Virus record (IMG/VR): IMGVR_UViG_2563366883_000001
Location: 1 to 5,037 of that record
Strand: one strand, 5' to 3'
DNA length: 5,037 bases
Source: a virus
Taxonomy: Duplodnaviria > Heunggongvirae > Uroviricota > Caudoviricetes
In this document: positions 1-5,037 of the stretch, piece by piece
How positions within the stretch are numbered: position 1 is the first letter of the stretch
Layout of the letters: each line of letters begins with the position of its first letter
Position numbers and translations under genes: made by a program
Notes under the pieces: generated by a model
The model's input: the letters and a program-made list of their open reading frames with translations, nothing else
Databases searched by the model: none
What the model was told of the DNA's origin: nothing

Positions 1-65
1 ACGAACGCCGGAAGGCAGCTGGTTTTATTTGAGTCTGAGAAACGATTTTGTCGGAGGAAATTTTA

Positions 66-782
66 ATGGAAACCGTATTTGACGCACTGAAAGCACTGAA
101 AAGAGCCTCTTCACAGGTAGTGGCGGCCCGCCTTGGAATCAGCCGTGAAGATGCGGTCAACGAACTGTGGAAACTGAAGCGCCGCGGTGAAGCGGATAAC
201 AAGGGTTCGATGTGGTGGCTGATTCAGGCTGGTGAAAGTGAACCGGTGTCACCGGTACCGAAAGTGACAGCGCAAATGCTGACTGAGGCGATTGAACAAC
301 ATGGCCCACAAACGGCGGATGAGCTGGCACTGATGTTCGGGATTACCTCCCGCCGGGCGAATTCATCGCTGGCCATGGCAATCAGCAAAGGGCGTCTGAT
401 TCGCGTGAATCAGGGTGGTAAATTTCGTTACTGCATACCGGGCGCTGATTTACCGGCAGAGCCGGAAGCTGCATCCGTAGCGGAAACCGATGGTAAAGCC
501 TTTCCTCAGCCAGCAGGTGTTGCGTTACCAGTACAGGAAATGATGGCACAGGAAGAAATGAAAACAGAAATCGTGGAAGACATTGTGAGGTTACAGCCAT
601 CGATCACCGAAATGAAAGCAGATGACCTGATTCTACCATCGCTGCATGTGGCTAACCGCGAGCTGCGCCGGGCGAAAAGTGATGTCCAGAAGTGGGAGCG
701 AGTCTGTGCTGCGCTGCGGGAACTGAACAAACACAGGGATATTCTCCGGGATATTACCGCCACCAGAGAGCAGCAGCGGTGA
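66..782 (+). CDS. Hypothetical phage protein with two winged-helix-like segments and a charged, coiled-coil-like C-terminus
   Basis: ORF-track frame 48..782. I place the start at ATG 66 because GGAGG at 53-57 sits 8 nt upstream; the TTG at 48 has no SD. Two similar segments (aa ~8-45 and ~76-120) each read like a small wHTH (e.g. [15 protein letters not shown] and [19 protein letters not shown]). Stop TGA 780-782 overlaps the next GTG start. Family not recognised. Confidence 0.6.
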
Positions 783-1096
783 GTGGCTGGAAGAAGTGGC
801 GCTGGGCTGAAATCCTGATACTCCGGCAGTGTGCGGGAACGATGAGAGTCGAAAGCATCGGTTATCTGATTGGTCGTAGTGAGTCAGCCGTCAGGACGAA
901 AGCGCGGGAACTGGGTATCAGCATGATTTTACGGGGTGATTTTCACCCGTCGGCAAAATATTCACAGCGTGATATTGAGCTGGCGCGGCAACTGCATCAG
1001 CGTGGCGTACCCCGACGGGAAATTGCCGAAAAGTTTGGGATGAAGTTGGGCGCAGTGAATAACTACGTTTATTTCGACAGGAGGGTTCAGGAGTGA
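779..1096 (+). CDS. Small HTH DNA-binding protein (GcrA-N-terminal-like / sigma-70 region 4-like pattern)
   Basis: GTG 779 overlaps the upstream stop (GTGA). From this start the protein begins [13 protein letters not shown]...[24 protein letters not shown], which matches the W-x-x-E...I-x-x-x-L-G-x-x-S-x-x-A-V-x-x-K-x-x-x-L-G-[LI]-S pattern I recall from GcrA-type HTH domains. ATG 842 is an alternative start but would cut off the first helix. Weak SD-like AGAGAG at 765-770. Confidence 0.5.
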
Positions 1097-1395
1097 GGGT
1101 GAGGATTTATATCGCCGGTCCGATGACGGGATATGAAAATTTCAACCGCGAGGCGTTTCACAGGGCGGAAGATGCGCTGAAACGGGAAGGGCATACCGTT
1201 TTAAACCCGGCAGTACTTCCGGACGGGCTGACTCAACCACACTACATGGATATTTGCATGGCAATGCTCCGTTGCGTGGATGCGGTTTACATGCTGAAAG
1301 GCTGGCAGCAGTCGGCAGGTGCAAGGGCTGAGCTGGCACTGGCGGAGAAACTGGGCCATGCGGTGATTTTTCAGGAGGTGGGCAGTGAATATTGA
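1093..1395 (+). CDS. DUF4406 family protein (nucleoside 2-deoxyribosyltransferase-like fold)
   Basis: 100 aa with the N-terminal motif RIYIAGPMTG typical of DUF4406 / nucleoside 2-deoxyribosyltransferase-like proteins and an acidic residue in the C-terminal AELALAEKLG segment. GTG 1093 overlaps the upstream TGA; GTG 1099 is an alternative start. Confidence 0.75.
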   Translation: MRVRIYIAGPMTGYENFNREAFHRAEDALKREGHTVLNPAVLPDGLTQPHYMDICMAMLRCVDAVYMLKGWQQSAGARAELALAEKLGHAVIFQEVGSEY

Positions 1396-1624
1396 CCCGG
1401 CGATAACGATTGATATGGCCCTGAACACCGGCCTGGCACTTCTTGGTTATTTCTACATCATGTTCTGCAGCGGACGATGGCTGTCACTGTTGTTCATGAA
1501 AAAATGGAATAAACGCCGTAAGCAGGAGCAACGCCAGAAGGCAATGGATGCATTTTCGAAGCCTTCGGAATTGACGGCATGGAACCAGGGGATCCAGCTC
1601 GCGCAATCAGCAGAGGGGGTGTAG
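1385..1624 (+). CDS. Small membrane protein (one predicted TM helix, basic C-terminal tail)
   Basis: GTG 1385 preceded by AGGAGG at 1373-1378 (6-nt spacer). Hydrophobic stretch LNTGLALLGYFYIMFCSGRWLSLLF followed by a Lys/Arg-rich segment KKWNKRRKQEQRQK. Overlaps the upstream stop by 11 nt. Confidence 0.5.
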   Translation: MNIDPAITIDMALNTGLALLGYFYIMFCSGRWLSLLFMKKWNKRRKQEQRQKAMDAFSKPSELTAWNQGIQLAQSAEGV

Positions 1625-1654
1625 TAATCCTTGTATATCGGAGTGAAGAGAAAA

Positions 1655-1969
1655 ATGACGATCACAAAACAACGAGTAGAAAAAATCATATATCGCCATG
1701 AAATGGGACTGAACAGCGATGTCACTGCCGAAGAGGTTTATGACCTGGCTGTACTGGCGCTGAATTTATCAAATATCGCAAACCTGAAGCGATACGAGCT
1801 TGATATGGATGGTTGCGACTCGTGCGGTCAGGATTGTGGCGCAGATATGACTGAAGATCCTGATGGTGATTATGTCCTGTTTGATGACGTGGTTAAGTTG
1901 TTTGAATTTGATACAACCACTCAAAAGTTAGAAATCCCGGCAAAGGAGGCAGCCAGTGAGCAAGATTGA
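1655..1969 (+). CDS. Hypothetical acidic phage protein
   Basis: ORF-track frame 1631..1969. ATG 1655 chosen as start (purine-rich GAAGAG just upstream); the TTG 1631 and GTG 1643 alternatives are not excluded. C-terminal half is Asp/Glu-rich with a CDSCGQDCG cysteine cluster. Its 3' end overlaps the next gene's GTG start. Confidence 0.55.
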   Translation: MTITKQRVEKIIYRHEMGLNSDVTAEEVYDLAVLALNLSNIANLKRYELDMDGCDSCGQDCGADMTEDPDGDYVLFDDVVKLFEFDTTTQKLEIPAKEAASEQD

Positions 1970-2504
1970 CTATCAGGCACTGCGTGAAAAGGCAGAGAAA
2001 GCAACTAAAGGAAGCTACATCGTAGGGCATACATCTGTTAACCAGCACGGCAATTTAACAGGAGTTTTTGTTTGCCAAAAATGGAAAGGAGAACCCGGTG
2101 GCGTGATTGCGGAATGTCATATTAACTGCCTGATTGAAACAGATGCTCAGGCTTATGCAAACGCTGAATTCATAGCAGAGGCTAACCCGGCTACCGTGCT
2201 GGCACTGCTGGATGAACGGGAAAGAAACCTGCAATACATCAAAAGCCGCGATCAGGAGAACGAGGATATTGCGCTAACGGTAGGGAAGCTGCGCGTTGAG
2301 CTTGAAGCAGAAAAACAGCGGGCAAAAGTTCTATTTATGGAAAATGCTCGGCTTAAGTCAGGCATAGCCGGTCTGATACACCTCGGTATTCGATATGCAG
2401 ATGTTGAGGTCATGAAAATTGCTGGAGATGCCCAGCTTTCTACCCCATGCACTGACAGCATCATAAACAGCATTGCAACAGGCATTCGCATCAAAGGAGA
2501 GTGA
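1956..2504 (+). CDS. Ead/Ea22-like family protein
   Basis: GTG 1956 with AAGGAGG at 1943-1949 (6-nt spacer). Contains the segment NAEFIAEANPATVLALLDERE plus a coiled-coil-like stretch, which I recognise as typical of Ead/Ea22-like proteins of lambdoid phage early regions. Confidence 0.8.
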   Translation: MSKIDYQALREKAEKATKGSYIVGHTSVNQHGNLTGVFVCQKWKGEPGGVIAECHINCLIETDAQAYANAEFIAEANPATVLALLDERERNLQYIKSRDQENEDIALTVGKLRVELEAEKQRAKVLFMENARLKSGIAGLIHLGIRYADVEVMKIAGDAQLSTPCTDSIINSIATGIRIKGE

Positions 2505-2505
2505 T

Positions 2506-3021
2506 ATGGCGTTAACACACCACGAACTCTGTCAGATTGCGTACAAGTTCCTTAAGCGCAACGGGTTCAAGGTTTGCTTTCATGACCGCTTTGTTGCTGT
2601 AACCAGTACCGGAGAACAGCCAGATGCTATGGGATTCAGAAATTCAGCATCATGCCTGATAGAGGCGAAGTGTTCTCGTGCTGACTTGTTGGCAGATAGA
2701 AAAAAGCGTTTCCGTAAAAATCCCTCACTTGGCATGGGCGACTGGCGATTCTTTATTAGTGAGCCGGAAATTATTTCAGTTGAGGATTTACCTCCCGGCT
2801 GGGGATTACTTCACGTTGTTAACGGAAGAGTACGGAAAGTACATGGATGGCCCAGGGGTAATTGCTGTTGGGGTAATCCTGACGATAAGCCATTTACTGG
2901 GAATAAGCAGGTTGAATGCGATTACATGTTATCTGCATTAAGGCGCATGGAGTTGAGAGGGCACCTTAATGAAATATATGACGGTGTGATTGTTAATAAG
3001 AAAGAAGGAAACGCGGCATGA
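2506..3021 (+). CDS. PD-(D/E)xK-motif putative nuclease (possibly MmcB-like)
   Basis: ATG 2506 with AAGGAG at 2494-2499; the ATG at 2473 lacks an SD. Motif GEQPDAMGF ... CLIEAKCSRADLL fits E...PD...(D/E)xK of restriction-endonuclease-fold nucleases. Stop overlaps the next ATG (ATGA). Confidence 0.7.
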   Translation: MALTHHELCQIAYKFLKRNGFKVCFHDRFVAVTSTGEQPDAMGFRNSASCLIEAKCSRADLLADRKKRFRKNPSLGMGDWRFFISEPEIISVEDLPPGWGLLHVVNGRVRKVHGWPRGNCCWGNPDDKPFTGNKQVECDYMLSALRRMELRGHLNEIYDGVIVNKKEGNAA

Positions 3022-3926
3022 TCACTATTACCAAAGGGCGACTGCTGACAATCAAGCAGTGGCGCGAAACATACGGACCGGGTAGCAACGTTGTACTGCC
3101 AGCAGAAGAAGCGGAAGAACTGGCACGAATTGCACTGGTATCGCTGGAAGCAGAGCCGGTGGCAAAGATTATAGCTCATTACCCATTAGGAGTTGACGTA
3201 GGCAAACAAAAGTTCGTACAGGCCATTGGAGAGCTTCCTGACTTTGGCGGATATCTATTTGCCGCCCCGCCAGCGCCGGTAGTGCCGGAAGAAGCAACTC
3301 CGGAAAACGTAGAAATGCTCTCTGGCTATGTTTCCACGTACAAATTAACCGATAGCGAGCGCGATATTGCTGCCGAAATATGGAACGCCTGCCGCACCGA
3401 CATGCTTCAGTCCGGAAACTTTCGGGAAAGCAAGAATTCGTCAACCAATAATTTTCGGGAAATCCCGGAAGCGTCAACCAGCTCTCCGGTAACTCCGGCT
3501 CTTCTGCCTGGTGGTTTCACCATTGAGGAGGCGAAGGAATTACATGAAGACCTGGTACGCAGCCACATAAGCAAGGCCTTAAGTGGCGAAAAGATGAAAA
3601 AGAAAGATCGCGATGCTGATTTGCGCTGGATTCATGGCGTTATAGTTCAGGCAGCGTGGTTTGTAAAAGCATCACTGGAGCAGAATGCACTATCGGGCAA
3701 CTCTCCGGTAACTCCGGATGGTTGGATAAGCTGTAGTGAGCGAATGCCGGATGATGGTCAGCACGTAATTATTTTATGTGATGGCGCATTCGTTCTTTAT
3801 GCGCAATATCGAGACGGTGAGTTTTTTGATGTAGTCCGTAATGGTGATGAATTTTTCGAAACACAGAGCCGCAATGTAACCGACTGGATGCCGTTACCAG
3901 AACCGCCGCAGGAGGTGCGCCAATGA
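3018..3926 (+). CDS. DUF551 domain-containing mosaic phage protein
   Basis: C-terminus DGWISCSERMPDDGQHVIILCDGAFVLYAQYRDGEFFD...VTDWMPLPEPP matches the DUF551 signature (W-x-S...LP...THWMPLPEPP). SD AAGGAA at 3004-3009. Contains two in-frame 17-bp direct repeats, each encoding SPVTP. Confidence 0.8.
   Translation: MITITKGRLLTIKQWRETYGPGSNVVLPAEEAEELARIALVSLEAEPVAKIIAHYPLGVDVGKQKFVQAIGELPDFGGYLFAAPPAPVVPEEATPENVEMLSGYVSTYKLTDSERDIAAEIWNACRTDMLQSGNFRESKNSSTNNFREIPEASTSSPVTPALLPGGFTIEEAKELHEDLVRSHISKALSGEKMKKKDRDADLRWIHGVIVQAAWFVKASLEQNALSGNSPVTPDGWISCSERMPDDGQHVIILCDGAFVLYAQYRDGEFFDVVRNGDEFFETQSRNVTDWMPLPEPPQEVRQ
3482..3717 (+). repeat. Pair of 17-bp direct repeats (ctctccggtaactccgg) inside the DUF551 gene
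   Basis: Exact copies at 3482-3498 and 3701-3717, in the same reading frame, each encoding SPVTP. They flank a ~200-bp segment encoding a charged, helix-like module. Confidence 0.7.
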
Positions 3927-4006
3927 TCTGGCCTGAAGCATTTGCAATTACAGGCGTTGCTATGGCTATCGCTTTTTTAGTATATGTTATTTGTCGGTGT
4001 GGGTAA
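3923..4006 (+). CDS. Predicted 27-aa hydrophobic peptide (MIWPEAFAITGVAMAIAFLVYVICRCG)
   Basis: Not in the ORF track (too short). ATG 3923 overlaps the DUF551 stop (ATGA) and is preceded by GGAGG at 3911-3915 (7-nt spacer). Hand translation gives a single hydrophobic helix, stop TAA 4004-4006. Confidence 0.35.
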   Translation: MIWPEAFAITGVAMAIAFLVYVICRCG

Positions 4007-4041
4007 AAGCGTTCGCCGGGATTAACACCAAAGGAGGGAAT

Positions 4042-4146
4042 GTGTCGGATGATATCTCACTGGCAATGGAAGGTGCGCTGGCTGTTATTGCTGTTGTGGG
4101 TGTTTACTGCCTGGTTGTGTTTTTGATGGATCGACTAGGGAACTGA
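4042..4146 (+). CDS. Predicted 34-aa hydrophobic peptide (MSDDISLAMEGALAVIAVVGVYCLVVFLMDRLGN)
   Basis: Not in the ORF track. GTG 4042 follows AAGGAGGG at 4031-4038 (spacing short, 3-4 nt). Acidic N-terminus, one TM-like helix, charged C-terminus, stop TGA 4144-4146. A 28-aa peptide in another frame (ATG 4040..4126) uses the same SD; the start is ambiguous. Confidence 0.3.
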   Translation: MSDDISLAMEGALAVIAVVGVYCLVVFLMDRLGN

Positions 4147-4154
4147 ATTCATTA

Positions 4155-4176
4155 CGATATGGGAATTCCCATATCG
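4155..4176. repeat. 22-bp perfect palindrome cgatatgggaattcccatatcg centred on GAATTC
   Basis: Every position pairs across the centre at 4165/4166. Lies between the 34-aa small ORF and the predicted hok promoter. No U-tract on either side. Confidence 0.6.
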
Positions 4177-4187
4177 GGTAAAAACGG

Positions 4188-4216
4188 TTTGCGGTAAAGC
4201 GAGAGTTAAGTAGAAT
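4188..4216 (+). promoter_or_regulatory. Putative sigma-70 promoter of the hok/mok mRNA
   Basis: -35 TTGCGG (4189-4194), 16-nt spacer, -10 TAGAAT (4211-4216, 5/6 to consensus). The predicted start site near 4222-4224 coincides with the 5' segment that is complementary to the mRNA 3' end. Confidence 0.45.
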
Positions 4217-4234
4217 TGCTGCGGGTGCTTGAGG

Positions 4235-4270
4235 CTGTCTGCCTCGGGCATGCCACCGTAAGGCAGACAG
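4235..4270 (+). promoter_or_regulatory. hok mRNA leader stem-loop
   Basis: 10-bp perfect stem ctgtctgcct (4235-4244) / aggcagacag (4261-4270) with a 16-nt loop. Lies in the predicted 5' leader upstream of mok. Confidence 0.5.
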
Positions 4271-4277
4271 AGAAAAG

Positions 4278-4343
4278 CCCCAGTTAACATTATGCGTCTT
4301 GCAGGACGCTTAACATTAATCTGAGGCCAATTTCATGCTAGCC
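4278..4343 (-). ncRNA. sok: Predicted Sok-like antisense RNA (approximate bounds)
   Basis: Inferred from the antisense promoter and from the sokC/mokC arrangement I recall. Would be complementary to the mok start codon and SD (4321-4337). The minus strand has a small hairpin (plus coordinates 4294-4309) and a U-rich stretch from plus 4270-4278. Ends not determinable from sequence alone. Confidence 0.35.
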
Positions 4344-4547
4344 ACATGTAGGTTAGCCTCTTACACGCCGAAAGGCAAGGAGAAGCAGGCTATGAAGCAG
4401 CAAAAGGCGATGTTAGTCGCCCTGATCGTCATCTGTATTACCGTCATTGTGACGGCACTGGTAACGAGGAAAGACCTCTGCGAGGTACGAATCCGAACCG
4501 GCCAGACGGAGGTCACTGTCTTCACAGCTTACGAACCTGAGGAGTAA
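4335..4547 (+). CDS. mok: Mok-like regulatory reading frame (in-frame upstream extension of hok)
   Basis: 70-aa ORF from the track, MLATCRLASYTPKGKEKQA followed by the Hok sequence. As I recall, chromosomal Mok proteins such as MokC have this in-frame extended layout. GAGG at 4323-4326 lies 8 nt upstream of ATG 4335. Confidence 0.5.
   Translation: MLATCRLASYTPKGKEKQAMKQQKAMLVALIVICITVIVTALVTRKDLCEVRIRTGQTEVTVFTAYEPEE
4350..4378 (-). promoter_or_regulatory. Putative Sok antisense promoter
   Basis: On the minus strand: -35 TTGCCT (plus coordinates 4378-4373), 17-nt spacer, -10 TAACCT (4355-4350). Placed inside the 5' part of mok, where sok promoters sit in known hok loci. Confidence 0.35.
4392..4547 (+). 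CDS. hok: Hok/Gef family type I toxin, closest to HokD (RelF)
   Basis: 51 aa, MKQQKAMLVALIVICITVIVTALVTRKDLCEVRIRTGQTEVTVFTAYEPEE. From memory this is near-identical to E. coli HokD/RelF and very similar to HokC/Gef. AAGGAG at 4376-4381 lies 10 nt upstream of ATG 4392. Confidence 0.9.
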   Translation: MKQQKAMLVALIVICITVIVTALVTRKDLCEVRIRTGQTEVTVFTAYEPEE

Positions 4548-4615
4548 GAGACCTGGCGGGGGAGAAATCCCTCGCCACCTCTGATGAGTCAGGCATCCTC
4601 AACGCACCCGCACTT

Positions 4616-4642
4616 AACCCGCTTCGGCGGGTTTTGTTTTTT
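4616..4642 (+). terminator. Rho-independent terminator of the hok mRNA
   Basis: Stem aacccgc (4616-4622) / gcgggtt (4627-4633) with UUCG tetraloop (4623-4626), followed by the T-rich run ttttgtttttt through 4642. Confidence 0.8.
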
Positions 4643-4663
4643 CCTGGCATTCTGGTTTACAAT
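4634..4663 (+). promoter_or_regulatory. Possible sigma-70 promoter for the downstream gene
   Basis: -35 TTGTTT (4634-4639), 18-nt spacer, -10 TACAAT (4658-4663). Overlaps the terminator T-tract; weak evidence. Confidence 0.25.
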
Positions 4664-4714
4664 TCGCACGCCAGCCTGAACAACTGGCACCTGCTGCGCC
4701 AGCAGAGACAACCG

Positions 4715-4993
4715 ATGGCGCACGATACCAAATTATACAATTCTGATAATTCAGCCGTCTTTGCCAGCAGGCACGGGCGGCGTTCTCATGCATTCAAATC
4801 TGACAGGTTACAGCACGCCCCATGCACTGAAGAACAGGCCGAATGGCTGATTCAGAACTACCGCAGACGTGGGTATGAGTTTAGGAAAACCCTCAGCCTC
4901 GATTATCGTCACTGGATAATCTCCGTCAGGCTTCCTTACTCTGAACGCCCACCGCGTCCGTCCCGCACATTCCTGCAACGCATCTGGAGGTAA
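4715..4993 (+). CDS. Hypothetical basic protein (92 aa)
   Basis: ORF-track frame 4634..4993. The TTG at 4634 lies inside the terminator T-tract, so I take the first ATG at 4715 as start. Arg-rich, no motif recognised. Sits immediately downstream of hok in the same orientation, as rem does relative to hokD in the K-12 Qin prophage, but I cannot confirm homology. Confidence 0.4.
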   Translation: MAHDTKLYNSDNSAVFASRHGRRSHAFKSDRLQHAPCTEEQAEWLIQNYRRRGYEFRKTLSLDYRHWIISVRLPYSERPPRPSRTFLQRIWR

Positions 4994-4994
4994 C

Positions 4995-5037
4995 GTGCGG
5001 GTATTACTTCGACCTGTTCTGGTACCGGAACTCGGGC
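4995..5037 (+). CDS. 5' fragment of a further ORF running off the window end
   Basis: GTG 4995 preceded by GGAGG at 4986-4990 (4-nt spacer); open to the end of the window (VRVLLRPVLVPELG...). Only 14 codons visible. Confidence 0.25.
   Translation, partial: MRVLLRPVLVPELG

Follow-up and report, generated by a model that had tools for sequence, protein, structure and literature searches.

A YdaW/DUF1627 protein with tandem winged helices and a double helix-turn-helix protein encoded in the early-right operon of a lambdoid Escherichia coli prophage

We asked what two overlapping genes near the start of a 5,037-nt stretch of tailed-phage DNA (IMG/VR record IMGVR_UViG_2563366883_000001, positions 1 to 5,037; hereafter the window) encode and in what part of the phage program they act. 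Gene 1 runs from the ATG at position 66 to the TGA at 780–782 and encodes 238 amino acids, and gene 2 runs from the GTG at 779 to the TGA at 1,094–1,096 and encodes 105 amino acids. The initial annotation had described them as a pair of DNA-binding proteins at the head of an operon, without a nameable family, that could be early regulators or host-factor mimics.

The window was identical at 5036 of 5037 positions to a prophage of E. coli JE86-ST05 (NZ_AP022815), and the RefSeq gene coordinates in that prophage were exactly those of both open reading frames. According to the annotation of this near-identical genome, positions 1–32 on the plus strand are the 3' end of the gene for replication protein P, a helicase loader (locus 11571-12032, ending at window position 32). 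Its stop codon is the TGA at 30–32, and positions 3–32 translate as ERRKAAGFI followed by the stop. A scan for promoters and terminators, in which the counts were at chance level, found no sigma-70-like promoter upstream of gene 1 and only one weak 5-bp hairpin, which lay inside the end of P; a repeat search of the window turned up none of operator type within the pair or close to it. As P ends at position 32 and gene 1 has no such promoter before it, we assign the pair to the early-right operon; the impression of an operon head arose because the edge of the window cuts inside P. In the NZ_AP022815 annotation, the left part of the prophage contains int, exo and dicB and leads to a cI-like gene on the minus strand. 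It is followed by a cro-like gene, YdaT, an O-like gene with a DnaT domain, P, the DUF1627 gene (gene 1), the HTH gene (gene 2), DUF4406 and DUF4752, and the distal part holds Ea22, DUF551, hokD, DUF968, RusA and Q. That is, the cro-like, YdaT, O-like and P genes lie upstream of the pair, and one co-directional block runs on to Q; all open reading frames of this run in the window are on the plus strand. The pair is thus situated mid-operon in the early-right (pR-type) unit of a Rac/CP-933P-like lambdoid E. coli prophage. Its position directly after the replication genes is the slot of ren on the lambda map, and the pair opens an accessory (nin/ren-type) region, not a regulatory operon head.

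This setting also bears on the proposal that the two proteins are early regulators. The cI-like, cro-like, YdaT (cII-equivalent) and Q genes stand elsewhere in the prophage, indicating that the pair does not supply the core switch regulators, and gene 2 is replaced or absent in sister prophages. We found no evidence for host-factor mimicry.

Both genes were examined for coding selection. A Shine–Dalgarno sequence, GGAGG, was read at 54–58 on the plus strand, 7 nt before the ATG of gene 1. Across distinct homologous loci, substitutions at codon positions 1, 2 and 3 numbered 300, 308 and 679 in gene 1 and 159, 125 and 370 in gene 2. In the annotated frame, synonymous and non-synonymous codon changes amounted to 526 and 538 in gene 1 and to 317 and 235 in gene 2, compared with 180/899 and 177/922 (gene 1) and 63/500 and 38/508 (gene 2) in the shifted frames; synonymous changes were therefore three to eight times commoner in the annotated frames. 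The concentration of substitutions at the third codon position of the annotated frame argues that both genes are real and under coding selection. Gene 2 starts on the stop codon of gene 1 in a GTGA overlap (779–782, plus strand), as had been noted initially, and this junction was kept in all 61 loci that contained both genes, suggesting that translation of the two genes is coupled. A second GTGA overlap at 1,093–1,096 joins gene 2 to the next gene of the coupled chain, which encodes a DUF4406 protein resembling nucleoside 2-deoxyribosyltransferases (1,093–1,395, plus strand; PF14359, E 2.3e-36; phrog_355). We assigned the start of gene 2 to the GTG at 779 and not to an internal Met22, since residues 4–21 show conservation among homologues and make up helix 1 of the first HTH.

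These substitution patterns bear on whether the pair is a functionless, decaying remnant of a defective prophage. Three downstream genes of the same prophage (DUF4752, Ea22 and DUF551) are annotated as frameshifted or partial, which agrees with decay. However, both open reading frames of the pair are intact, their homologues are widespread and also occur in inducible phages, and the strong third-position bias of both genes largely refutes the idea, to which we give next to no credence.

Gene 1 (66–782, plus strand; pI 6.9) could be named, contrary to the initial view. It matched the Pfam family DUF1627 (PF07789) far above threshold (E 5.9e-82; 273.5 bits against a gathering cutoff of 28.1), with model positions 1–155 of 155 aligned to residues 76–230, and it matched phrog_630 over residues 1–237 (E 4e-116). 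Its RefSeq entry is WP_001529168.1, 'DUF1627 domain-containing protein', and phage records call it YdaW. Homologues formed 2303 clusters at 90% identity and, in an exhaustive search of representatives, 155 clusters at 50% identity, with full-length members down to approximately 22% identity; judged from the latter number of clusters, the family appears small. Neither protein of the pair had an NCBIfam match above cutoff. Searches of the PDB with the single protein sequences of genes 1 and 2 returned designed helical repeat and TPR/LGN matches only, which were discarded as spurious. Short or fused DUF1627 variants were also seen, e.g., with DUF1376 or an O-like N-terminus joined to a DUF1627 C-terminus; they look like products of truncation or of fusion by deletion in prophages undergoing decay and give no functional clue.

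We aligned 33 family members (21–72% identity) and ran AlphaFold2 (AF2) on this alignment. Gene 1 showed the architecture of the family, i.e., an N-terminal winged helix outside the Pfam model, a second winged helix, a variable linker, and a C-terminal motif and helix, and, like the family, it occupied an early-operon location beside replication or recombination genes in a temperate phage. The model confirmed the two predicted winged-helix segments, each with the topology H-E-H-H-E-E and a pLDDT above 94 (94–98 overall). The first, WH1 (residues 1–55; 66–230, plus strand), comprises helices 4–11, 16–23 and 27–39 and strands 13–15, 43–46 and 49–52 (pLDDT 95–98). It is better conserved across the family than any other part of the protein, with L34 and W50 invariant among the 33 members; the polar residues of its 'recognition' helix are not conserved, and it is near-neutral to acidic, with a family mean net charge of -1.6 and an acidic character in most members. 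The second, WH2 (residues 66–125; 261–440, plus strand), comprises helices 69–79, 84–91 and 95–107 and strands 112–116 and 119–123 (pLDDT 94–97). Its family net charge is +4.1 +/- 1.9, being basic in 32 of the 33 members and neutral in the remaining one. Conserved positions include R96 (29/33), S100 (28/33), Arg or Lys at 113 (32/33) and a Lys or Arg at the wing turn (118/119), and a PDB profile search returned weak matches of WH2 to AspA, MarR and Z-alpha winged helices. WH2 is accordingly a candidate in our model for the nucleic-acid-binding unit of gene 1.

The second half of the protein is of a different kind. WH2 is followed by an acidic, length-variable, disordered linker (residues 126–172; 441–581, plus strand; pLDDT 49–61, within a low-pLDDT stretch spanning 126–185). 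Its net charge is -9 in gene 1 and -5.1 on average in the family, where its length ranges from 21 to 64 residues. Next comes a conserved short motif (residues 173–192; 582–641, plus strand) with the consensus V..IPSFT....DDLIIP in the 33-member alignment, in which P178 and P191 are each kept in 29/33, F180 in 22/31 and L188 in 21/33; owing to its low pLDDT, this is probably a linear motif. The coiled-coil-like tail proposed initially corresponds to two basic amphipathic helices, 193–222 and 224–237, modelled with a pLDDT above 90 (91–94) within the C-terminal segment (residues 193–238 and stop; 642–782, plus strand). The family charge of the tail is +6.2; R201 is invariant, R202 and K204 are nearly so, and hydrophobic residues recur at a spacing of 3–4. 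The predicted helices are probably an oligomerisation or partner-binding module.

Foldseek searches against the PDB with the gene 1 model retrieved the tandem winged-helix proteins DIP2311, ScpB, UFL1/DDRGK1, SelB, ESCRT-II and AlkX (E 3.5e-5 to 1e-2), and searches against viral models retrieved MarR-, TrmB- and ArsR-like phage proteins as well as some Z-alpha-containing proteins. A winged-helix fold is thus no proof that gene 1 binds DNA, since the tandem proteins matched best include several that bind other proteins (ScpB, ESCRT-II, UFL1/DDRGK1) or RNA (SelB). These matches count against our main explanation, as do the acidic character of WH1 in most members, the lack of conserved polar residues in its 'recognition' helix and the lack of operator-like repeats in the window. 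Judging from the models, DNA binding by gene 1 is plausible through the basic WH2 only, and we hold this with only moderate confidence.

The Z-alpha matches raised the question of whether gene 1 uses its winged helices to bind nucleic acid in the left-handed Z form (Z-DNA or Z-RNA). The family profile gave weak matches to ADAR1 Z-alpha/Z-beta and to ZBP1 (E 5e-6 for the whole sequence, 0.04–5.6 for single stretches), and the viral fold matches (E 3e-5 to 7e-3) included CyHV ORF112, poxvirus E3-like proteins and one protein with a 'Z-binding domain'. Gene 1 also shares the a1-b1-a2-a3-b2-b3 topology, and the invariant W50 occupies the position of the wing Trp. The Z-alpha signature consists of Asn173 and Tyr177 on helix 3 and Pro192-Pro193 in the wing (ADAR1 numbering). 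Among the 33 members, however, the position equivalent to the Tyr is Arg in 18, Trp in 7 and Gln in 3 (WH1) or Ala in 14, Arg in 8 and Thr in 3 (WH2); the position equivalent to the Asn is Asn in 14/33 in WH1 and Ala, Thr or Val in WH2; and no Pro-Pro occurs in the wing, in which only the Trp is kept. In addition, MarR, ArsR and AspA domains match gene 1 equally well or better. We rejected a Z-alpha identity on these signature residues and regard it as very improbable.

Gene 2 (779–1,096, plus strand; pI 10.3) is a 'hypothetical protein' in RefSeq (WP_001529167.1). It matched phrog_323 ('transcriptional regulator'; E 2.3e-25), and its homologues, which formed 150 clusters at 90% identity, are mostly named 'DNA-binding protein' by NCBI; homologues also occur in the P1-like phage D6, in Mu-like inserts, and in Serratia and Vibrio phages. 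The AF2 model (mean pLDDT 83) contained six helices arranged as two three-helix HTH units. The HTH assignment was therefore sound, whereas the single compact domain of the initial annotation was replaced by two units joined by a linker of approximately 17 residues. Unit 1 (residues 9–45; 803–913, plus strand) consists of helices 9–18, 24–31 and 35–45 (pLDDT 92–94), and unit 2 (residues 63–103; 965–1,087, plus strand) of helices 63–74, 79–86 and 90–103. All Pfam HTH matches of gene 2 were below the gathering threshold, the best being Sigma70_r4_2 (21.3 against 25.7); the sub-threshold matches to Sigma70_r4_2, HTH_7 and HTH_23 fall in unit 2. The PDB profile search likewise returned nothing for gene 2 beyond weak HTH matches of a generic kind. 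A GcrA-like reading of unit 1 was dropped, as Pfam, the PDB profile search and Foldseek gave it no support. The top Foldseek matches were Cbp1 (2lvs), Tc3 (1u78), Pax5 (1k78), Mos1 (3hos) and the AraC DNA-binding domain. Flexibility of the link between the two HTH units made the whole-chain E values weak (best 0.017), and the superposition of a single HTH was good (IstA transposase on unit 2, rmsd 0.7 A over 38 columns). With 20 Lys and Arg against 11 Asp and Glu, the predicted fold and the charge suggest that gene 2 likely binds DNA.

We then compared the neighbours of gene 1 across phages. The set comprised 80 IMG/VR viral contigs retrieved with the single protein as query, in which gene 1 was 88–100% identical, i.e., close relatives only; the contexts of distant members came from six single look-ups. 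A helicase loader preceded gene 1 in all 76 of the 80 contigs that had upstream flank; it was of the lambda-P type in 36 and of the DnaC/YdaV type in 40. On the downstream side of the 80, gene 2 followed in 61, a winged-HTH gene annotated DUF977/'Ren-like exclusion protein' in 9, and DUF4406 directly in 9. Rac and Shigella phage 75/02 Stx likewise have a helicase loader ahead of the gene 1 homologue. One family member with 22% identity again lies behind P, and a different small gene, of the Rrf2-type winged-HTH class, overlaps it; other distant members follow DnaC-like or O-like genes. The distant members that follow a loader include L086 and L090. In another kind of element (L085, L087 and L089), an Exonuc_VIII (RecE-like) gene lies upstream, and its end is overlapped by the DUF1627 gene; the partial upstream reading frame of L085 was identified by PHROG exonuclease matches only. 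A small HTH gene recurs right after gene 1 homologues. The comparison indicates that gene 1 has a fixed place beside DNA-metabolism genes and no fixed partner, which argues against a specific complex of gene 1 with either the loader or gene 2.

This fixed place could also be read as a function: gene 1 may be an accessory factor of replication or recombination that works with the helicase loader or a RecE-type exonuclease, e.g., by tethering it to DNA. The constant adjacency to a loader in the close relatives, in Rac, in the Shigella phage and in the two distant loci, as well as the overlap with RecE-like genes, speaks for this reading. However, gene 1 copies 100% identical to that of the window lay behind a lambda-P type loader in 4 loci and behind a DnaC type in 8, and because these loaders are non-homologous, a specific loader partnership is argued against. 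Lambdoid synteny, moreover, largely reflects a fixed order of modules and, to our knowledge, a DUF1627 gene is missing from lambda and many other lambdoid phages, which replicate nonetheless. We consider such a role improbable.

Literature searches found no functional study of DUF1627, PF07789 or ydaW. YdaW is listed as a MarR-type transcription factor, by prediction, in Ishihama's catalogue (PMC4797297) and in PMC9308461, and DUF1627 appears in the literature near the PasA and PasC sRNAs as a synteny marker only. The overexpression of K-12 ydaW was scored as a validated-class 'blocker' of the retron-Sen2 toxin RcaT (bioRxiv 10.1101/2020.06.22.160242), in a screen in which other prophage genes, chaperones and proteases also scored. 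Among the papers that the search for ydaW yielded, no other one contains this result.

A further alternative is that gene 1 is not a DNA-binding protein but a protein-binding adaptor or anti-defence factor whose tandem winged-helix scaffold sequesters a host protein such as a toxin or an effector of abortive infection. The protein that acted on RcaT was the C-terminally truncated K-12 form, which has WH1 and WH2 only, and the effect needs no DNA binding, a point against our main explanation. The protein-binding scaffolds among the top structural neighbours agree with an adaptor, as does WH1, which is the most conserved domain, including its surface residues, yet is acidic on average. Ren counters Rex exclusion, and gene 1 lies in the lambda ren slot, with a weak match of WH2 to phrog_142 (E 6.4e-5). 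On the other hand, WH2 is consistently basic, and its conserved wing Lys and helix 3 Arg and Ser resemble those of winged helices that bind nucleic acids. PADLOC gave only a chance-level match for gene 1 (SWIM_XIII, E 0.008) and none for gene 2, and the retron evidence is an overexpression screen with hits among chaperones and proteases. The MarR-type listing of YdaW, itself a prediction, also points away from an adaptor. We judge this alternative unlikely, although it deserves some weight. A bolder extension, which we hold to be quite improbable, is that in lambdoid and related temperate phages the post-loader slot holds a recurrent two-gene counter-defence cassette, in which YdaW/DUF1627 is combined with one of several small proteins of the HTH or winged-HTH class that can replace each other. 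This second gene would be of the bipartite HTH, DUF977/Ren-like or Rrf2-like type, and this variable partner could set specificity; for example, the tandem winged helices of YdaW could neutralise abortive-infection toxins (retron RcaT) or Rex-type exclusion.

We instead favour, with a probability of roughly 0.6, the explanation that genes 1 and 2 are coupled delayed-early accessory genes, in which gene 2 is a DNA binder and gene 1 contacts nucleic acid through WH2; fold, charge and context point to it. Under this explanation, both proteins would be made only from the early-right transcript, after induction or infection, by coupled translation. Gene 2 would bind DNA as a monomer whose two HTH units enter adjacent major grooves. 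Gene 1 would touch nucleic acid through WH2 and would self-associate or hold a partner through its C-terminal helices, perhaps also through WH1. The pair would serve accessory ('nin/ren-slot') functions and not the core switch, and neither protein would require the other, or the helicase loader, as its partner.

Both genes are already known: RefSeq annotates them, and their families are catalogued and occur in prophages of E. coli, Shigella and Salmonella by the thousand. What the analysis adds is a clearer picture, in which full-length YdaW/DUF1627 consists of tandem winged helices, an acidic linker and a conserved basic helical tail that is absent from the K-12 copy, and in which a double-HTH protein is often encoded next to it. 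Prophages of pathogenic E. coli very commonly carry DUF1627, and the family has one hit in a retron-toxin screen; it is thus a reasonable, low-priority candidate for functional work.

Finally, we compared the pair with known systems. In the Pfam, PHROG and NCBIfam searches, neither protein showed homology to the lambda-type core regulators CI, Cro, CII and Q, for which the prophage has separate genes. Each winged helix of gene 1 superposes on those of MarR, ArsR and AspA at an rmsd of 1.2–2.2 A. However, gene 1 had no MarR match in Pfam, its TrmB, HTH_11 and FeoC matches were below the gathering cutoff, and the AF2 model lacks the N- and C-terminal dimerisation helices of MarR and has tandem winged helices, a disordered linker and a helical tail instead. 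The sub-threshold Pfam matches and the missing helices argue against placing gene 1 among the MarR family factors. The best whole-protein matches were tandem winged-helix scaffolds such as ScpB, ESCRT-II and the SelB C-terminus (3w6j, E 1.9e-4; 2z99, 2.1e-4; 2zme, 1.8e-3; 1wsu, 1.2e-3), with low TM-scores (0.2–0.25 of the query) and a high rmsd because the orientation of the domains is undefined; these proteins share no sequence similarity with gene 1 and have other partners and another biology.

Gene 2 has a plan like that of the Tc3 transposase (1u78), Mos1, the Pax paired domain and Sulfolobus Cbp1 (2lvs), i.e., two HTH units and a flexible linker in approximately 100 residues. Unlike Tc3 and Mos1, it is a stand-alone phage protein without the catalytic domain of a transposase. 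Sequence similarity to these bipartite HTH domains is not significant, the best being 2lvs (profile E 0.0011; Foldseek E 0.017); the modelled fold plan fits them, with family membership below curated thresholds. Lambda Ren and the 'Ren-like exclusion protein' (phrog_142/DUF977, e.g., LygF of phage Rac) share the slot after the replication genes, and DUF977 proteins take the place of gene 2 behind near-identical copies of gene 1. Gene 1 has no BLASTP similarity to LygF, the two-HTH fold class of gene 2 differs from the winged HTH of DUF977, and the exclusion function of DUF977/phrog_142 is annotation only. The YdaW of the K-12 Rac prophage is homologous to gene 1 (58% identity over residues 1–139) and lies in the same position, directly after the helicase loader YdaV. 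The K-12 protein has 186 amino acids and comprises WH1 and WH2 only; a deletion in Rac has removed its IPSFT motif and C-terminal helices, whereas gene 1 is the complete form.

We compared the DUF1627 gene together with the gene that follows it in three related loci (L086, 5001–6004; L002, 2741–3965; and L003, 5001–6217; each in the coordinates of its own locus). Time and again, the next gene encoded a small HTH or winged-HTH protein, and the families to which these proteins belonged were unrelated: in the window it was the bipartite HTH, Rac and 75/02 Stx carry a DUF977/'Ren-like' protein, and a distant relative has one of Rrf2 type. The DUF1627 gene and the small HTH gene after it frequently overlapped by 4 nt. 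The position looks like a recurrent slot for a small HTH gene rather than one half of a fixed gene pair.

In the window, the bipartite HTH gene ends in a second GTGA overlap, at the start of a gene for a DUF4406 protein resembling nucleoside 2-deoxyribosyltransferases (window 1093–1395, + strand; PF14359, E = 2.3e-36; phrog_355). In 9 of the 80 related IMG/VR contigs, DUF4406 came directly after the DUF1627 gene, the intervening HTH gene being absent.

Within window 1385–1969 (+), the DUF4752 ORF (1385–1624; PF15944, E = 9e-24) stops early at position 1624; the RefSeq gene extends over 1385–1701 and is labelled frameshifted. The Ea22-like ORF (1956–2504, +) and the 302-aa DUF551 ORF (3018–3926, +) are intact in the window and flagged as partial by RefSeq. 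This stretch of the prophage may reflect decay or inconsistent annotation. The DUF551 coding sequence carries a direct repeat at 3417–3480 (+; 31-nt unit, spacing 33 nt, 77% identity) and another within 3479–3717 (+; 20-nt unit at 3479 and 3698, 95% identity); these short repeats suggest that the protein contains a linker with internal repeats.

A 171-aa ORF of unknown function (2506–3021, +) matched phrog_9263 (E = 1e-120) and phrog_631, and weakly a 'DNA repair protein' PHROG (E = 0.0046). By eye, its …PDAMGF…LIEAKCSRAD… resembles a PD-(D/E)xK nuclease motif. For this region of the near-identical JE86-ST05 genome, RefSeq has a frameshifted fragment only.

Window 4223–4547 (+) is a complete type I toxin–antitoxin locus of the hok/sok type. 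Rfam sok scored 117 bits at 4223–4397 (gathering score, 59), and the interval 4335–4547 contains a Hok/Gef ORF (PF01848, E = 2.9e-22); RefSeq places hokD at 4392–4547. A terminator-like hairpin (4616–4633) lies 3' of the Hok/Gef ORF. The sole base differing from JE86-ST05, at 4342, falls inside this locus.

Distant DUF1627 members (24–29% identical) start within the final codons of a RecE-like Exonuc_VIII gene (L087, 2026–4011; L089, 1401–3560; and L085, 2–802, where the upstream ORF is partial and its exonuclease identity comes from PHROG matches only). Elements with this overlap form a second kind, with Phage_GPA or Phage_ASH genes close by. In Rac, the position after Exonuc_VIII that distant DUF1627 genes hold in these elements is occupied by recT.

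Follow-up and report, generated by a model that had tools for sequence, protein, structure and literature searches.

DmtZ is a phage enzyme with the fold of nucleoside 2-deoxyribosyltransferases (NDT). [quoted passage not shown] The Y6A and E103A mutants are dead, and the third residue of the active site is Asn77, not an aspartate. DmtZ is about 145 residues long, and it is found either fused to a Dut-like dATP/dGTP pyrophosphohydrolase or next to one. In the case of Wayne, the authors saw no database similarity for the NDT-like N-terminal domain and, lacking a Pfam model, made their own HMM (PMC12884076), which is why we treat DmtZ as a sister case of the family discussed here and not as one of its members.

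Phage enzymes that destroy dNMPs can serve to build modified genomes, as DmtZ does, or to blunt immunity. The Kongming system makes a dITP messenger from dAMP and is countered by Dmp, the dNMP phosphatase of phage T5, while the filament of the PUA-Calcineurin-HAD system is triggered by m6-dAMP. Neither the Kongming nor the PUA-Calcineurin-HAD paper has an NDT/DNPH1 fold on the phage side. The dAMP-depleting phage enzymes of the Kongming paper were considered as NDT-like proteins and rejected, since they are HAD-type phosphatases (T5 Dmp); the enzymes of a paper on phages with dU-containing DNA were also rejected, being phosphatases and not glycosidases.

The protein studied here is encoded by an intact open reading frame on the + strand of the window (the whole stretch of viral DNA that was analysed, 5,037 nucleotides). 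The frame starts with GTG, codes for 100 residues and ends with a TGA that is counted in its end coordinate. The entire window is 100% identical to the chromosomes of E. coli JE86-ST05, JE86-ST02 and UCPROB-001/002, and in these four identical chromosomes RefSeq has the same coordinates for the gene, whose product is WP_001545907.1, "DUF4406 domain-containing protein". In UCPROB-002, the matching stretch lies within a lambdoid prophage that adjoins yccA, with an early region of the DicA/Rac type and a late region that is complete. The genes follow in the order DnaT-like replication protein, replication protein P, DUF1627, small helix-turn-helix (HTH) protein, DUF4406, DUF4752, hypothetical protein, Ea22-like protein, hypothetical protein, DUF551, hokD/sok, DUF968, RusA and Q. 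The original prediction of a phage accessory operon thus agrees with what surrounds the gene, namely phage replication and accessory genes in an E. coli prophage. The features of the gene and of its immediate surroundings are the following.

779..1096, + strand: upstream gene of the same operon, coding for a small HTH protein (weak HTH_7 and Sigma70_r4_2 matches, PHROG 323)
1079..1096, + strand: ribosome-binding site AGGAGGG (1079–1085), 7 nt before the GTG, and GTGA overlap (1093–1096), read from the sequence
1093..1395, + strand: DUF4406 gene, coding for a predicted minimal N-glycosidase of the NDT/DNPH1 fold (open reading frame, Pfam, PHROG, RefSeq, AlphaFold2, fold matches)
1385..1624, + strand: downstream DUF4752 open reading frame, truncated (positions 1–63 of 84 of the PF15944 profile)

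The start of the DUF4406 gene overlaps the stop of the upstream frame in the GTGA, which suggests translational coupling. On the other side, RefSeq treats the DUF4752 frame as a frameshifted pseudogene that starts at 1415. Consensus scans of the window gave no excess of promoter-like or terminator-like sites over shuffled sequence, and no intergenic terminator-like site between 48 and 3926; a good terminator first appears after hok, at 4616–4633. Since the stretch from 48 to 3926 is free of such sites between genes, the DUF4406 gene looks like one cistron of a delayed-early rightward operon, between the replication gene P and the antiterminator gene Q.

The immediate neighbours change from phage to phage. 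In 80 close relatives (lambdoid prophage loci in viral contigs, 84–99% identical), the upstream gene codes for the HTH protein in 27 cases and is a different, unrelated gene in 51, whereas the downstream gene is Ea22-like in 52 cases, DUF4752 in 5 and something else in the remainder. No conserved partner gene and no nucleotide-metabolism neighbour was found in these 80 loci. Neither the HTH protein nor DUF4752 is a fixed partner, and the DUF4406 gene behaves like a mosaic module of its own.

The assignment of the protein to the DUF4406 family, made at first from the letters alone, is confirmed by a full-length match to Pfam PF14359 (residues 4–93 against positions 2–91 of the 91 of the profile, E 2.3e-36, 124.5 bits for a cut-off of 22). 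Both signatures of the family are present: the N-terminal one, [VI][YF]I[AS]GP[MI][TS]G, as IYIAGPMTG (residues 5–13), and the C-terminal one, GW-x-x-S-x-G-A-x-x-E, as GWQQSAGARAE (residues 70–80). No part of the family is better conserved than IYIAGPMTG, and the search for related loci also settled on [VI][YF]I[AS]GP[MI][TS]G as its pattern. There is no match in NCBIfam, and a search of PDB sequences with the single protein returned only 1t1j (E 1.4).

The family is very large. A HMMER search against 1.84 billion cluster representatives gave 12,366 clusters at E <= 1e-3, of which 1,837 at E <= 1e-10 (clusters counted at 50% identity). By tblastn, the domain occurs in 625 of 50,697 phage records, mostly from Arthrobacter, Vibrio, Gordonia, Mycobacterium and Pseudomonas phages. 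DNA homologues are present in 24% of complete E. coli genomes (1,321 of 5,426), in at most four copies per genome. Homologues are also carried by 366 plasmid records, 355 of them non-mobilizable and many about 45–95 kb; from this size and by analogy with phage D6, many of the carriers may be taken for phage-plasmids. The frame is under purifying selection (pN/pS about 0.15, from 53 distinct alleles in 80 viral contigs). Pfam scans of long DUF4406-containing representatives showed one fusion to DUF551 and one to an HTH domain, and no recurrent enzymatic partner.

Regarding function, the name of PHROG 355, "nucleoside 2-deoxyribosyltransferase", which the protein matches at E 4.7e-48, and many phage annotations point to a true transferase that would swap bases between deoxynucleosides for salvage. 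In favour of this reading, an environmental phage NDT of the PF05014 family proved to be a purine transferase (bioRxiv 2025.10.22.683976). On the contrary, our protein reaches only 14.7 bits with PF05014 (Nuc_deoxyrib_tr), whose cut-off is 28.8. The structure and the active site, described below, also bear on this reading.

The AlphaFold2 model, calculated from an alignment of 58 diverse family members, has a pLDDT of 94.7 and a pTM of 0.86. Its topology is strand-helix-strand-helix-strand-helix-strand, with strands at residues 4–8, 35–37, 64–67 and 90–93. Foldseek against the PDB matches this model to the NDTs of T. brucei and Leishmania, to bacterial NDTs, human DNPH1, rat Rcl, MilB and BcmB, with TM scores of 0.70–0.77 on the query; among the matches is the glycosyl-enzyme intermediate of DNPH1 (8qhr). 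The best ones are structures of class I/II NDTs (E 6.5e-5, TM 0.74), which again favours a nucleoside transferase, and the family profile aligns with the T. brucei NDT (TbNDT) over residues 3–95 (E 1.6e-4). According to this confident model, the DUF4406 protein has the Rossmann-like alpha/beta fold of NDT and DNPH1, and the proposal that IYIAGPMTG marks an NDT-like fold shared with nucleotide N-glycosidases holds.

It is important to note that the fold is minimal. With 100 residues, the protein is smaller than any relative of known structure (125–190 residues): the chain stops 7 residues past strand 4, and the C-terminal third of the classical fold, made of the last strand and helices, is absent. 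In Rcl/DNPH1, the second phosphate-binding Ser comes from the segment after strand 4 of the partner subunit, and this segment has no counterpart in the DUF4406 protein. The lack of a C-terminal segment that, in DNPH1/Rcl and NDTs, feeds the active site of the neighbouring subunit means that activity and substrate could differ from those of the model enzymes. It also argues against a nucleoside transferase, since the missing part is the one that binds the 5'-OH and the base in NDTs.

Active-site residues were mapped by combining low-probability sequence-profile alignments with a spacing rule, which puts the catalytic Asp/Asn 8 residues ahead of the Asp (here D63) found before the next strand. 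The NDT of L. leichmannii gave no meaningful hhalign alignment and was used for the spacing rule only. Conservation was evaluated in 148 representatives of 50%-identity clusters, which correspond to the best 147 hits and are at least 44% identical to the query. Three segments stand out.

1105..1131, + strand: codons of I5–G13 (IYIAGPMTG), strand 1 and the following loop (conservation, hhalign)
1243..1257, + strand: codons of Y51-M-D-I-C55, helix 2 (hhalign, HMM alignment, spacing rule)
1312..1332, + strand: codons of S74-A-G-A-R-A-E80, S-x-G-A-x-x-E catalytic motif (near-invariance, alignments)

In the first segment, Y6 aligns with Y24 of DNPH1 (hhalign), in a column that holds Tyr in 123 and Phe in 19 of the 148 representatives. 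The superfamily has either Tyr (deoxy-specific) or Phe (ribo-specific) here, where strand 1 ends. A Tyr in this position excludes the 2'-OH in the superfamily, as PMC12884076 reports in citing the Phe-to-Tyr work on MilB (Sikowitz 2013). The residues that follow, G9-P10-M11-T12-G13, form the predicted 5'-phosphate/ribose-binding loop; in the same 148 sequences G9 is kept in 143, P10 in 131, Thr or Ser at position 12 in 136 and G13 in 137.

In the third segment, S74, G76, A77 and E80 show no or almost no variation, with Glu in 137 of the 139 representatives that have no gap at position 80. In the alignments, the counterpart of E80 is the catalytic Glu in TbNDT, MilB, BlsM and BcmB and E104 in DNPH1. 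Located where the helix behind the third core strand begins, E80 is predicted to be the covalent nucleophile. S74, six positions ahead of it, corresponds to S98 of DNPH1 and to the Ser of the SPGTHxE motif of MilB, BlsM and BcmB. We predict that it is a phosphate-type residue, the contact with the 5'-phosphate being carried over from the literature on DNPH1-type enzymes. An invariant Ser in this position, as in nucleotide hydrolases, is a further argument against a nucleoside transferase, for TbNDT has an Asp there (DCGTAFE).

On the other hand, P39, present in 144 of 148 representatives, aligns with the Pro of the T. brucei NDT that is conserved in all known transferases and excludes water (PMC12884076), which is what a transferase would have. 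Thus the site appears to mix a hydrolase-type Ser with a transferase-type Pro, as does that of DmtZ. Also highly conserved are N18, R19, F22, N38-P39-A40, P43, G45-L46 and W71.

The second segment departs from the textbook. C55 occupies the position of the canonical Asp/Asn: it matches D80 of DNPH1 (hhalign) and the Asn of TbNDT (HMM alignment), and it fits the spacing rule. The column contains Cys in 98 of the 148 sequences, Asp in 20, Ala in 8, Thr in 8 and Gly in 6, so that the Asp/Asn of the triad is not conserved. The nearby D53 is an Asp in only 69 of 148 sequences, while Y51, one helical turn before C55, is a Tyr in 143; Y51 may be a substitute for the missing catalytic Asp.

The replacement of the catalytic Asp by C55, the tolerance of Ala, Gly and Thr in the same column and the truncation of the fold could also mean that the protein kept the fold, lost the chemistry and binds nucleotides as a sponge or a sensor. 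There are precedents, since inactive versions of TIR, SLOG and DrHyd domains are known as sensors (PMC9503650). We find this very unlikely: the invariance of the nucleophilic Glu and of the S-x-G-A motif throughout a very large family would be hard to explain without catalysis, and the fusions with catalytic pyrophosphohydrolases described below suggest a step in a pathway.

We lean, with moderate confidence, towards the DUF4406 protein being an N-glycosidase of 2'-deoxynucleoside 5'-monophosphates that acts early on nucleotide pools and may double as a deoxyribose-5-phosphate transferase. In the mechanism that we propose, the 5'-phosphate of a dNMP would be held by S74 and the G9–G13 loop, and Y6 would orient E80 and keep ribonucleotides out. 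E80 would attack C1', the base would leave, and the resulting covalent deoxyribosyl-5-phosphate-enzyme intermediate would be resolved by water, or possibly by another base; in the latter case, the protein would resemble phage DmtZ in being a phosphodeoxyribosyltransferase. The role of the Asp may be taken by the nearly invariant Y51, which is on the same face of the helix as C55. Delayed-early expression would then reshape or clean the deoxynucleotide pool during phage replication.

The analysis shows the family, the fold, the conserved motif residues, the place in the operon and the link to dNTP pyrophosphohydrolases in other phages. The chemistry, the specificity for deoxyribose and 5'-phosphate and the biological benefit are what we infer: the deoxy preference from Y6, and the 5'-phosphate preference from S74 and the fusion partners. 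Against the glycosidase, it is not obvious why a lambdoid phage whose DNA is ordinary should need to destroy dNMPs, and the probable active site has no conserved Asp/Asn of the canonical triad (C55) and, in the model, no C-terminal segment.

The genes found next to more distant members of the family, which in other phages sit in modules for replication, recombination or nucleotides, are relevant to the question of the substrate. In Vibrio phage Strym, the DUF4406 gene adjoins an RNase H-like gene and DUF968. In Gordonia phage GTE7, it comes after the gene of a DNA polymerase processivity factor and four genes before an annotated "pyrophosphatase", in which no Pfam domain was matched. In Arthrobacter phage Tweety19, an exonuclease gene immediately precedes it and a dNMP kinase gene is located three genes upstream, and the tblastn table has the exonuclease as a neighbour in four further Arthrobacter phages. 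The contigs of distant representatives, 1–2 kb long, contain no informative neighbours.

The most telling cases are those of mycobacteriophages. Gp156 of Yeet (248 residues) is a DUF4406 domain (E 8.4e-22) fused to an all-alpha NTP pyrophosphohydrolase (PRA-PH, above the cut-off), and the next gene carries PF18909, a dATP/dGTP diphosphohydrolase domain. In Ariel, the three functions of Yeet are split into the neighbouring gp162, gp164 and gp166, of which gp164 is a weak PRA-PH match, just under the cut-off. In Nebkiss, MazG (PF03819, E 2.7e-7) comes right after the DUF4406 gene. BFVD models that bear the name [quoted passage not shown] can be aligned to the DUF4406 model with 34–42% identity, which suggests direct fusions, judging from the names alone.

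The repeated link between DUF4406 and enzymes that produce dNMPs, from dNTPs or from DNA, fits a dNMP substrate, the linkage to pyrophosphohydrolases being found in actinophages only. Since the fusion partners yield dNMPs and not nucleosides, they are also at odds with a nucleoside transferase which, considering all of the above, we regard as unlikely. As for the suggestion that a phage copy could alter nucleotide pools, the support it receives is indirect: it consists of the conserved Glu and Ser and of the dNTP pyrophosphohydrolases that, in mycobacteriophages, are fused to the domain or encoded next to it.

The same suggestion extended to the hydrolysis of nucleotide-derived signals in host immunity, in which case the protein would serve counter-defence by cleaving a ribose-based nucleotide of the immune system (a cyclic oligonucleotide, an isomer of cADPR, His-ADPR) or NAD+. 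The hydrolysis of cyclic or ADPR-derived signals seems disfavoured by the Tyr at position 6, a deoxy-selecting residue in 123 of the 148 representatives, and the S-x-G-x-x-x-E motif suits a free 5'-monophosphate. No PADLOC family was matched at E up to 0.1, including the NDT-like effectors of Ec86/Sen2-type retrons. The neighbours of the DUF4406 gene are phage replication and accessory genes; neither a reverse transcriptase/ncRNA nor any other defence gene was found in association with it, nor known anti-defence genes alongside it in the contexts examined. We found no literature in support of such an activity, and a survey of the viral NAD/ADPr network published in 2022 omits the family from the viral domains that act on NAD (PMC9503650). 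A ribose-specific enzyme of this kind is quite unlikely in our opinion.

It may also be that DUF4406 is a widespread class of phage counter-defence proteins that remove the dNMPs employed by host defences as precursors or alarm signals, such as dAMP or m6-dAMP, by means of an unusually small NDT fold whose Asp has been replaced. This would be compatible with the predicted class of substrate and with an early, accessory gene that temperate phages carry in abundance; nothing specific speaks for this role, which we consider improbable. The remaining probability goes to substrates outside these readings.

As a discovery, the gene carries little weight: gene, family and fold assignment are already catalogued in RefSeq, Pfam and PHROGs, and the family is very common. 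Its value is as a pointer to a very large family whose active site is off the textbook triad. The literature search gave three incidental mentions of DUF4406 and none of PF14359, and no paper assaying any member was found. With DmtZ and Dmp as precedents, a cheap assay of a protein of 100 residues could give thousands of phage genes a function and put right misannotations that are frequent, such as "dCMP deaminase", "MazG-like pyrophosphatase" and "nucleoside deoxyribosyltransferase".

Compared to DNPH1/Rcl, a 2'-deoxynucleoside 5'-phosphate N-hydrolase (PDB 8qhq, 8qhr, 4fyh, 2khz), the DUF4406 protein has 100 residues instead of 174, Cys55 in place of Asp80 and nothing after strand 4; it comes from a phage and not from a cell, and the two sequences are barely similar (E 0.012 by hhalign, forced global mode). 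MilB, BlsM and BcmB (4jel, 4ohr, 5vto, 4jen), which are CMP and hydroxymethyl-CMP N-glycosidases of 160–190 residues from antibiotic biosynthesis, are described as ribonucleotide-specific, with a Phe where the DUF4406 protein has Tyr.

The class I/II NDTs (PF05014; 2a0k, 6qai, 6evs, 1f8x) share with it a nucleophilic Glu, the Tyr and the Pro in the strand 2 loop. They differ in having an Asp and not a Ser six residues before the Glu, in the presence of a C-terminal region and in their substrate, which is predicted to be a nucleotide in the case of DUF4406. DUF1937 (PA1492 of P. aeruginosa, 1t1j, 125 residues) is an uncharacterised product of structural genomics, in a separate Pfam family, that adds no information about the mechanism.

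Last, DmtZ differs from the four-stranded DUF4406 protein of 100 residues in that it has five strands and about 145 residues and serves 2-aminoadenine genomes. The two are alike in many respects: each has an NDT fold in a phage, Tyr6 and a Glu nucleophile, a third residue that is not an Asp, a transferase-type Pro and a linkage to pyrophosphohydrolases, which in the case of DUF4406 is seen in Yeet and Ariel.

The DUF4406 gene is intact, and several genes around it are marked as decayed in RefSeq (L001, 21415-23926 in its own coordinates). In the window, these neighbours are:

1385-1624, DUF4752 gene, frameshifted according to RefSeq
1956-2504, Ea22-like gene, partial according to RefSeq, a 182-aa ORF in the window sequence
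3018-3926, DUF551 gene, two partial pseudogenes according to RefSeq, a single ORF in the window sequence

In contrast to the split made in RefSeq, the last of these is a 302-aa ORF without interruption, whose C-terminus is the DUF551 domain. It may be that the pseudogene calls are artefacts that result from mosaic domain architecture.

DUF4406 itself occurs in fusions. In one representative protein, P0157 (162 aa), it is joined directly to DUF551 (E 9.4e-11), and in another, P0247, it is joined to an HTH_19/HTH_3 domain. We note that DUF551, the small domain fused to DUF4406 in P0157, is also encoded in the window, three genes downstream of the DUF4406 gene.

Between the Ea22-like and DUF551 genes, RefSeq calls only a frameshifted fragment, at the position of the following ORF:

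2473-3021, + strand, conserved phage protein, likely start ATG 2506, matching PHROG 9263 (E 3.9e-121) and PHROG 631

No sequence matches to this ORF were found in Pfam, NCBIfam or PDB, and PHROG 5429, a "DNA repair protein", matches it weakly (E 0.005). A stretch of the protein (...QPDAMGF...CLIEAKCS...) resembles a PD-(D/E)xK nuclease motif.

Two genes lie immediately upstream of DUF4406. The first is:

48-782, + strand, DUF1627 protein (YdaW-like)

This protein gives weak matches, below the cut-off, to winged-helix and AlkZ-like DNA glycosylase families (E 2.7e-4), and PHROG matches to a Ren-like exclusion protein (E about 3e-5). The start of the second, an HTH gene (+ strand), is ambiguous (692-1096 or 779-1096): a start at GTG 692 gives the longest ORF, which shares 91 nt with the end of the DUF1627 gene, while the RefSeq start, 779, gives a 4-nt overlap with the DUF1627 stop.

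At the other end, the window carries a complete type I toxin-antitoxin module, hok/mok/sok (4223-4547, + strand), followed by a terminator:

4223-4397, sok (Rfam, 117 bits)
4335-4547, + strand, mok-type ORF, in the module with hok
4392-4547, + strand, hok, named hokD in RefSeq (Pfam HOK_GEF, E 2.9e-22)
4616-4633, strong intrinsic terminator, 3' of the module

Regarding actinobacteriophages, the product names of DUF4406 genes are inconsistent ("MazG-like pyrophosphatase", "deoxycytidylate deaminase", "hydrolase", "nucleoside deoxyribosyltransferase"). The genes, in the coordinates of their own loci, are:

L095 2480-3223, Mycobacterium phage Yeet gp156
L002 2974-3351, Ariel gp162
L003 3010-3297, Nebkiss gp126
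L089 3004-3372, Tweety19 gp28

Yeet gp156 is a genuine fusion of DUF4406 and a pyrophosphohydrolase; DUF4406 is the sole Pfam domain of Ariel gp162. Where the label is "dCMP deaminase", it appears to be a misannotation.

Last, according to a 2022 survey of viral NAD/ADPr networks (PMC9503650), the DrHyd (deoxyribohydrolase/NDT) superfamily is represented in viruses by ADP-ribosyl-cyclase versions only. By contrast, tblastn detects its DUF4406 branch in 625 phage genomes, a difference that may be explained by the survey leaving out non-NAD enzymes.

What the first reader, a model, noticed from the sequence alone, without database searches (positions are those of the whole stretch)
2506..3021. 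Phage-borne PD-(D/E)xK-motif putative nuclease translationally coupled to Ead/Ea22-like and DUF551 genes
The motif GEQPD...IEAK fits the catalytic core of restriction-endonuclease-fold nucleases. Such small nucleases in phage early regions may act in recombination or repair, or in conflict with host defences or competing phages. The protein also has a Cys/Trp-rich C-terminal segment (WPRGNCCWGNPDDKPF) of unknown role. Function is not established.
Basis: partly seen in the sequence, partly recalled or inferred. Interest (0 to 1): 0.5.

Follow-up and report, generated by a model that had tools for sequence, protein, structure and literature searches.

The report
Prophage MmcB-like PD-(D/E)xK nuclease gene
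This E. coli prophage gene encodes a small, uncharacterised DNA-cutting enzyme of the restriction-endonuclease fold, distantly related to the bacterial DNA-repair protein MmcB, and its relatives are common in the early-expressed regions of phages and plasmids; it is a sound but fairly ordinary finding.

Summary
The ORF at 2506-3021 (+) is real and intact. It encodes 171 aa, has a GGAG Shine-Dalgarno, lies 1 nt after the Ead/Ea22 gene's stop, and shares an ATGA overlap with the DUF551 gene. E53-x-K55) and is almost invariant in 148 distant relatives. No Pfam, NCBIfam or PADLOC model hits the protein, and its PHROGs have no known function.

- The AlphaFold model (pLDDT 84) has the alpha-beta-beta-beta-alpha-beta core, with D40 at the start of beta2 and E53/K55 on beta3.
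- Profile-profile alignment to full-length MmcB proteins gives 98.4% probability, E 9e-15, over residues 5-151.

It is therefore a divergent, unnamed branch of MmcB-like nucleases. The Cys pair is not conserved. Relatives lie next to primase, helicase and polymerase genes in lytic phages, and in plasmid leading or establishment regions (psiB-psiA-X-hok). The most likely role is a Mg-dependent endonuclease that is structure-selective or damage-selective and acts on the element's own DNA. No activity or substrate has been tested.

The parts
2494..2501 (+). Shine-Dalgarno-like AAGGAGAG (GGAG at 2496-2499), 6 nt before the start codon, inside the last codons of the upstream gene
   Evidence: Sequence read
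2506..3021 (+). CDS of the 171-aa MmcB-like PD-(D/E)xK nuclease (19.5 kDa, pI 9.0). The ATG is 1 nt after the upstream TGA, and the stop overlaps the next ATG.
2515..2844 (+). Residues 4-113: the catalytic core (alpha1, beta1-beta3, alpha2, beta4, beta5-beta6 hairpin). In many Ackermannviridae and other phage homologues the tblastn match covers only this part.
2611..2670 (+). Catalytic motif G36-E37-x-P39-D40 ... E53-x-K55. D40 is codon 2623-2625, E53 is 2662-2664, K55 is 2668-2670.
   Evidence: The motif aligns to RVD...ECK of 3dnx.
2674..2715 (+). Family signature on alpha2: S57-R58-x-D60-(F/L)61-x-x-D64-x-x-K67-x-x-R70. It is shared with MmcB (SSRADFxSDxK).
2848..2895 (+). The Cys pair is lineage-specific.
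2905..2955 (+). C-terminal helix (residues 134-150) carrying near-invariant E137, R146 and R147. It aligns with the ARRK...AARRL helix of MmcB.
1956..2504 (+). Upstream gene, Ead/Ea22-like (a local cassette partner, not conserved across the family)
3018..3926 (+). Downstream gene, a 302-aa protein with a C-terminal DUF551 domain. Its ATG overlaps the nuclease stop (ATGA).

Best explanation
The gene encodes a small, basic, single-domain, metal-dependent phosphodiesterase of the PD-(D/E)xK (restriction-endonuclease-like) fold. It belongs to a large unnamed family of phage and plasmid proteins that is a distant sister of the MmcB-like DNA-repair family (Pfam PF06319, structure 3dnx). In the inferred mechanism, D40 (start of beta2) and E53 (beta3) hold Mg2+, probably with the conserved acidic residues D/E27 and E37, and K55 positions the attacking water. 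The conserved basic surface (R58, K67, R70, R81, R146, R147) binds the DNA backbone. The protein has no separate recognition domain, so the cut is probably selective for DNA structure or damage and not for sequence. Candidate substrates are branched, stalled-fork or cross-linked intermediates. The enzyme would be made early, in the delayed-early phage operon or the plasmid leading region, and would act on the element's own DNA during the first rounds of replication, recombination or repair. Status of each step: the ORF, the motif and its conservation are shown directly; the fold is a confident prediction (pLDDT 84) and the homology to MmcB is a strong profile-profile match; metal catalysis, DNA as substrate, structure selectivity and the biological role are inferred. 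The confidence given covers the whole statement. For the fold and MmcB-like homology alone it would be about 0.9, and for the specific biological role about 0.4.
For: The gene is real. The ORF is intact and has orthologues at 58-88% identity across Enterobacterales. 3290 clusters at 50% identity match at E<=1e-3.

Homology to MmcB. The A2 profile hits 3dnx at E 1.2e-4. hhalign against MmcB N-terminal fragments gives 97.2%, E 4.7e-11. hhalign against 80 full-length MmcB proteins gives 98.4%, E 8.7e-15, over residues 5-151. 3dnx is PF06319/DUF1052 in the PD-(D/E)xK census (PMC3424549), and relatives of the 3dnx fragment all carry PF06319; the two that have a source name are called 'MmcB family DNA repair protein'. 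Viral structural neighbours in BFVD are named MmcB-like DNA repair proteins.

The active site is under selection. H5, D/E27, E37, D40, E53, K55, D60, D64, K67, R70 and R81 are each kept in at least 96% of 148 representatives.

Context points to DNA metabolism. The homologue lies next to DNA primase in Vi01 and GR28A. In Vibrio phage MAR10 it follows polymerase, primase/helicase and an SNF2 helicase. In plasmids it lies beside ssb, rdgC, psiB/psiA and orphan methyltransferases. In E. coli prophages it lies near a 3'-5' exonuclease or RusA.

MmcB itself is an SOS-regulated PD-(D/E)xK endonuclease that protects Caulobacter from mitomycin C and cisplatin (review PMC9578287).
Confidence: 0.6

Rival explanations
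1. It is an establishment or anti-defence factor. The nuclease would be made immediately after the element enters a cell and would destroy or disarm a host defence component, such as a defence-system nucleic acid, or a competing element's DNA. It would not serve the element's own replication or repair.
For: In F-like plasmids the homologue is the gene directly after psiB-psiA, with its start overlapping the psiA stop, and directly before hok. This places it in the leading region between ssb and traM. At least 199 plasmids carry that cassette. In other plasmids it sits in runs of small genes with orphan Dcm or Dam methyltransferases, ssb, rdgC and toxin-antitoxin genes. That is the make-up reported for anti-defence islands in leading regions (PMC11541004). 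In temperate phages it sits in variable accessory cassettes of the early operons.
Against: No PADLOC hit was found, and that library covers defence systems only; no anti-defence library was available to search. In lytic phages it is conserved inside replication modules, next to primase, helicase and polymerase. Its closest characterised relative is a repair protein. No anti-defence protein of this fold turned up in the leading-region paper that I searched, and I did not search further. Guilt by association in leading regions applies equally to ssb-type DNA-maintenance genes.
Confidence: 0.2
2. It is a classical Holliday-junction resolvase, a functional analogue of archaeal Hjc, T7 endonuclease I or RusA. 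It would work as a dimer that debranches replicating or recombining phage DNA before packaging.
Confidence: 0.15
3. It is a decayed or non-functional gene. NCBI's pipeline (PGAP) annotates it as a 'frameshifted' pseudogene, or it could be a catalytically dead DNA-binding protein.
For: RefSeq marks the identical sequence as a frameshifted hypothetical protein covering only the first 179 nt. Truncated or frameshifted variants exist in databases: P0052 (111 aa), P0092 and P0045.
Against: The window ORF is uninterrupted for 171 codons and aligns end to end with orthologues from many genera. A 171-aa form that is 96% identical represents a cluster of 1363 sequences. All catalytic residues are intact in this copy and nearly invariant in the family.
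Confidence: 0.03

Closest known systems
MmcB-like family (Pfam PF06319, formerly DUF1052; structure 3dnx = SPO1766 of Ruegeria pomeroyi; Caulobacter crescentus MmcB)
   Different: Identity is only about 23-24%. The Pfam and NCBIfam models do not recognise it. Our family has its own invariant residues (H5, E37, P39, W99) and a 20-residue insert (115-133) before the last helix. MmcB is a chromosomal, SOS-regulated gene found mostly in alpha-proteobacteria (PMC3424549, PMC9578287). This family is carried by phages and plasmids in the proteobacterial hosts examined here, which are mostly gamma- and some beta-proteobacteria.
Archaeal Holliday junction resolvase Hjc (PF01870) and AHJR-like nucleases
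   Same: It shares the minimal PD-(D/E)xK core, a similar size, and 'PD...ExKxS'-type motif spacing. Many relatives give weak sequence hits.
Other small phage PD-(D/E)xK nucleases (VRR-NUC, RecU, T7 endonuclease I)
   Different: No sequence-family hit was found. The structural similarity is limited to the superfamily core.

Membership tests
PD-(D/E)xK phosphodiesterase superfamily (Pfam clan CL0236) | alpha-beta-beta-beta-alpha-beta core fold | tested here: met
PD-(D/E)xK phosphodiesterase superfamily (Pfam clan CL0236) | Catalytic D at the start of beta2 and (D/E)-x-K on beta3, conserved in the family | tested here: met
   D40 immediately precedes strand 41-45, and E53/K55 lie at the end of strand 48-54. 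Conservation is 142/143, 144/145 and 144/145.
PD-(D/E)xK phosphodiesterase superfamily (Pfam clan CL0236) | Metal-dependent phosphodiester hydrolysis | not testable with these tools
   This needs an in vitro assay.
MmcB-like (PF06319 / NCBIfam 'MmcB family DNA repair protein') | Score above the curated threshold of the family model | tested here: not met
   The query has no Pfam hit at E<=1 and, when rescanned as member 1 of A1, none at E<=10; it has no NCBIfam hit at E<=10. 18 of 60 relatives give only weak hits, best E 2.9e-4.
MmcB-like (PF06319 / NCBIfam 'MmcB family DNA repair protein') | Full-length homology to bona fide members by profile-profile comparison | tested here: met
   hhalign of A2 against 80 full-length Rhodobacterales MmcB proteins gives Prob 98.4%, E 8.7e-15, 128 columns, residues 5-151. 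A2 against the PDB gives 3dnx at E 1.2e-4.
MmcB-like (PF06319 / NCBIfam 'MmcB family DNA repair protein') | Structural match to 3dnx over the whole domain | tested here: met
MmcB-like (PF06319 / NCBIfam 'MmcB family DNA repair protein') | SOS-regulated chromosomal gene that gives resistance to cross-linking agents | not tested
   Here the gene lies in a prophage early operon. No LexA-box search and no phenotype test was done.
Archaeal Hjc resolvase (PF01870) | Score above the Pfam gathering threshold (21.1 bits) | tested here: not met
   The query has no hit. Relatives reach a best E of 1.3e-4; the two whose bit scores were printed scored 16.9 and 17.7.
Archaeal Hjc resolvase (PF01870) | Homodimer that cuts four-way junctions symmetrically | not testable with these tools
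   No multimer prediction or assay was available.
VRR-NUC (PF08774) | Pfam hit or close structural match | tested here: not met

The most novel reading that the evidence does not exclude
The family could be a dedicated 'entry' nuclease of mobile elements. It would be expressed from plasmid leading regions (as the third gene of a psiB-psiA-X unit) and from phage early operons. It would either process the incoming DNA, for example by trimming or resolving structures formed during single-strand to double-strand conversion or early recombination-dependent replication, or it would disable a host defence or SOS-linked pathway. If so, it would be a new class of establishment or anti-defence function shared by phages and conjugative plasmids.
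Probability: 0.15. Interest if true: 0.65.

Novelty: new member of a known kind. Interest (0 to 1): 0.35.

Why it matters
The protein is listed as 'hypothetical', or even as a frameshifted pseudogene, in hundreds of pathogenic E. coli genomes, including the prophages of O157, O104:H4 and O103 strains. The gene is present in 928 of 5426 complete E. coli genomes. Assigning it to the MmcB-like branch of PD-(D/E)xK nucleases gives a large family (more than 3000 clusters at 50% identity) a testable biochemical function and names the residues to mutate. The family has no Pfam model. It recurs next to replication genes in lytic phages and in the leading region of conjugative plasmids, which suggests a DNA-processing step common to mobile elements when they enter a cell. 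That idea is worth testing, but the result is an annotation gain and not a surprise, because small PD-(D/E)xK nucleases are common in phages.

Tried and rejected
- Direct library scans of the protein gave nothing useful. Pfam, NCBIfam and PADLOC returned no hits. PHROGs returned only families of unknown function, plus a weak 'DNA repair protein' phrog_5429 at E 0.0046. A single-sequence PDB search returned only noise.
- Searching with a 55-aa fragment of 3dnx returned only short, partial MmcB proteins. I therefore recovered full-length MmcB genes from genome contigs and translated them myself.
- I looked for domain fusions in long relatives. The fusions to Ead_Ea22, DUF551 and dATP/dGTP pyrophosphohydrolase look like read-through or gene-call artefacts involving neighbouring genes. 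One TniB-like ATPase fusion (P0137) comes from a single contig and I left it open.
- I considered a metal-binding or redox role for the Cys/Trp segment and rejected it, because the cysteines are not conserved.
- I considered a functional partnership with Ead/Ea22 and DUF551 and rejected it as a general feature, because the neighbours differ in other elements.
- Literature searches for MmcB-like, SPO1766 and PF06319 found no study of this phage and plasmid family.
- The leading-region paper (PMC11541004) does not mention this family in the text that I searched. Its table of uncharacterised families is not held as text.

Full report
**1. The observation**

The window has an uninterrupted ORF at 2506-3021 on the + strand, encoding 171 aa that begin MALTHHELCQ. 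A GGAG lies at 2496-2499, 6 nt before the ATG. The upstream gene's TGA (2502-2504) ends one base before that ATG. The stop codon overlaps the next gene's start (ATGA, 3018-3021). The upstream gene (1956-2504) is Ead/Ea22-like (PF13935, E 3.6e-36). The downstream gene (3018-3926) ends in a DUF551 domain (PF04448, E 9.7e-21). The segment WPRGNCCWGNPDDKPF is residues 115-130. ORFs on the opposite strand across this stretch are short (30-85 aa, plus the 88-aa ORF at 2252-2518 that overlaps only the first 13 bases) and were not examined further.

**2. It is a real, widespread gene**

The DNA occurs in 928 of 5426 complete E. coli genomes, mostly at 95-100% identity, on chromosomes and on plasmids. 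The whole 5-kb window is 100% identical to a prophage of E. coli JE86-ST05 and three other strains.

Protein relatives at 58-88% identity occur in Klebsiella, Lelliottia, Cronobacter, Pectobacterium, Serratia, Providencia, Morganella and others. All are named 'hypothetical' and none has a Pfam domain. A profile search of 1.84 billion cluster representatives finds 3290 clusters at E<=1e-3 and 2447 at E<=1e-10.

**3. What the standard libraries say**

Pfam, NCBIfam and PADLOC have no hit for the protein. PHROGs places it in phrog_9263 and phrog_631, both of unknown function, with a weak hit (E 0.0046) to a 'DNA repair protein' phrog. A single-sequence search of PDB sequences gives only noise.

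**4. Fold**

I ran AlphaFold2 on an alignment of 31 homologues. The model is confident, with mean pLDDT 83.9 and pTM 0.78; only the last 8 residues (164-171) fall below pLDDT 50 and the tail from about residue 151 is weak. Its elements are:

- helix 5-18
- strands 22-25, 41-45 and 48-54
- helix 58-65
- strand 80-85
- a hairpin at 100-105 and 108-113
- a C-terminal helix at 134-150

This is the alpha-beta-beta-beta-alpha-beta core of PD-(D/E)xK enzymes. D40 sits directly before beta2, and E53/K55 sit at the end of beta3.

Foldseek against the PDB is much weaker. Its best E is 8.8e-3 and its hits are AF1548, R2 endonuclease domains, Hjc and Bax1. It does not list 3dnx in its top 50. I report this as a discrepancy. 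Foldseek against predicted viral structures finds close relatives and then proteins that UniProt already names 'MmcB-like DNA repair protein' (Acidovorax phage ACP17, Dickeya phage JA13 and others) at E 1e-4 to 1e-7.

**5. Homology to MmcB**

3dnx is the structure listed for PF06319/DUF1052 in the PD-(D/E)xK census (PMC3424549). Relatives of a 55-residue piece of its sequence all carry PF06319, and the two that have a source name are called 'MmcB family DNA repair protein'. The evidence for homology is as follows:

- A profile of 60 diverse family members (A2, 31-60% identical to the query) hits 3dnx at E 1.2e-4 and aligns xPD...ExKxSRxDFxxDxK with RVD...ECKSSRADFQADAK.
- hhalign against N-terminal MmcB fragments gives 97.2%, E 4.7e-11.
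- I recovered 80 full-length MmcB genes from Rhodobacterales genomes. hhalign against these gives 98.4%, E 8.7e-15, over 128 columns, covering residues 5-151 of the query and nearly all of MmcB.
- The shared signature extends beyond the catalytic motif. It includes D-(W)-R-F-F on beta4, L-P-x-x-x-G-L-L on beta5, and the RR-containing C-terminal helix.
- Scanned one by one, 18 of 60 relatives give sub-threshold PF06319 hits and 31 of 60 give sub-threshold Hjc hits (15 of 31).

The family is therefore a divergent sister of MmcB-like, with Hjc as a more remote relative. It fails the formal family thresholds, so I file it as a new branch of the known kind and not as a member of PF06319.

**6. Conservation**

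In the query plus 148 representatives, the counts are:

| Residue | Conserved |
|---|---|
| H5 | 126/130 |
| acidic at 27 | 136/137 |
| E37 | 142/143 |
| D40 | 142/143 |
| E53 | 144/145 |
| K55 | 144/145 |
| D60 | 145/145 |
| D64 | 147/148 |
| K67 | 147/147 |
| R70 | 147/147 |
| G78 | 149/149 |
| R81 | 148/149 |

E137, R146 and R147 are conserved at about 85-93%.

This is the pattern of an active enzyme. The segment is a well-modelled loop that is inserted relative to MmcB. The protein is basic (pI 9.0) and has no extra domain.

**7. Genomic context**

In the source prophage the gene lies in the rightward early operon. The gene order is cro-like, YdaT, DnaT-like (O-type), P, DUF1627, a hypothetical gene, DUF4406, DUF4752, a hypothetical gene, ead, X, DUF551, a short hypothetical gene, hokD, a hypothetical gene, DUF968, RusA, Q. 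In an O103 prophage the same ead-X-DUF551 cassette is on the other side of the repressor, followed by a 3'-5' exonuclease and a PrtN-like gene. It also occurs on IncY P1-like phage-plasmids.

Outside this cassette the neighbours change completely:

- In the Ackermannviridae (Vi01 and GR28A) the homologue lies next to the DNA primase gene.
- In Vibrio phage MAR10 it directly follows DNA polymerase, primase/helicase and an SNF2 helicase.
- In Vibrio phage H8 it lies in the early region near the integrase gene, and the depositors had already noted a 'spo1766 structure' match.
- 864 plasmids carry a homologue, and 411 of them are conjugative.
- In an F-type plasmid a homologue 66% identical follows ssb, DUF905, ParB-like, psiB and psiA, with its start overlapping the psiA stop. 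It precedes hok, DUF932 and traM, which places it in the leading region. At least 199 plasmids have the intact psiA-X-hok unit, while most of the more than 5000 matching plasmids have psiA-hok without X.
- In Pseudomonas, Acinetobacter, Vibrio and Acidovorax plasmids it sits among small genes with orphan DNA methyltransferases, and in the Pseudomonas plasmid also with ssb, rdgC and toxin-antitoxin pairs.
- Two contexts do not fit this picture. One is beside IncI-type transfer genes and one is beside traN and a T6SS cluster.

**8. Interpretation**

The steps that are shown or strongly supported are the intact gene, the confidently predicted fold, the conserved catalytic triad with extra acidic residues, and the homology to MmcB. 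Metal-dependent DNA cleavage is inferred from the superfamily.

The biological role is inferred from context and from MmcB. MmcB is an SOS-regulated PD-(D/E)xK endonuclease that protects Caulobacter from mitomycin C and cisplatin. It is thought to act together with translesion polymerases in cross-link repair (PMC9578287).

I favour a small endonuclease that is structure-selective or damage-selective and works on the element's own DNA during early replication, recombination or repair. There are three rivals:

- An establishment or anti-defence role. This is suggested by the leading-region setting described in PMC11541004.
- A true Holliday-junction resolvase. This is weakened by the presence of RusA in the same prophage.
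- A decayed gene. This is contradicted by the intact ORF and the intact active site.

**9. Novelty**

Small PD-(D/E)xK nucleases in phages are commonplace, and some phage proteins are already labelled MmcB-like. I found no paper on this particular family. It has no Pfam or NCBIfam model and is annotated as hypothetical, as a pseudogene, or wrongly as 'adenylosuccinate synthase'.

I rate it as a new member, or sub-family, of a known kind, with moderate to low interest. The recurring placement in plasmid leading regions and in phage replication modules is the most interesting lead.

Noticed in passing
window 4223-4547: There is a complete hok/sok-type type I toxin-antitoxin locus. Rfam sok (RF01794) scores 117 bits at 4223-4397 (+). 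A 70-aa ORF at 4335-4547 contains a Hok/Gef domain (PF01848, E 2.9e-22). RefSeq calls the shorter 51-aa reading hokD. A hok gene also lies just downstream of the homologous nuclease gene in F-like plasmids (psiA-X-hok).
   Followed up: partly
window 2506-2684; L001 9001-9179; L089 11506-11684: RefSeq (PGAP) annotates the 100%-identical gene as a 'frameshifted' hypothetical pseudogene covering only its first 179 nt. The 171-codon ORF is in fact intact and aligns end to end with orthologues. The databases also hold a 111-aa C-terminal reading (P0052, a cluster of 645 sequences) and truly frameshifted copies (P0092, from O104:H4).
   Followed up: partly
L086 4977-5495 (plasmid pHNEP28_cfr) and at least 199 other plasmids: A homologue 66% identical is inserted between psiA and hok in the leading region of a minority of F-like plasmids, with its start overlapping the psiA stop. 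Most F-like plasmids have psiA-hok without it. It behaves as an optional cassette.
   Followed up: partly
L097 4486-5187 (Vibrio alfacsensis pSEA2); H92 (Yersinia enterocolitica plasmid): Homologues of this nuclease are annotated as 'adenylosuccinate synthase' in RefSeq plasmids. This appears to be a propagated misannotation.
   Followed up: no
window 3018-3926: The downstream 302-aa ORF looks composite. Its N-terminal 134 aa match phrog_660 and phrog_5117, and the first 56 aa match phrog_3323. A Ser/Pro-rich middle part follows, and the C-terminus is a DUF551 domain. RefSeq splits it into two partial DUF551 pseudogenes. In another prophage the DUF551 gene after the nuclease is only 567 nt long.
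   Followed up: no
window 1093-1395: This is a DUF4406 protein (E 2.3e-36) with weak similarity to nucleoside 2-deoxyribosyltransferase (PF05014, E 0.036). Its GTG start overlaps the stop of the preceding HTH-like ORF (692/779-1096).
   Followed up: no
window 1385-1701: The DUF4752 ORF (79 aa, 1385-1624) is marked 'frameshifted' in RefSeq, extending to 1701. It overlaps the start region of the next ORF (1631-1969, phrog_3126), which carries a Cys-rich stretch, DGCDSCGQDCG.
   Followed up: no
L082 6001-7287 (P0137, metagenome contig): A 428-aa protein joins a TniB-like AAA ATPase region (residues 57-170) to this nuclease domain (residues 265-423) and lies next to a large TPR protein. It comes from a single contig, so it could be a true fusion or a gene-call artefact.
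   Followed up: partly
L090 3980-4597 (Vi01_091c) and L092 3953-4690 (GR28A_00056): In the two Ackermannviridae genomes examined, from different genera, the homologue is longer (205-245 aa) and lies beside the DNA primase gene: adjacent and overlapping it by one base in Vi01, one gene away in GR28A. For most Ackermannviridae hits, Vi01 included, the tblastn match covered only the N-terminal ~110 residues; the GR28A match covered 92% of the query.
   Followed up: partly

Follow-up and report, generated by a model that had tools for sequence, protein, structure and literature searches.

Small membrane peptides are a known class of phage product, and the two short open reading frames (ORFs) described here, ORF1 and ORF2, appear to belong with that class rather than changing any paradigm. 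Among phage exclusion factors, several are small proteins of the inner membrane; for example, Imm of T4 and gp15 of HK97 are short and membrane-located, and their genes lie in phage regions that are not essential, that of gp15 being a moron expressed by the lysogen. Similarly, the chromosomal, stress-regulated AcrZ, MgrB, MgtS and PmrR of Escherichia coli are proteins of < 50 amino acids (aa) that consist of a single helix, are often missed by annotation and bind a larger membrane protein. The Hok/Gef toxins (PF01848) are somewhat longer single-helix inner-membrane peptides of about 50 aa, with a periplasmic C-terminal domain, expressed from loci that also contain an overlapping mok frame, the sok RNA and a long structured leader. 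Finally, the exo-xis/ea region of lambdoid phages, beside ea22, harbours a series of tiny, early and non-essential genes (orf60a, orf61, orf63, orf73 and ea8.5), the exo-xis ORFs encoding soluble proteins of 60-73 aa. A minimum gene length of 90 nt is built into gene callers such as Prodigal.

The window analysed here, the whole of a 5,037 nt stretch of DNA from a tailed phage (IMG/VR record IMGVR_UViG_2563366883_000001), contains both ORFs within a lambdoid early-right operon, in the order replication genes, DUF551 gene, ORF1, ORF2, hok and DUF968/RusA/Q. The features to which the text refers are as follows.

3018 to 3926, forward strand: DUF551 gene, encoding a 302 aa mosaic protein with a C-terminal DUF551 domain, directly upstream of ORF1
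3911 to 3915, forward strand: Shine-Dalgarno (SD) sequence of ORF1, GGAGG, 7 nt 5' of the ATG and inside the DUF551 gene codons for Q-E-V
3923 to 4006, forward strand: ORF1, from the ATG at 3923 to the TAA at 4004-4006, encoding the 27 aa single-helix peptide MIWPEAFAITGVAMAIAFLVYVICRCG
4001 to 4011, forward strand: left copy of an 11 nt direct repeat, GGGTAAAAGCG, bracketing a 175 bp segment that contains ORF2 and the palindrome
4031 to 4038, forward strand: SD sequence of ORF2, AAGGAGGG
4042 to 4146, forward strand: ORF2, with a TGA at 4144-4146, encoding the 34 aa single-helix peptide (M)SDDISLAMEGALAVIAVVGVYCLVVFLMDRLGN
4155 to 4176: perfect 22 bp palindrome, CGATATGGGAATTCCCATATCG, 3' of the ORF2 stop and 5' of the hok promoter
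4176 to 4186, forward strand: right copy of the direct repeat, GGGTAAAAACG
4188 to 4216, forward strand: putative promoter of the hok mRNA (TTTGCG, 17 nt, TAGAAT), placed from the sequence and the mRNA 5' end implied by Rfam
4223 to 4637, forward strand: hok/sok type I toxin-antitoxin locus (Rfam RF01794, 117 bits; Pfam PF01848, E = 1e-22)
Within it, forward strand: leader/sok region at 4223-4397, mok at 4335-4547, hok at 4392-4547 and terminator at 4616-4633

Each of the described systems resembles this locus in part. Hok (4392-4547) is likewise a small single-helix inner-membrane peptide of the same prophage accessory region, and ORF2 was physically linked to hok in every case seen; however, ORF1 and ORF2 are shorter than Hok, have no sequence homology to it and lack its periplasmic domain, no mok-like overlapping frame, sok-like RNA or long structured leader accompanies them, and ORF2 is translated in growing cells. 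Many homologues of ORF1 are located in the exo-xis/ea region itself, flanked by an Ead/Ea22- or DUF551-type gene directly upstream and xis/int downstream, yet none of the exo-xis ORFs is a 27 aa membrane peptide, and ORF1 is unannotated in those phages. The binding of a larger membrane protein, in the manner of AcrZ, MgrB, MgtS and PmrR, is proposed by analogy as a working model for both peptides, although they are phage-borne and bear no sequence relationship to these proteins, and ORF1, unlike them, appears to be translationally coupled to a soluble phage protein. T4 Imm and HK97 gp15 share with the two ORFs their short length and their non-essential setting, and ORF2 also appears to share the lysogenic expression of gp15; by contrast, no homology to an annotated PHROG or a PADLOC model was detected for either ORF, and ORF1 is also found in a virulent phage.

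The ATG of ORF1 overlaps the TGA of the DUF551 gene (3924-3926) to form ATGA; this overlap, the GGAGG, the single hydrophobic helix and the position of the ORF are all as an earlier reading made from the sequence only had described them. The same reading placed ORF2 correctly, with its strong SD and single hydrophobic helix, the start being GTG, not ATG. The best 19-residue Kyte-Doolittle window scores 2.45 in ORF1 (residues 6-24) and 2.72 in ORF2 (residues 11-29), with Hok at 3.09, and both peptides contain a hydrophobic stretch of bilayer-spanning length (about 17-20 residues). In the upstream protein, the DUF551 domain occupies residues 235-298 (Pfam PF04448, E = 9.7e-21), and PGAP names the upstream gene DUF551 at a near-identical locus. 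The supposedly gene-free stretch of 400 bp around the ORFs is shorter than had been stated, because the hok mRNA/sok region begins at 4223 (RF01794).

ORF1 represents a family of 27 aa peptides with the consensus M-x-W-P-E-A-F...Y-x-I-C-R-W-G, here termed the 'WPEAF' phage micro-protein family, of which the window carries an allele with the minority change W26C. Searches with tblastn found full-length copies, 55-67% identical, in 92 phage records, including Stx phages, the 933W-like PA45 and the virulent Vequintavirinae phage Av-05, as well as ORF1 in 181 phage-plasmid-sized plasmids of Escherichia, Salmonella and Klebsiella, 174 of which are non-mobilizable; the family is also present in many prophages. 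When a nucleotide pattern of 17 specified bases was compared with genome contigs, the matches were mostly due to chance, as expected, and credible ones came only from Escherichia and Shigella, plus two more distant candidates. At no locus inspected was ORF1 annotated as a separate gene. Only three of the 5.8 billion proteins in the databases contain it, and a query with the upstream-extended frame (the form in which both ORFs were used for protein homology searches) retrieved just three extended 'hypothetical' proteins. At 84 nt with its stop, ORF1 falls below both the 90 nt minimum of gene callers and the 30 aa threshold of a ribosome profiling study considered below, which accounts for its absence from annotations and protein databases. 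It is the newer part of the finding, a widespread family that is essentially never annotated, and it illustrates how a real and common gene, carried by hundreds of phages, prophages (including those of Shiga-toxin phages) and phage-plasmids, can be hidden by a fixed length cut-off.

The pattern of variation in this family is that of a coding sequence. Among the 160 ORF1 placements in fetched loci that lay away from contig ends, 139 have a length of 27 codons and 12 a length of 25, in most cases through an in-frame 6 nt deletion; two copies carry a nonsense codon, one has a premature stop and one has lost its stop. Intact frames were also found in 27 of the 29 placements identified independently of the search pattern. 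In a set of 55 distinct 84 nt alleles, the first, second and third codon positions have site entropies of 0.47, 0.27 and 0.79, and the other two forward frames contain stops in every allele. The ratio pN/pS, calculated for both ORFs from pairwise counts that are not phylogeny-aware, amounts for ORF1 to a moderate 0.42 in frame and to 0.74 and 1.86 off frame.

The setting of ORF1 relative to its neighbour is similarly constant. An SD-like motif precedes the ORF in 61 of 62 distinct upstream contexts, and ATGA, which formed part of the search pattern, in all 62, with TGATG also present in eight and TAATG in two, such that the start overlaps the upstream stop irrespective of which gene lies upstream. 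At each of the five phage loci examined, annotation places the end of the upstream gene on the first base of the ORF1 start codon or no more than 3 nt beyond it, and those upstream genes that were checked encode DUF551 and/or Ead_Ea22 domains. ORF1 thus carries the sequence hallmarks of a translationally coupled pair with a DUF551/Ead-type gene, and, judged on these comparisons, is very likely to be a translated gene for a single-helix membrane peptide.

ORF2 had likewise been thought unannotated and undescribed, which holds for ORF1 only: ORF2 is RefSeq WP_001278450.1, a PGAP 'hypothetical protein' identical to ECs_5710 of E. coli O157:H7 Sakai, and was published as XECs145. The exact sequence is found on about 1000 contigs. 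The family, of 29-34 aa, does not extend beyond E. coli prophages and a few coliphages; an upstream-extended query retrieved only near-identical E. coli proteins, and an exhaustive phmmer search of 1.84 billion representatives returned seven matches, all of them close relatives. It is divided between clade A, with at least 84% identity and found in E. coli only, and clade B, which is ~45% identical (...LVLKCALAIAAVMAIYCLAVVLMDRLSD) and is carried by phages Tritos and HannyBb and four IMG/VR contigs. Most relatives have an ATG at the position of the window's GTG start, the SD in clade A being AAGGAGGG or GGGAGGG; clade B has a GTG start, its own SD (GGAGG or AGGAG, 5-6 nt 5' of the conserved GTG) and a stop at the same aligned position. 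Two of the six clade B copies lack an upstream ATG and depend on the inferred internal GTG start. Two other delimitations were rejected: a 28 aa frame from an ATG at 4040, which is present only in the window's minority allele and is interrupted by stops in relatives, and a 51 aa version from a TTG (3991-4146), which has no SD, overlaps ORF1 and is not conserved at the protein level in its N-terminal part.

The coding signatures of ORF2 are found within each clade. In clade A, pN/pS is 0.18 in frame versus 1.14 and 3.96 off frame, with 4, 1 and 9 variable sites at the three codon positions; the clade is very young, so that these statistics are based on few substitutions. The corresponding values in clade B are 0.30 versus 0.69 and 0.91, with 3, 3 and 9 variable sites, and between the clades the frames are barely separated (0.55 in frame 0 versus 0.60 in frame 1). 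Among all frames, that of ORF2 is alone in staying open throughout the 15 alleles of the two clades; the others contain stops in every allele, except for one antisense frame that is open in clade B only.

Ribosome occupancy has been reported for ORF2. Hücker et al. (2017, PMC5597208) found XECs145, which contains ORF2, to be occupied by ribosomes and classed it as 'real'; in LB it gave 79.1 RPKM in RNA, 346.1 RPKM in footprints, an RCV of 4.35 and a coverage of 0.99, and in BHI an RCV of 1.14, although several copies of the locus are present per O157 genome, so the reads may be multi-mapped. The study predicted an inner-membrane location and one transmembrane helix for the product, and scored ORFs of at least 30 aa only, leaving ORF1 below its cut-off (PMC5597208). 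XECs145 maps to the Sakai prophage Sp6, beside mok/hok, and contains the 34 aa of ORF2, differing in the start codon and likewise placed between a DUF551 gene and mok/hok. However, the frame scored in that study was a 54 aa upstream-extended one, not the 34 aa ORF linked to the SD, the paper assigned neither a function nor an invariant linkage to hok (PMC5597208), and the window's allele starts with GTG. Taking the comparative signatures and the published profiling together, ORF2 is very likely to be a translated gene for a single-helix membrane peptide. The proposal of the sequence-only reading that the ORFs are translated is supported by comparative coding signatures for both and by ribosome profiling for ORF2: across homologues the frames stay open, third-position changes dominate, the one indel is in frame, and SD and start are kept. 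Some copies may nevertheless be drifting, as the ORF1 helix of the O157 Sp6 allele contains an Asp and the window combines W26C in ORF1 with the weaker GTG of ORF2.

ORFs of this type rarely arise by chance. Among 5000 dinucleotide-preserving shuffles of 3900-4222, scored with the start set at the ATG or GTG that first follows a stop, 0.3% contained one or more ORFs that reached 27 aa, carried an SD and encoded a helix of transmembrane grade, and none contained two; by the same rule the real sequence scores ORF1 only, because the SD-linked start of ORF2 lies within a longer open frame. Neither the two peptides nor several family variants gave a significant match in Pfam, NCBIfam, PHROGs or PADLOC, the PHROGs results being limited to non-significant matches to families of unknown function, and a PDB sequence search with ORF2 found nothing. 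Full-text literature searches with the peptide sequences and locus tags produced no matching text, and the general literature on DUF551 and on ribosome profiling of prophage induction held nothing specific. The position of the ORFs, between the replication genes and Q and upstream of the late operon, is not that of lysis proteins (holin, antiholin or spanin), which are encoded beside the endolysin in the late lysis cassette.

We regard it as probable that both ORFs are genuine genes for tiny single-pass inner-membrane peptides of the lambdoid accessory region, ORF1 being coupled to its upstream gene and ORF2 being a moron. ORF1 would lack expression signals of its own and depend on ribosomes that, on completing a DUF551 or Ead/Ea22-type gene, reinitiate at the ATGA, aided by the GGAGG within the last codons of that gene, and the peptide would consequently be made along with the upstream protein, early after induction or infection. 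As regards topology and function, both of which we infer, the acidic N-terminus and the Arg near the C-terminus of ORF1 suggest an N-out/C-in orientation, and the peptide might either serve the upstream protein as partner or anchor in the membrane or modulate a host membrane protein. ORF2, with its own SD, appears to travel as a unit with hok/sok, always just upstream of the hok promoter, and together with the palindrome it seems to form a 175 bp cassette inserted between ORF1 and hok in this lineage. In PA45-type phages the ORF1 stop directly adjoins the hok promoter, and in L002 the 11 nt direct repeat is perfect (11/11). ORF2 would be transcribed and efficiently translated in growing O157:H7 lysogens, and for this reason it is best read as a lysogen-expressed membrane peptide rather than a silenced toxin.

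The strict coupling of stop and start provides a concrete, testable hypothesis for the DUF551 and Ead/Ea22-type proteins, which are abundant in enterobacterial phages. A bolder version, to which we attach a rather low probability, is that the WPEAF peptide is obligatorily co-translated with these proteins and recruits them to the inner membrane, and, separately, that ORF2 is an unrecognised third component, acting as a protein, of a subset of hok/sok loci, modulating Hok action or its promoter. If true, the ORF1 module would be the first functional handle on a very common group of uncharacterised early phage proteins. The location of ORF2 beside hok/sok and its expression in lysogens make an extra component at some hok loci a modest possibility, although the linkage could also reflect hitch-hiking over about 150 bp rather than a functional tie.

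Among the alternatives, the one that survives best, while still improbable, is that the peptides serve in superinfection exclusion or host takeover, binding a host inner-membrane protein (a route of DNA entry, a transporter or a protease) so as to block other phages or remodel the host. The precedent of small inner-membrane exclusion factors counts in its favour, as do the expression of ORF2 in lysogens, in the manner of morons and exclusion genes, and the placement of both ORFs among the non-essential accessory genes of a lambdoid prophage. Against it, the database searches found no homology to a PHROG of assigned function or to a solved structure, and no meaningful match to a PADLOC model of defence or exclusion, such that no described family was recognised; furthermore, ORF1 is present in the virulent Av-05, for which protecting a lysogen would make no sense.

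The sequence-only reading had also considered that the peptides might be toxin-like, which would entail one or both being membrane-damaging and silenced by an antisense RNA, as is the neighbouring Hok. Their size, hydrophobicity and single helix are those of type I toxins, ORF2 always adjoins the hok/sok locus, and the antisense strand of ORF1 contains a sigma-70-like pair of hexamers (4007 to 3979, 9/12 matches). However, this idea fares poorly and we consider it unlikely. Neither peptide matches the Hok/Gef profiles (PF01848 and the NCBIfam Hok models), which do detect the neighbouring hok, nor any other toxin model, and over 3911-4146 there is no Rfam RNA family, hok/sok being recognised only downstream. 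The hexamer pair was rejected as the promoter of an antitoxin RNA, being a single match at chance level (one found, 1.1 expected) whose -10 element coincides with codons that most other alleles do not share; simple scans, of a kind that an unconventional RNA might evade, detected no antisense terminator over the ORFs. ORF1 appears to be translationally coupled to a gene that is not a toxin and occurs in virulent phages too, and ORF2, instead of being repressed, is highly occupied by ribosomes in healthy, exponentially growing Sakai cells in LB (RCV 4.35), with a lower value in BHI.

Slightly less probable again is a role for ORF2 in cis, as leader or upstream ORF of hok rather than as the gene of a trans-acting protein, its translation and the adjacent hairpin tuning read-through into, or folding of, 5'-extended hok transcripts. 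The spacing would suit such a role: the 5' motif of hok lies 46-80 nt downstream of ORF2 in all 48 complete placements, and in clade A a stable hairpin (z = -3.9), formed by the palindrome, lies 10 nt after the stop. Nevertheless, the hairpin has no U-tract, clade B has no palindrome, and most hok loci have no ORF2, the full ORF1-ORF2-hok arrangement occurring in about 640-670 of the > 3000 E. coli genomes with hok-like matches. Purifying selection on the amino acids of ORF2 would, in addition, be needless in a pure leader. The putative hok promoter at 4188-4216 was not called by a scan for consensus promoters.

It is very unlikely that the ORFs are not genes at all, and are instead chance frames in DNA conserved for upstream control of hok, for recombination junctions or through recent ancestry. 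Such an explanation would fit the near-invariance and youth of ORF2 clade A and the absence of ORF1 from essentially all annotations and protein databases, but the length and frame of ORF1 are kept down to about 55% amino acid identity, with variation highest at third positions, a single indel, in frame, and the SD conserved in all but one context. Likewise, the low within-clade pN/pS of ORF2 (0.18-0.30) is seen in its own frame only, its RIBOseq coverage is 0.99, and comparable ORFs almost never arose in the shuffles.

Finally, the possibility that ORF1 is not a separate protein but a membrane-anchor extension of the DUF551 protein made by -1 ribosomal frameshifting, as might be suggested by the 24 open codons 5' of the ATG in the window and a TTT TTC run near the opening of this frame, was rejected as extremely unlikely, since the upstream frame is of inconsistent length and closes 1-5 codons from the ATG in 10 of 62 contexts, what is conserved is the strong SD and the ATG, a canonical X XXY YYZ slippery heptamer is absent from the window, and a shift at that point would remove half of the DUF551 domain. 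One minor observation concerns the palindrome between ORF2 and the hok promoter, the core of which recurs across many unrelated phage contexts.

Two small open reading frames, ORF1 and ORF2, lie between the DUF551 gene and the hok/sok type I toxin-antitoxin locus, and both are very likely to be real coding genes. The sequence-only reading had described each as having a Shine-Dalgarno (SD) sequence and encoding a transmembrane (TM)-like helix, and this description is confirmed, with one TM-grade hydrophobic stretch found per peptide.

Features between the DUF551 gene and hok
3911-3915: SD sequence of ORF1, GGAGG
3923-4006: ORF1, 27 aa, its ATG sharing bases with the TGA of the DUF551 gene (3018-3926)
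4031-4038: SD sequence of ORF2, AAGGAGGG
4042-4146: ORF2, 34 aa, starting with GTG
from 4223: hok mRNA/sok region (Rfam RF01794, 117 bits)
4392-4547: hok (PF01848)

Among 5000 dinucleotide shuffles of 3900-4222, 0.3% contained at least one ORF with an SD sequence and a TM-grade helix, and none contained two. The window allele carries two minority changes: an ATG to GTG substitution at the ORF2 start, which is ATG in most relatives, and W26C, which alters the elsewhere near-invariant C-R-W-G end of ORF1; both frames remain intact. The former change also creates an out-of-frame ATG at 4040, opening a 28-aa hydrophobic frame (MCRMISHWQWKVRWLLLLLWVFTAWLCF, 4040-4126) that was not found in relatives.

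In the E. coli lambdoid prophage concerned, the window makes up the early-right accessory region. The gene order at near-identical (99.8%) complete-genome loci is replication O/P-like, DUF1627, DUF4406, Ead/Ea22-like, DUF551, a small hypothetical gene, hokD, DUF968, RusA and Q, and prophage Sp6 of O157:H7 Sakai has a layout equal to that of the window. The region 3850-4350 is matched in part by 3011 of 5426 complete E. coli genomes, chiefly through hok, with at least 80% of it present in 636; at least 80% of 3900-4180 is present in 673, with a median of four matching places per genome that matches at all. A scan of Rfam found no family over ORF1 or ORF2. A weak isrK-like match (27 bits, the gathering score being 50) covers the 3' end of the hok transcript at 4556-4637, including a terminator at 4616-4633.

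Phage small membrane proteins are a known class, of which ORF1 is a new and widespread member. The earlier description of both frames as unannotated holds for this one: its exact sequence matched nothing in any protein collection searched, no family was found in the libraries scanned, and just three proteins contain it, all 'hypothetical' and N-terminally extended. Using tblastn, full-length 27-aa homologues were identified in 92 phage records, and homologues in 181 plasmids of ~80-100 kb, mainly non-mobilizable, while a nucleotide-pattern scan of IMG/VR recovered more than 119 contigs. In all phage records inspected (PA45, Stx2a_WGPS2, VT1-Sakai, vB_EcoS-666R9 and Av-05, a virulent member of the Vequintavirinae) the frame is unannotated, and starts at the final bases of the previous annotated gene.

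The family follows the pattern M-[TNSI]-W-P-[ED]-A-[FL]-x3-G-x-[AV]-[MI]-A-x-[AV]-x3-Y-x-[IVL]-[CF]-R-W-G. The 160 placements located clear of contig ends include 139 of 27 codons and 12 of 25 codons, and an in-frame 6-nt deletion is carried by most of the shorter ones; defects comprise two TGG to TAG changes at codon 3, one premature stop and one lost stop. Outside the selection imposed by the search pattern, 27 of 29 placements are intact. A set of 55 distinct alleles gives entropies of 0.47, 0.27 and 0.79 for codon positions 1, 2 and 3, pN/pS is lowest in frame (0.42, against 0.74 and 1.86 in the other frames), and both other forward frames always contain stops. Of 62 distinct upstream contexts, 61 have an SD-like motif ahead of the start. 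Mosaic early accessory proteins are encoded by the upstream genes, and DUF551 and/or Ead_Ea22 domains are present in many of them. A frameshift fusion of ORF1 to DUF551 was considered and is unlikely, because the ORF1 frame upstream of its ATG is open for just 1-5 codons in 10 of these 62 contexts. The hok mRNA starts 42 nt downstream of around half of the collected copies; the remainder are near xis/int, in phage-plasmids or elsewhere, and ORF1 is therefore not tied to hok.

ORF2, by contrast with ORF1, has an existing database entry as a hypothetical protein, and its ribosome occupancy has been published. It is identical to the PGAP protein WP_001278450.1 (with variants WP_001278459/60 and WP_077779993), is ECs_5710 in Sakai, and its ATG-start 34-aa sequence has exact matches in ~1000 contigs. 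It also forms the complete end of the 54-aa XECs145 (Hücker et al. 2017, PMC5597208), the coordinates of which correspond to Sp6 once the genome-version shift is allowed for. Published ribosome profiling agrees with the proposal that ORF2 is translated: XECs145 had an RNA level of 79.1 RPKM, a translatome of 346.1 RPKM, a ribosomal coverage value (RCV) of 4.35 and a coverage of 0.99 in LB, and 121.3 RPKM, 150.1 RPKM and an RCV of 1.14 in BHI, with next to no translation under cold/osmotic stress (PMC5597208), these RIBOseq reads possibly being common to several copies because O157 strains have multiple copies of the region.

The ORF2 family is narrow: a search of 5.8 billion clusters returned E. 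coli proteins alone, at 84% identity or more, and 1.84 billion representatives gave just seven close matches. Nine distinct nucleotide alleles of the window type (clade A) vary at four, one and nine sites at codon positions 1, 2 and 3, with a pN/pS of 0.18 in frame and 1.14 and 3.96 in the other frames. Diverged alleles (clade B), ~45% identical to clade A, occur in four IMG/VR contigs and coliphages Tritos, Evi, mEp460_ev081 and HannyBb; these encode 29 aa from a conserved GTG, have their own SD sequence 5-6 nt ahead of it and stop at the same aligned position. Within clade B pN/pS is 0.30 (variable sites 3/3/9), and between clades discrimination is weaker, at 0.55 in frame and 0.60 in frame 1. 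Some 25-30 nt ahead of the clade B start, Tritos, HannyBb and IMG/VR contigs (among loci L236 at about 1444-1472, L237, L029 and L031) share a conserved promoter-like element, TTGAAK-N17-CATATT, which suggests that these alleles may have their own promoter; no obvious equivalent was found upstream of the window ORF2.

In the window lineage ORF2 has the appearance of a small cassette that was inserted between ORF1 and hok, since an 11-nt direct repeat (GGGTAAAA[G/A]CG, at 4001-4011 and 4176-4186, spacing 175 bp; perfect in locus L002) brackets the 175-bp segment of ORF2 plus a palindrome, and 933W-like phages have an uninterrupted junction, the hok promoter directly following the ORF1 stop. The perfect 22-bp palindrome (CGATATGGGAATTCCCATATCG, 4155-4176), located after the ORF2 stop and before the hok promoter, forms a stable hairpin without a U-tract. 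More than 119 viral contigs of IMG/VR contain its 19-nt core, which has dozens of different, unrelated flanking sequences, often directly follows a TGAATT... stop context, and in one case (L011, near 1906) falls inside an opposite-strand CDS. The core sometimes adjoins hok without ORF2 (L135, L137, L110 and L045), and in L135 and L137 ORF2 is reduced, ahead of the palindrome, to roughly its final 10 nt. The palindrome may be a mobile palindromic element or a protein-binding site. The hok mRNA 5' motif is 46-80 nt downstream of ORF2 in all 48 complete placements, in both clades, and in Tritos the linkage is kept though the next gene upstream is on the opposite strand; the converse does not hold, as the majority of hok loci lack ORF2. 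This fixed position may reflect function or just tight physical linkage.

Both peptides are predicted to be single-pass and probably N-out/C-in, based on an acidic N-terminus and an arginine after the helix. Lacking signals of its own, ORF1 would be made by reinitiation after the DUF551/Ead-type gene, so that its synthesis would accompany that of the DUF551/Ead-type protein during the delayed-early phase; the simplest model has it serving this protein as a membrane anchor or partner, or else modulating a membrane protein of the host. ORF2 would behave as a moron-type membrane peptide, given its own SD sequence (plus a plausible promoter in clade B) and reported translation in growing lysogens. 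Any one specific function for either is improbable, and the earlier suggestion of an exclusion role, or one in host takeover, may hold at a low probability. The suggestion that they are toxin-like is not supported, as there is neither homology to Hok or another toxin nor an sRNA signature (a single antisense promoter-like site was found, no more than expected by chance, and it is not conserved), ORF1 overlaps, and is probably coupled to, a non-toxin gene and occurs in a virulent phage, and ORF2 has an RCV above 1 in healthy cells. By definition neither belongs to a type I toxin system, though either may still do harm when over-expressed.

Some ORF1 alleles may be decaying. That of O157 Sp6 (L307, 4345-4428) has an aspartate mid-helix (A17D), and the codon 3 nonsense change is common to two loci (L006, 1524-1607, and L182) with otherwise different alleles, suggesting spread by recombination. 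The DUF551 frame (302 aa) is unbroken in the window; its counterpart in the near-identical JE86-ST05 (L001, 4169-5077) is annotated as two PGAP 'partial' pseudogenes, a split apparently resulting from its mosaic make-up, with an Ead-like module at the N-terminus and a DUF551 module at the C-terminus. A 79-aa ORF at 1385-1624, with a hydrophobic N-terminal segment and basic tail, may differ in frame status from its counterpart in the near-identical genome, since the latter is a 'DUF4752 family protein, frameshifted' pseudogene. The ORF1 family may be much broader than the reach of the nucleotide-pattern search, because peptides of the same design (M-S/N-W-P-E/D-A-F then one helix, 23-29 aa, with an ATGA overlap with the upstream gene) are found outside Enterobacteriaceae, in L272 (Achromobacter aloeverae), L288 (a Bdellovibrionales MAG), L087, L090 and L112. 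Among the more distant forms, the one in Achromobacter and a 23-aa form following an Ead_Ea22+DUF551 protein likewise overlap an upstream gene of this kind.

Follow-up and report, generated by a model that had tools for sequence, protein, structure and literature searches.

A shared linker-coding sequence and the probable reassortment of domains in a mosaic DUF551 gene of an Escherichia coli lambdoid prophage

Background

Short direct repeats within a phage gene might be the scars of an insertion, the remnants of a duplication, the reflection of a favoured peptide or the places at which protein domains are exchanged. A choice between these possibilities is raised by a DUF551 gene in a 5,037-nt stretch of prophage DNA (IMG/VR record IMGVR_UViG_2563366883_000001, positions 1 to 5,037), which is referred to here as the window. 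Two copies of a 17-nt sequence, CTCTCCGGTAACTCCGG, lie within the reading frame of this gene and bracket a segment that encodes a helical module. The preliminary description of the locus viewed the arrangement as a junction formed by insertion or duplication of a module, and as a substrate for recombination that would delete the module and leave the DUF551 domain fused to the N-terminal part of the protein.

In Botstein's modular theory, lambdoid phages evolve by homologous recombination at short conserved sequences, and conserved boundary or linker sequences were noted when the genomes of HK97, HK022 and HK620 were compared. The DUF551 gene described here is a clear but ordinary example of this known mosaicism of lambdoid genes, and it reveals no new mechanism. 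The reading that we favour, with a probability of roughly four in five on the basis of sequence comparisons, is that the two 17-mers represent linker DNA at which domains reassort by recombination or slippage.

The DUF551 gene and its genomic setting

The window is a 100% match to part of the chromosome of E. coli UCPROB-002 (NZ_CM142927.1; locus L190), and its own DUF551 allele was found in five complete genomes. PGAP annotation of a 7.6-kb locus places the gene in the nin region of a lambdoid prophage, in the order replication protein P, DUF1627, DUF4406, Ea22-like protein, a 171-aa hypothetical protein, the DUF551 gene, hokD/sok, DUF968, RusA and Q. Close relatives of the three-gene block of this locus adjoin xis-int in other phages.

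The features of the gene are listed in Table 1. Its 302-aa product consists of an N-terminal region, the NFRE linker, the helical module and the DUF551 domain, in that order. The match to Pfam PF04448 (DUF551) scores 74.8 bits against a cut-off of 22 (E 1e-20) and aligns aa 235-298 with the full profile (1-68). The Pfam scan of the 302-aa protein detected DUF551 only and no Ead_Ea22 domain (PF13935); the latter sits in a separate ORF (1956-2504), two genes upstream of the DUF551 gene. The protein is a member of the DUF551 family and not of the Ead/Ea22 family.

The NFRE linker, which is predicted to be coil, lies directly upstream of the first repeat copy and varies in the number of its units, there being two in 118 of 120 homologues, four in the other 2 and a single one in locus L006. 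Among homologues the ends of the DUF551 domain are conserved and its core is hypervariable in sequence as well as length (core identity ~0.3), such that the distance between the 5' joint described below and the conserved 3' island ranges from 162 to 213 nt. Pairwise identity in the 3' island is 0.93 and 0.78 (two 15-nt windows) versus ~0.3 in the flanks. The full-length AF2 model of the protein was poor (mean pLDDT 41), and only secondary structure and the beta-sheet of DUF551 were taken from it.

Table 1. Features of the DUF551 gene, in window coordinates
Feature	Position	Strand	Basis
Mosaic DUF551 gene, intact, 302 aa	3018..3926	+	ORF list; Pfam; 100% identical protein cluster P0001
NFRE linker: two tandem 33-bp units (NFRESKNSSTN / NFREIPEASTS), low complexity	3417..3480	+	Repeat D5, 77% identity
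Repeat copy 1, "half joint" encoding (S)SPVTP, module directly after	3482..3498	+	Exact CTCTCCGGTAACTCCGG
Helical module, aa 161-228 (ALLPGGFTIEE...EQNALSGN)	3498..3701	+	HMMER clusters; alignment A2; AF2
Full joint GN-SPVTP-DGWISCSERMP, ~54 nt	3696..3749	+	Identity profile, 107 unique sequences
Repeat copy 2, inside full joint	3701..3717	+	Exact CTCTCCGGTAACTCCGG
DUF551 domain	3720..3911	+	Pfam; AF2 beta-sheet, pLDDT 60-86
3' conserved island TGGATGCCGTTACCAGAACCGCCGCAGGAG (WMPLPEPPQE), closes DUF551 cassette	3885..3914	+	Pairwise identity

The direct repeat and the module between its copies

No exact direct repeat in the window is longer than CTCTCCGGTAACTCCGG. Its two copies are spaced 219 nt (73 codons) apart, are both in the frame of ORF 3018-3926 and are both read as xxC TCT CCG GTA ACT CCG G, or S-P-V-T-P; with one mismatch the match extends to 20 nt (3479-3498 and 3698-3717). 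Such a repeat is far beyond chance. The longest repeat in 200 mononucleotide shuffles did not exceed 14 nt, no match arose in 200 dinucleotide shuffles even with 3 mismatches allowed, and the analytical expectation for a 17-mer repeat is 7e-4 pairs. The positions and the frame of the two SPVTP-encoding copies were confirmed as first described. The identity of the copies is not kept everywhere in the family, since the second linker is YPVTP (CTATCC...) in 77 of 118 close homologues (70 + 7), and the exact repeat is shorter in these.

The bracketed segment was also correctly characterized at the outset as a charged helical module. Its 68 residues (aa 161-228) are 29% charged overall and 49% charged in the centre, and two helices are predicted, at aa 169-184 and 195-226 (residues 14-29 and 40-71 of the model). 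When modelled with its own alignment, the module was predicted by AF2 to form a two-helix hairpin (mean pLDDT 83.5) with the trailing SGNSPVTPDGW as low-confidence coil. An exhaustive HMMER search detected this domain in 84 representative clusters of proteins ranging from 60 to 585 aa, where it may be N-terminal, internal or C-terminal; many relatives have it at the C terminus, behind a coiled coil, and it makes up most of the small stand-alone proteins of Klebsiella phage e270.1 and Serratia phage Eta. The consensus of a 34-sequence alignment (LPGGFSxEEAKELHxxLVxSHISKALSGEKMKxxxRxADLxWIHxVIVxAAWFVxASxEA) starts 2-3 residues after repeat copy 1 and stops a few residues before copy 2. Judged by these alignments and by the model, the module is an autonomous two-helix domain of ~60 aa. 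Searches with the module alone revealed no Pfam or PHROG family and no sequence relative in the PDB, and a Foldseek search of the PDB with the confident module model returned generic helical hairpins only (best E 1.3). The DNA of the module is present in 491 of 5,426 complete E. coli genomes.

A joint shared by many prophage genes

The second repeat copy is embedded in a longer conserved sequence, GGC AAC TCT CCG GTA ACT CCG GAT GGT TGG ATA AGC TGT AGT GAG CGA ATG CCG, that recurs in many related genes. Among 107 unique sequences, pairwise identity is 0.91-0.99 within this joint (from about -10 to +44) versus ~0.30, or random, on either side, as is characteristic of a mosaic joint in which an island of conserved DNA lies between mutually unrelated flanks. 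The first copy corresponds to the 5' part of the family joint alone. This half joint, with the helical module after it, was found to follow at least 7 unrelated sequences. The exact 17-mer is present in at least 119 IMG/VR contigs. Among the IMG/VR matches listed, it is in frame in at least ~70 different contexts and is preceded by more than 25 unrelated sequences; downstream of it we distinguished at least 6 types of module (DUF551, DGWVMVPK..., the helical or PGGF module, DGHIQFSVSL, DDVRRMDWLV and DGSEDTKRLD). A codon-degenerate scan for P-V-T-P-D-G-W-I, chosen to avoid bias in codon choice, yielded the identical 23-mer in 106 of 124 PVTPDGWI joints (85%).

A given sequence to the left of the joint also occurs with different sequences to its right, and the reverse holds as well. 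When the 100 nt upstream and the 100 nt downstream of 121 joints were clustered at 90% identity, 46 upstream clusters and 23 downstream clusters (DUF551 cores) were obtained, and these occurred in 80 combinations that included 22 four-gamete squares. The DUF551 allele of the window itself was found behind 7 different upstream clusters. Whole modules are exchanged as well: protein P0038 carries a different module between the same linkers, P0084/85 carry a domain other than DUF551 after the second linker, and P0021 and the JS316 plasmid encode chains of two middle modules. Many genomes carry several DUF551 genes, with up to 8 matching places in each genome.

Such observations identify the 17-mer as a copy of a linker-coding sequence shared by many accessory genes of E. 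coli prophages; as a family-wide joint, it need not be the scar of any one insertion. They also modify the initial interpretation. The view of the segment as a mosaic module junction is borne out by the autonomy of the domain and by the swaps in P0038 and P0084/85, but the suggestion of a duplication is not, as only 17-20 nt are shared; and the repeats belong to a joint that is conserved across a family and not private to this DUF551 gene.

The degree of conservation might be taken to mean that the joint acts as a dedicated signal for recombination (a hotspot, an enzyme site or a product of second-order selection) and serves a programmed exchange of cassettes in the DUF551 family, which would then be more than a passive product of homology. 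The joint persists as a single nucleotide "allele", rare codons included, amid saturated divergence; the far end of the hypervariable DUF551 core is bounded by another conserved island; the partners occur in a very large number of combinations; as many as 8 copies are present in one genome; and a Chi-like octamer, CCTGGTGG, lies 9 nt past repeat copy 1. We nevertheless consider a dedicated signal unlikely. No gene for a recombinase, reverse transcriptase or nuclease is located beside the DUF551 gene in the window or in related loci. The search for Chi sites detected no true site and only the octamer just mentioned, which has one mismatch (position 3507), and the Rfam search matched only sok (4223-4397) and nothing at the joint. 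A joint that lies in a linker common to many genes would stay uniform simply because homologous exchange recurs there. The joint contains no terminator, and matches to promoters in it are at chance level only. A related and broader proposal, that the ~54-nt joint and the 30-nt 3' island are maintained for a recombinogenic role and that the DUF551 genes of nin and exo-xis regions constitute a cassette-exchange system at the level of the population, is in our estimation rather unlikely. If it were true, N-terminal modules, optional middle domains such as the helical module and hypervariable DUF551 cores would be continually re-paired, plausibly in an arms race with targets in the host or in rival phages.

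It is very unlikely, on the other hand, that constraint on the protein alone accounts for the repeat, i.e. that SPVTP is simply a favoured linker peptide whose codons happen to coincide and which has no role in recombination. Some preference at the level of the peptide is indicated by the location of both SPVTP stretches in predicted coil between folded parts (the second with an AF2 pLDDT of 44-56) and by the recurrence of PVTP-like linkers (YPVTP, SPVIP, PHVTP, SRLIP, YPAIP) at module borders. However, the identity of the DNA exceeds what the protein needs: the codons GTA (101/107), ACT (107/107), the rare ATA (102/107) and the rare CGA (95/105) are fixed within the joint, whereas an invariant proline at its 3' edge, which provides an internal control for the effect of protein-level constraint alone, is encoded by all four of the codons available. 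In addition, the mosaic breakpoints fall on the edges of the island, and two alleles described in the next section (L125 and L187) differ by precisely one repeat unit plus the module.

Alleles with and without the module

Deletion between the two repeat copies would remove the module in frame. A 37-nt synthetic deletion junction was used as the query for such alleles, with a 28-nt seed forced to span the junction; 49 of 5,426 complete E. coli genomes contain a perfect (100%) match to it, every time inside DUF551 genes. Homologues that lack exactly positions 3499-3717 therefore exist, as the preliminary description had proposed to ascertain. The module-minus proteins carry ...IPEASTSSPVTPDGWISCSERMP... 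at the junction, and the three examples that were retrieved have differing N-terminal modules and DUF551 cores and all contain ...STSSPVTPDGWISCSERMP.... The junction was seen in at least 4 gene backgrounds (loci L004, L005, L006 and L125), and its many contexts could have come from one event that was followed by exchange of the flanks. The genome of FORC_069 has one module-plus and one module-minus gene. In a tblastn search of phages with the junction peptide, split module-plus alignments were found among the matches listed.

The most informative pair consists of the module-minus allele of locus L125 (IMG/VR) and the module-plus allele of locus L187 (E. coli; protein P0101). These differ by exactly 219 bp, with one repeat kept and the interval between the repeats absent from the shorter allele, and the flanks show 1 mismatch in 417 nt upstream and 4 in ~890 nt downstream. 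This is what a precise repeat-mediated deletion would generate, although the difference itself might have arisen in either direction; a one-step deletion is more parsimonious than an insertion, and insertion by double crossover with a linker-module-linker donor is possible. The module-less form with DUF551 fused to the N-terminal part, as envisaged from the window alone, is thus represented among natural alleles.

For the allele of the window, an exact module-less derivative was not found, the closest being 96.6% identical and having an STN-YPVTP joint. The nearest module-less twin (locus L189) has the same DUF551 allele, with 1 mismatch in 209 nt, and is present in at least 37 genomes. Since L189 has ~12 mismatches in the 100 nt before its STN-YPVTP joint, the left crossover of that exchange lay further upstream, outside the 17-mer. 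Fusions of the NFRE linker to DUF551 and of the NFRE linker to the module both occur, with several linker variants.

The presence of a discrete insert between direct repeats and the existence of module-less alleles could also be explained if the 17-bp repeats were the target-site duplication or footprint of a self-mobile element that had entered a module-less DUF551 gene, and PGAP reads the segment in a comparable way, as a disruption that divides the gene into two partial pseudogenes, because its references are without the module. We regard such an origin as highly improbable. The 202-bp in-frame insert encodes a 60-aa helical domain only; hundreds of genes in which the module was never present already possess the 17-mer, and it precedes other domains; and the module is joined to other partners via the same or variant linkers. 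A transposable element with a target-site duplication was rejected on the grounds of this pre-existing joint and of the lack, in the insert, of a transposase, an endonuclease and terminal inverted repeats.

An internal tandem duplication, with later divergence of its copies, is a scarcely credible origin for the repeat: besides the repeat itself one can cite the singleton proteins P0002, P0022 and P0025, which are duplicated internally with other breakpoints, but the ALLPGGF... and DGWISC... sequences that follow the two copies show no relationship and are predicted to fold differently, the former as helices and the latter as beta structure, no longer diverged repeat and no similarity beyond 20 nt were detected, and the reciprocal tandem-duplication junction is absent from the 5,426 complete E. 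coli genomes. The sole partial match to the duplication junction was to another upstream context, in plasmid NZ_CP058619.1.

Possible pathways of exchange

The repeat, the borders of the domains, the exact module-minus alleles, the conservation of the joint DNA and the combinatorial exchange of partners are documented at the level of sequence; what we infer is which enzymes take part, which way the event went in the lineage of the window and any function of the protein. In the scheme that we propose, repeat copy 2 belongs to a ~54-nt joint leading into DUF551, and copy 1 is the 5' half of that joint, situated before the two-helix domain. The encoded linker, GN/S-SPVTP, is a proline-rich inter-domain connection used across a large family of accessory proteins of lambdoid prophages. 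As the same nucleotides stand at the start and finish of unrelated modules, recombination between prophages that share a host or co-infect it would reassort the sequences on either side of the joint.

Two kinds of events can be envisaged, depending on the length of DNA that is shared. Efficient pairing requires a minimal segment of 31-34 bp with RecA and of 23-27 bp with Red-beta, and the relaxed homologous recombination performed by Rad52-like recombinases of phages is known to generate mosaics where homology is short or diverged (De Paepe et al. 2014, PMC3945230). The ~54-nt joint is longer than these minimal segments, so that homologous exchange should be possible between the several DUF551 genes of a genome, and exchange at the full joint might be RecA-dependent or be carried out by phage enzymes of the Red/RecT type. 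Within the gene, the direct copies 219 bp apart would permit loss of the module in frame or, alternatively, the module might be gained from a linker-module-linker donor. The 17-20 nt shared by the copies are below the minimum for efficient pairing by RecA or Red-beta; classical homologous recombination between them should therefore be inefficient, and RecA-independent slippage or single-strand annealing would be the most plausible route of intragenic loss. RecA-independent deletion between short direct repeats is known to increase with the length and proximity of the repeats (PMC5426353).

Implications for annotation, typing and functional studies

In the DUF551 gene the same ~54 nt probably serve both as the code for a flexible peptide linker and as a patch of homology for the exchange of domains. 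The pair L125 and L187 provides natural "before and after" alleles that are exactly one domain apart, and the module-plus and module-minus alleles, together with at least 23 types of DUF551 core, constitute a natural domain-swap series for work on the function of these early-expressed proteins. For annotation, the locus offers an example of an intact gene that PGAP has mis-split into pseudogene fragments. Genes of the DUF551/Ea22 region are poor markers for typing prophages, those of Stx phages among them, as the histories of their parts differ.

Comparison with known systems

The mosaicism of lambdoid accessory genes, the mosaic nature of Ea22 proteins, the portability of DUF551 and recombinase-driven exchange have all been published. 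As in other cases of lambdoid mosaicism, the DUF551 gene has a short conserved island between unrelated flanks, partners that are reassorted across it and several prophages per genome as a pool. It differs in that the joint lies within coding sequence as an in-frame linker, so that domains rather than genes are reassorted, and in that the joint is doubled in direct orientation, which adds an intramolecular route to deletion. With respect to the latter, the difference between L187 and L125 resembles the known deletions between perfect direct repeats of 11-20 bp at close spacing (219 bp here), in which one repeat is lost along with the interval. Unlike the loss of function of a reporter, however, the product in this instance is an in-frame and functional-looking fusion that persists in 49 genomes.

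There is also a resemblance to shufflons, diversity-generating retroelements and the conversion of pilin cassettes, insofar as a hypervariable core lies between conserved ends and a reservoir exists elsewhere in the genome. In contrast to these programmed systems, the DUF551 genes have no inverted sfx-type repeats, Rci-type recombinase, reverse transcriptase or template repeat, and no silent array of cassettes, the alternatives being other complete prophage genes. Site-specific inversion of the shufflon type was rejected since the repeats are direct, the window has no recombinase (only a sub-threshold HTH_7 match in ORF 692-1096) and the neighbouring genes have nin-region functions. A diversity-generating retroelement was likewise rejected, as a reverse transcriptase was found neither by comparison of the 7 window ORFs with Pfam nor in the 7.6-kb PGAP locus, and the 5-kb window has no second DUF551 core.

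The closest precedent is that of the mosaic Ea22 proteins encoded in the exo-xis region of Stx phages, for which DUF551 has been described as a "portable domain" (PMC10834534; PMC8614690). A search of these two papers for the relevant terms detected no nucleotide-level joint, SPVTP linker or exact module-minus alleles. The DUF551 gene of the window has in common with the Ea22 mosaics the same neighbourhood of accessory genes, the DUF551 domain and a block-wise mosaic architecture of the protein; it differs from them in being located in the nin rather than the exo-xis region and in encoding a product without Ead_Ea22. A homologue in phage PhiR5_1 is annotated as Ea22, a label that must be considered loose because the window protein has no Ead_Ea22 domain.

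Coexisting forms and linkage of the DUF551 gene

The chromosome of E. coli FORC_069 (NZ_CP023061.1) carries a DUF551 gene without the helical module, the two-helix domain bracketed in the window by the two 17-mer repeats, together with a module-bearing gene in a separate prophage, so that donor and recipient forms coexist in one cell. In the window prophage, the nin region, between P and Q, holds a block that consists of an Ea22-like gene, a 171-aa hypothetical gene and the DUF551 gene, whereas in phage PhiR5_1 and at the loci encoding the homologue P0101 this block adjoins xis-int in the early-left operon; it thus moves between the two early operons.

Variation within the gene

The RefSeq/PGAP annotation of NZ_CM142927.1, which is identical here to the window, divides the intact 302-aa ORF into two "incomplete" DUF551 pseudogene fragments, and the stretch left unannotated between them corresponds to the helical module. 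This split is apparently an artefact of alignment to module-less reference proteins. Directly 5' of copy 1, the upstream 17-mer, two tandem 33-bp units (NFRESKNSSTN and NFREIPEASTS) are 77% identical to each other. Homologues differ in how many such units they have: 118 of 120 carry two, 2 proteins carry four, and the module-minus locus L006 has a single one. This variation is another length polymorphism driven by repeats within the linker that holds copy 1. A Chi-like octamer, CCTGGTGG, with one mismatch to GCTGGTGG, occurs at the start of the helical module, 9 nt downstream of copy 1; a true Chi site occurs nowhere in the window.

The DUF551 core is hypervariable across prophages, where 121 genes form 23 clusters at 90% identity, with lengths of 162-213 nt and ~30% identity, and the islands on either side of it are nearly invariant in nucleotides, an arrangement with a cassette-like layout. 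A common allele, whose cluster has 401 member sequences, lacks the entire core and ends in ...SERMPDDRQEVNQ*; it seems to represent a further internal deletion, again in frame, within this gene family.

Other rearrangements and the hok/sok locus

The homologues P0002, P0022 and P0025, singletons found on one contig each, contain internal duplications of 72-100 aa, with breakpoints other than the 17-mer; these may be genuine rearrangements or may have arisen in assembly. On the JS316 plasmid (NZ_CP058619.1), a reading frame has the helical module and another middle module joined in series (..SGN-SRLIPGEVLSAIREV..) behind the linker ..IAETSTN-SPVTP; PGAP lists only partial pseudogene fragments at this site. 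The window also includes a type I toxin-antitoxin locus, hok/sok, in which hokD, as annotated in the identical genome, is shorter than the ORF listed below.

Coordinates of the features (window positions unless a compared locus, L, or an accession is named)
Feature	Position	Remark
Three-gene block	1956-3926	compared with L001, L186-L188
PGAP fragments	3018-3479; 3693-3926	L190 (NZ_CM142927.1) 3219-3680; 3894-4127
33-bp units	3417-3480	
Chi-like octamer	3507-3514	
Islands	3696-3749; 3885-3914	
DUF551 core	3750-3884	
hok/sok	4223-4547	
sok	4223-4397	Rfam match, 117 bits
HokD-like ORF	4335-4547	70 aa
Core-less allele	L001 1501-2259; L187 3001-3732	proteins P0019, P0101
JS316 chained frame	L185 ~1070-1900	followed to end of translated stretch
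FORC_069 genes	NZ_CP023061.1 ~2,528,165 and ~2,118,084

What the first reader, a model, noticed from the sequence alone, without database searches (positions are those of the whole stretch)
4155..4176. 22-bp perfect palindrome centred on an EcoRI site between the phage operon and the hok promoter
cgatatgggaattcccatatcg is fully self-complementary. It ends 12 bp upstream of the predicted hok -35 and 9 bp after the last small ORF. It has no flanking U-tract, so it is not a canonical intrinsic terminator. A perfect dyad of this length is a typical dimeric-protein operator, or it may be an RNA processing or stability hairpin ending the upstream operon transcript. A second GAATTC lies at 4145-4150.
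Basis: seen in the sequence. Interest (0 to 1): 0.4.

Follow-up and report, generated by a model that had tools for sequence, protein, structure and literature searches.

The report
Orphan KilA-N gene hairpin beside hok
The 22-base palindrome is real, but it is not a hok-specific switch: it is a detached copy of a palindrome normally found inside phage KilA-N/BstA defence genes, where selection keeps its two arms complementary across many bacterial phyla.

Summary
Observation confirmed. CGATATGGGAATTCCCATATCG (4155-4176) is a perfect palindrome, and 0 of 300 shuffles of the window reach that arm length.

It is not a local oddity. The same 22-mer lies inside KilA-N-domain genes of Proteobacteria, Cyanobacteria, Chloroflexi, Spirochaetes and Bacillota, where it encodes D-M-G-I-P-I-S. 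In Bacteroidota it sits at the same place in another reading frame (R-Y-G-N-S-H-I). The E. coli version is a BstA-family abortive-infection gene.

In homologues collected without reference to the motif, the arms change together:
- 91.5% of cells are paired against 77.9% in shuffles (0/500).
- 41 double-sided changes are seen against 8 expected.
- Synonymous codons are fixed (CCC, ATA and TCG in 23/23).
- G·U pairs are rare.

Selection therefore acts on nucleic-acid pairing, probably in DNA.

In the window only the palindrome and about 13-17 flanking bases of such a gene survive. They lie antisense, in the same nin-region position as the intact gene in related phages. They form the right end of a 175-nt block that palindrome-free hok loci lack.

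About half of hok loci have no palindrome. In PPompW it lies downstream of a terminator. A hok operator or an operon-end RNA hairpin is therefore unlikely.

Most likely it is a gene remnant. It could still act as an orphan anti-BstA decoy site.

The parts
4155..4176 (.). Perfect 22-bp palindrome CGATATGGGAATTCCCATATCG. It is identical to the internal palindrome of KilA-N/BstA-family genes, where it encodes D-M-G-I-P-I-S.
   Evidence: real and non-random. (the same 22-mer inside KilA-N/BstA-family genes). (9-bp stem plus 4-nt loop; ssDNA -8.6 kcal/mol, z -3.7).
4139..4154 (-). Decayed remnant of the gene sequence that follows the palindrome in bstA-like genes. On the minus strand it reads TAATGAATTCAGTTC, against GAGTTAATTCAATCA in the intact gene. 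It overlaps the stop codon of the upstream small ORF.
   Evidence: Alignment A3 shows a graded series: 673R7 gene > L272 > PPompW > window. Anchored identity reaches 9-10 of 15 against enterobacterial genes, versus about 3.5-5 in control comparisons. This left flank is shared by two otherwise unrelated left contexts.
4022..4196 (+). 175-nt block that palindrome-free hok loci lack: spacer, small TM ORF2, gene remnant, palindrome and the second copy of the direct repeat. Because of the repeat, the indel can equally be placed at 4002-4176.
   Evidence: alignment A4 with locus L236.
4002..4021 (+). Direct repeat copy 1 (GGTAAAAGCGTTCGCCGGGA). It is a degenerate copy of the sequence just upstream of, and including, the hok -35.
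   Evidence: It aligns with L236 GATAAAAACGGTTTGCGGGA and with window 4177-4196.
4177..4196 (+). Direct repeat copy 2 (GGTAAAAACGGTTTGCGGTA). This is the left edge of the conserved hok module and contains the putative -35 TTGCGG (4189-4194).
   Evidence: Homology with palindrome-free hok loci begins here.
4042..4146 (+). Small hydrophobic ORF2 (34 aa, RefSeq WP_001278450.1), inside the 175-nt block.
3923..4006 (+). Small hydrophobic ORF1 (27 aa). It is homologous to the small ORF that directly abuts the hok promoter in palindrome-free loci.
4223..4397 (+). Neighbour, not part of the element: 5' part of the hok mRNA and the sok region. mok is 4335-4547, hokD is 4392-4547 and the terminator is 4616-4633.

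Best explanation
The palindrome is the detached core of a DNA palindrome that normally lies inside KilA-N-domain genes. In E. coli prophages these are BstA-family abortive-infection genes.

Shown: in those genes the 22 bases encode a loop of the protein, D-M-G-I-P-I-S. The two arms are kept complementary by selection on the nucleic acid. Arms change together, synonymous codons are fixed to the pairing partner, and the same hairpin is kept in another reading frame in Bacteroidota.

Shown: in the window only the palindrome and about 13-17 decayed bases of the gene's downstream side survive. They lie on the minus strand, in the nin region between the replication genes and Q. Related phages carry the intact gene in that place and orientation. 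The remnant is the right end of a 175-nt block, bounded by a ~20-nt direct repeat, that palindrome-free hok loci lack. The conserved hok module begins at the next base.

Inferred: a bstA-like gene was broken or recombined at its palindrome, and the rest was lost.

Inferred: the element does not control hok and does not terminate the upstream operon. It most likely persists as a scar that travels with the hok module.

Inferred for the parent genes: the palindrome most likely works in DNA, as a hairpin, cruciform or dyad site read by the KilA-N protein of the same gene. This would be self-recognition or autoregulation, in the manner of the aba self-immunity DNA of BstA.

Sub-probabilities:
- origin from a KilA-N/BstA-type gene: about 0.8
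- no hok-specific role: about 0.85
- currently inert: about 0.45-0.5

The overall confidence given (0.5) is for the whole statement, including 'persists mainly as a scar'.
For: Identity and distribution:
- The exact 22-mer occurs in at least 119 IMG/VR contigs and at 63 places in species-representative genomes of many phyla.
- 40 of those 63 places, and 56 loci overall, lie inside ORFs that match a KilA-N HMM.
- Pfam KilA-N scores are E 4e-27, 2e-19 and 2e-19.
- The E. coli 257-aa protein matches PHROG 6287 'BstA abortive infection system' over its full length (E 2.7e-89) and PADLOC BstA (E 3e-21).

Structural selection:
- Homologues were fetched with patterns that did not include the motif. 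They carry perfect palindromes with both arms changed: CGATGCGGGAATTCCCGCATCG, TGATACGGGAATTCCCGTATCA, CGATATCGGAATTCCGATATCG, CGAAACGGGAATTCCCGTTTCG and GTCTATGGGAATTCCCATAGAC.
- On 43 distinct sequences, 91.5% of cells are paired against 77.9% in shuffles (0/500), there are 41 double-sided changes against 8.0 (0/500), and slid controls give 30-52%.
- In 23 distinct DMGIPIS neighbourhoods Pro is CCC 23/23 (10% elsewhere in the same genes), Ile is ATA 23/23 (14%), Ser is TCG 23/23 (12%) and Asp is GAT 23/23.
- Bacteroidota genes hold the same 22-mer in another frame.
- Peptide variants RYSDLNI, RYSDVNI, RYGDSHN and RYSHLNI were predicted to be palindromes and confirmed in DNA, including the 28-bp GAGCGATATTCAGATCTGAATATCGCTC.
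- Distant phage genes keep the stem but change the loop.
- There are only 5 G·U cells against 33 mismatches.
- The encoded residues fall in the least confident loop of the domain model, which is also variable in length.

Remnant in the window:
- Flank homology forms a graded series.
- The intact gene lies antisense in the nin region of phage vB_EcoS-673R7.
- The window is the nin region of a lambdoid prophage, and no KilA-N gene is found within 45 kb.
- The 175-nt block and its direct repeats are shown.

Not hok-specific:
Against: - Beyond about 13-17 nt there is no detectable KilA-N remnant. tblastn aligns only 13 residues, 7 of them from the palindrome itself, and the HMM finds nothing. The origin therefore rests on a short flank, position and orientation.
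- Two diverged hok-linked classes differ at 6 of 25 positions just right of the palindrome but at 0 of 22 inside it. This hints at continued constraint rather than an inert scar, although that sample was partly selected for the exact 22-mer.
- The orphan is more widespread in complete E. coli genomes (674) than the intact gene (137).
- Exact copies also occur in unrelated ORFs. One is a clean 54-nt presence/absence difference, which fits a mobile or insertable unit as well as decay in place.
- No experiment links the palindrome to any KilA-N or BstA activity.
Confidence: 0.5

Rival explanations
1. Orphan self-immunity or decoy site. The remnant is kept because it still does what the palindrome does inside bstA-like genes. 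As a DNA hairpin or dyad on replicating phage DNA, it is recognised by a BstA-type KilA-N protein made by a co-resident prophage. It switches off or titrates that protein, so this prophage escapes abortive infection without carrying the gene.
For: - BstA proteins are KilA-N proteins. [quoted passage not shown] The aba of BstA-Ec and BstA-Kp were not mapped (PMC8585504).
- The palindrome lies inside BstA-family genes.
- Its stems differ between homologues while pairing is kept. That is what an allele-specific cis site would look like.
- G·U pairs are not tolerated, which favours DNA over RNA.
- The orphan is perfectly conserved in two diverged hok-linked classes, and the same allele circulates in E. 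coli bstA-like genes.
- Extra palindromes of the same type lie upstream of a KilA-N gene in Calothrix.
Against: - The only mapped aba (BTP1) is a 63-bp element at the start of the gene, with CCCGCC direct repeats and no palindrome. The first 34 bp plus upstream sequence suffice there.
- BTP1 BstA resembles the E. coli protein only in the C-terminal domain.
- The hairpin also occurs in KilA-N genes with other C-terminal domains: ANT/KilAC, RHH and the Bacteroidota type. Its role therefore cannot depend on the BstA C-domain.
- About a quarter of hok-linked copies carry a defect.
- There is no experimental link.
Confidence: 0.22
2. RNA hairpin in the rightward early transcript. The 9-bp stem with an AAUU loop protects the 3' end of processed upstream messages. 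Alternatively it marks a processing site that separates read-through transcripts from the hok mRNA, whose function needs a defined 5' end.
For: - The hairpin is the dominant local structure in the RNA fold of 4125-4215 (MFE -23.2 kcal/mol, z -2.7).
- It lies between the last small ORF and the hok promoter on the transcribed strand.
- A G·T change in L306 keeps pairing on the plus strand.
Against: - In PPompW the palindrome sits downstream of a terminator-like hairpin.
- Many hok loci do without it.
- In the parent genes wobble pairs are not enriched (5 G·U against 33 mismatches), and perfect palindromes reach 28 bp, which is unlike typical RNA elements.
- There is no Rfam match.
Confidence: 0.1
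3. Autonomous very small mobile palindromic unit. The palindrome, with a few adjoining bases, inserts into new sites, including open reading frames. The copy next to hok is such an insertion rather than a decayed gene.
For: - Exact copies lie in unrelated contexts in many phyla.
- A 54-nt in-frame stretch carrying the 22-mer is present in one Magnetococcales gene and absent from its 75%-identical homologue.
- Direct repeats flank copies in L010 and L144 and in the window's 175-nt block.
- Tandem arrays of related palindromes occur in L133 and L053.
- The 22-mer has no stop codon in any of the six frames (read directly from the sequence).
Against: - In KilA-N genes the palindrome sits at one homologous position and diverges along with the gene. 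That indicates inheritance, not repeated insertion.
- A conserved peptide plus a perfect-pairing constraint leaves only about 12 possible DNA sequences (my own derivation). Identity across phyla therefore needs no mobility.
- No transposase, terminal repeats or regular target duplication were found.
- All E. coli orphan copies examined are hok-linked.
Confidence: 0.1
4. Operator of the hok promoter. A dimeric DNA-binding protein binds the dyad 12 bp upstream of the -35 and modulates hok transcription.
For: - The dyad is perfect and lies close to the promoter.
- It is co-inherited with hok in at least 674 E. coli genomes.
Against: - About half of hok loci sampled by promoter sequence lack it, and 933W hokW lacks it too.
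- One variant places 16 extra bases between the palindrome and the promoter (L272).
- It does not overlap the core promoter.
- The same sequence exists mainly inside genes unrelated to hok.
- hok control is known to be post-transcriptional, through Sok RNA (established knowledge of hok/sok).
Confidence: 0.05

Closest known systems
aba (anti-BstA) self-immunity element of BstA abortive-infection loci (Owen et al. 2021, PMC8585504)
   Same: Both are short stretches of DNA embedded in the locus of a KilA-N-type BstA protein. aba acts as DNA rather than RNA or peptide, and it differs between homologues (cognate pairs). The palindrome also lies inside BstA-family genes, varies in stem sequence between homologues and shows DNA-like pairing statistics.
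   Different: The mapped aba (BTP1) spans 29 bp upstream plus the first 34 bp of the gene and depends on CCCGCC direct repeats. It is not a palindrome and not in the KilA-N-coding part. The palindrome also occurs in KilA-N genes without the BstA C-domain. No functional test exists. The window copy is outside any bstA gene.
Protein-binding sites placed inside the gene of the protein that binds them (lambda ori iterons inside gene O; the HK022 Roi site inside roi)
   Same: A DNA site with dyad symmetry lies within the coding sequence of a phage DNA-binding protein, in a linker or loop region of the protein. The nucleotide sequence is therefore constrained beyond coding needs.
   Different: Binding of a KilA-N protein to this palindrome has not been shown. 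The lambda and Roi examples are recalled from memory; the Roi paper (PMC178163) could not be read here. Those sites are sequence-conserved, whereas here pairing is conserved and the sequence drifts.
Intergenic palindromes of enterobacteria (REP/BIME) and other mRNA-stabilising hairpins
   Same: A stable hairpin without a U-tract lies between transcription units.
   Different: There is no REP consensus and no multi-copy dispersal through the chromosome. The origin is inside a protein-coding gene. In one context the palindrome lies downstream of a terminator.
Small palindromic insertions that enter coding regions in frame (Rickettsia palindromic elements; small dispersed repeats of cyanobacteria)
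   Same: Copies of a palindromic sequence are found in frame inside unrelated ORFs, and there is one clean presence/absence case.
   Different: This element is much shorter (22-54 nt). Its main home is one homologous position of one gene family, where it is inherited vertically. The comparison with those elements is from memory and was not tested.

Membership tests
Remnant of a KilA-N/BstA-family gene | Sequence identity with the gene-internal palindrome | tested here: met
   The 22-mer is identical to that of the E. coli 257-aa KilA-N/BstA-family gene (L035, L406) and to many others.
Remnant of a KilA-N/BstA-family gene | Homology continuing into the flank in the gene's orientation | tested here: met
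   The homology is short and decayed. On the minus strand 9-10 of the first 15 nt match enterobacterial genes, with controls at about 3.5-5. Alignment A3 shows a graded series.
Remnant of a KilA-N/BstA-family gene | Same genomic position and strand as the intact gene in related phages | tested here: met
   The intact gene lies antisense between the replication genes and Q in vB_EcoS-673R7. The window lies between P and Q, and the remnant is on the minus strand.
Remnant of a KilA-N/BstA-family gene | Detectable KilA-N protein similarity (pseudogene) | tested here: not met
   tblastn aligns only about 13 residues. The KilA-N HMM finds nothing in the window or in the 45-kb region.
aba (anti-BstA) element | Lies within a bstA locus | tested here: not met
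   The window copy is orphan, with no KilA-N or BstA gene within 45 kb. The parent palindrome does lie inside BstA-family genes.
aba (anti-BstA) element | Sequence or architecture of the mapped aba (63 bp at the gene start, terminal CCCGCC direct repeats) | tested here: not met
   The aba sequence quoted in PMC8585504 has no similarity to the palindrome and contains no palindrome.
aba (anti-BstA) element | Suppresses the cognate BstA protein as DNA | not testable with these tools
   Only indirect evidence is available: perfect Watson-Crick pairing and no excess of G·U.
Dyad-symmetric operator of the hok promoter | Dyad symmetry | tested here: met
Dyad-symmetric operator of the hok promoter | Conserved together with the promoter it controls | tested here: not met
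   Among hok loci picked by promoter sequence, about half lack it and their homology starts at 4177-4180. 933W hokW lacks it.
Dyad-symmetric operator of the hok promoter | Overlaps or abuts the -35/-10 at a fixed distance | tested here: not met
   It ends 12 nt upstream of the -35. One variant has 16 extra nt between them.
Intrinsic terminator | G+C-rich stem followed by a T/U run | tested here: not met
   There is no T-run on either strand and the scan does not call it.
Known RNA family (Rfam 15) | Match to a covariance model | tested here: not met
   Only sok (4223-4397) reaches threshold. Nothing covers 4155-4176 even at E <= 10.
Small mobile palindromic element (MITE-, RPE- or SDR-like) | Clean presence/absence polymorphism | tested here: inconclusive
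   There is one 54-nt in-frame case and the window's 175-nt block with a ~20-nt direct repeat. No systematic survey was done.
Small mobile palindromic element (MITE-, RPE- or SDR-like) | Many dispersed copies per genome with target duplications or terminal repeats | tested here: not met
   E. coli copies are hok-linked or gene-borne. Flanking direct repeats are irregular in length.

The most novel reading that the evidence does not exclude
KilA-N/BstA-family genes carry, inside the coding sequence of their DNA-binding domain, a palindromic DNA element. Its pairing, rather than its sequence, is under selection. It would be the cis 'self' mark read by the encoded protein, which would make it the unmapped cognate aba of canonical KilA-N BstA proteins. 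Because mark and reader share the same 22 bases, recombination cannot separate them. Detached copies such as the one next to hok would then be orphan self-marks, meaning DNA decoys that let a prophage without the defence gene escape BstA-type abortive infection.
Probability: 0.2. Interest if true: 0.85.

Novelty: new variant of a known kind. Interest (0 to 1): 0.68.

Why it matters
The window's palindrome by itself is a modest feature. Following it uncovered something I could not find described: searches for 'KilA-N' with 'palindrome', for the sequence itself, and for BstA follow-up work returned nothing.

One position in KilA-N-domain genes holds a perfect palindrome. It is found from E. coli prophages to Nostoc, Dehalococcoidia, Spirochaetes and Bacteroidota. 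Both arms co-evolve, to the point of dictating amino-acid pairs (M/I with I, A with A, T with V, D/E with S). The palindrome is even kept in a second reading frame.

This gives a concrete, testable candidate for two open questions about BstA defence: where the cognate self-immunity DNA of non-BTP1 BstA proteins lies, and what the KilA-N domain recognises. It also suggests that short orphan copies in phage genomes could be anti-defence decoys.

If the orphan is only a scar, it still marks a recombination joint that helps explain mosaicism in the nin region.

Tried and rejected
- Rfam at gathering threshold and at E <= 10 over 4080-4240 returned only sok.
- A simple promoter/terminator scan showed that the palindrome is not terminator-like. 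The scan does not call the hok promoter either.
- tblastn of the BstA-like protein against all hok-linked loci looked for a longer pseudogene. It found only 13-18 residues, and the 47-residue alignments at E about 0.06 were judged not significant.
- The plus-strand reading DMGIPIS-GKNGL matches a Calothrix KilA-N gene (10 of 15 nt). I treated this as coincidence, because everything beyond it is conserved hok promoter.
- An ARAGORN run tested a tRNA-like context of the 22-mer in two Alcaligenaceae contigs and found no tRNA.
- A search of viral contigs for the Bacteroidota protein found no relatives. A protein search plus contig look-ups replaced it.
- Checking whether the mapped aba of BTP1 is the palindrome showed that it is not.
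- The BstA paper's supplements hold no protein sequences, so BstA-Ec and BstA-Kp could not be checked for the palindrome.
- The HK022 Roi paper (PMC178163) is not held.
- Neighbour genes of the palindrome array in L133 were listed but not informative.
- The idea that the encoded peptide is an HTH recognition helix was dropped. The model places it at a helix end and in a low-confidence loop before the wing strand. The Mbp1 alignment starts only after it.
- Cross-phylum identity of the 22-mer as proof of horizontal transfer was rejected. A conserved peptide plus perfect pairing leaves only about 12 possible sequences (my derivation).
Full report
1. The observation. Window 4155-4176 is cgatatgggaattcccatatcg, a perfect 22-bp palindrome centred on GAATTC. 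A second GAATTC lies at 4145-4150. The palindrome starts 8 nt after the stop (4146) of an annotated 34-aa ORF. It ends 12 nt before a plausible hok -35 (TTGCGG, 4189-4194; -10 TAGAAT, 4211-4216). The Rfam sok/hok model begins at 4223 (117 bits). No T-run follows on either strand. About 0.001 such palindromes are expected in 5 kb (my arithmetic). None of 300 shuffles of the window reaches an 11-nt arm.

2. Where the window comes from. The window is 100% identical to E. coli JE86-ST05 (NZ_AP022815, 1198201-1203237), inside a lambdoid prophage. The local gene order is replication protein P, DUF1627, several small or decayed genes, two tiny hydrophobic ORFs, the palindrome, hokD, DUF968, RusA and Q. 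This is the nin-region equivalent, transcribed rightward.

3. The 22-mer is not local. It also occurs at 63 places in species-representative genomes. These include Nostoc and other cyanobacteria, Saprospiraceae and other Bacteroidota, Azospirillum, Rhizobiales, Nitrosospira, Dehalococcoidia, Spirochaetia, Bacillota, Xenorhabdus, Rouxiella and Siccibacter. In most of them it lies inside an ORF and reads C|GAT ATG GGA ATT CCC ATA TCG, which is D-M-G-I-P-I-S, within ...GYINAT...RLKSTxEFLxELSx-DMGIPIS-ELIQSxKGG...QGTWVHP.... These ORFs are KilA-N-domain proteins (Pfam PF04383; E 4e-27, 2e-19, 2e-19). An HMM built from them places 56 of the fetched loci, including 40 of the 63 genome loci, inside such genes. 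The E. coli version (257 aa) matches PHROG 6287, 'BstA abortive infection system, replication inhibitor', over its full length (E 2.7e-89). It also matches the PADLOC BstA model in its C-terminal half (E 3e-21).

4. The palindrome is selected as a paired structure. I fetched homologues of the E. coli protein from metagenomes and viral contigs, using peptide patterns that did not include the motif.
- At the homologous place nearly all carry a perfect or near-perfect palindrome, often with both arms changed. Examples are CGATGCGGGAATTCCCGCATCG (DAGIPAS), TGATACGGGAATTCCCGTATCA (DTGIPVS), CGATATCGGAATTCCGATATCG (DIGIPIS), CGATGCCGGAATTCCGGCATCG, CGAAACGGGAATTCCCGTTTCG (ETGIPVS) and GTCTATGGGAATTCCCATAGAC (SMGIPID).
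- The pairing rule predicts the observed amino-acid couplings: M/I with I, A with A, T with V, D/E with S, and V with T.
- On 43 distinct sequences, 91.5% of cells pair against 77.9% in shuffles (0/500). There are 41 double-sided changes against 8.0 (0/500). The covariation score is 0.357 against 0.117, and slid controls pair at only 30-52%.
- Among 23 distinct DMGIPIS neighbourhoods the synonymous choices are fixed to the pairing partner. Pro is CCC 23/23 (10% elsewhere in the same genes), the second Ile is ATA 23/23 (14%), Ser is TCG 23/23 (12%), Asp is GAT 23/23, and the preceding base is C in 22/23.
- More distant phage genes keep the stem but change the apex. PaV-LD has CGATATCG-GGAAGA-CGATATCG and LoVEphage has CGATATG-CATATTCC-CATATCG.

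5. A second reading frame. In Bacteroidota KilA-N genes the same 22-mer sits at the same place but is read as R-Y-G-N-S-H-I. A protein search of that subfamily showed the variants RYSDLNI, RYSDVNI, RYGDSHN, RYSHLNI and RYANSRI. I predicted from the pairing rule that these are palindromes with other cores. The DNA confirmed it:
- GAGCGATATTCAGATCTGAATATCGCTC, 28 bp and perfect
- cgatattca-GATG-tgaatatcg
- ccgttatggg-GATT-cccataacgg
- cgatattca-CATT-tgaatatcg
- CGATACGCGAATTCGCGCATCG, with 10 of 11 pairs
Coding constraint alone cannot explain this. An AlphaFold model of one such domain (pLDDT 77.8) puts the encoded residues at the end of a helix and in the following loop. That loop is the least confident part of the domain and varies in length, so the protein appears to tolerate what the nucleic acid dictates.

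6. DNA or RNA? Wobble pairs are not favoured, with 5 G·U cells against 33 mismatches. Perfect palindromes reach 24-38 bp, and no Rfam family matches. This leans towards a DNA-level feature, either a hairpin or cruciform or a dyad site. Homogenisation of the arms by template switching is another possibility. The question is not settled.

7. What is left in the window. On the minus strand the window reads ...KPFLP-DMGIPIS-**IQF....
- The 15 nt after the palindrome (TAATGAATTCAGTTC) match the gene's downstream flank (GAGTTAATTCAATCA) at 9-10 positions. Control comparisons average 3.5-5.
- Other hok-linked variants are intermediate: L272 has AGGTTAACTCAATCGGTTAAA and PPompW has GAATGAATTCAGTTCACC.
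- No longer pseudogene is detectable.
- In phage vB_EcoS-673R7 the intact gene lies between the replication genes and Q, on the strand opposite to them. That is the position and orientation of the remnant.
- Loci chosen by the hok promoter sequence fall into two architectures. One has ...GAACTGAATTCATT[A/C]-palindrome-G[G/A][T/C][A/G]AAAACGG.... In the other a small hydrophobic ORF abuts GATAAAAACGGTTTGCGG directly.
- The window carries a homologue of that small ORF at 3923-4006. It is followed by a degenerate copy of the promoter-upstream sequence (4002-4021). The intact copy (4177-4196) follows the palindrome. A 175-nt block, made of ORF2, the gene remnant and the palindrome, is therefore bounded by a ~20-nt direct repeat and ends exactly at the palindrome.

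8. Why the palindrome does not belong to hok or to the upstream operon.
- Homology of thousands of E. coli hok loci with the window starts at 4176-4204.
- 933W hokW starts at 4179.
- About half of the sampled hok loci have no palindrome.
- One variant has 16 extra bases between the palindrome and the promoter.
- In PPompW prophages the palindrome and its left flank lie about 85 nt downstream of a terminator-like hairpin after paa/adfO.

9. Is the orphan still under constraint? The evidence is mixed.
- Two diverged hok-linked classes differ at 6 of 25 positions to the right of the palindrome and at 0 of 22 inside it. Part of that sample was selected for the exact 22-mer.
- Defective variants exist: a one-base deletion in one arm in 11 loci, single substitutions, and a deletion that leaves 16 bp.
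- The orphan region is present in 674 of 5,426 complete E. coli genomes. The intact bstA-like gene is present in 137.

10. Other stand-alone copies. 23 of the 63 genome loci are outside KilA-N genes.
- Some lie in frame inside other phage-type ORFs: an AAA ATPase (L121), a Rha-like protein (L182), a giant protein (L149) and a Magnetococcales protein (L144).
- The 75%-identical homologue of the L144 protein lacks exactly 18 codons that include the 22-mer.
- Related palindromes occur in tandem or near each other in L133, L053, L002 and Calothrix L123. In L123 two lie in the intergenic region upstream of the KilA-N gene.
- These facts leave room for an insertable unit or for repeated binding sites.

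11. Link to known biology. Owen et al. (PMC8585504) showed three things. BstA proteins are KilA-N-type abortive-infection proteins of prophages. Self-immunity is given by aba, a DNA element within the bstA locus. Each homologue has its own cognate aba. Only the BTP1 element was mapped, and it is a 63-bp stretch at the gene start with CCCGCC direct repeats, not a palindrome. BTP1 BstA resembles the E. coli protein only in its C-domain. The palindrome is therefore not the known aba. It is a plausible candidate for the unmapped cognate elements of canonical KilA-N BstA proteins, or for another cis site read by the KilA-N domain. I found no paper that describes it.

12. Verdict. The palindrome is real and non-random. 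It is best explained as the surviving core of a bstA-like KilA-N gene at a mosaic joint next to the hok module (origin about 0.8). It is very unlikely to be a hok operator and unlikely to be an operon-end RNA hairpin. Whether it is now inert (about 0.45-0.5) or still acts as an orphan recognition or decoy site (about 0.2-0.25) cannot be decided without experiments. The wider result, a structure-selected palindrome inside KilA-N genes across phyla and in two reading frames, is what deserves follow-up.

Noticed in passing
L235 42312-42333 (NZ_AP022815 about 1220512-1220533; outside the window): The same prophage holds a second perfect 22-bp palindrome, TCAGGCCACCATGGTGGCCTGA, centred on CCATGG. 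It lies between the head decoration and major capsid genes.
   Followed up: no
L235 17183-17219 (outside the window): A 16-bp perfect stem with a 5-nt loop (TACCCATAGGTATTTA-AAAAG-TAAATACCTATGGGTA) lies in the immunity region, between a DUF1391 gene and a hypothetical gene.
   Followed up: no
window 3923-4006 and 4042-4146: Two tiny hydrophobic ORFs (27 and 34 aa) precede the palindrome. The first is homologous to the small ORF that directly abuts the hok promoter in palindrome-free loci. The second is inside the 175-nt block.
   Followed up: partly
L133 2526-2696 (Alcaligenaceae MAG): Five palindromes with a GGAATTCC-type core and different stems are spaced 35-55 bp apart in a G+C-rich stretch between two large ORFs. 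They include GTGAAACGGGAATTCCCGTTTCAC and the exact 22-mer. No KilA-N gene lies within 8 kb.
   Followed up: partly
L143 1-70 and L173 1-70 (Alcaligenaceae MAG contig ends): The 22-mer lies 22 nt from the start of two contigs and is followed by a tRNA-like T-arm (GGTTCGAGTCCCGC). ARAGORN calls no tRNA, possibly because a gene is truncated at an assembly break.
   Followed up: partly
L123 2005-4160 (Calothrix MAG): The KilA-N protein ends with the same ~43-residue ribbon-helix-helix-like tail as a small protein encoded just downstream of a ParA gene. Two further GGGAATTCCC-core palindromes lie in the intergenic region between them.
   Followed up: partly
L010 (IMG/VR contig), around the 22-mer: The 22-mer plus 16 nt is flanked by a 16-nt direct repeat, GCAACCAATGCGCGCA. 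This looks like an insertion with a target duplication.
   Followed up: no
L138 and L150 (Xenorhabdus beddingii, two contigs): One genome holds two copies of the 22-mer in about 90%-identical non-KilA-N flanks. This suggests a larger repeated unit that carries the palindrome.
   Followed up: no
window 1956-3926: RefSeq marks the ead/Ea22-like and DUF551 genes of this stretch as partial or frameshifted. My ORF list shows a continuous 302-aa ORF at 3018-3926, which RefSeq splits into two partial DUF551 genes.
   Followed up: no
L390 (Bacteroides phage LoVEphage KilA-N gene): The homologous site reads CGATATGCATATTCCCATATCG. The outer 7-bp stem is kept, but the inner part can form an alternative 10-bp palindrome, ATATGCATAT.
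   Followed up: no

Follow-up and report, generated by a model that had tools for sequence, protein, structure and literature searches.

The closest studied relative of the locus described here is hokW-sokW, carried by the Stx2 prophage Sp5 and by 933W-type phages (Takada et al., 2021; PMC8621323). The hokW-sokW of Sp5 is a working type I toxin-antitoxin (TA) system whose toxin appears after RecA-dependent induction and which approximately doubles phage release (PMC8621323). Its antisense RNA, sokW, is reported to have 71 nt complementary to the hokW leader (PMC8621323), and the sokW promoter-less ("pro-less") mutant, obtained with primer YO-421, alters exactly the -10 hexamer TAACCT (Takada et al., 2021; PMC8621323). 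The hok/sok (parB) system of plasmid R1 is plasmid-borne and has a proven role in post-segregational killing. Experimental proof that Hok is toxic and is neutralized by Sok, and of cleavage by RNase III and trimming of the mRNA 3' end, comes from such relatives only, hokW-sokW (PMC8621323) and R1 (PMC9841398). Chromosomal hok loci of E. coli have been reported not to cause post-segregational killing, and several of them are inactive. Furthermore, a recent survey listed 44,248 homologues of Hok and reported that they are enriched in prophages.

The stretch of DNA analyzed here, called the window, has 5037 bases, and its positions 4189-4642 very probably constitute an intact hok/mok/sok type I TA module with a HokD-type toxin and a SokW-type antisense RNA. 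According to the sequence, the predicted folds and the homology, every element of a hok/mok/sok system is found within these positions and none of them is damaged. A preliminary description of this DNA had proposed a hok/mok/sok locus that is self-contained and encodes a HokD-like toxin, and its main parts (a TTGCGG-N16-TAGAAT promoter, a leader with a 10-bp stem-loop, an in-frame mok-like frame, a 51-residue Hok and a terminator with a UUCG loop) were all recovered. The features are the following:

4189-4216, + strand: hok/mok promoter, read directly from the sequence; -35 TTGCGG (4189-4194), 16-nt spacer, -10 TAGAAT (4211-4216)
4223-4642, + strand: full-length hok mRNA of about 414-420 nt, with presumed start at G4223 and end at the terminator T-run
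4223-4234, + strand: tac (translational activator), GGGUGCUUGAGG, which has fbi as its partner in the full-length minimum free energy (MFE) fold
4235-4270, + strand: leader stem-loop, with a 10-bp stem (4235-4244/4261-4270) and three further pairs, present in the fold and in the Rfam consensus
4271-4343, - strand: predicted Sok antisense RNA of about 73 nt, with a 5' tail (4343-4329), a long hairpin (4328-4276) and a U-rich 3' tail
4275-4281, + strand: ucb (upstream complementary box, anti-Shine-Dalgarno of mok), AAGCCCC
4323-4326, + strand: mok Shine-Dalgarno (SD), GAGG, 8 nt upstream of the mok ATG and sequestered in the full-length fold
4335-4547, + strand: mok frame of 70 codons, which extends hok N-terminally, in frame, by 19 codons
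4350-4378, - strand: Sok promoter; -35 TTGCCT (4378-4373), 17-nt spacer, -10 TAACCT (4355-4350)
4356-4360, + strand: dcb (downstream complementary box), GCCUC, complementary to GAGGC (4323-4327) at the mok SD and matching the Rfam consensus
4377-4382, + strand: hok SD, AAGGAG, where the homology with K-12 hokD starts
4392-4547, + strand: hok coding sequence (CDS), a 51-residue HokD-type toxin
4597-4609, + strand: fbi (fold-back inhibition), CCUCAA(C)GCACCC, partner of tac and retained in K-12 hokD
4616-4642, + strand: intrinsic terminator, a 7-bp stem capped by a UUCG loop and followed by a T-run, common to K-12 hokD and PPompW

The hok CDS is identical to that of RefSeq WP_052977210.1, annotated as HokD, and its product covers the whole Pfam HOK_GEF profile (PF01848; positions 1-42 of 42) with 79.7 bits over a cut-off of 22 (E=1.2e-22). 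It also matches PHROG 251, "MokW-like host killing" (E=5e-32). No Hok model of NCBIfam reaches its cut-off, the best being a Hok-family subfamily model with 46.8 bits against a cut-off of 73, and therefore the name HokD rests on sequence identity: the toxin of the window and K-12 HokD share 48 of 51 residues, the differences being I9V, L16I and A42T. The mok ATG at 4335 has its own SD and lies 57 nt before the hok ATG at 4392, in the same frame, so that mok overlaps hok. The 19-codon extension is kept in 33 of 49 homologous loci and shows a conserved motif, RLASYxPKGKE.

The leader gives a strong match with Rfam family RF01794: on the + strand, 4223-4397 covers the complete model (1-157 of 157), and the 117.3 bits obtained (E=4e-27) exceed the gathering score of 59. 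Despite being named "sok", RF01794 models the sense-strand hok leader as far as the hok AUG. The consensus structure of the model is that of the "open" leader and comprises the tac/ucb stem, the target hairpin of the mok SD and dcb, a small hairpin and the complement of the Sok hairpin. Two other Rfam matches were discarded. A minus-strand match with the same "sok" model at 4150-4281 (18 bits, E=0.79) is an artefact of the palindromic leader hairpin, and an isrK-like match on the 3' untranslated region (UTR) was not accepted, with 27 bits against a threshold of 50.

The hok promoter matches the consensus at eight of 12 positions. The promoters of hok and Sok are both sub-consensus, weak matches that a generic promoter scan missed, and they were accepted because of their homology with those of hokW and sokW and not by their consensus score. 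In the hok promoter region, hokW agrees with the window at 25 of 28 positions, including both hexamers, and PPompW at 23 of 28, with one base different in each hexamer. The -10 hexamer ends 7 nt before G4223, which is most likely the first nucleotide of the hok mRNA, judging from homology with the R1 5' end and from the start of the Rfam model. The preliminary description had placed the start at 4221. At the other end of the transcript, the terminator forms the hairpin AACCCGC-UUCG-GCGGGUU (4616-4633), followed by the T-run.

The folding of the mRNA was analyzed with the RNA elements as defined for R1-type systems (PMC9841398). Positions 4221-4234 are complementary to 4597-4611 by 14 pairs with a single bulged C at 4603, as had been described previously for the two mRNA ends. 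In the MFE fold of 4223-4636 (-179.6 kcal/mol, z=-8.4 compared with shuffled sequences), 12 of these pairs, joining 4223-4234 with 4597-4609, were recovered with probabilities of at least 0.97 (0.97-1.0), and a tac duplex as strong as this one appeared in only seven of 5000 shuffles of the 3' UTR. On the basis of these pair probabilities, the z score and the shuffles, the pairing between the mRNA ends is real and not due to chance. This fold, which the preliminary description had proposed as a check, also shows the sequestration of the mok SD: the segment around the mok SD (4321-4327) is paired with that of ucb (4277-4283). The hok SD is likewise paired in the full-length MFE (4378-4382 with 4358-4362).

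The leader is also predicted to adopt other conformations. The MFE of the nascent 30-mer is a metastable hairpin of -18.8 kcal/mol (z=-5.0) that hides tac and joins 4225-4235 to 4241-4251, while the MFE of the 63-nt 5' domain is the tac/ucb stem (-34.2 kcal/mol, z=-5.0). A Sok-target hairpin is predicted at 4323-4360, with the mok SD at its base and closed by dcb. The unconstrained MFE of 3'-truncated window mRNAs does not show an open tac/ucb form, and neither does that of the experimentally characterized R1, used as positive control, so that this outcome says little about the window RNA. Constrained folding tells more: for the window mRNA, the cost of opening is 17.1 kcal/mol at full length and 2.9 kcal/mol after 3' truncation, and in the R1 control 15.7 and 3.5 kcal/mol, respectively. 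Since these switch energies are so similar, the window RNA behaves in quantitative terms like the R1 paradigm. A local fold around a UACG editing motif gave no stable hairpin (z=+0.9), and a tRNA-like TadA substrate at this motif is thus without structural support.

The tac/fbi pairing is furthermore maintained by covariation. A scan with one genome per species found 57 loci in Escherichia, Shigella, Kluyvera, Citrobacter, Photorhabdus, Pantoea and Erwinia, and where the tac motif is present its best 3' partner lies 45-56 nt past the hok stop codon. The pair GGGUGCUUGAGG / CCUCAAcGCACCC of Escherichia corresponds to GGGCGCUUGAGA / UCUCAAGCGCCC in Photorhabdus, which represents two compensatory changes. 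Compensatory changes are seen in the Photorhabdus, Pantoea and R1 homologues, the R1 pair being GGCGCUU / AAGCGCC.

On the opposite strand, the predicted Sok would start at 4343 and extend to about 4271. An antisense RNA around 4280-4343 had been anticipated in the preliminary description; its start agrees with our prediction, its extent does not. The Sok hairpin has a predicted energy of -31.7 kcal/mol (z=-4.4), and the Sok promoter is identical to that of sokW in 27 of 29 positions, including the mutationally validated -10 hexamer TAACCT. In K-12, the annotated sokC overlaps the mokC start codon by 9 nt, the same geometry as the predicted Sok of the window. The predicted Sok of about 73 nt is supported by this geometry of sokC, by the 71-nt complementarity of sokW and by the shared -10 hexamer. 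Among 13 distinct long-hairpin Sok variants, the variable columns are concentrated in the Sok 5' tail (11 of 19, against seven of 51; Fisher p=4e-4).

Comparison with the known systems shows that hokW-sokW has the architecture of the window locus, the same hexamers in the hok promoter and in the Sok promoter (-35 and -10), a long Sok hairpin and a toxin of 51 residues. Sequence identities are 85% in the leader, 92% in the hok CDS and 91% from the stop codon to fbi, with 89% over the elements from the promoter to fbi (4189-4611). Both loci are prophage-borne and co-oriented with the early operon. However, HokW ends in VFVDYESEK and the window Hok in VFTAYEPEE, the sequence past fbi in hokW is unrelated to the terminator region of the window, and hokW is located in the left (ea/int-side) arm whereas the window hok lies between the replication genes and Q.

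The K-12 hokD (relF) gene of the cryptic prophage Qin occupies the slot of the window locus, upstream of DUF968 (ydfU) and Q, and shares with it a nearly identical 3' UTR, fbi and terminator. However, K-12 hokD is devoid of promoter, tac, ucb, mok start and Sok, and relBE abuts the hok SD instead. In agreement with the earlier claim that K-12 HokD stands behind relBE without its own mok and sok, homology in the Qin alignment starts at about 4378, in the hok SD and directly after relE, and continues through the terminator. Therefore, the window locus represents the intact form and K-12 hokD a 5'-truncated remnant. The "gef" locus of PPompW and Stx2a phages (LC567818 and relatives) is also found at the window's position, between the replication genes and rusA-Q, and has the same 22-bp palindrome upstream. 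Its Hok is identical to K-12 HokD, and it has almost the same 3' UTR and terminator as the window; however, its Sok and leader are of the short hokC-like type (33 of 73 positions identical to the window over the Sok region), and unlike in the window a rem gene follows hok. The window locus thus appears as a mosaic, with a leader/Sok module of the hokW/P1-like type, which has the longer hairpin, and a hok CDS, 3' UTR and terminator of the K-12 hokD/PPompW type.

Two further systems, against which an alignment had been suggested, share the same plan. The K-12 hokC/mokC/sokC (gef) has an in-frame mok with the 57-nt offset of the window, the same tac sequence and a sokC that overlaps the mok start as predicted for the window Sok. 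Its Sok hairpin is shorter, its toxin has 50 residues (about 85% identical at the DNA level), and it is cut by IS186 before fbi, whereas the window copy is intact. R1 hok/sok has tac, fbi, ucb, dcb, the metastable hairpin and a Sok promoter inside mok, as in the window, and the computed energetics of its closed-to-open switch are very similar. Its hok CDS is only about 52% identical to that of the window at the DNA level, and its tac and fbi differ yet stay complementary.

The window is found in the E. coli JE86-ST05 chromosome (1198201-1203237) and in three other genomes, with the exception of one base (4342, C vs T). In JE86-ST05, the hokD gene is preceded by genes for replication protein P, DUF1627, DUF4406, an Ea22-like protein, DUF551 and a small ORF, and followed by a hypothetical gene, those for DUF968, RusA and antiterminator Q, and then tRNAs and genes of the lysis region. 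The arrangement corresponds to the nin-type region of a lambdoid prophage, and bears out the previous placement of the locus in a prophage gene block. Within the window itself, Pfam matches were obtained for DUF1627, DUF4406, Ead/Ea22 and DUF551. We can state with confidence that the intact module is an accessory gene (moron) of a lambdoid E. coli prophage, with replication genes on one side and Q on the other.

Orientation was compared in six lambdoid phage or prophage contexts. In all of them hok points in the direction of the early-operon genes that flank it, although in two an opposite-strand gene lies immediately upstream of hok. The delayed-early operon that runs along hok is the one from pR to Q in the window and the pL operon in 933W-type phages. 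In the P1-like phage-plasmid, hok is co-oriented only with its upstream genes.

The locus is of an already known, ordinary and very common kind, being frequent in E. coli and its phages, with catalogued homologues and a relative, hokW-sokW, proven to work. A 551-nt region containing it was matched in 4734 of 5426 complete E. coli genomes, and at least 80% of this region is present in 3271 of the 5426, in up to 11 places per genome; among the E. coli matches listed, the annotation is hokD. Furthermore, 101 phage records match, including Stx-converting phages, with the names "MokW", "host killer protein", "gef" or "HokD toxin", and the locus is also found on IncY P1-like phage-plasmids.

A locus with intact sequence could nevertheless be functionally silent, carried passively by a decaying prophage and never making toxic amounts of Hok. 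The sub-consensus character of both promoters fits such a relic, as do the several neighboring prophage genes that RefSeq marks as frameshifted or partial and the chromosomal hok loci that failed at post-segregational killing and were proposed to be inactive. However, unlike K-12 hokD or the IS186-cut K-12 hokC, no element of the window locus is damaged, which makes a silent relic improbable. In addition, conservation of the pairing, of the reading frames and of the Sok promoter extends over thousands of genomes and to several genera, and hokW-sokW, which is 89% identical over 4189-4611 and shares both promoter -10 elements, is an active system (PMC8621323).

With the window locus taken as a functional module, a mechanism can be proposed by homology with R1 hok/sok and Sp5 hokW-sokW. 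The weak promoter would produce a stable mRNA of about 415 nt, in whose nascent form the metastable hairpin would hold the 5' tac. Once the transcript is finished, tac would pair with fbi near the 3' end, locking the RNA in a closed fold that keeps the ribosome-binding sites of both mok and hok base-paired. Slow 3' trimming would remove fbi, and the 5' end would then pair with ucb while the target hairpin of the mok SD and dcb forms. Sok, of about 73 nt and transcribed from the convergent promoter inside mok, would bind the mok translation start, and the Sok-mRNA duplex would be destroyed by RNase III. When Sok is gone, mok would be translated and hok would follow by translational coupling, and Hok would depolarize the inner membrane. 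We infer transcription, 3' processing and toxicity for the window copy, as well as its biological role; the molecular mechanism of the locus as hok/mok/sok is well backed.

The biological role is much less well supported than the mechanism. The most likely one, which we propose tentatively, would be to help with lysis and phage release after prophage induction, as described for hokW-sokW; it is favored because of the analogy with this closest studied relative. A second proposal, which we regard as somewhat doubtful, is addiction: upon loss of the prophage, the short-lived Sok would be lost and the stable mRNA would yield Hok, leading to post-segregational killing. The chromosomal hok loci that were tested did not produce such killing, and the deletion of hokW-sokW in Sp5 shifted the kinetics of lysis and release, an effect on stability not being reported (PMC8621323). 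The main role could also be abortive infection or exclusion of superinfecting lytic phages, and this we consider unlikely; here, shut-off of host transcription would deplete Sok and trigger Hok before the cycle of the invader is completed. Exclusion agrees with the abundance of defence genes in prophages and with the lower plating efficiency and plaque size of T4 reported in the presence of R1 hok/sok; however, the Hok survey did not find hok enriched near defence systems, and defence-system neighbors were not seen in the window or its flanks according to Pfam matches and the JE86-ST05 annotation.

As a discovery, the locus carries little weight: its toxin is named in RefSeq, its protein family is catalogued as PHROG 251, its leader is an Rfam family and hokW-sokW has been characterized. 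Its use is that of a clean, intact reference for K-12 hokD before relBE displaced its 5' half. It also reveals an annotation gap, since the RefSeq JE86-ST05 record, the one matching record examined, contains the hok CDS only, and mok, Sok and the RNA elements are absent from it.

The co-orientation of hok with the early operon has a consequence for Sok, whose promoter therefore faces early transcription head-on, and this suggests a route for the removal of Sok at induction. At prophage induction, transcriptional interference could stop Sok, or read-through sense RNA could titrate it. In addition, the hypervariable Sok 5' tail could be a specificity code that allows up to about 11 copies per genome to coexist without cross-talk. 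The joint reading, in which head-on early transcription silences Sok at induction and the Sok 5' tail serves as a specificity code, is speculative and, in our judgement, has a low probability. If true, interference would account for the hitherto unexplained loss of sokW that follows induction in a RecA-dependent manner, and Hok would act as an induction-coupled lysis timer.

According to sequence similarity, the hok/mok/sok type I toxin-antitoxin locus in window 4223-4642 is a mosaic. Its leader and Sok module is nearest to hokW (85% identity), the experimentally studied relative in the Stx2 prophage Sp5, and to the P1-like copies (82%). The hok coding sequence, 3' UTR and terminator are nearest to the 5'-truncated hokD of K-12 and to PPompW, with identities to the latter of 97, 97, and 94%, respectively. 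This pattern implies recombination between the antitoxin half and the toxin half.

Four features were delimited upstream of the locus, with the two small ORFs directly upstream of it:

3018-3926, uninterrupted ORF of 302 aa with a C-terminal DUF551 domain
3923-4006, small hydrophobic ORF of 27 aa
4042-4146, small hydrophobic ORF of 34 aa
4155-4176, perfect 22-bp palindrome CGATATGGGAATTCCCATATCG with an EcoRI site at its centre

A gap of 12 nt separates the palindrome from the downstream hok -35 element, and an identical 22-bp palindrome (~3007-3028) precedes the gef locus of PPompW (L006). Neither strand has a T-run after the palindrome at 4155-4176, therefore it is not a classical terminator, and it might be a protein-binding site. 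No family matches were found for the 27-aa and 34-aa ORFs; an ORF with a similar start also precedes hokW in Sp5, as seen from primer YO-432. Within the 302-aa ORF, CTCTCCGGTAACTCCGG occurs as a direct repeat at ~3481 and ~3699, and RefSeq annotates the region of this ORF as two "incomplete" DUF551 pseudogene pieces.

In the toxin half, the Tyr47 codon of hok (UAC) and the following G form an in-frame UACG (window 4529-4532), which is kept in every intact homologue examined. TadA A-to-I editing, changing this Tyr to Cys, was reported for hokC, hokD, and hokE mRNAs (PMC12214031). Local folding predicted no stable hairpin around the motif (z=+0.9). The hok 3' UTR (window 4556-4637) gave a full-length hit to isrK, a prophage sRNA of Salmonella, but its score was weak (27 bits, E=0.006) and below the threshold of 50 bits; the resemblance is probably due to chance. 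In lambdoid prophages, both the hok 3' UTR and isrK precede genes of the Q region.

Orientation was compared among loci L001, L003, L006, L007, and L065-L068. hok is co-oriented with the flanking early-operon genes in the six lambdoid phage or prophage contexts examined, two of which show an opposite-strand gene immediately upstream; in the P1-like phage-plasmid (L007), its orientation agrees with the upstream genes only. Co-orientation places the Sok promoter head-on against early-operon transcription. The loss of sokW after induction was described as being of unknown cause (PMC8621323).

The sole difference between the window and the nearest database genomes is a C instead of T at 4342, which changes mok codon 3 (Ala in the window, Val in those genomes) and also alters position +2 in the predicted Sok RNA. 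Since both RNAs are encoded in cis, sense/antisense complementarity is unaffected. The Sok region (window 4271-4343, minus strand) was compared with loci L003, L007-L021, and L065-L068. Across 13 distinct long-hairpin variants, 11 of 19 columns vary within the single-stranded 5' tail of Sok and the mok start, compared with seven of 51 hairpin columns (Fisher p=4e-4), and copies sharing one genome differ mainly within that same tail and start. The variability of the Sok 5' tail could reflect merely weak constraint, or else diversification of specificity.

Follow-up and report, generated by a model that had tools for sequence, protein, structure and literature searches.

A predicted Sok antisense RNA across the mok start of an intact hok/sok locus in a lambda-like Escherichia coli prophage

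Sok RNAs count among the textbook type I antitoxins; their founding member is the Sok RNA of plasmid R1 (parB). A preliminary description of the viral DNA analyzed here (a stretch of 5,037 nucleotides, in the following termed the window) proposed that such an antisense RNA is transcribed from the minus strand across the start codon of a mok reading frame. The locus raises the question of whether its minus strand encodes a Sok RNA, and between which ends this RNA would lie. Based on sequence, homology and predicted structure, we consider it very probable that positions ~4270-4343 (minus strand) encode a Sok-type antisense RNA, the antidote of a hok/sok system residing in a lambda-like E. coli prophage. 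The Sok antitoxin gene itself is already known and belongs to an experimentally studied subfamily.

The hok/sok module and its prophage setting

The window contains a complete hok/sok module consisting of hok promoter, tac, mok, hok, fbi and terminator. On the plus strand, a putative hok promoter with the -10 hexamer TAGAAT (4211-4216), predicted from the sequence, is followed by the tac element GGGUGCUUGAGGCU (4223-4236), which forms the hok mRNA 5' end according to the start of the Rfam model. Open reading frames were found for the hok toxin gene (4392-4547, 51 aa; Shine-Dalgarno sequence AAGGAG at 4377-4382) and for mok (4335-4547, 70 aa; Shine-Dalgarno sequence GAGG at 4323-4326), the latter being the in-frame upstream extension of hok from the ATG at 4335-4337. 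Mok in the window is Hok with an N-terminal extension, a frame it has in common with mokC of K-12, which is in frame with hokC (gef), and with mokW of 933W, also in frame with its hok gene, whereas mok of R1 overlaps hok out of frame. Positions 4597-4643 hold the fbi element CCUCAACGCACCCGC and, after it, the terminator of the hok mRNA; this intrinsic terminator was called by the terminator scan at 4616-4633 and has a T run behind it.

The full-length hok mRNA (4223-4641) folds with a z-score of -7.1. In this fold, the first 12 nt of the mRNA (tac, GGGUGCUUGAGG) pair with fbi (CCUCAACGCACCC, 4597-4611), two elements that the R1 locus has as well. The mok Shine-Dalgarno sequence pairs with a GCCCC box lying upstream, and this helix mirrors, on the plus strand, the Sok hairpin described below. 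It corresponds to the ucb pairing that has been described for R1 (PMC9841398).

The locus is also recognized by the Rfam family RF01794 ('sok') at 4223-4397 on the plus strand, with 117.3 bits against a gathering score of 59 and an E-value of 3.7e-27. The model, which represents the hok-mRNA strand, opens at the 5' end of this mRNA (tac) and closes at the hok AUG. In the K-12 sokC locus (our extract L002), for example, the match lies on the minus strand (402-554), and the annotated sokC ncRNA lies on the opposite, plus strand (453-511). The RF01794 match certifies a hok/sok leader or locus, not the antisense RNA itself, and since the model follows the hok-mRNA strand, automated Rfam pipelines would put Sok on the wrong strand.

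Several weaker candidates were discarded. A minus-strand match to the same family (4150-4281; 18 bits, E 0.79) was taken to echo the tac hairpin, which is nearly palindromic, a match to the snoRNA ceN48 (E 0.11) is attributed to chance, and a 51-aa minus-strand ORF (4135-4290) was judged spurious, as it begins inside the Sok hairpin and extends past the terminator. Separately, the plus strand shows a weak match to the isrK family at 4556-4637 (27 bits, gathering score 50, E 0.006). This match spans the hok mRNA 3' UTR with its hairpin, fbi and terminator, immediately before the DUF968/rusA/Q genes, and may reflect chance or a distant kinship of IsrK-type prophage sRNAs with hok 3' ends.

The same DNA is carried by E. 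coli genomes with an identity of up to 99.8%; matches were found in 4732/5426 genomes, with a median of two and a maximum of 11 matching places per genome. In the best-matching genome, the locus is situated inside a lambdoid prophage (nin region), flanked by DUF551 genes on one side and DUF968/rusA/Q on the other. These genes and the locus lie on one strand with the replication gene P. E. coli JE86-ST05 (NZ_AP022815, ~1,202,350-1,202,860) is an example of a strain with this prophage. The RefSeq/PGAP annotation at this position lists a 'hokD' CDS only, the name that PGAP gives to the CDS of the window, with neither mok nor an ncRNA. In the window, too, all genes from P through Q are on the plus strand, so that early rightward transcription of the phage runs head-on into the Sok promoter and might silence it upon induction.

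Further elements were observed upstream of the putative hok promoter. Two small hydrophobic ORFs lie directly upstream of hok on the plus strand, at 3923-4006 (27 aa) and 3991-4146 (at most 51 aa, annotated in RefSeq as a 34-aa hypothetical protein). Between the stop of the second ORF (4146) and the putative hok promoter, the window holds a perfect 20-bp palindrome, GATATGGGAATTCCCATATC (4156-4175), with no U run after it. The palindrome could serve protein binding or form a hairpin.

In E. coli K-12, a close relative of the window hok gene is found in the Qin prophage, where HokD (relF) is 94% identical to the window Hok. At the DNA level, K-12 hokD is 96.6% identical over window positions 4378-4641 (BLAST; NC_000913, positions 525-789 of our extract L004). 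The homology starts exactly at 4378, directly before the hok Shine-Dalgarno sequence, at the junction with relBE. Consequently, K-12 hokD is without the mok start, the Sok -10 hexamer and the Sok gene, and of Sok only the -35 hexamer is kept. Judged by this alignment, the K-12 locus (hokD/relF) is a truncated remnant, of which the window holds an intact counterpart.

The Sok promoter

On the minus strand, the hexamer TTGCCT (4373-4378), which overlaps the hok Shine-Dalgarno sequence (4377-4382), and the hexamer TAACCT (4350-4355) are separated by a spacer of 17 nt (4356-4372). The plus-strand letters AGGCAA (4373-4378) and AGGTTA (4350-4355) are their reverse complements, and the promoter-like element TTGCCT-N17-TAACCT that the preliminary description had read at 4378-4350 is indeed present. 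Past the -10 hexamer, the minus strand continues with ACATGT and then G4343, so that the predicted +1 lies 7 nt past the -10. The start had been proposed near 4343. G4343 agrees with the annotated starts of sokW and sokC (mok ATG+8) and with the geometry of R1, and an RNA starting there would cover the mok ATG (4335-4337) and Shine-Dalgarno sequence (4323-4326), as had been suggested.

The hexamers as such are not distinctive. A strict promoter consensus scan of positions 4100-4750 called no promoter, and the Sok -10 agrees with TATAAT at only 3/6 positions. A looser scan that admits the Sok site returned 50 sites in the window compared to 48±8 in shuffled sequences, which corresponds to chance. 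As the hexamer pair occurs at chance frequency, the case for a promoter rests on context and homology. This context greatly exceeds chance, as seen in the RF01794 match, the z-score of the predicted RNA (-5.4) and the base-for-base alignment of the element with annotated sokW and sokC.

By alignment, TTGCCT-17-TAACCT occupies the same position as the Sok promoters of R1, sokB, sokC and sokW. In K-12 sokB, the promoter TTGCCG-17-TAAGAT shares both the position and the 17-bp spacer. For R1, an R1-type hok/sok copy was located in NC_004998 (the query matched at 100%), and the 64-nt R1 Sok was rebuilt from the primers of Faridani et al. 2006 (PMC1635323). Its promoter TTGCGC-17-TATCCT matches the window in spacer and in position relative to the hok Shine-Dalgarno sequence, and its +1 lies 7 nt past TATCCT, as in TAACCT-ACATGT-G4343. 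The base-for-base alignment with K-12 sokC, a comparison that the preliminary description had called for, revealed the same geometry with a start at mok ATG+8, but a different promoter sequence (TTGACC-17-CACTCT). Across the family, the -35 takes the forms TTGCCT, TTGACC, TTGCGC, TTGCAT, TTGCCG and TTGCTT with TTGC.. conserved, and the -10 takes ten forms (TAACCT, TATCCT, TAATCT, TACTCT, TATTCT, TAAGAT, TAACAT, CATACT, CACTCT and CGAACT), among which T6 is found in 10/10 and A2 in 9/10; the spacer is 17 bp, occasionally 18. The window thus holds a predicted sigma-70 promoter at the conserved Sok position, with the -35 on the hok Shine-Dalgarno sequence, a ~17-bp spacer, a TAnnCT hexamer and a +1 ~7 nt further on.

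The closest studied relative is sokW, which represents the phage-borne subfamily, is annotated as a 71-nt misc_RNA in the GenBank records of 933W and VT2-Sakai (prophage Sp5) and was experimentally tested in 2021. It is identical to the window Sok in both hexamers and in spacer length. Takada et al. 2021 showed that HokW is toxic and that expression of sokW from its own promoter makes the locus protective; replacement of the -10 in sokW releases HokW toxicity, abolishing protection (PMC8621323). The primers for this 'pro-less' mutant (YO-421/422) change the plus-strand letters TAGGTTA to CCGGCTC, and the hexamer hit would be the counterpart of the window -10. Growth was partially restored by sokW in trans, the sokW RNA was detected on northern blots, and protection depended partly on RNase III and Hfq (PMC8621323). 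The probe of that study (YO-597) has only two mismatches to the window minus strand, both in the promoter spacer. Promoter, start and target in the window coincide with those of the studied homologues, and the earlier suggestion that the element lies where Sok acts in known hok loci fits this comparison.

In addition, we analyzed the variation of the promoter region among 58 unique leaders of the phage W/D subfamily, obtained from 80 IMG/VR loci and others. The Sok -35 shows zero variation (58/58 copies), the -10 has a single variable site that is changed in 4/58, and C4343 and A4344 are invariant (58/58); the mok ATG is present in 56/58 copies. This conservation is confounded, as the -35 overlaps the hok Shine-Dalgarno sequence and the -10 and spacer overlap the dcb of the hok mRNA; an overlap of Sok promoter and dcb has been noted for R1 (PMC9841398). 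Conservation alone is therefore no proof of promoter function. Partly offsetting this, the segment 4329-4334, with which the -10 segment pairs in the mRNA hairpin, varies freely among the 58 copies. The -10 side lacks this freedom, which implies that it is under an additional constraint.

These data also bear on a reading in which the locus makes no functional antisense RNA, the hexamers being a by-product of constraints on the hok strand (Shine-Dalgarno sequence, dcb and target-hairpin stem) or the site a decayed remnant. The chance frequency of the hexamer pair, the empty strict scan and the overlap of the Sok promoter with hok Shine-Dalgarno sequence and dcb would all fit this reading, and decay has precedents in K-12, where hokD is truncated and most chromosomal hok loci are decayed remnants. 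Nevertheless, we regard it as very improbable: in the window, mok, hok, tac and fbi are all intact, the counterpart hexamers drive a functional sokW, and the -10 side of the target stem is invariant with its partner (4329-4334) free to vary. The strand preference of the RNA fold, which is considered in the following section, likewise speaks for a Sok gene.

Ends and fold of the predicted RNA

By homology to sokW, sokC and R1 Sok, the window is predicted to encode a Sok RNA of 71-77 nt, 5'-GGCUAGCAUGAAAUUGGCCUCAG...CUGGGGCUUUUCUCUGU (4267-4343, minus strand). Its 5' end would be G4343, and its 3' end would fall at 4273 following the sokW annotation, at 4268 following the R1 geometry or at 4267 following the sokC annotation. 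We infer transcription of this allele, as well as its ends to within a few nucleotides, from analogy to these systems.

The segment 4267-4343 (minus strand) folds with -30.2 kcal/mol (z-score -5.4) into one stable stem-loop between a largely single-stranded 5' tail and a U-rich 3' tail. The 5' tail (4329-4343) lies over the mok ATG; in the minimum free energy (MFE) structure, nucleotides 1-5, 9 and 14-15 are unpaired and the rest is weakly paired with the 3' U tract. It is followed by a long, interrupted hairpin of ~21 bp (4277-4328) with the base GCCUCAG/CUGGGGC. In this fold, the GGGGC of the base is directly followed by UUUUCUCU, and the U-rich tract right after the hairpin base comprises UUUUCUCUGU (4267-4276). 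The family consensus past GGGGC reads UUU(U/C)U.CU.U. The apex of the hairpin is formed by GCGUC/GACGC (4294-4298 and 4305-4309) and belongs to an 18-nt insertion relative to sokC that is common to sokW.

The 3' end had appeared unclear in the preliminary description, in which the nearest hairpin (4294-4309) lacked a direct U run and a U-rich stretch was placed only further on, at plus 4270-4278 (minus strand GCUUUUCUC). Both the small hairpin without its U run and the U-rich stretch were seen at these coordinates. The puzzle is solved by the fold of the whole segment: 4294-4309 is only the tip of the hairpin 4277-4328, whose base adjoins the U-rich tract, and this explains the 3' end.

An alternative would be that Sok ends elsewhere, either at the small hairpin 4294-4309, giving an RNA of ~50 nt, or by read-through toward the palindrome at 4156-4175. 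For this it can be argued that the strict terminator scan did not call the Sok terminator, whose hairpin is long and bulged, and that the U tract UUUUCUCU is interrupted. The small hairpin, however, has no U run after it, and sokC, sokB and R1 Sok are without it and all end past GGGGC and a U-rich tract. Moreover, the base of the long hairpin directly adjoins UUUU. A different 3' end appears very improbable.

Comparison with these relatives reveals a conserved architecture with divergent details. K-12 sokC is annotated as a 59-nt ncRNA with tail, hairpin and UUUUCUCUAU as in the window, but it has no apical 18-nt insertion and a different stem sequence. Similarly, R1 Sok combines a single-stranded 5' tail for target-loop pairing with a stem-loop and GGGGC followed by a U-rich tail; it differs in being 64 nt long with an 11-nt tail and in being plasmid-borne, and R1 Hok is only 37% identical to the window Hok. 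The sokW RNA starts at mok ATG+8 and has the long hairpin with the 18-nt apical insertion and the same U tract. It is identical to the window Sok at 65/77 nt, and 7/12 differences fall within the first 16 nt, the recognition tail; the apical loop differs as well. HokW and the window Hok share 86% identity. The apical insertion is common to all 58 unique phage copies, which marks them as the sokW subfamily (phage-borne, long hairpin).

To compare the two strands, leaders of 72 hok loci from Enterobacterales genomes were aligned with nhmmer, and the Sok-equivalent segment was folded on both strands. The minus-strand fold is more stable in 47/48 distinct homologues, on average by 10 kcal/mol, although the sequences are related and the count overstates their independence. 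For the window, the z-scores are -5.4 (minus) and -3.5 (plus). The minus strand folds better because G.U wobbles turn into A.C mismatches on the hok strand. For example, a U.G wobble in the stem base was found in 24/26 sequences, which is an A.C mismatch on the hok strand, and 41/47 hairpins contain at least one G.U pair. The consistently greater stability on the antisense strand argues against the reading without a functional antisense RNA and is in line with a Sok gene. The 47 homologues comprise 32 distinct hairpin sequences with one architecture, sequences that are related and do not represent independent events.

For 26 diverse Sok sequences aligned with MAFFT, RNAalifold yielded no more than the 7-bp base of the stem, with a single compensatory pair. 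Between Sok subfamilies, the apical stems differ in length and register. Per-sequence folds and the strand-asymmetry test were used in place of a covariance model.

Target recognition and variation of the Sok tail

On the plus strand, the local fold and the Rfam consensus structure place a target hairpin at 4323-4360, in which the mok Shine-Dalgarno region GAGGC is paired with GCCUC (dcb). In the local fold, its loop CUAGCCA (4338-4344) holds a YUNR motif, CUAG, and Sok nucleotides 1-6 (GGCUAG) are complementary to this loop. The following regulatory mechanism is proposed by analogy to R1 and sokW. A sigma-70 promoter inside the mok/hok leader would start Sok at G4343, and the hairpin 4277-4328 with UUUUCUCU would terminate it, yielding the RNA of 71-77 nt. 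The Sok 5' tail would then make its first contact with the loop CUAGCC (4338-4343) of the mok initiation hairpin in the 3'-processed hok mRNA, and the duplex would spread across the mok ATG and Shine-Dalgarno sequence. This would block translation of mok and, via translational coupling, of hok, and RNase III would subsequently cut the duplex. With an unstable Sok and a stable hok mRNA, Hok would be made once Sok synthesis is lost.

Previous studies of R1 found that the Sok 5' tail recognizes the loop of the processed, refolded hok mRNA and that its binding blocks mok, and hence hok, translation, with cleavage of the duplex by RNase III (PMC1635323, PMC9841398). Repression of hok via mok by an unstable Sok, together with RNase III cleavage, is known for R1 and sokW only (PMC1635323, PMC8621323). 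The published refolding was not reproduced by MFE prediction for the hok mRNA of the window; both the full-length and the 3'-truncated fold keep the Sok target in an alternative helix. In this helix (4337-4357), GCUAGCC, the Sok target in mok codons 1-3, is perfectly paired with GGUUAGC of the -10 region. This 7-bp helix is completed by the window-specific C4342, a position that is A in 36/58 and G in 20/58 of the phage copies.

The recognition tail is also the most variable part of the gene. Among the 58 unique phage leaders, the Sok 5' tail shows a variability of 0.85 bits per site, reaching 1.2-1.9 bits per site at Sok nucleotides 2-6 (4338-4342; target loop, mok codons 2-3), compared to 0.06-0.11 bits per site in the hairpin arms. 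The leaders comprise 19 tail alleles, and the CTAGCC of the window occurs only once. The hypervariable stretch covers 4329-4349, and above all 4338-4342, flanked by a nearly invariant promoter and hairpin.

One explanation could be selection, in poly-lysogens, for toxin-antitoxin pairs that do not cross-react; relaxed constraint on the loop could equally account for the pattern. As a tentative suggestion, which we put forward as speculative, Sok nucleotides 2-6 would serve as a specificity cassette under diversifying selection against cross-protection among the co-resident hok/sok copies of poly-lysogens; in addition, transcriptional interference by head-on transcription could silence Sok on induction. 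For R1 hok and the chromosomal Sok RNAs, an absence of cross-talk has been reported (PMC9841398).

The role of the locus is a separate matter that leaves its identity unaffected. Instead of post-segregational killing, it may serve faster lysis and phage release on induction, or phage exclusion, and we consider this a real possibility. Takada et al. 2021 observed that mitomycin C leads to a RecA-dependent loss of sokW, that HokW precedes endolysin and that phage yield is halved without the hokW-sokW locus (PMC8621323). The window locus has the orientation of the early rightward operon P...Q, with its Sok promoter head-on, which would fit a role in lysis. The contexts differ, however: hokW is located at the right end of the phage (58.4-58.7 of 61.7 kb in 933W, 59.8-60.1 of 65.5 kb in VT2-Sakai), whereas the window locus occupies the nin region.

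As a discovery, the locus carries little weight, and its practical value lies in annotation, where mok and Sok are missing in RefSeq and the Rfam model follows the hok strand. The omission by RefSeq/PGAP leaves thousands of E. coli prophage copies without an annotated antitoxin. Beyond this, the hypervariable recognition tail provides a testable lead on the orthogonality of multiple hok/sok copies.
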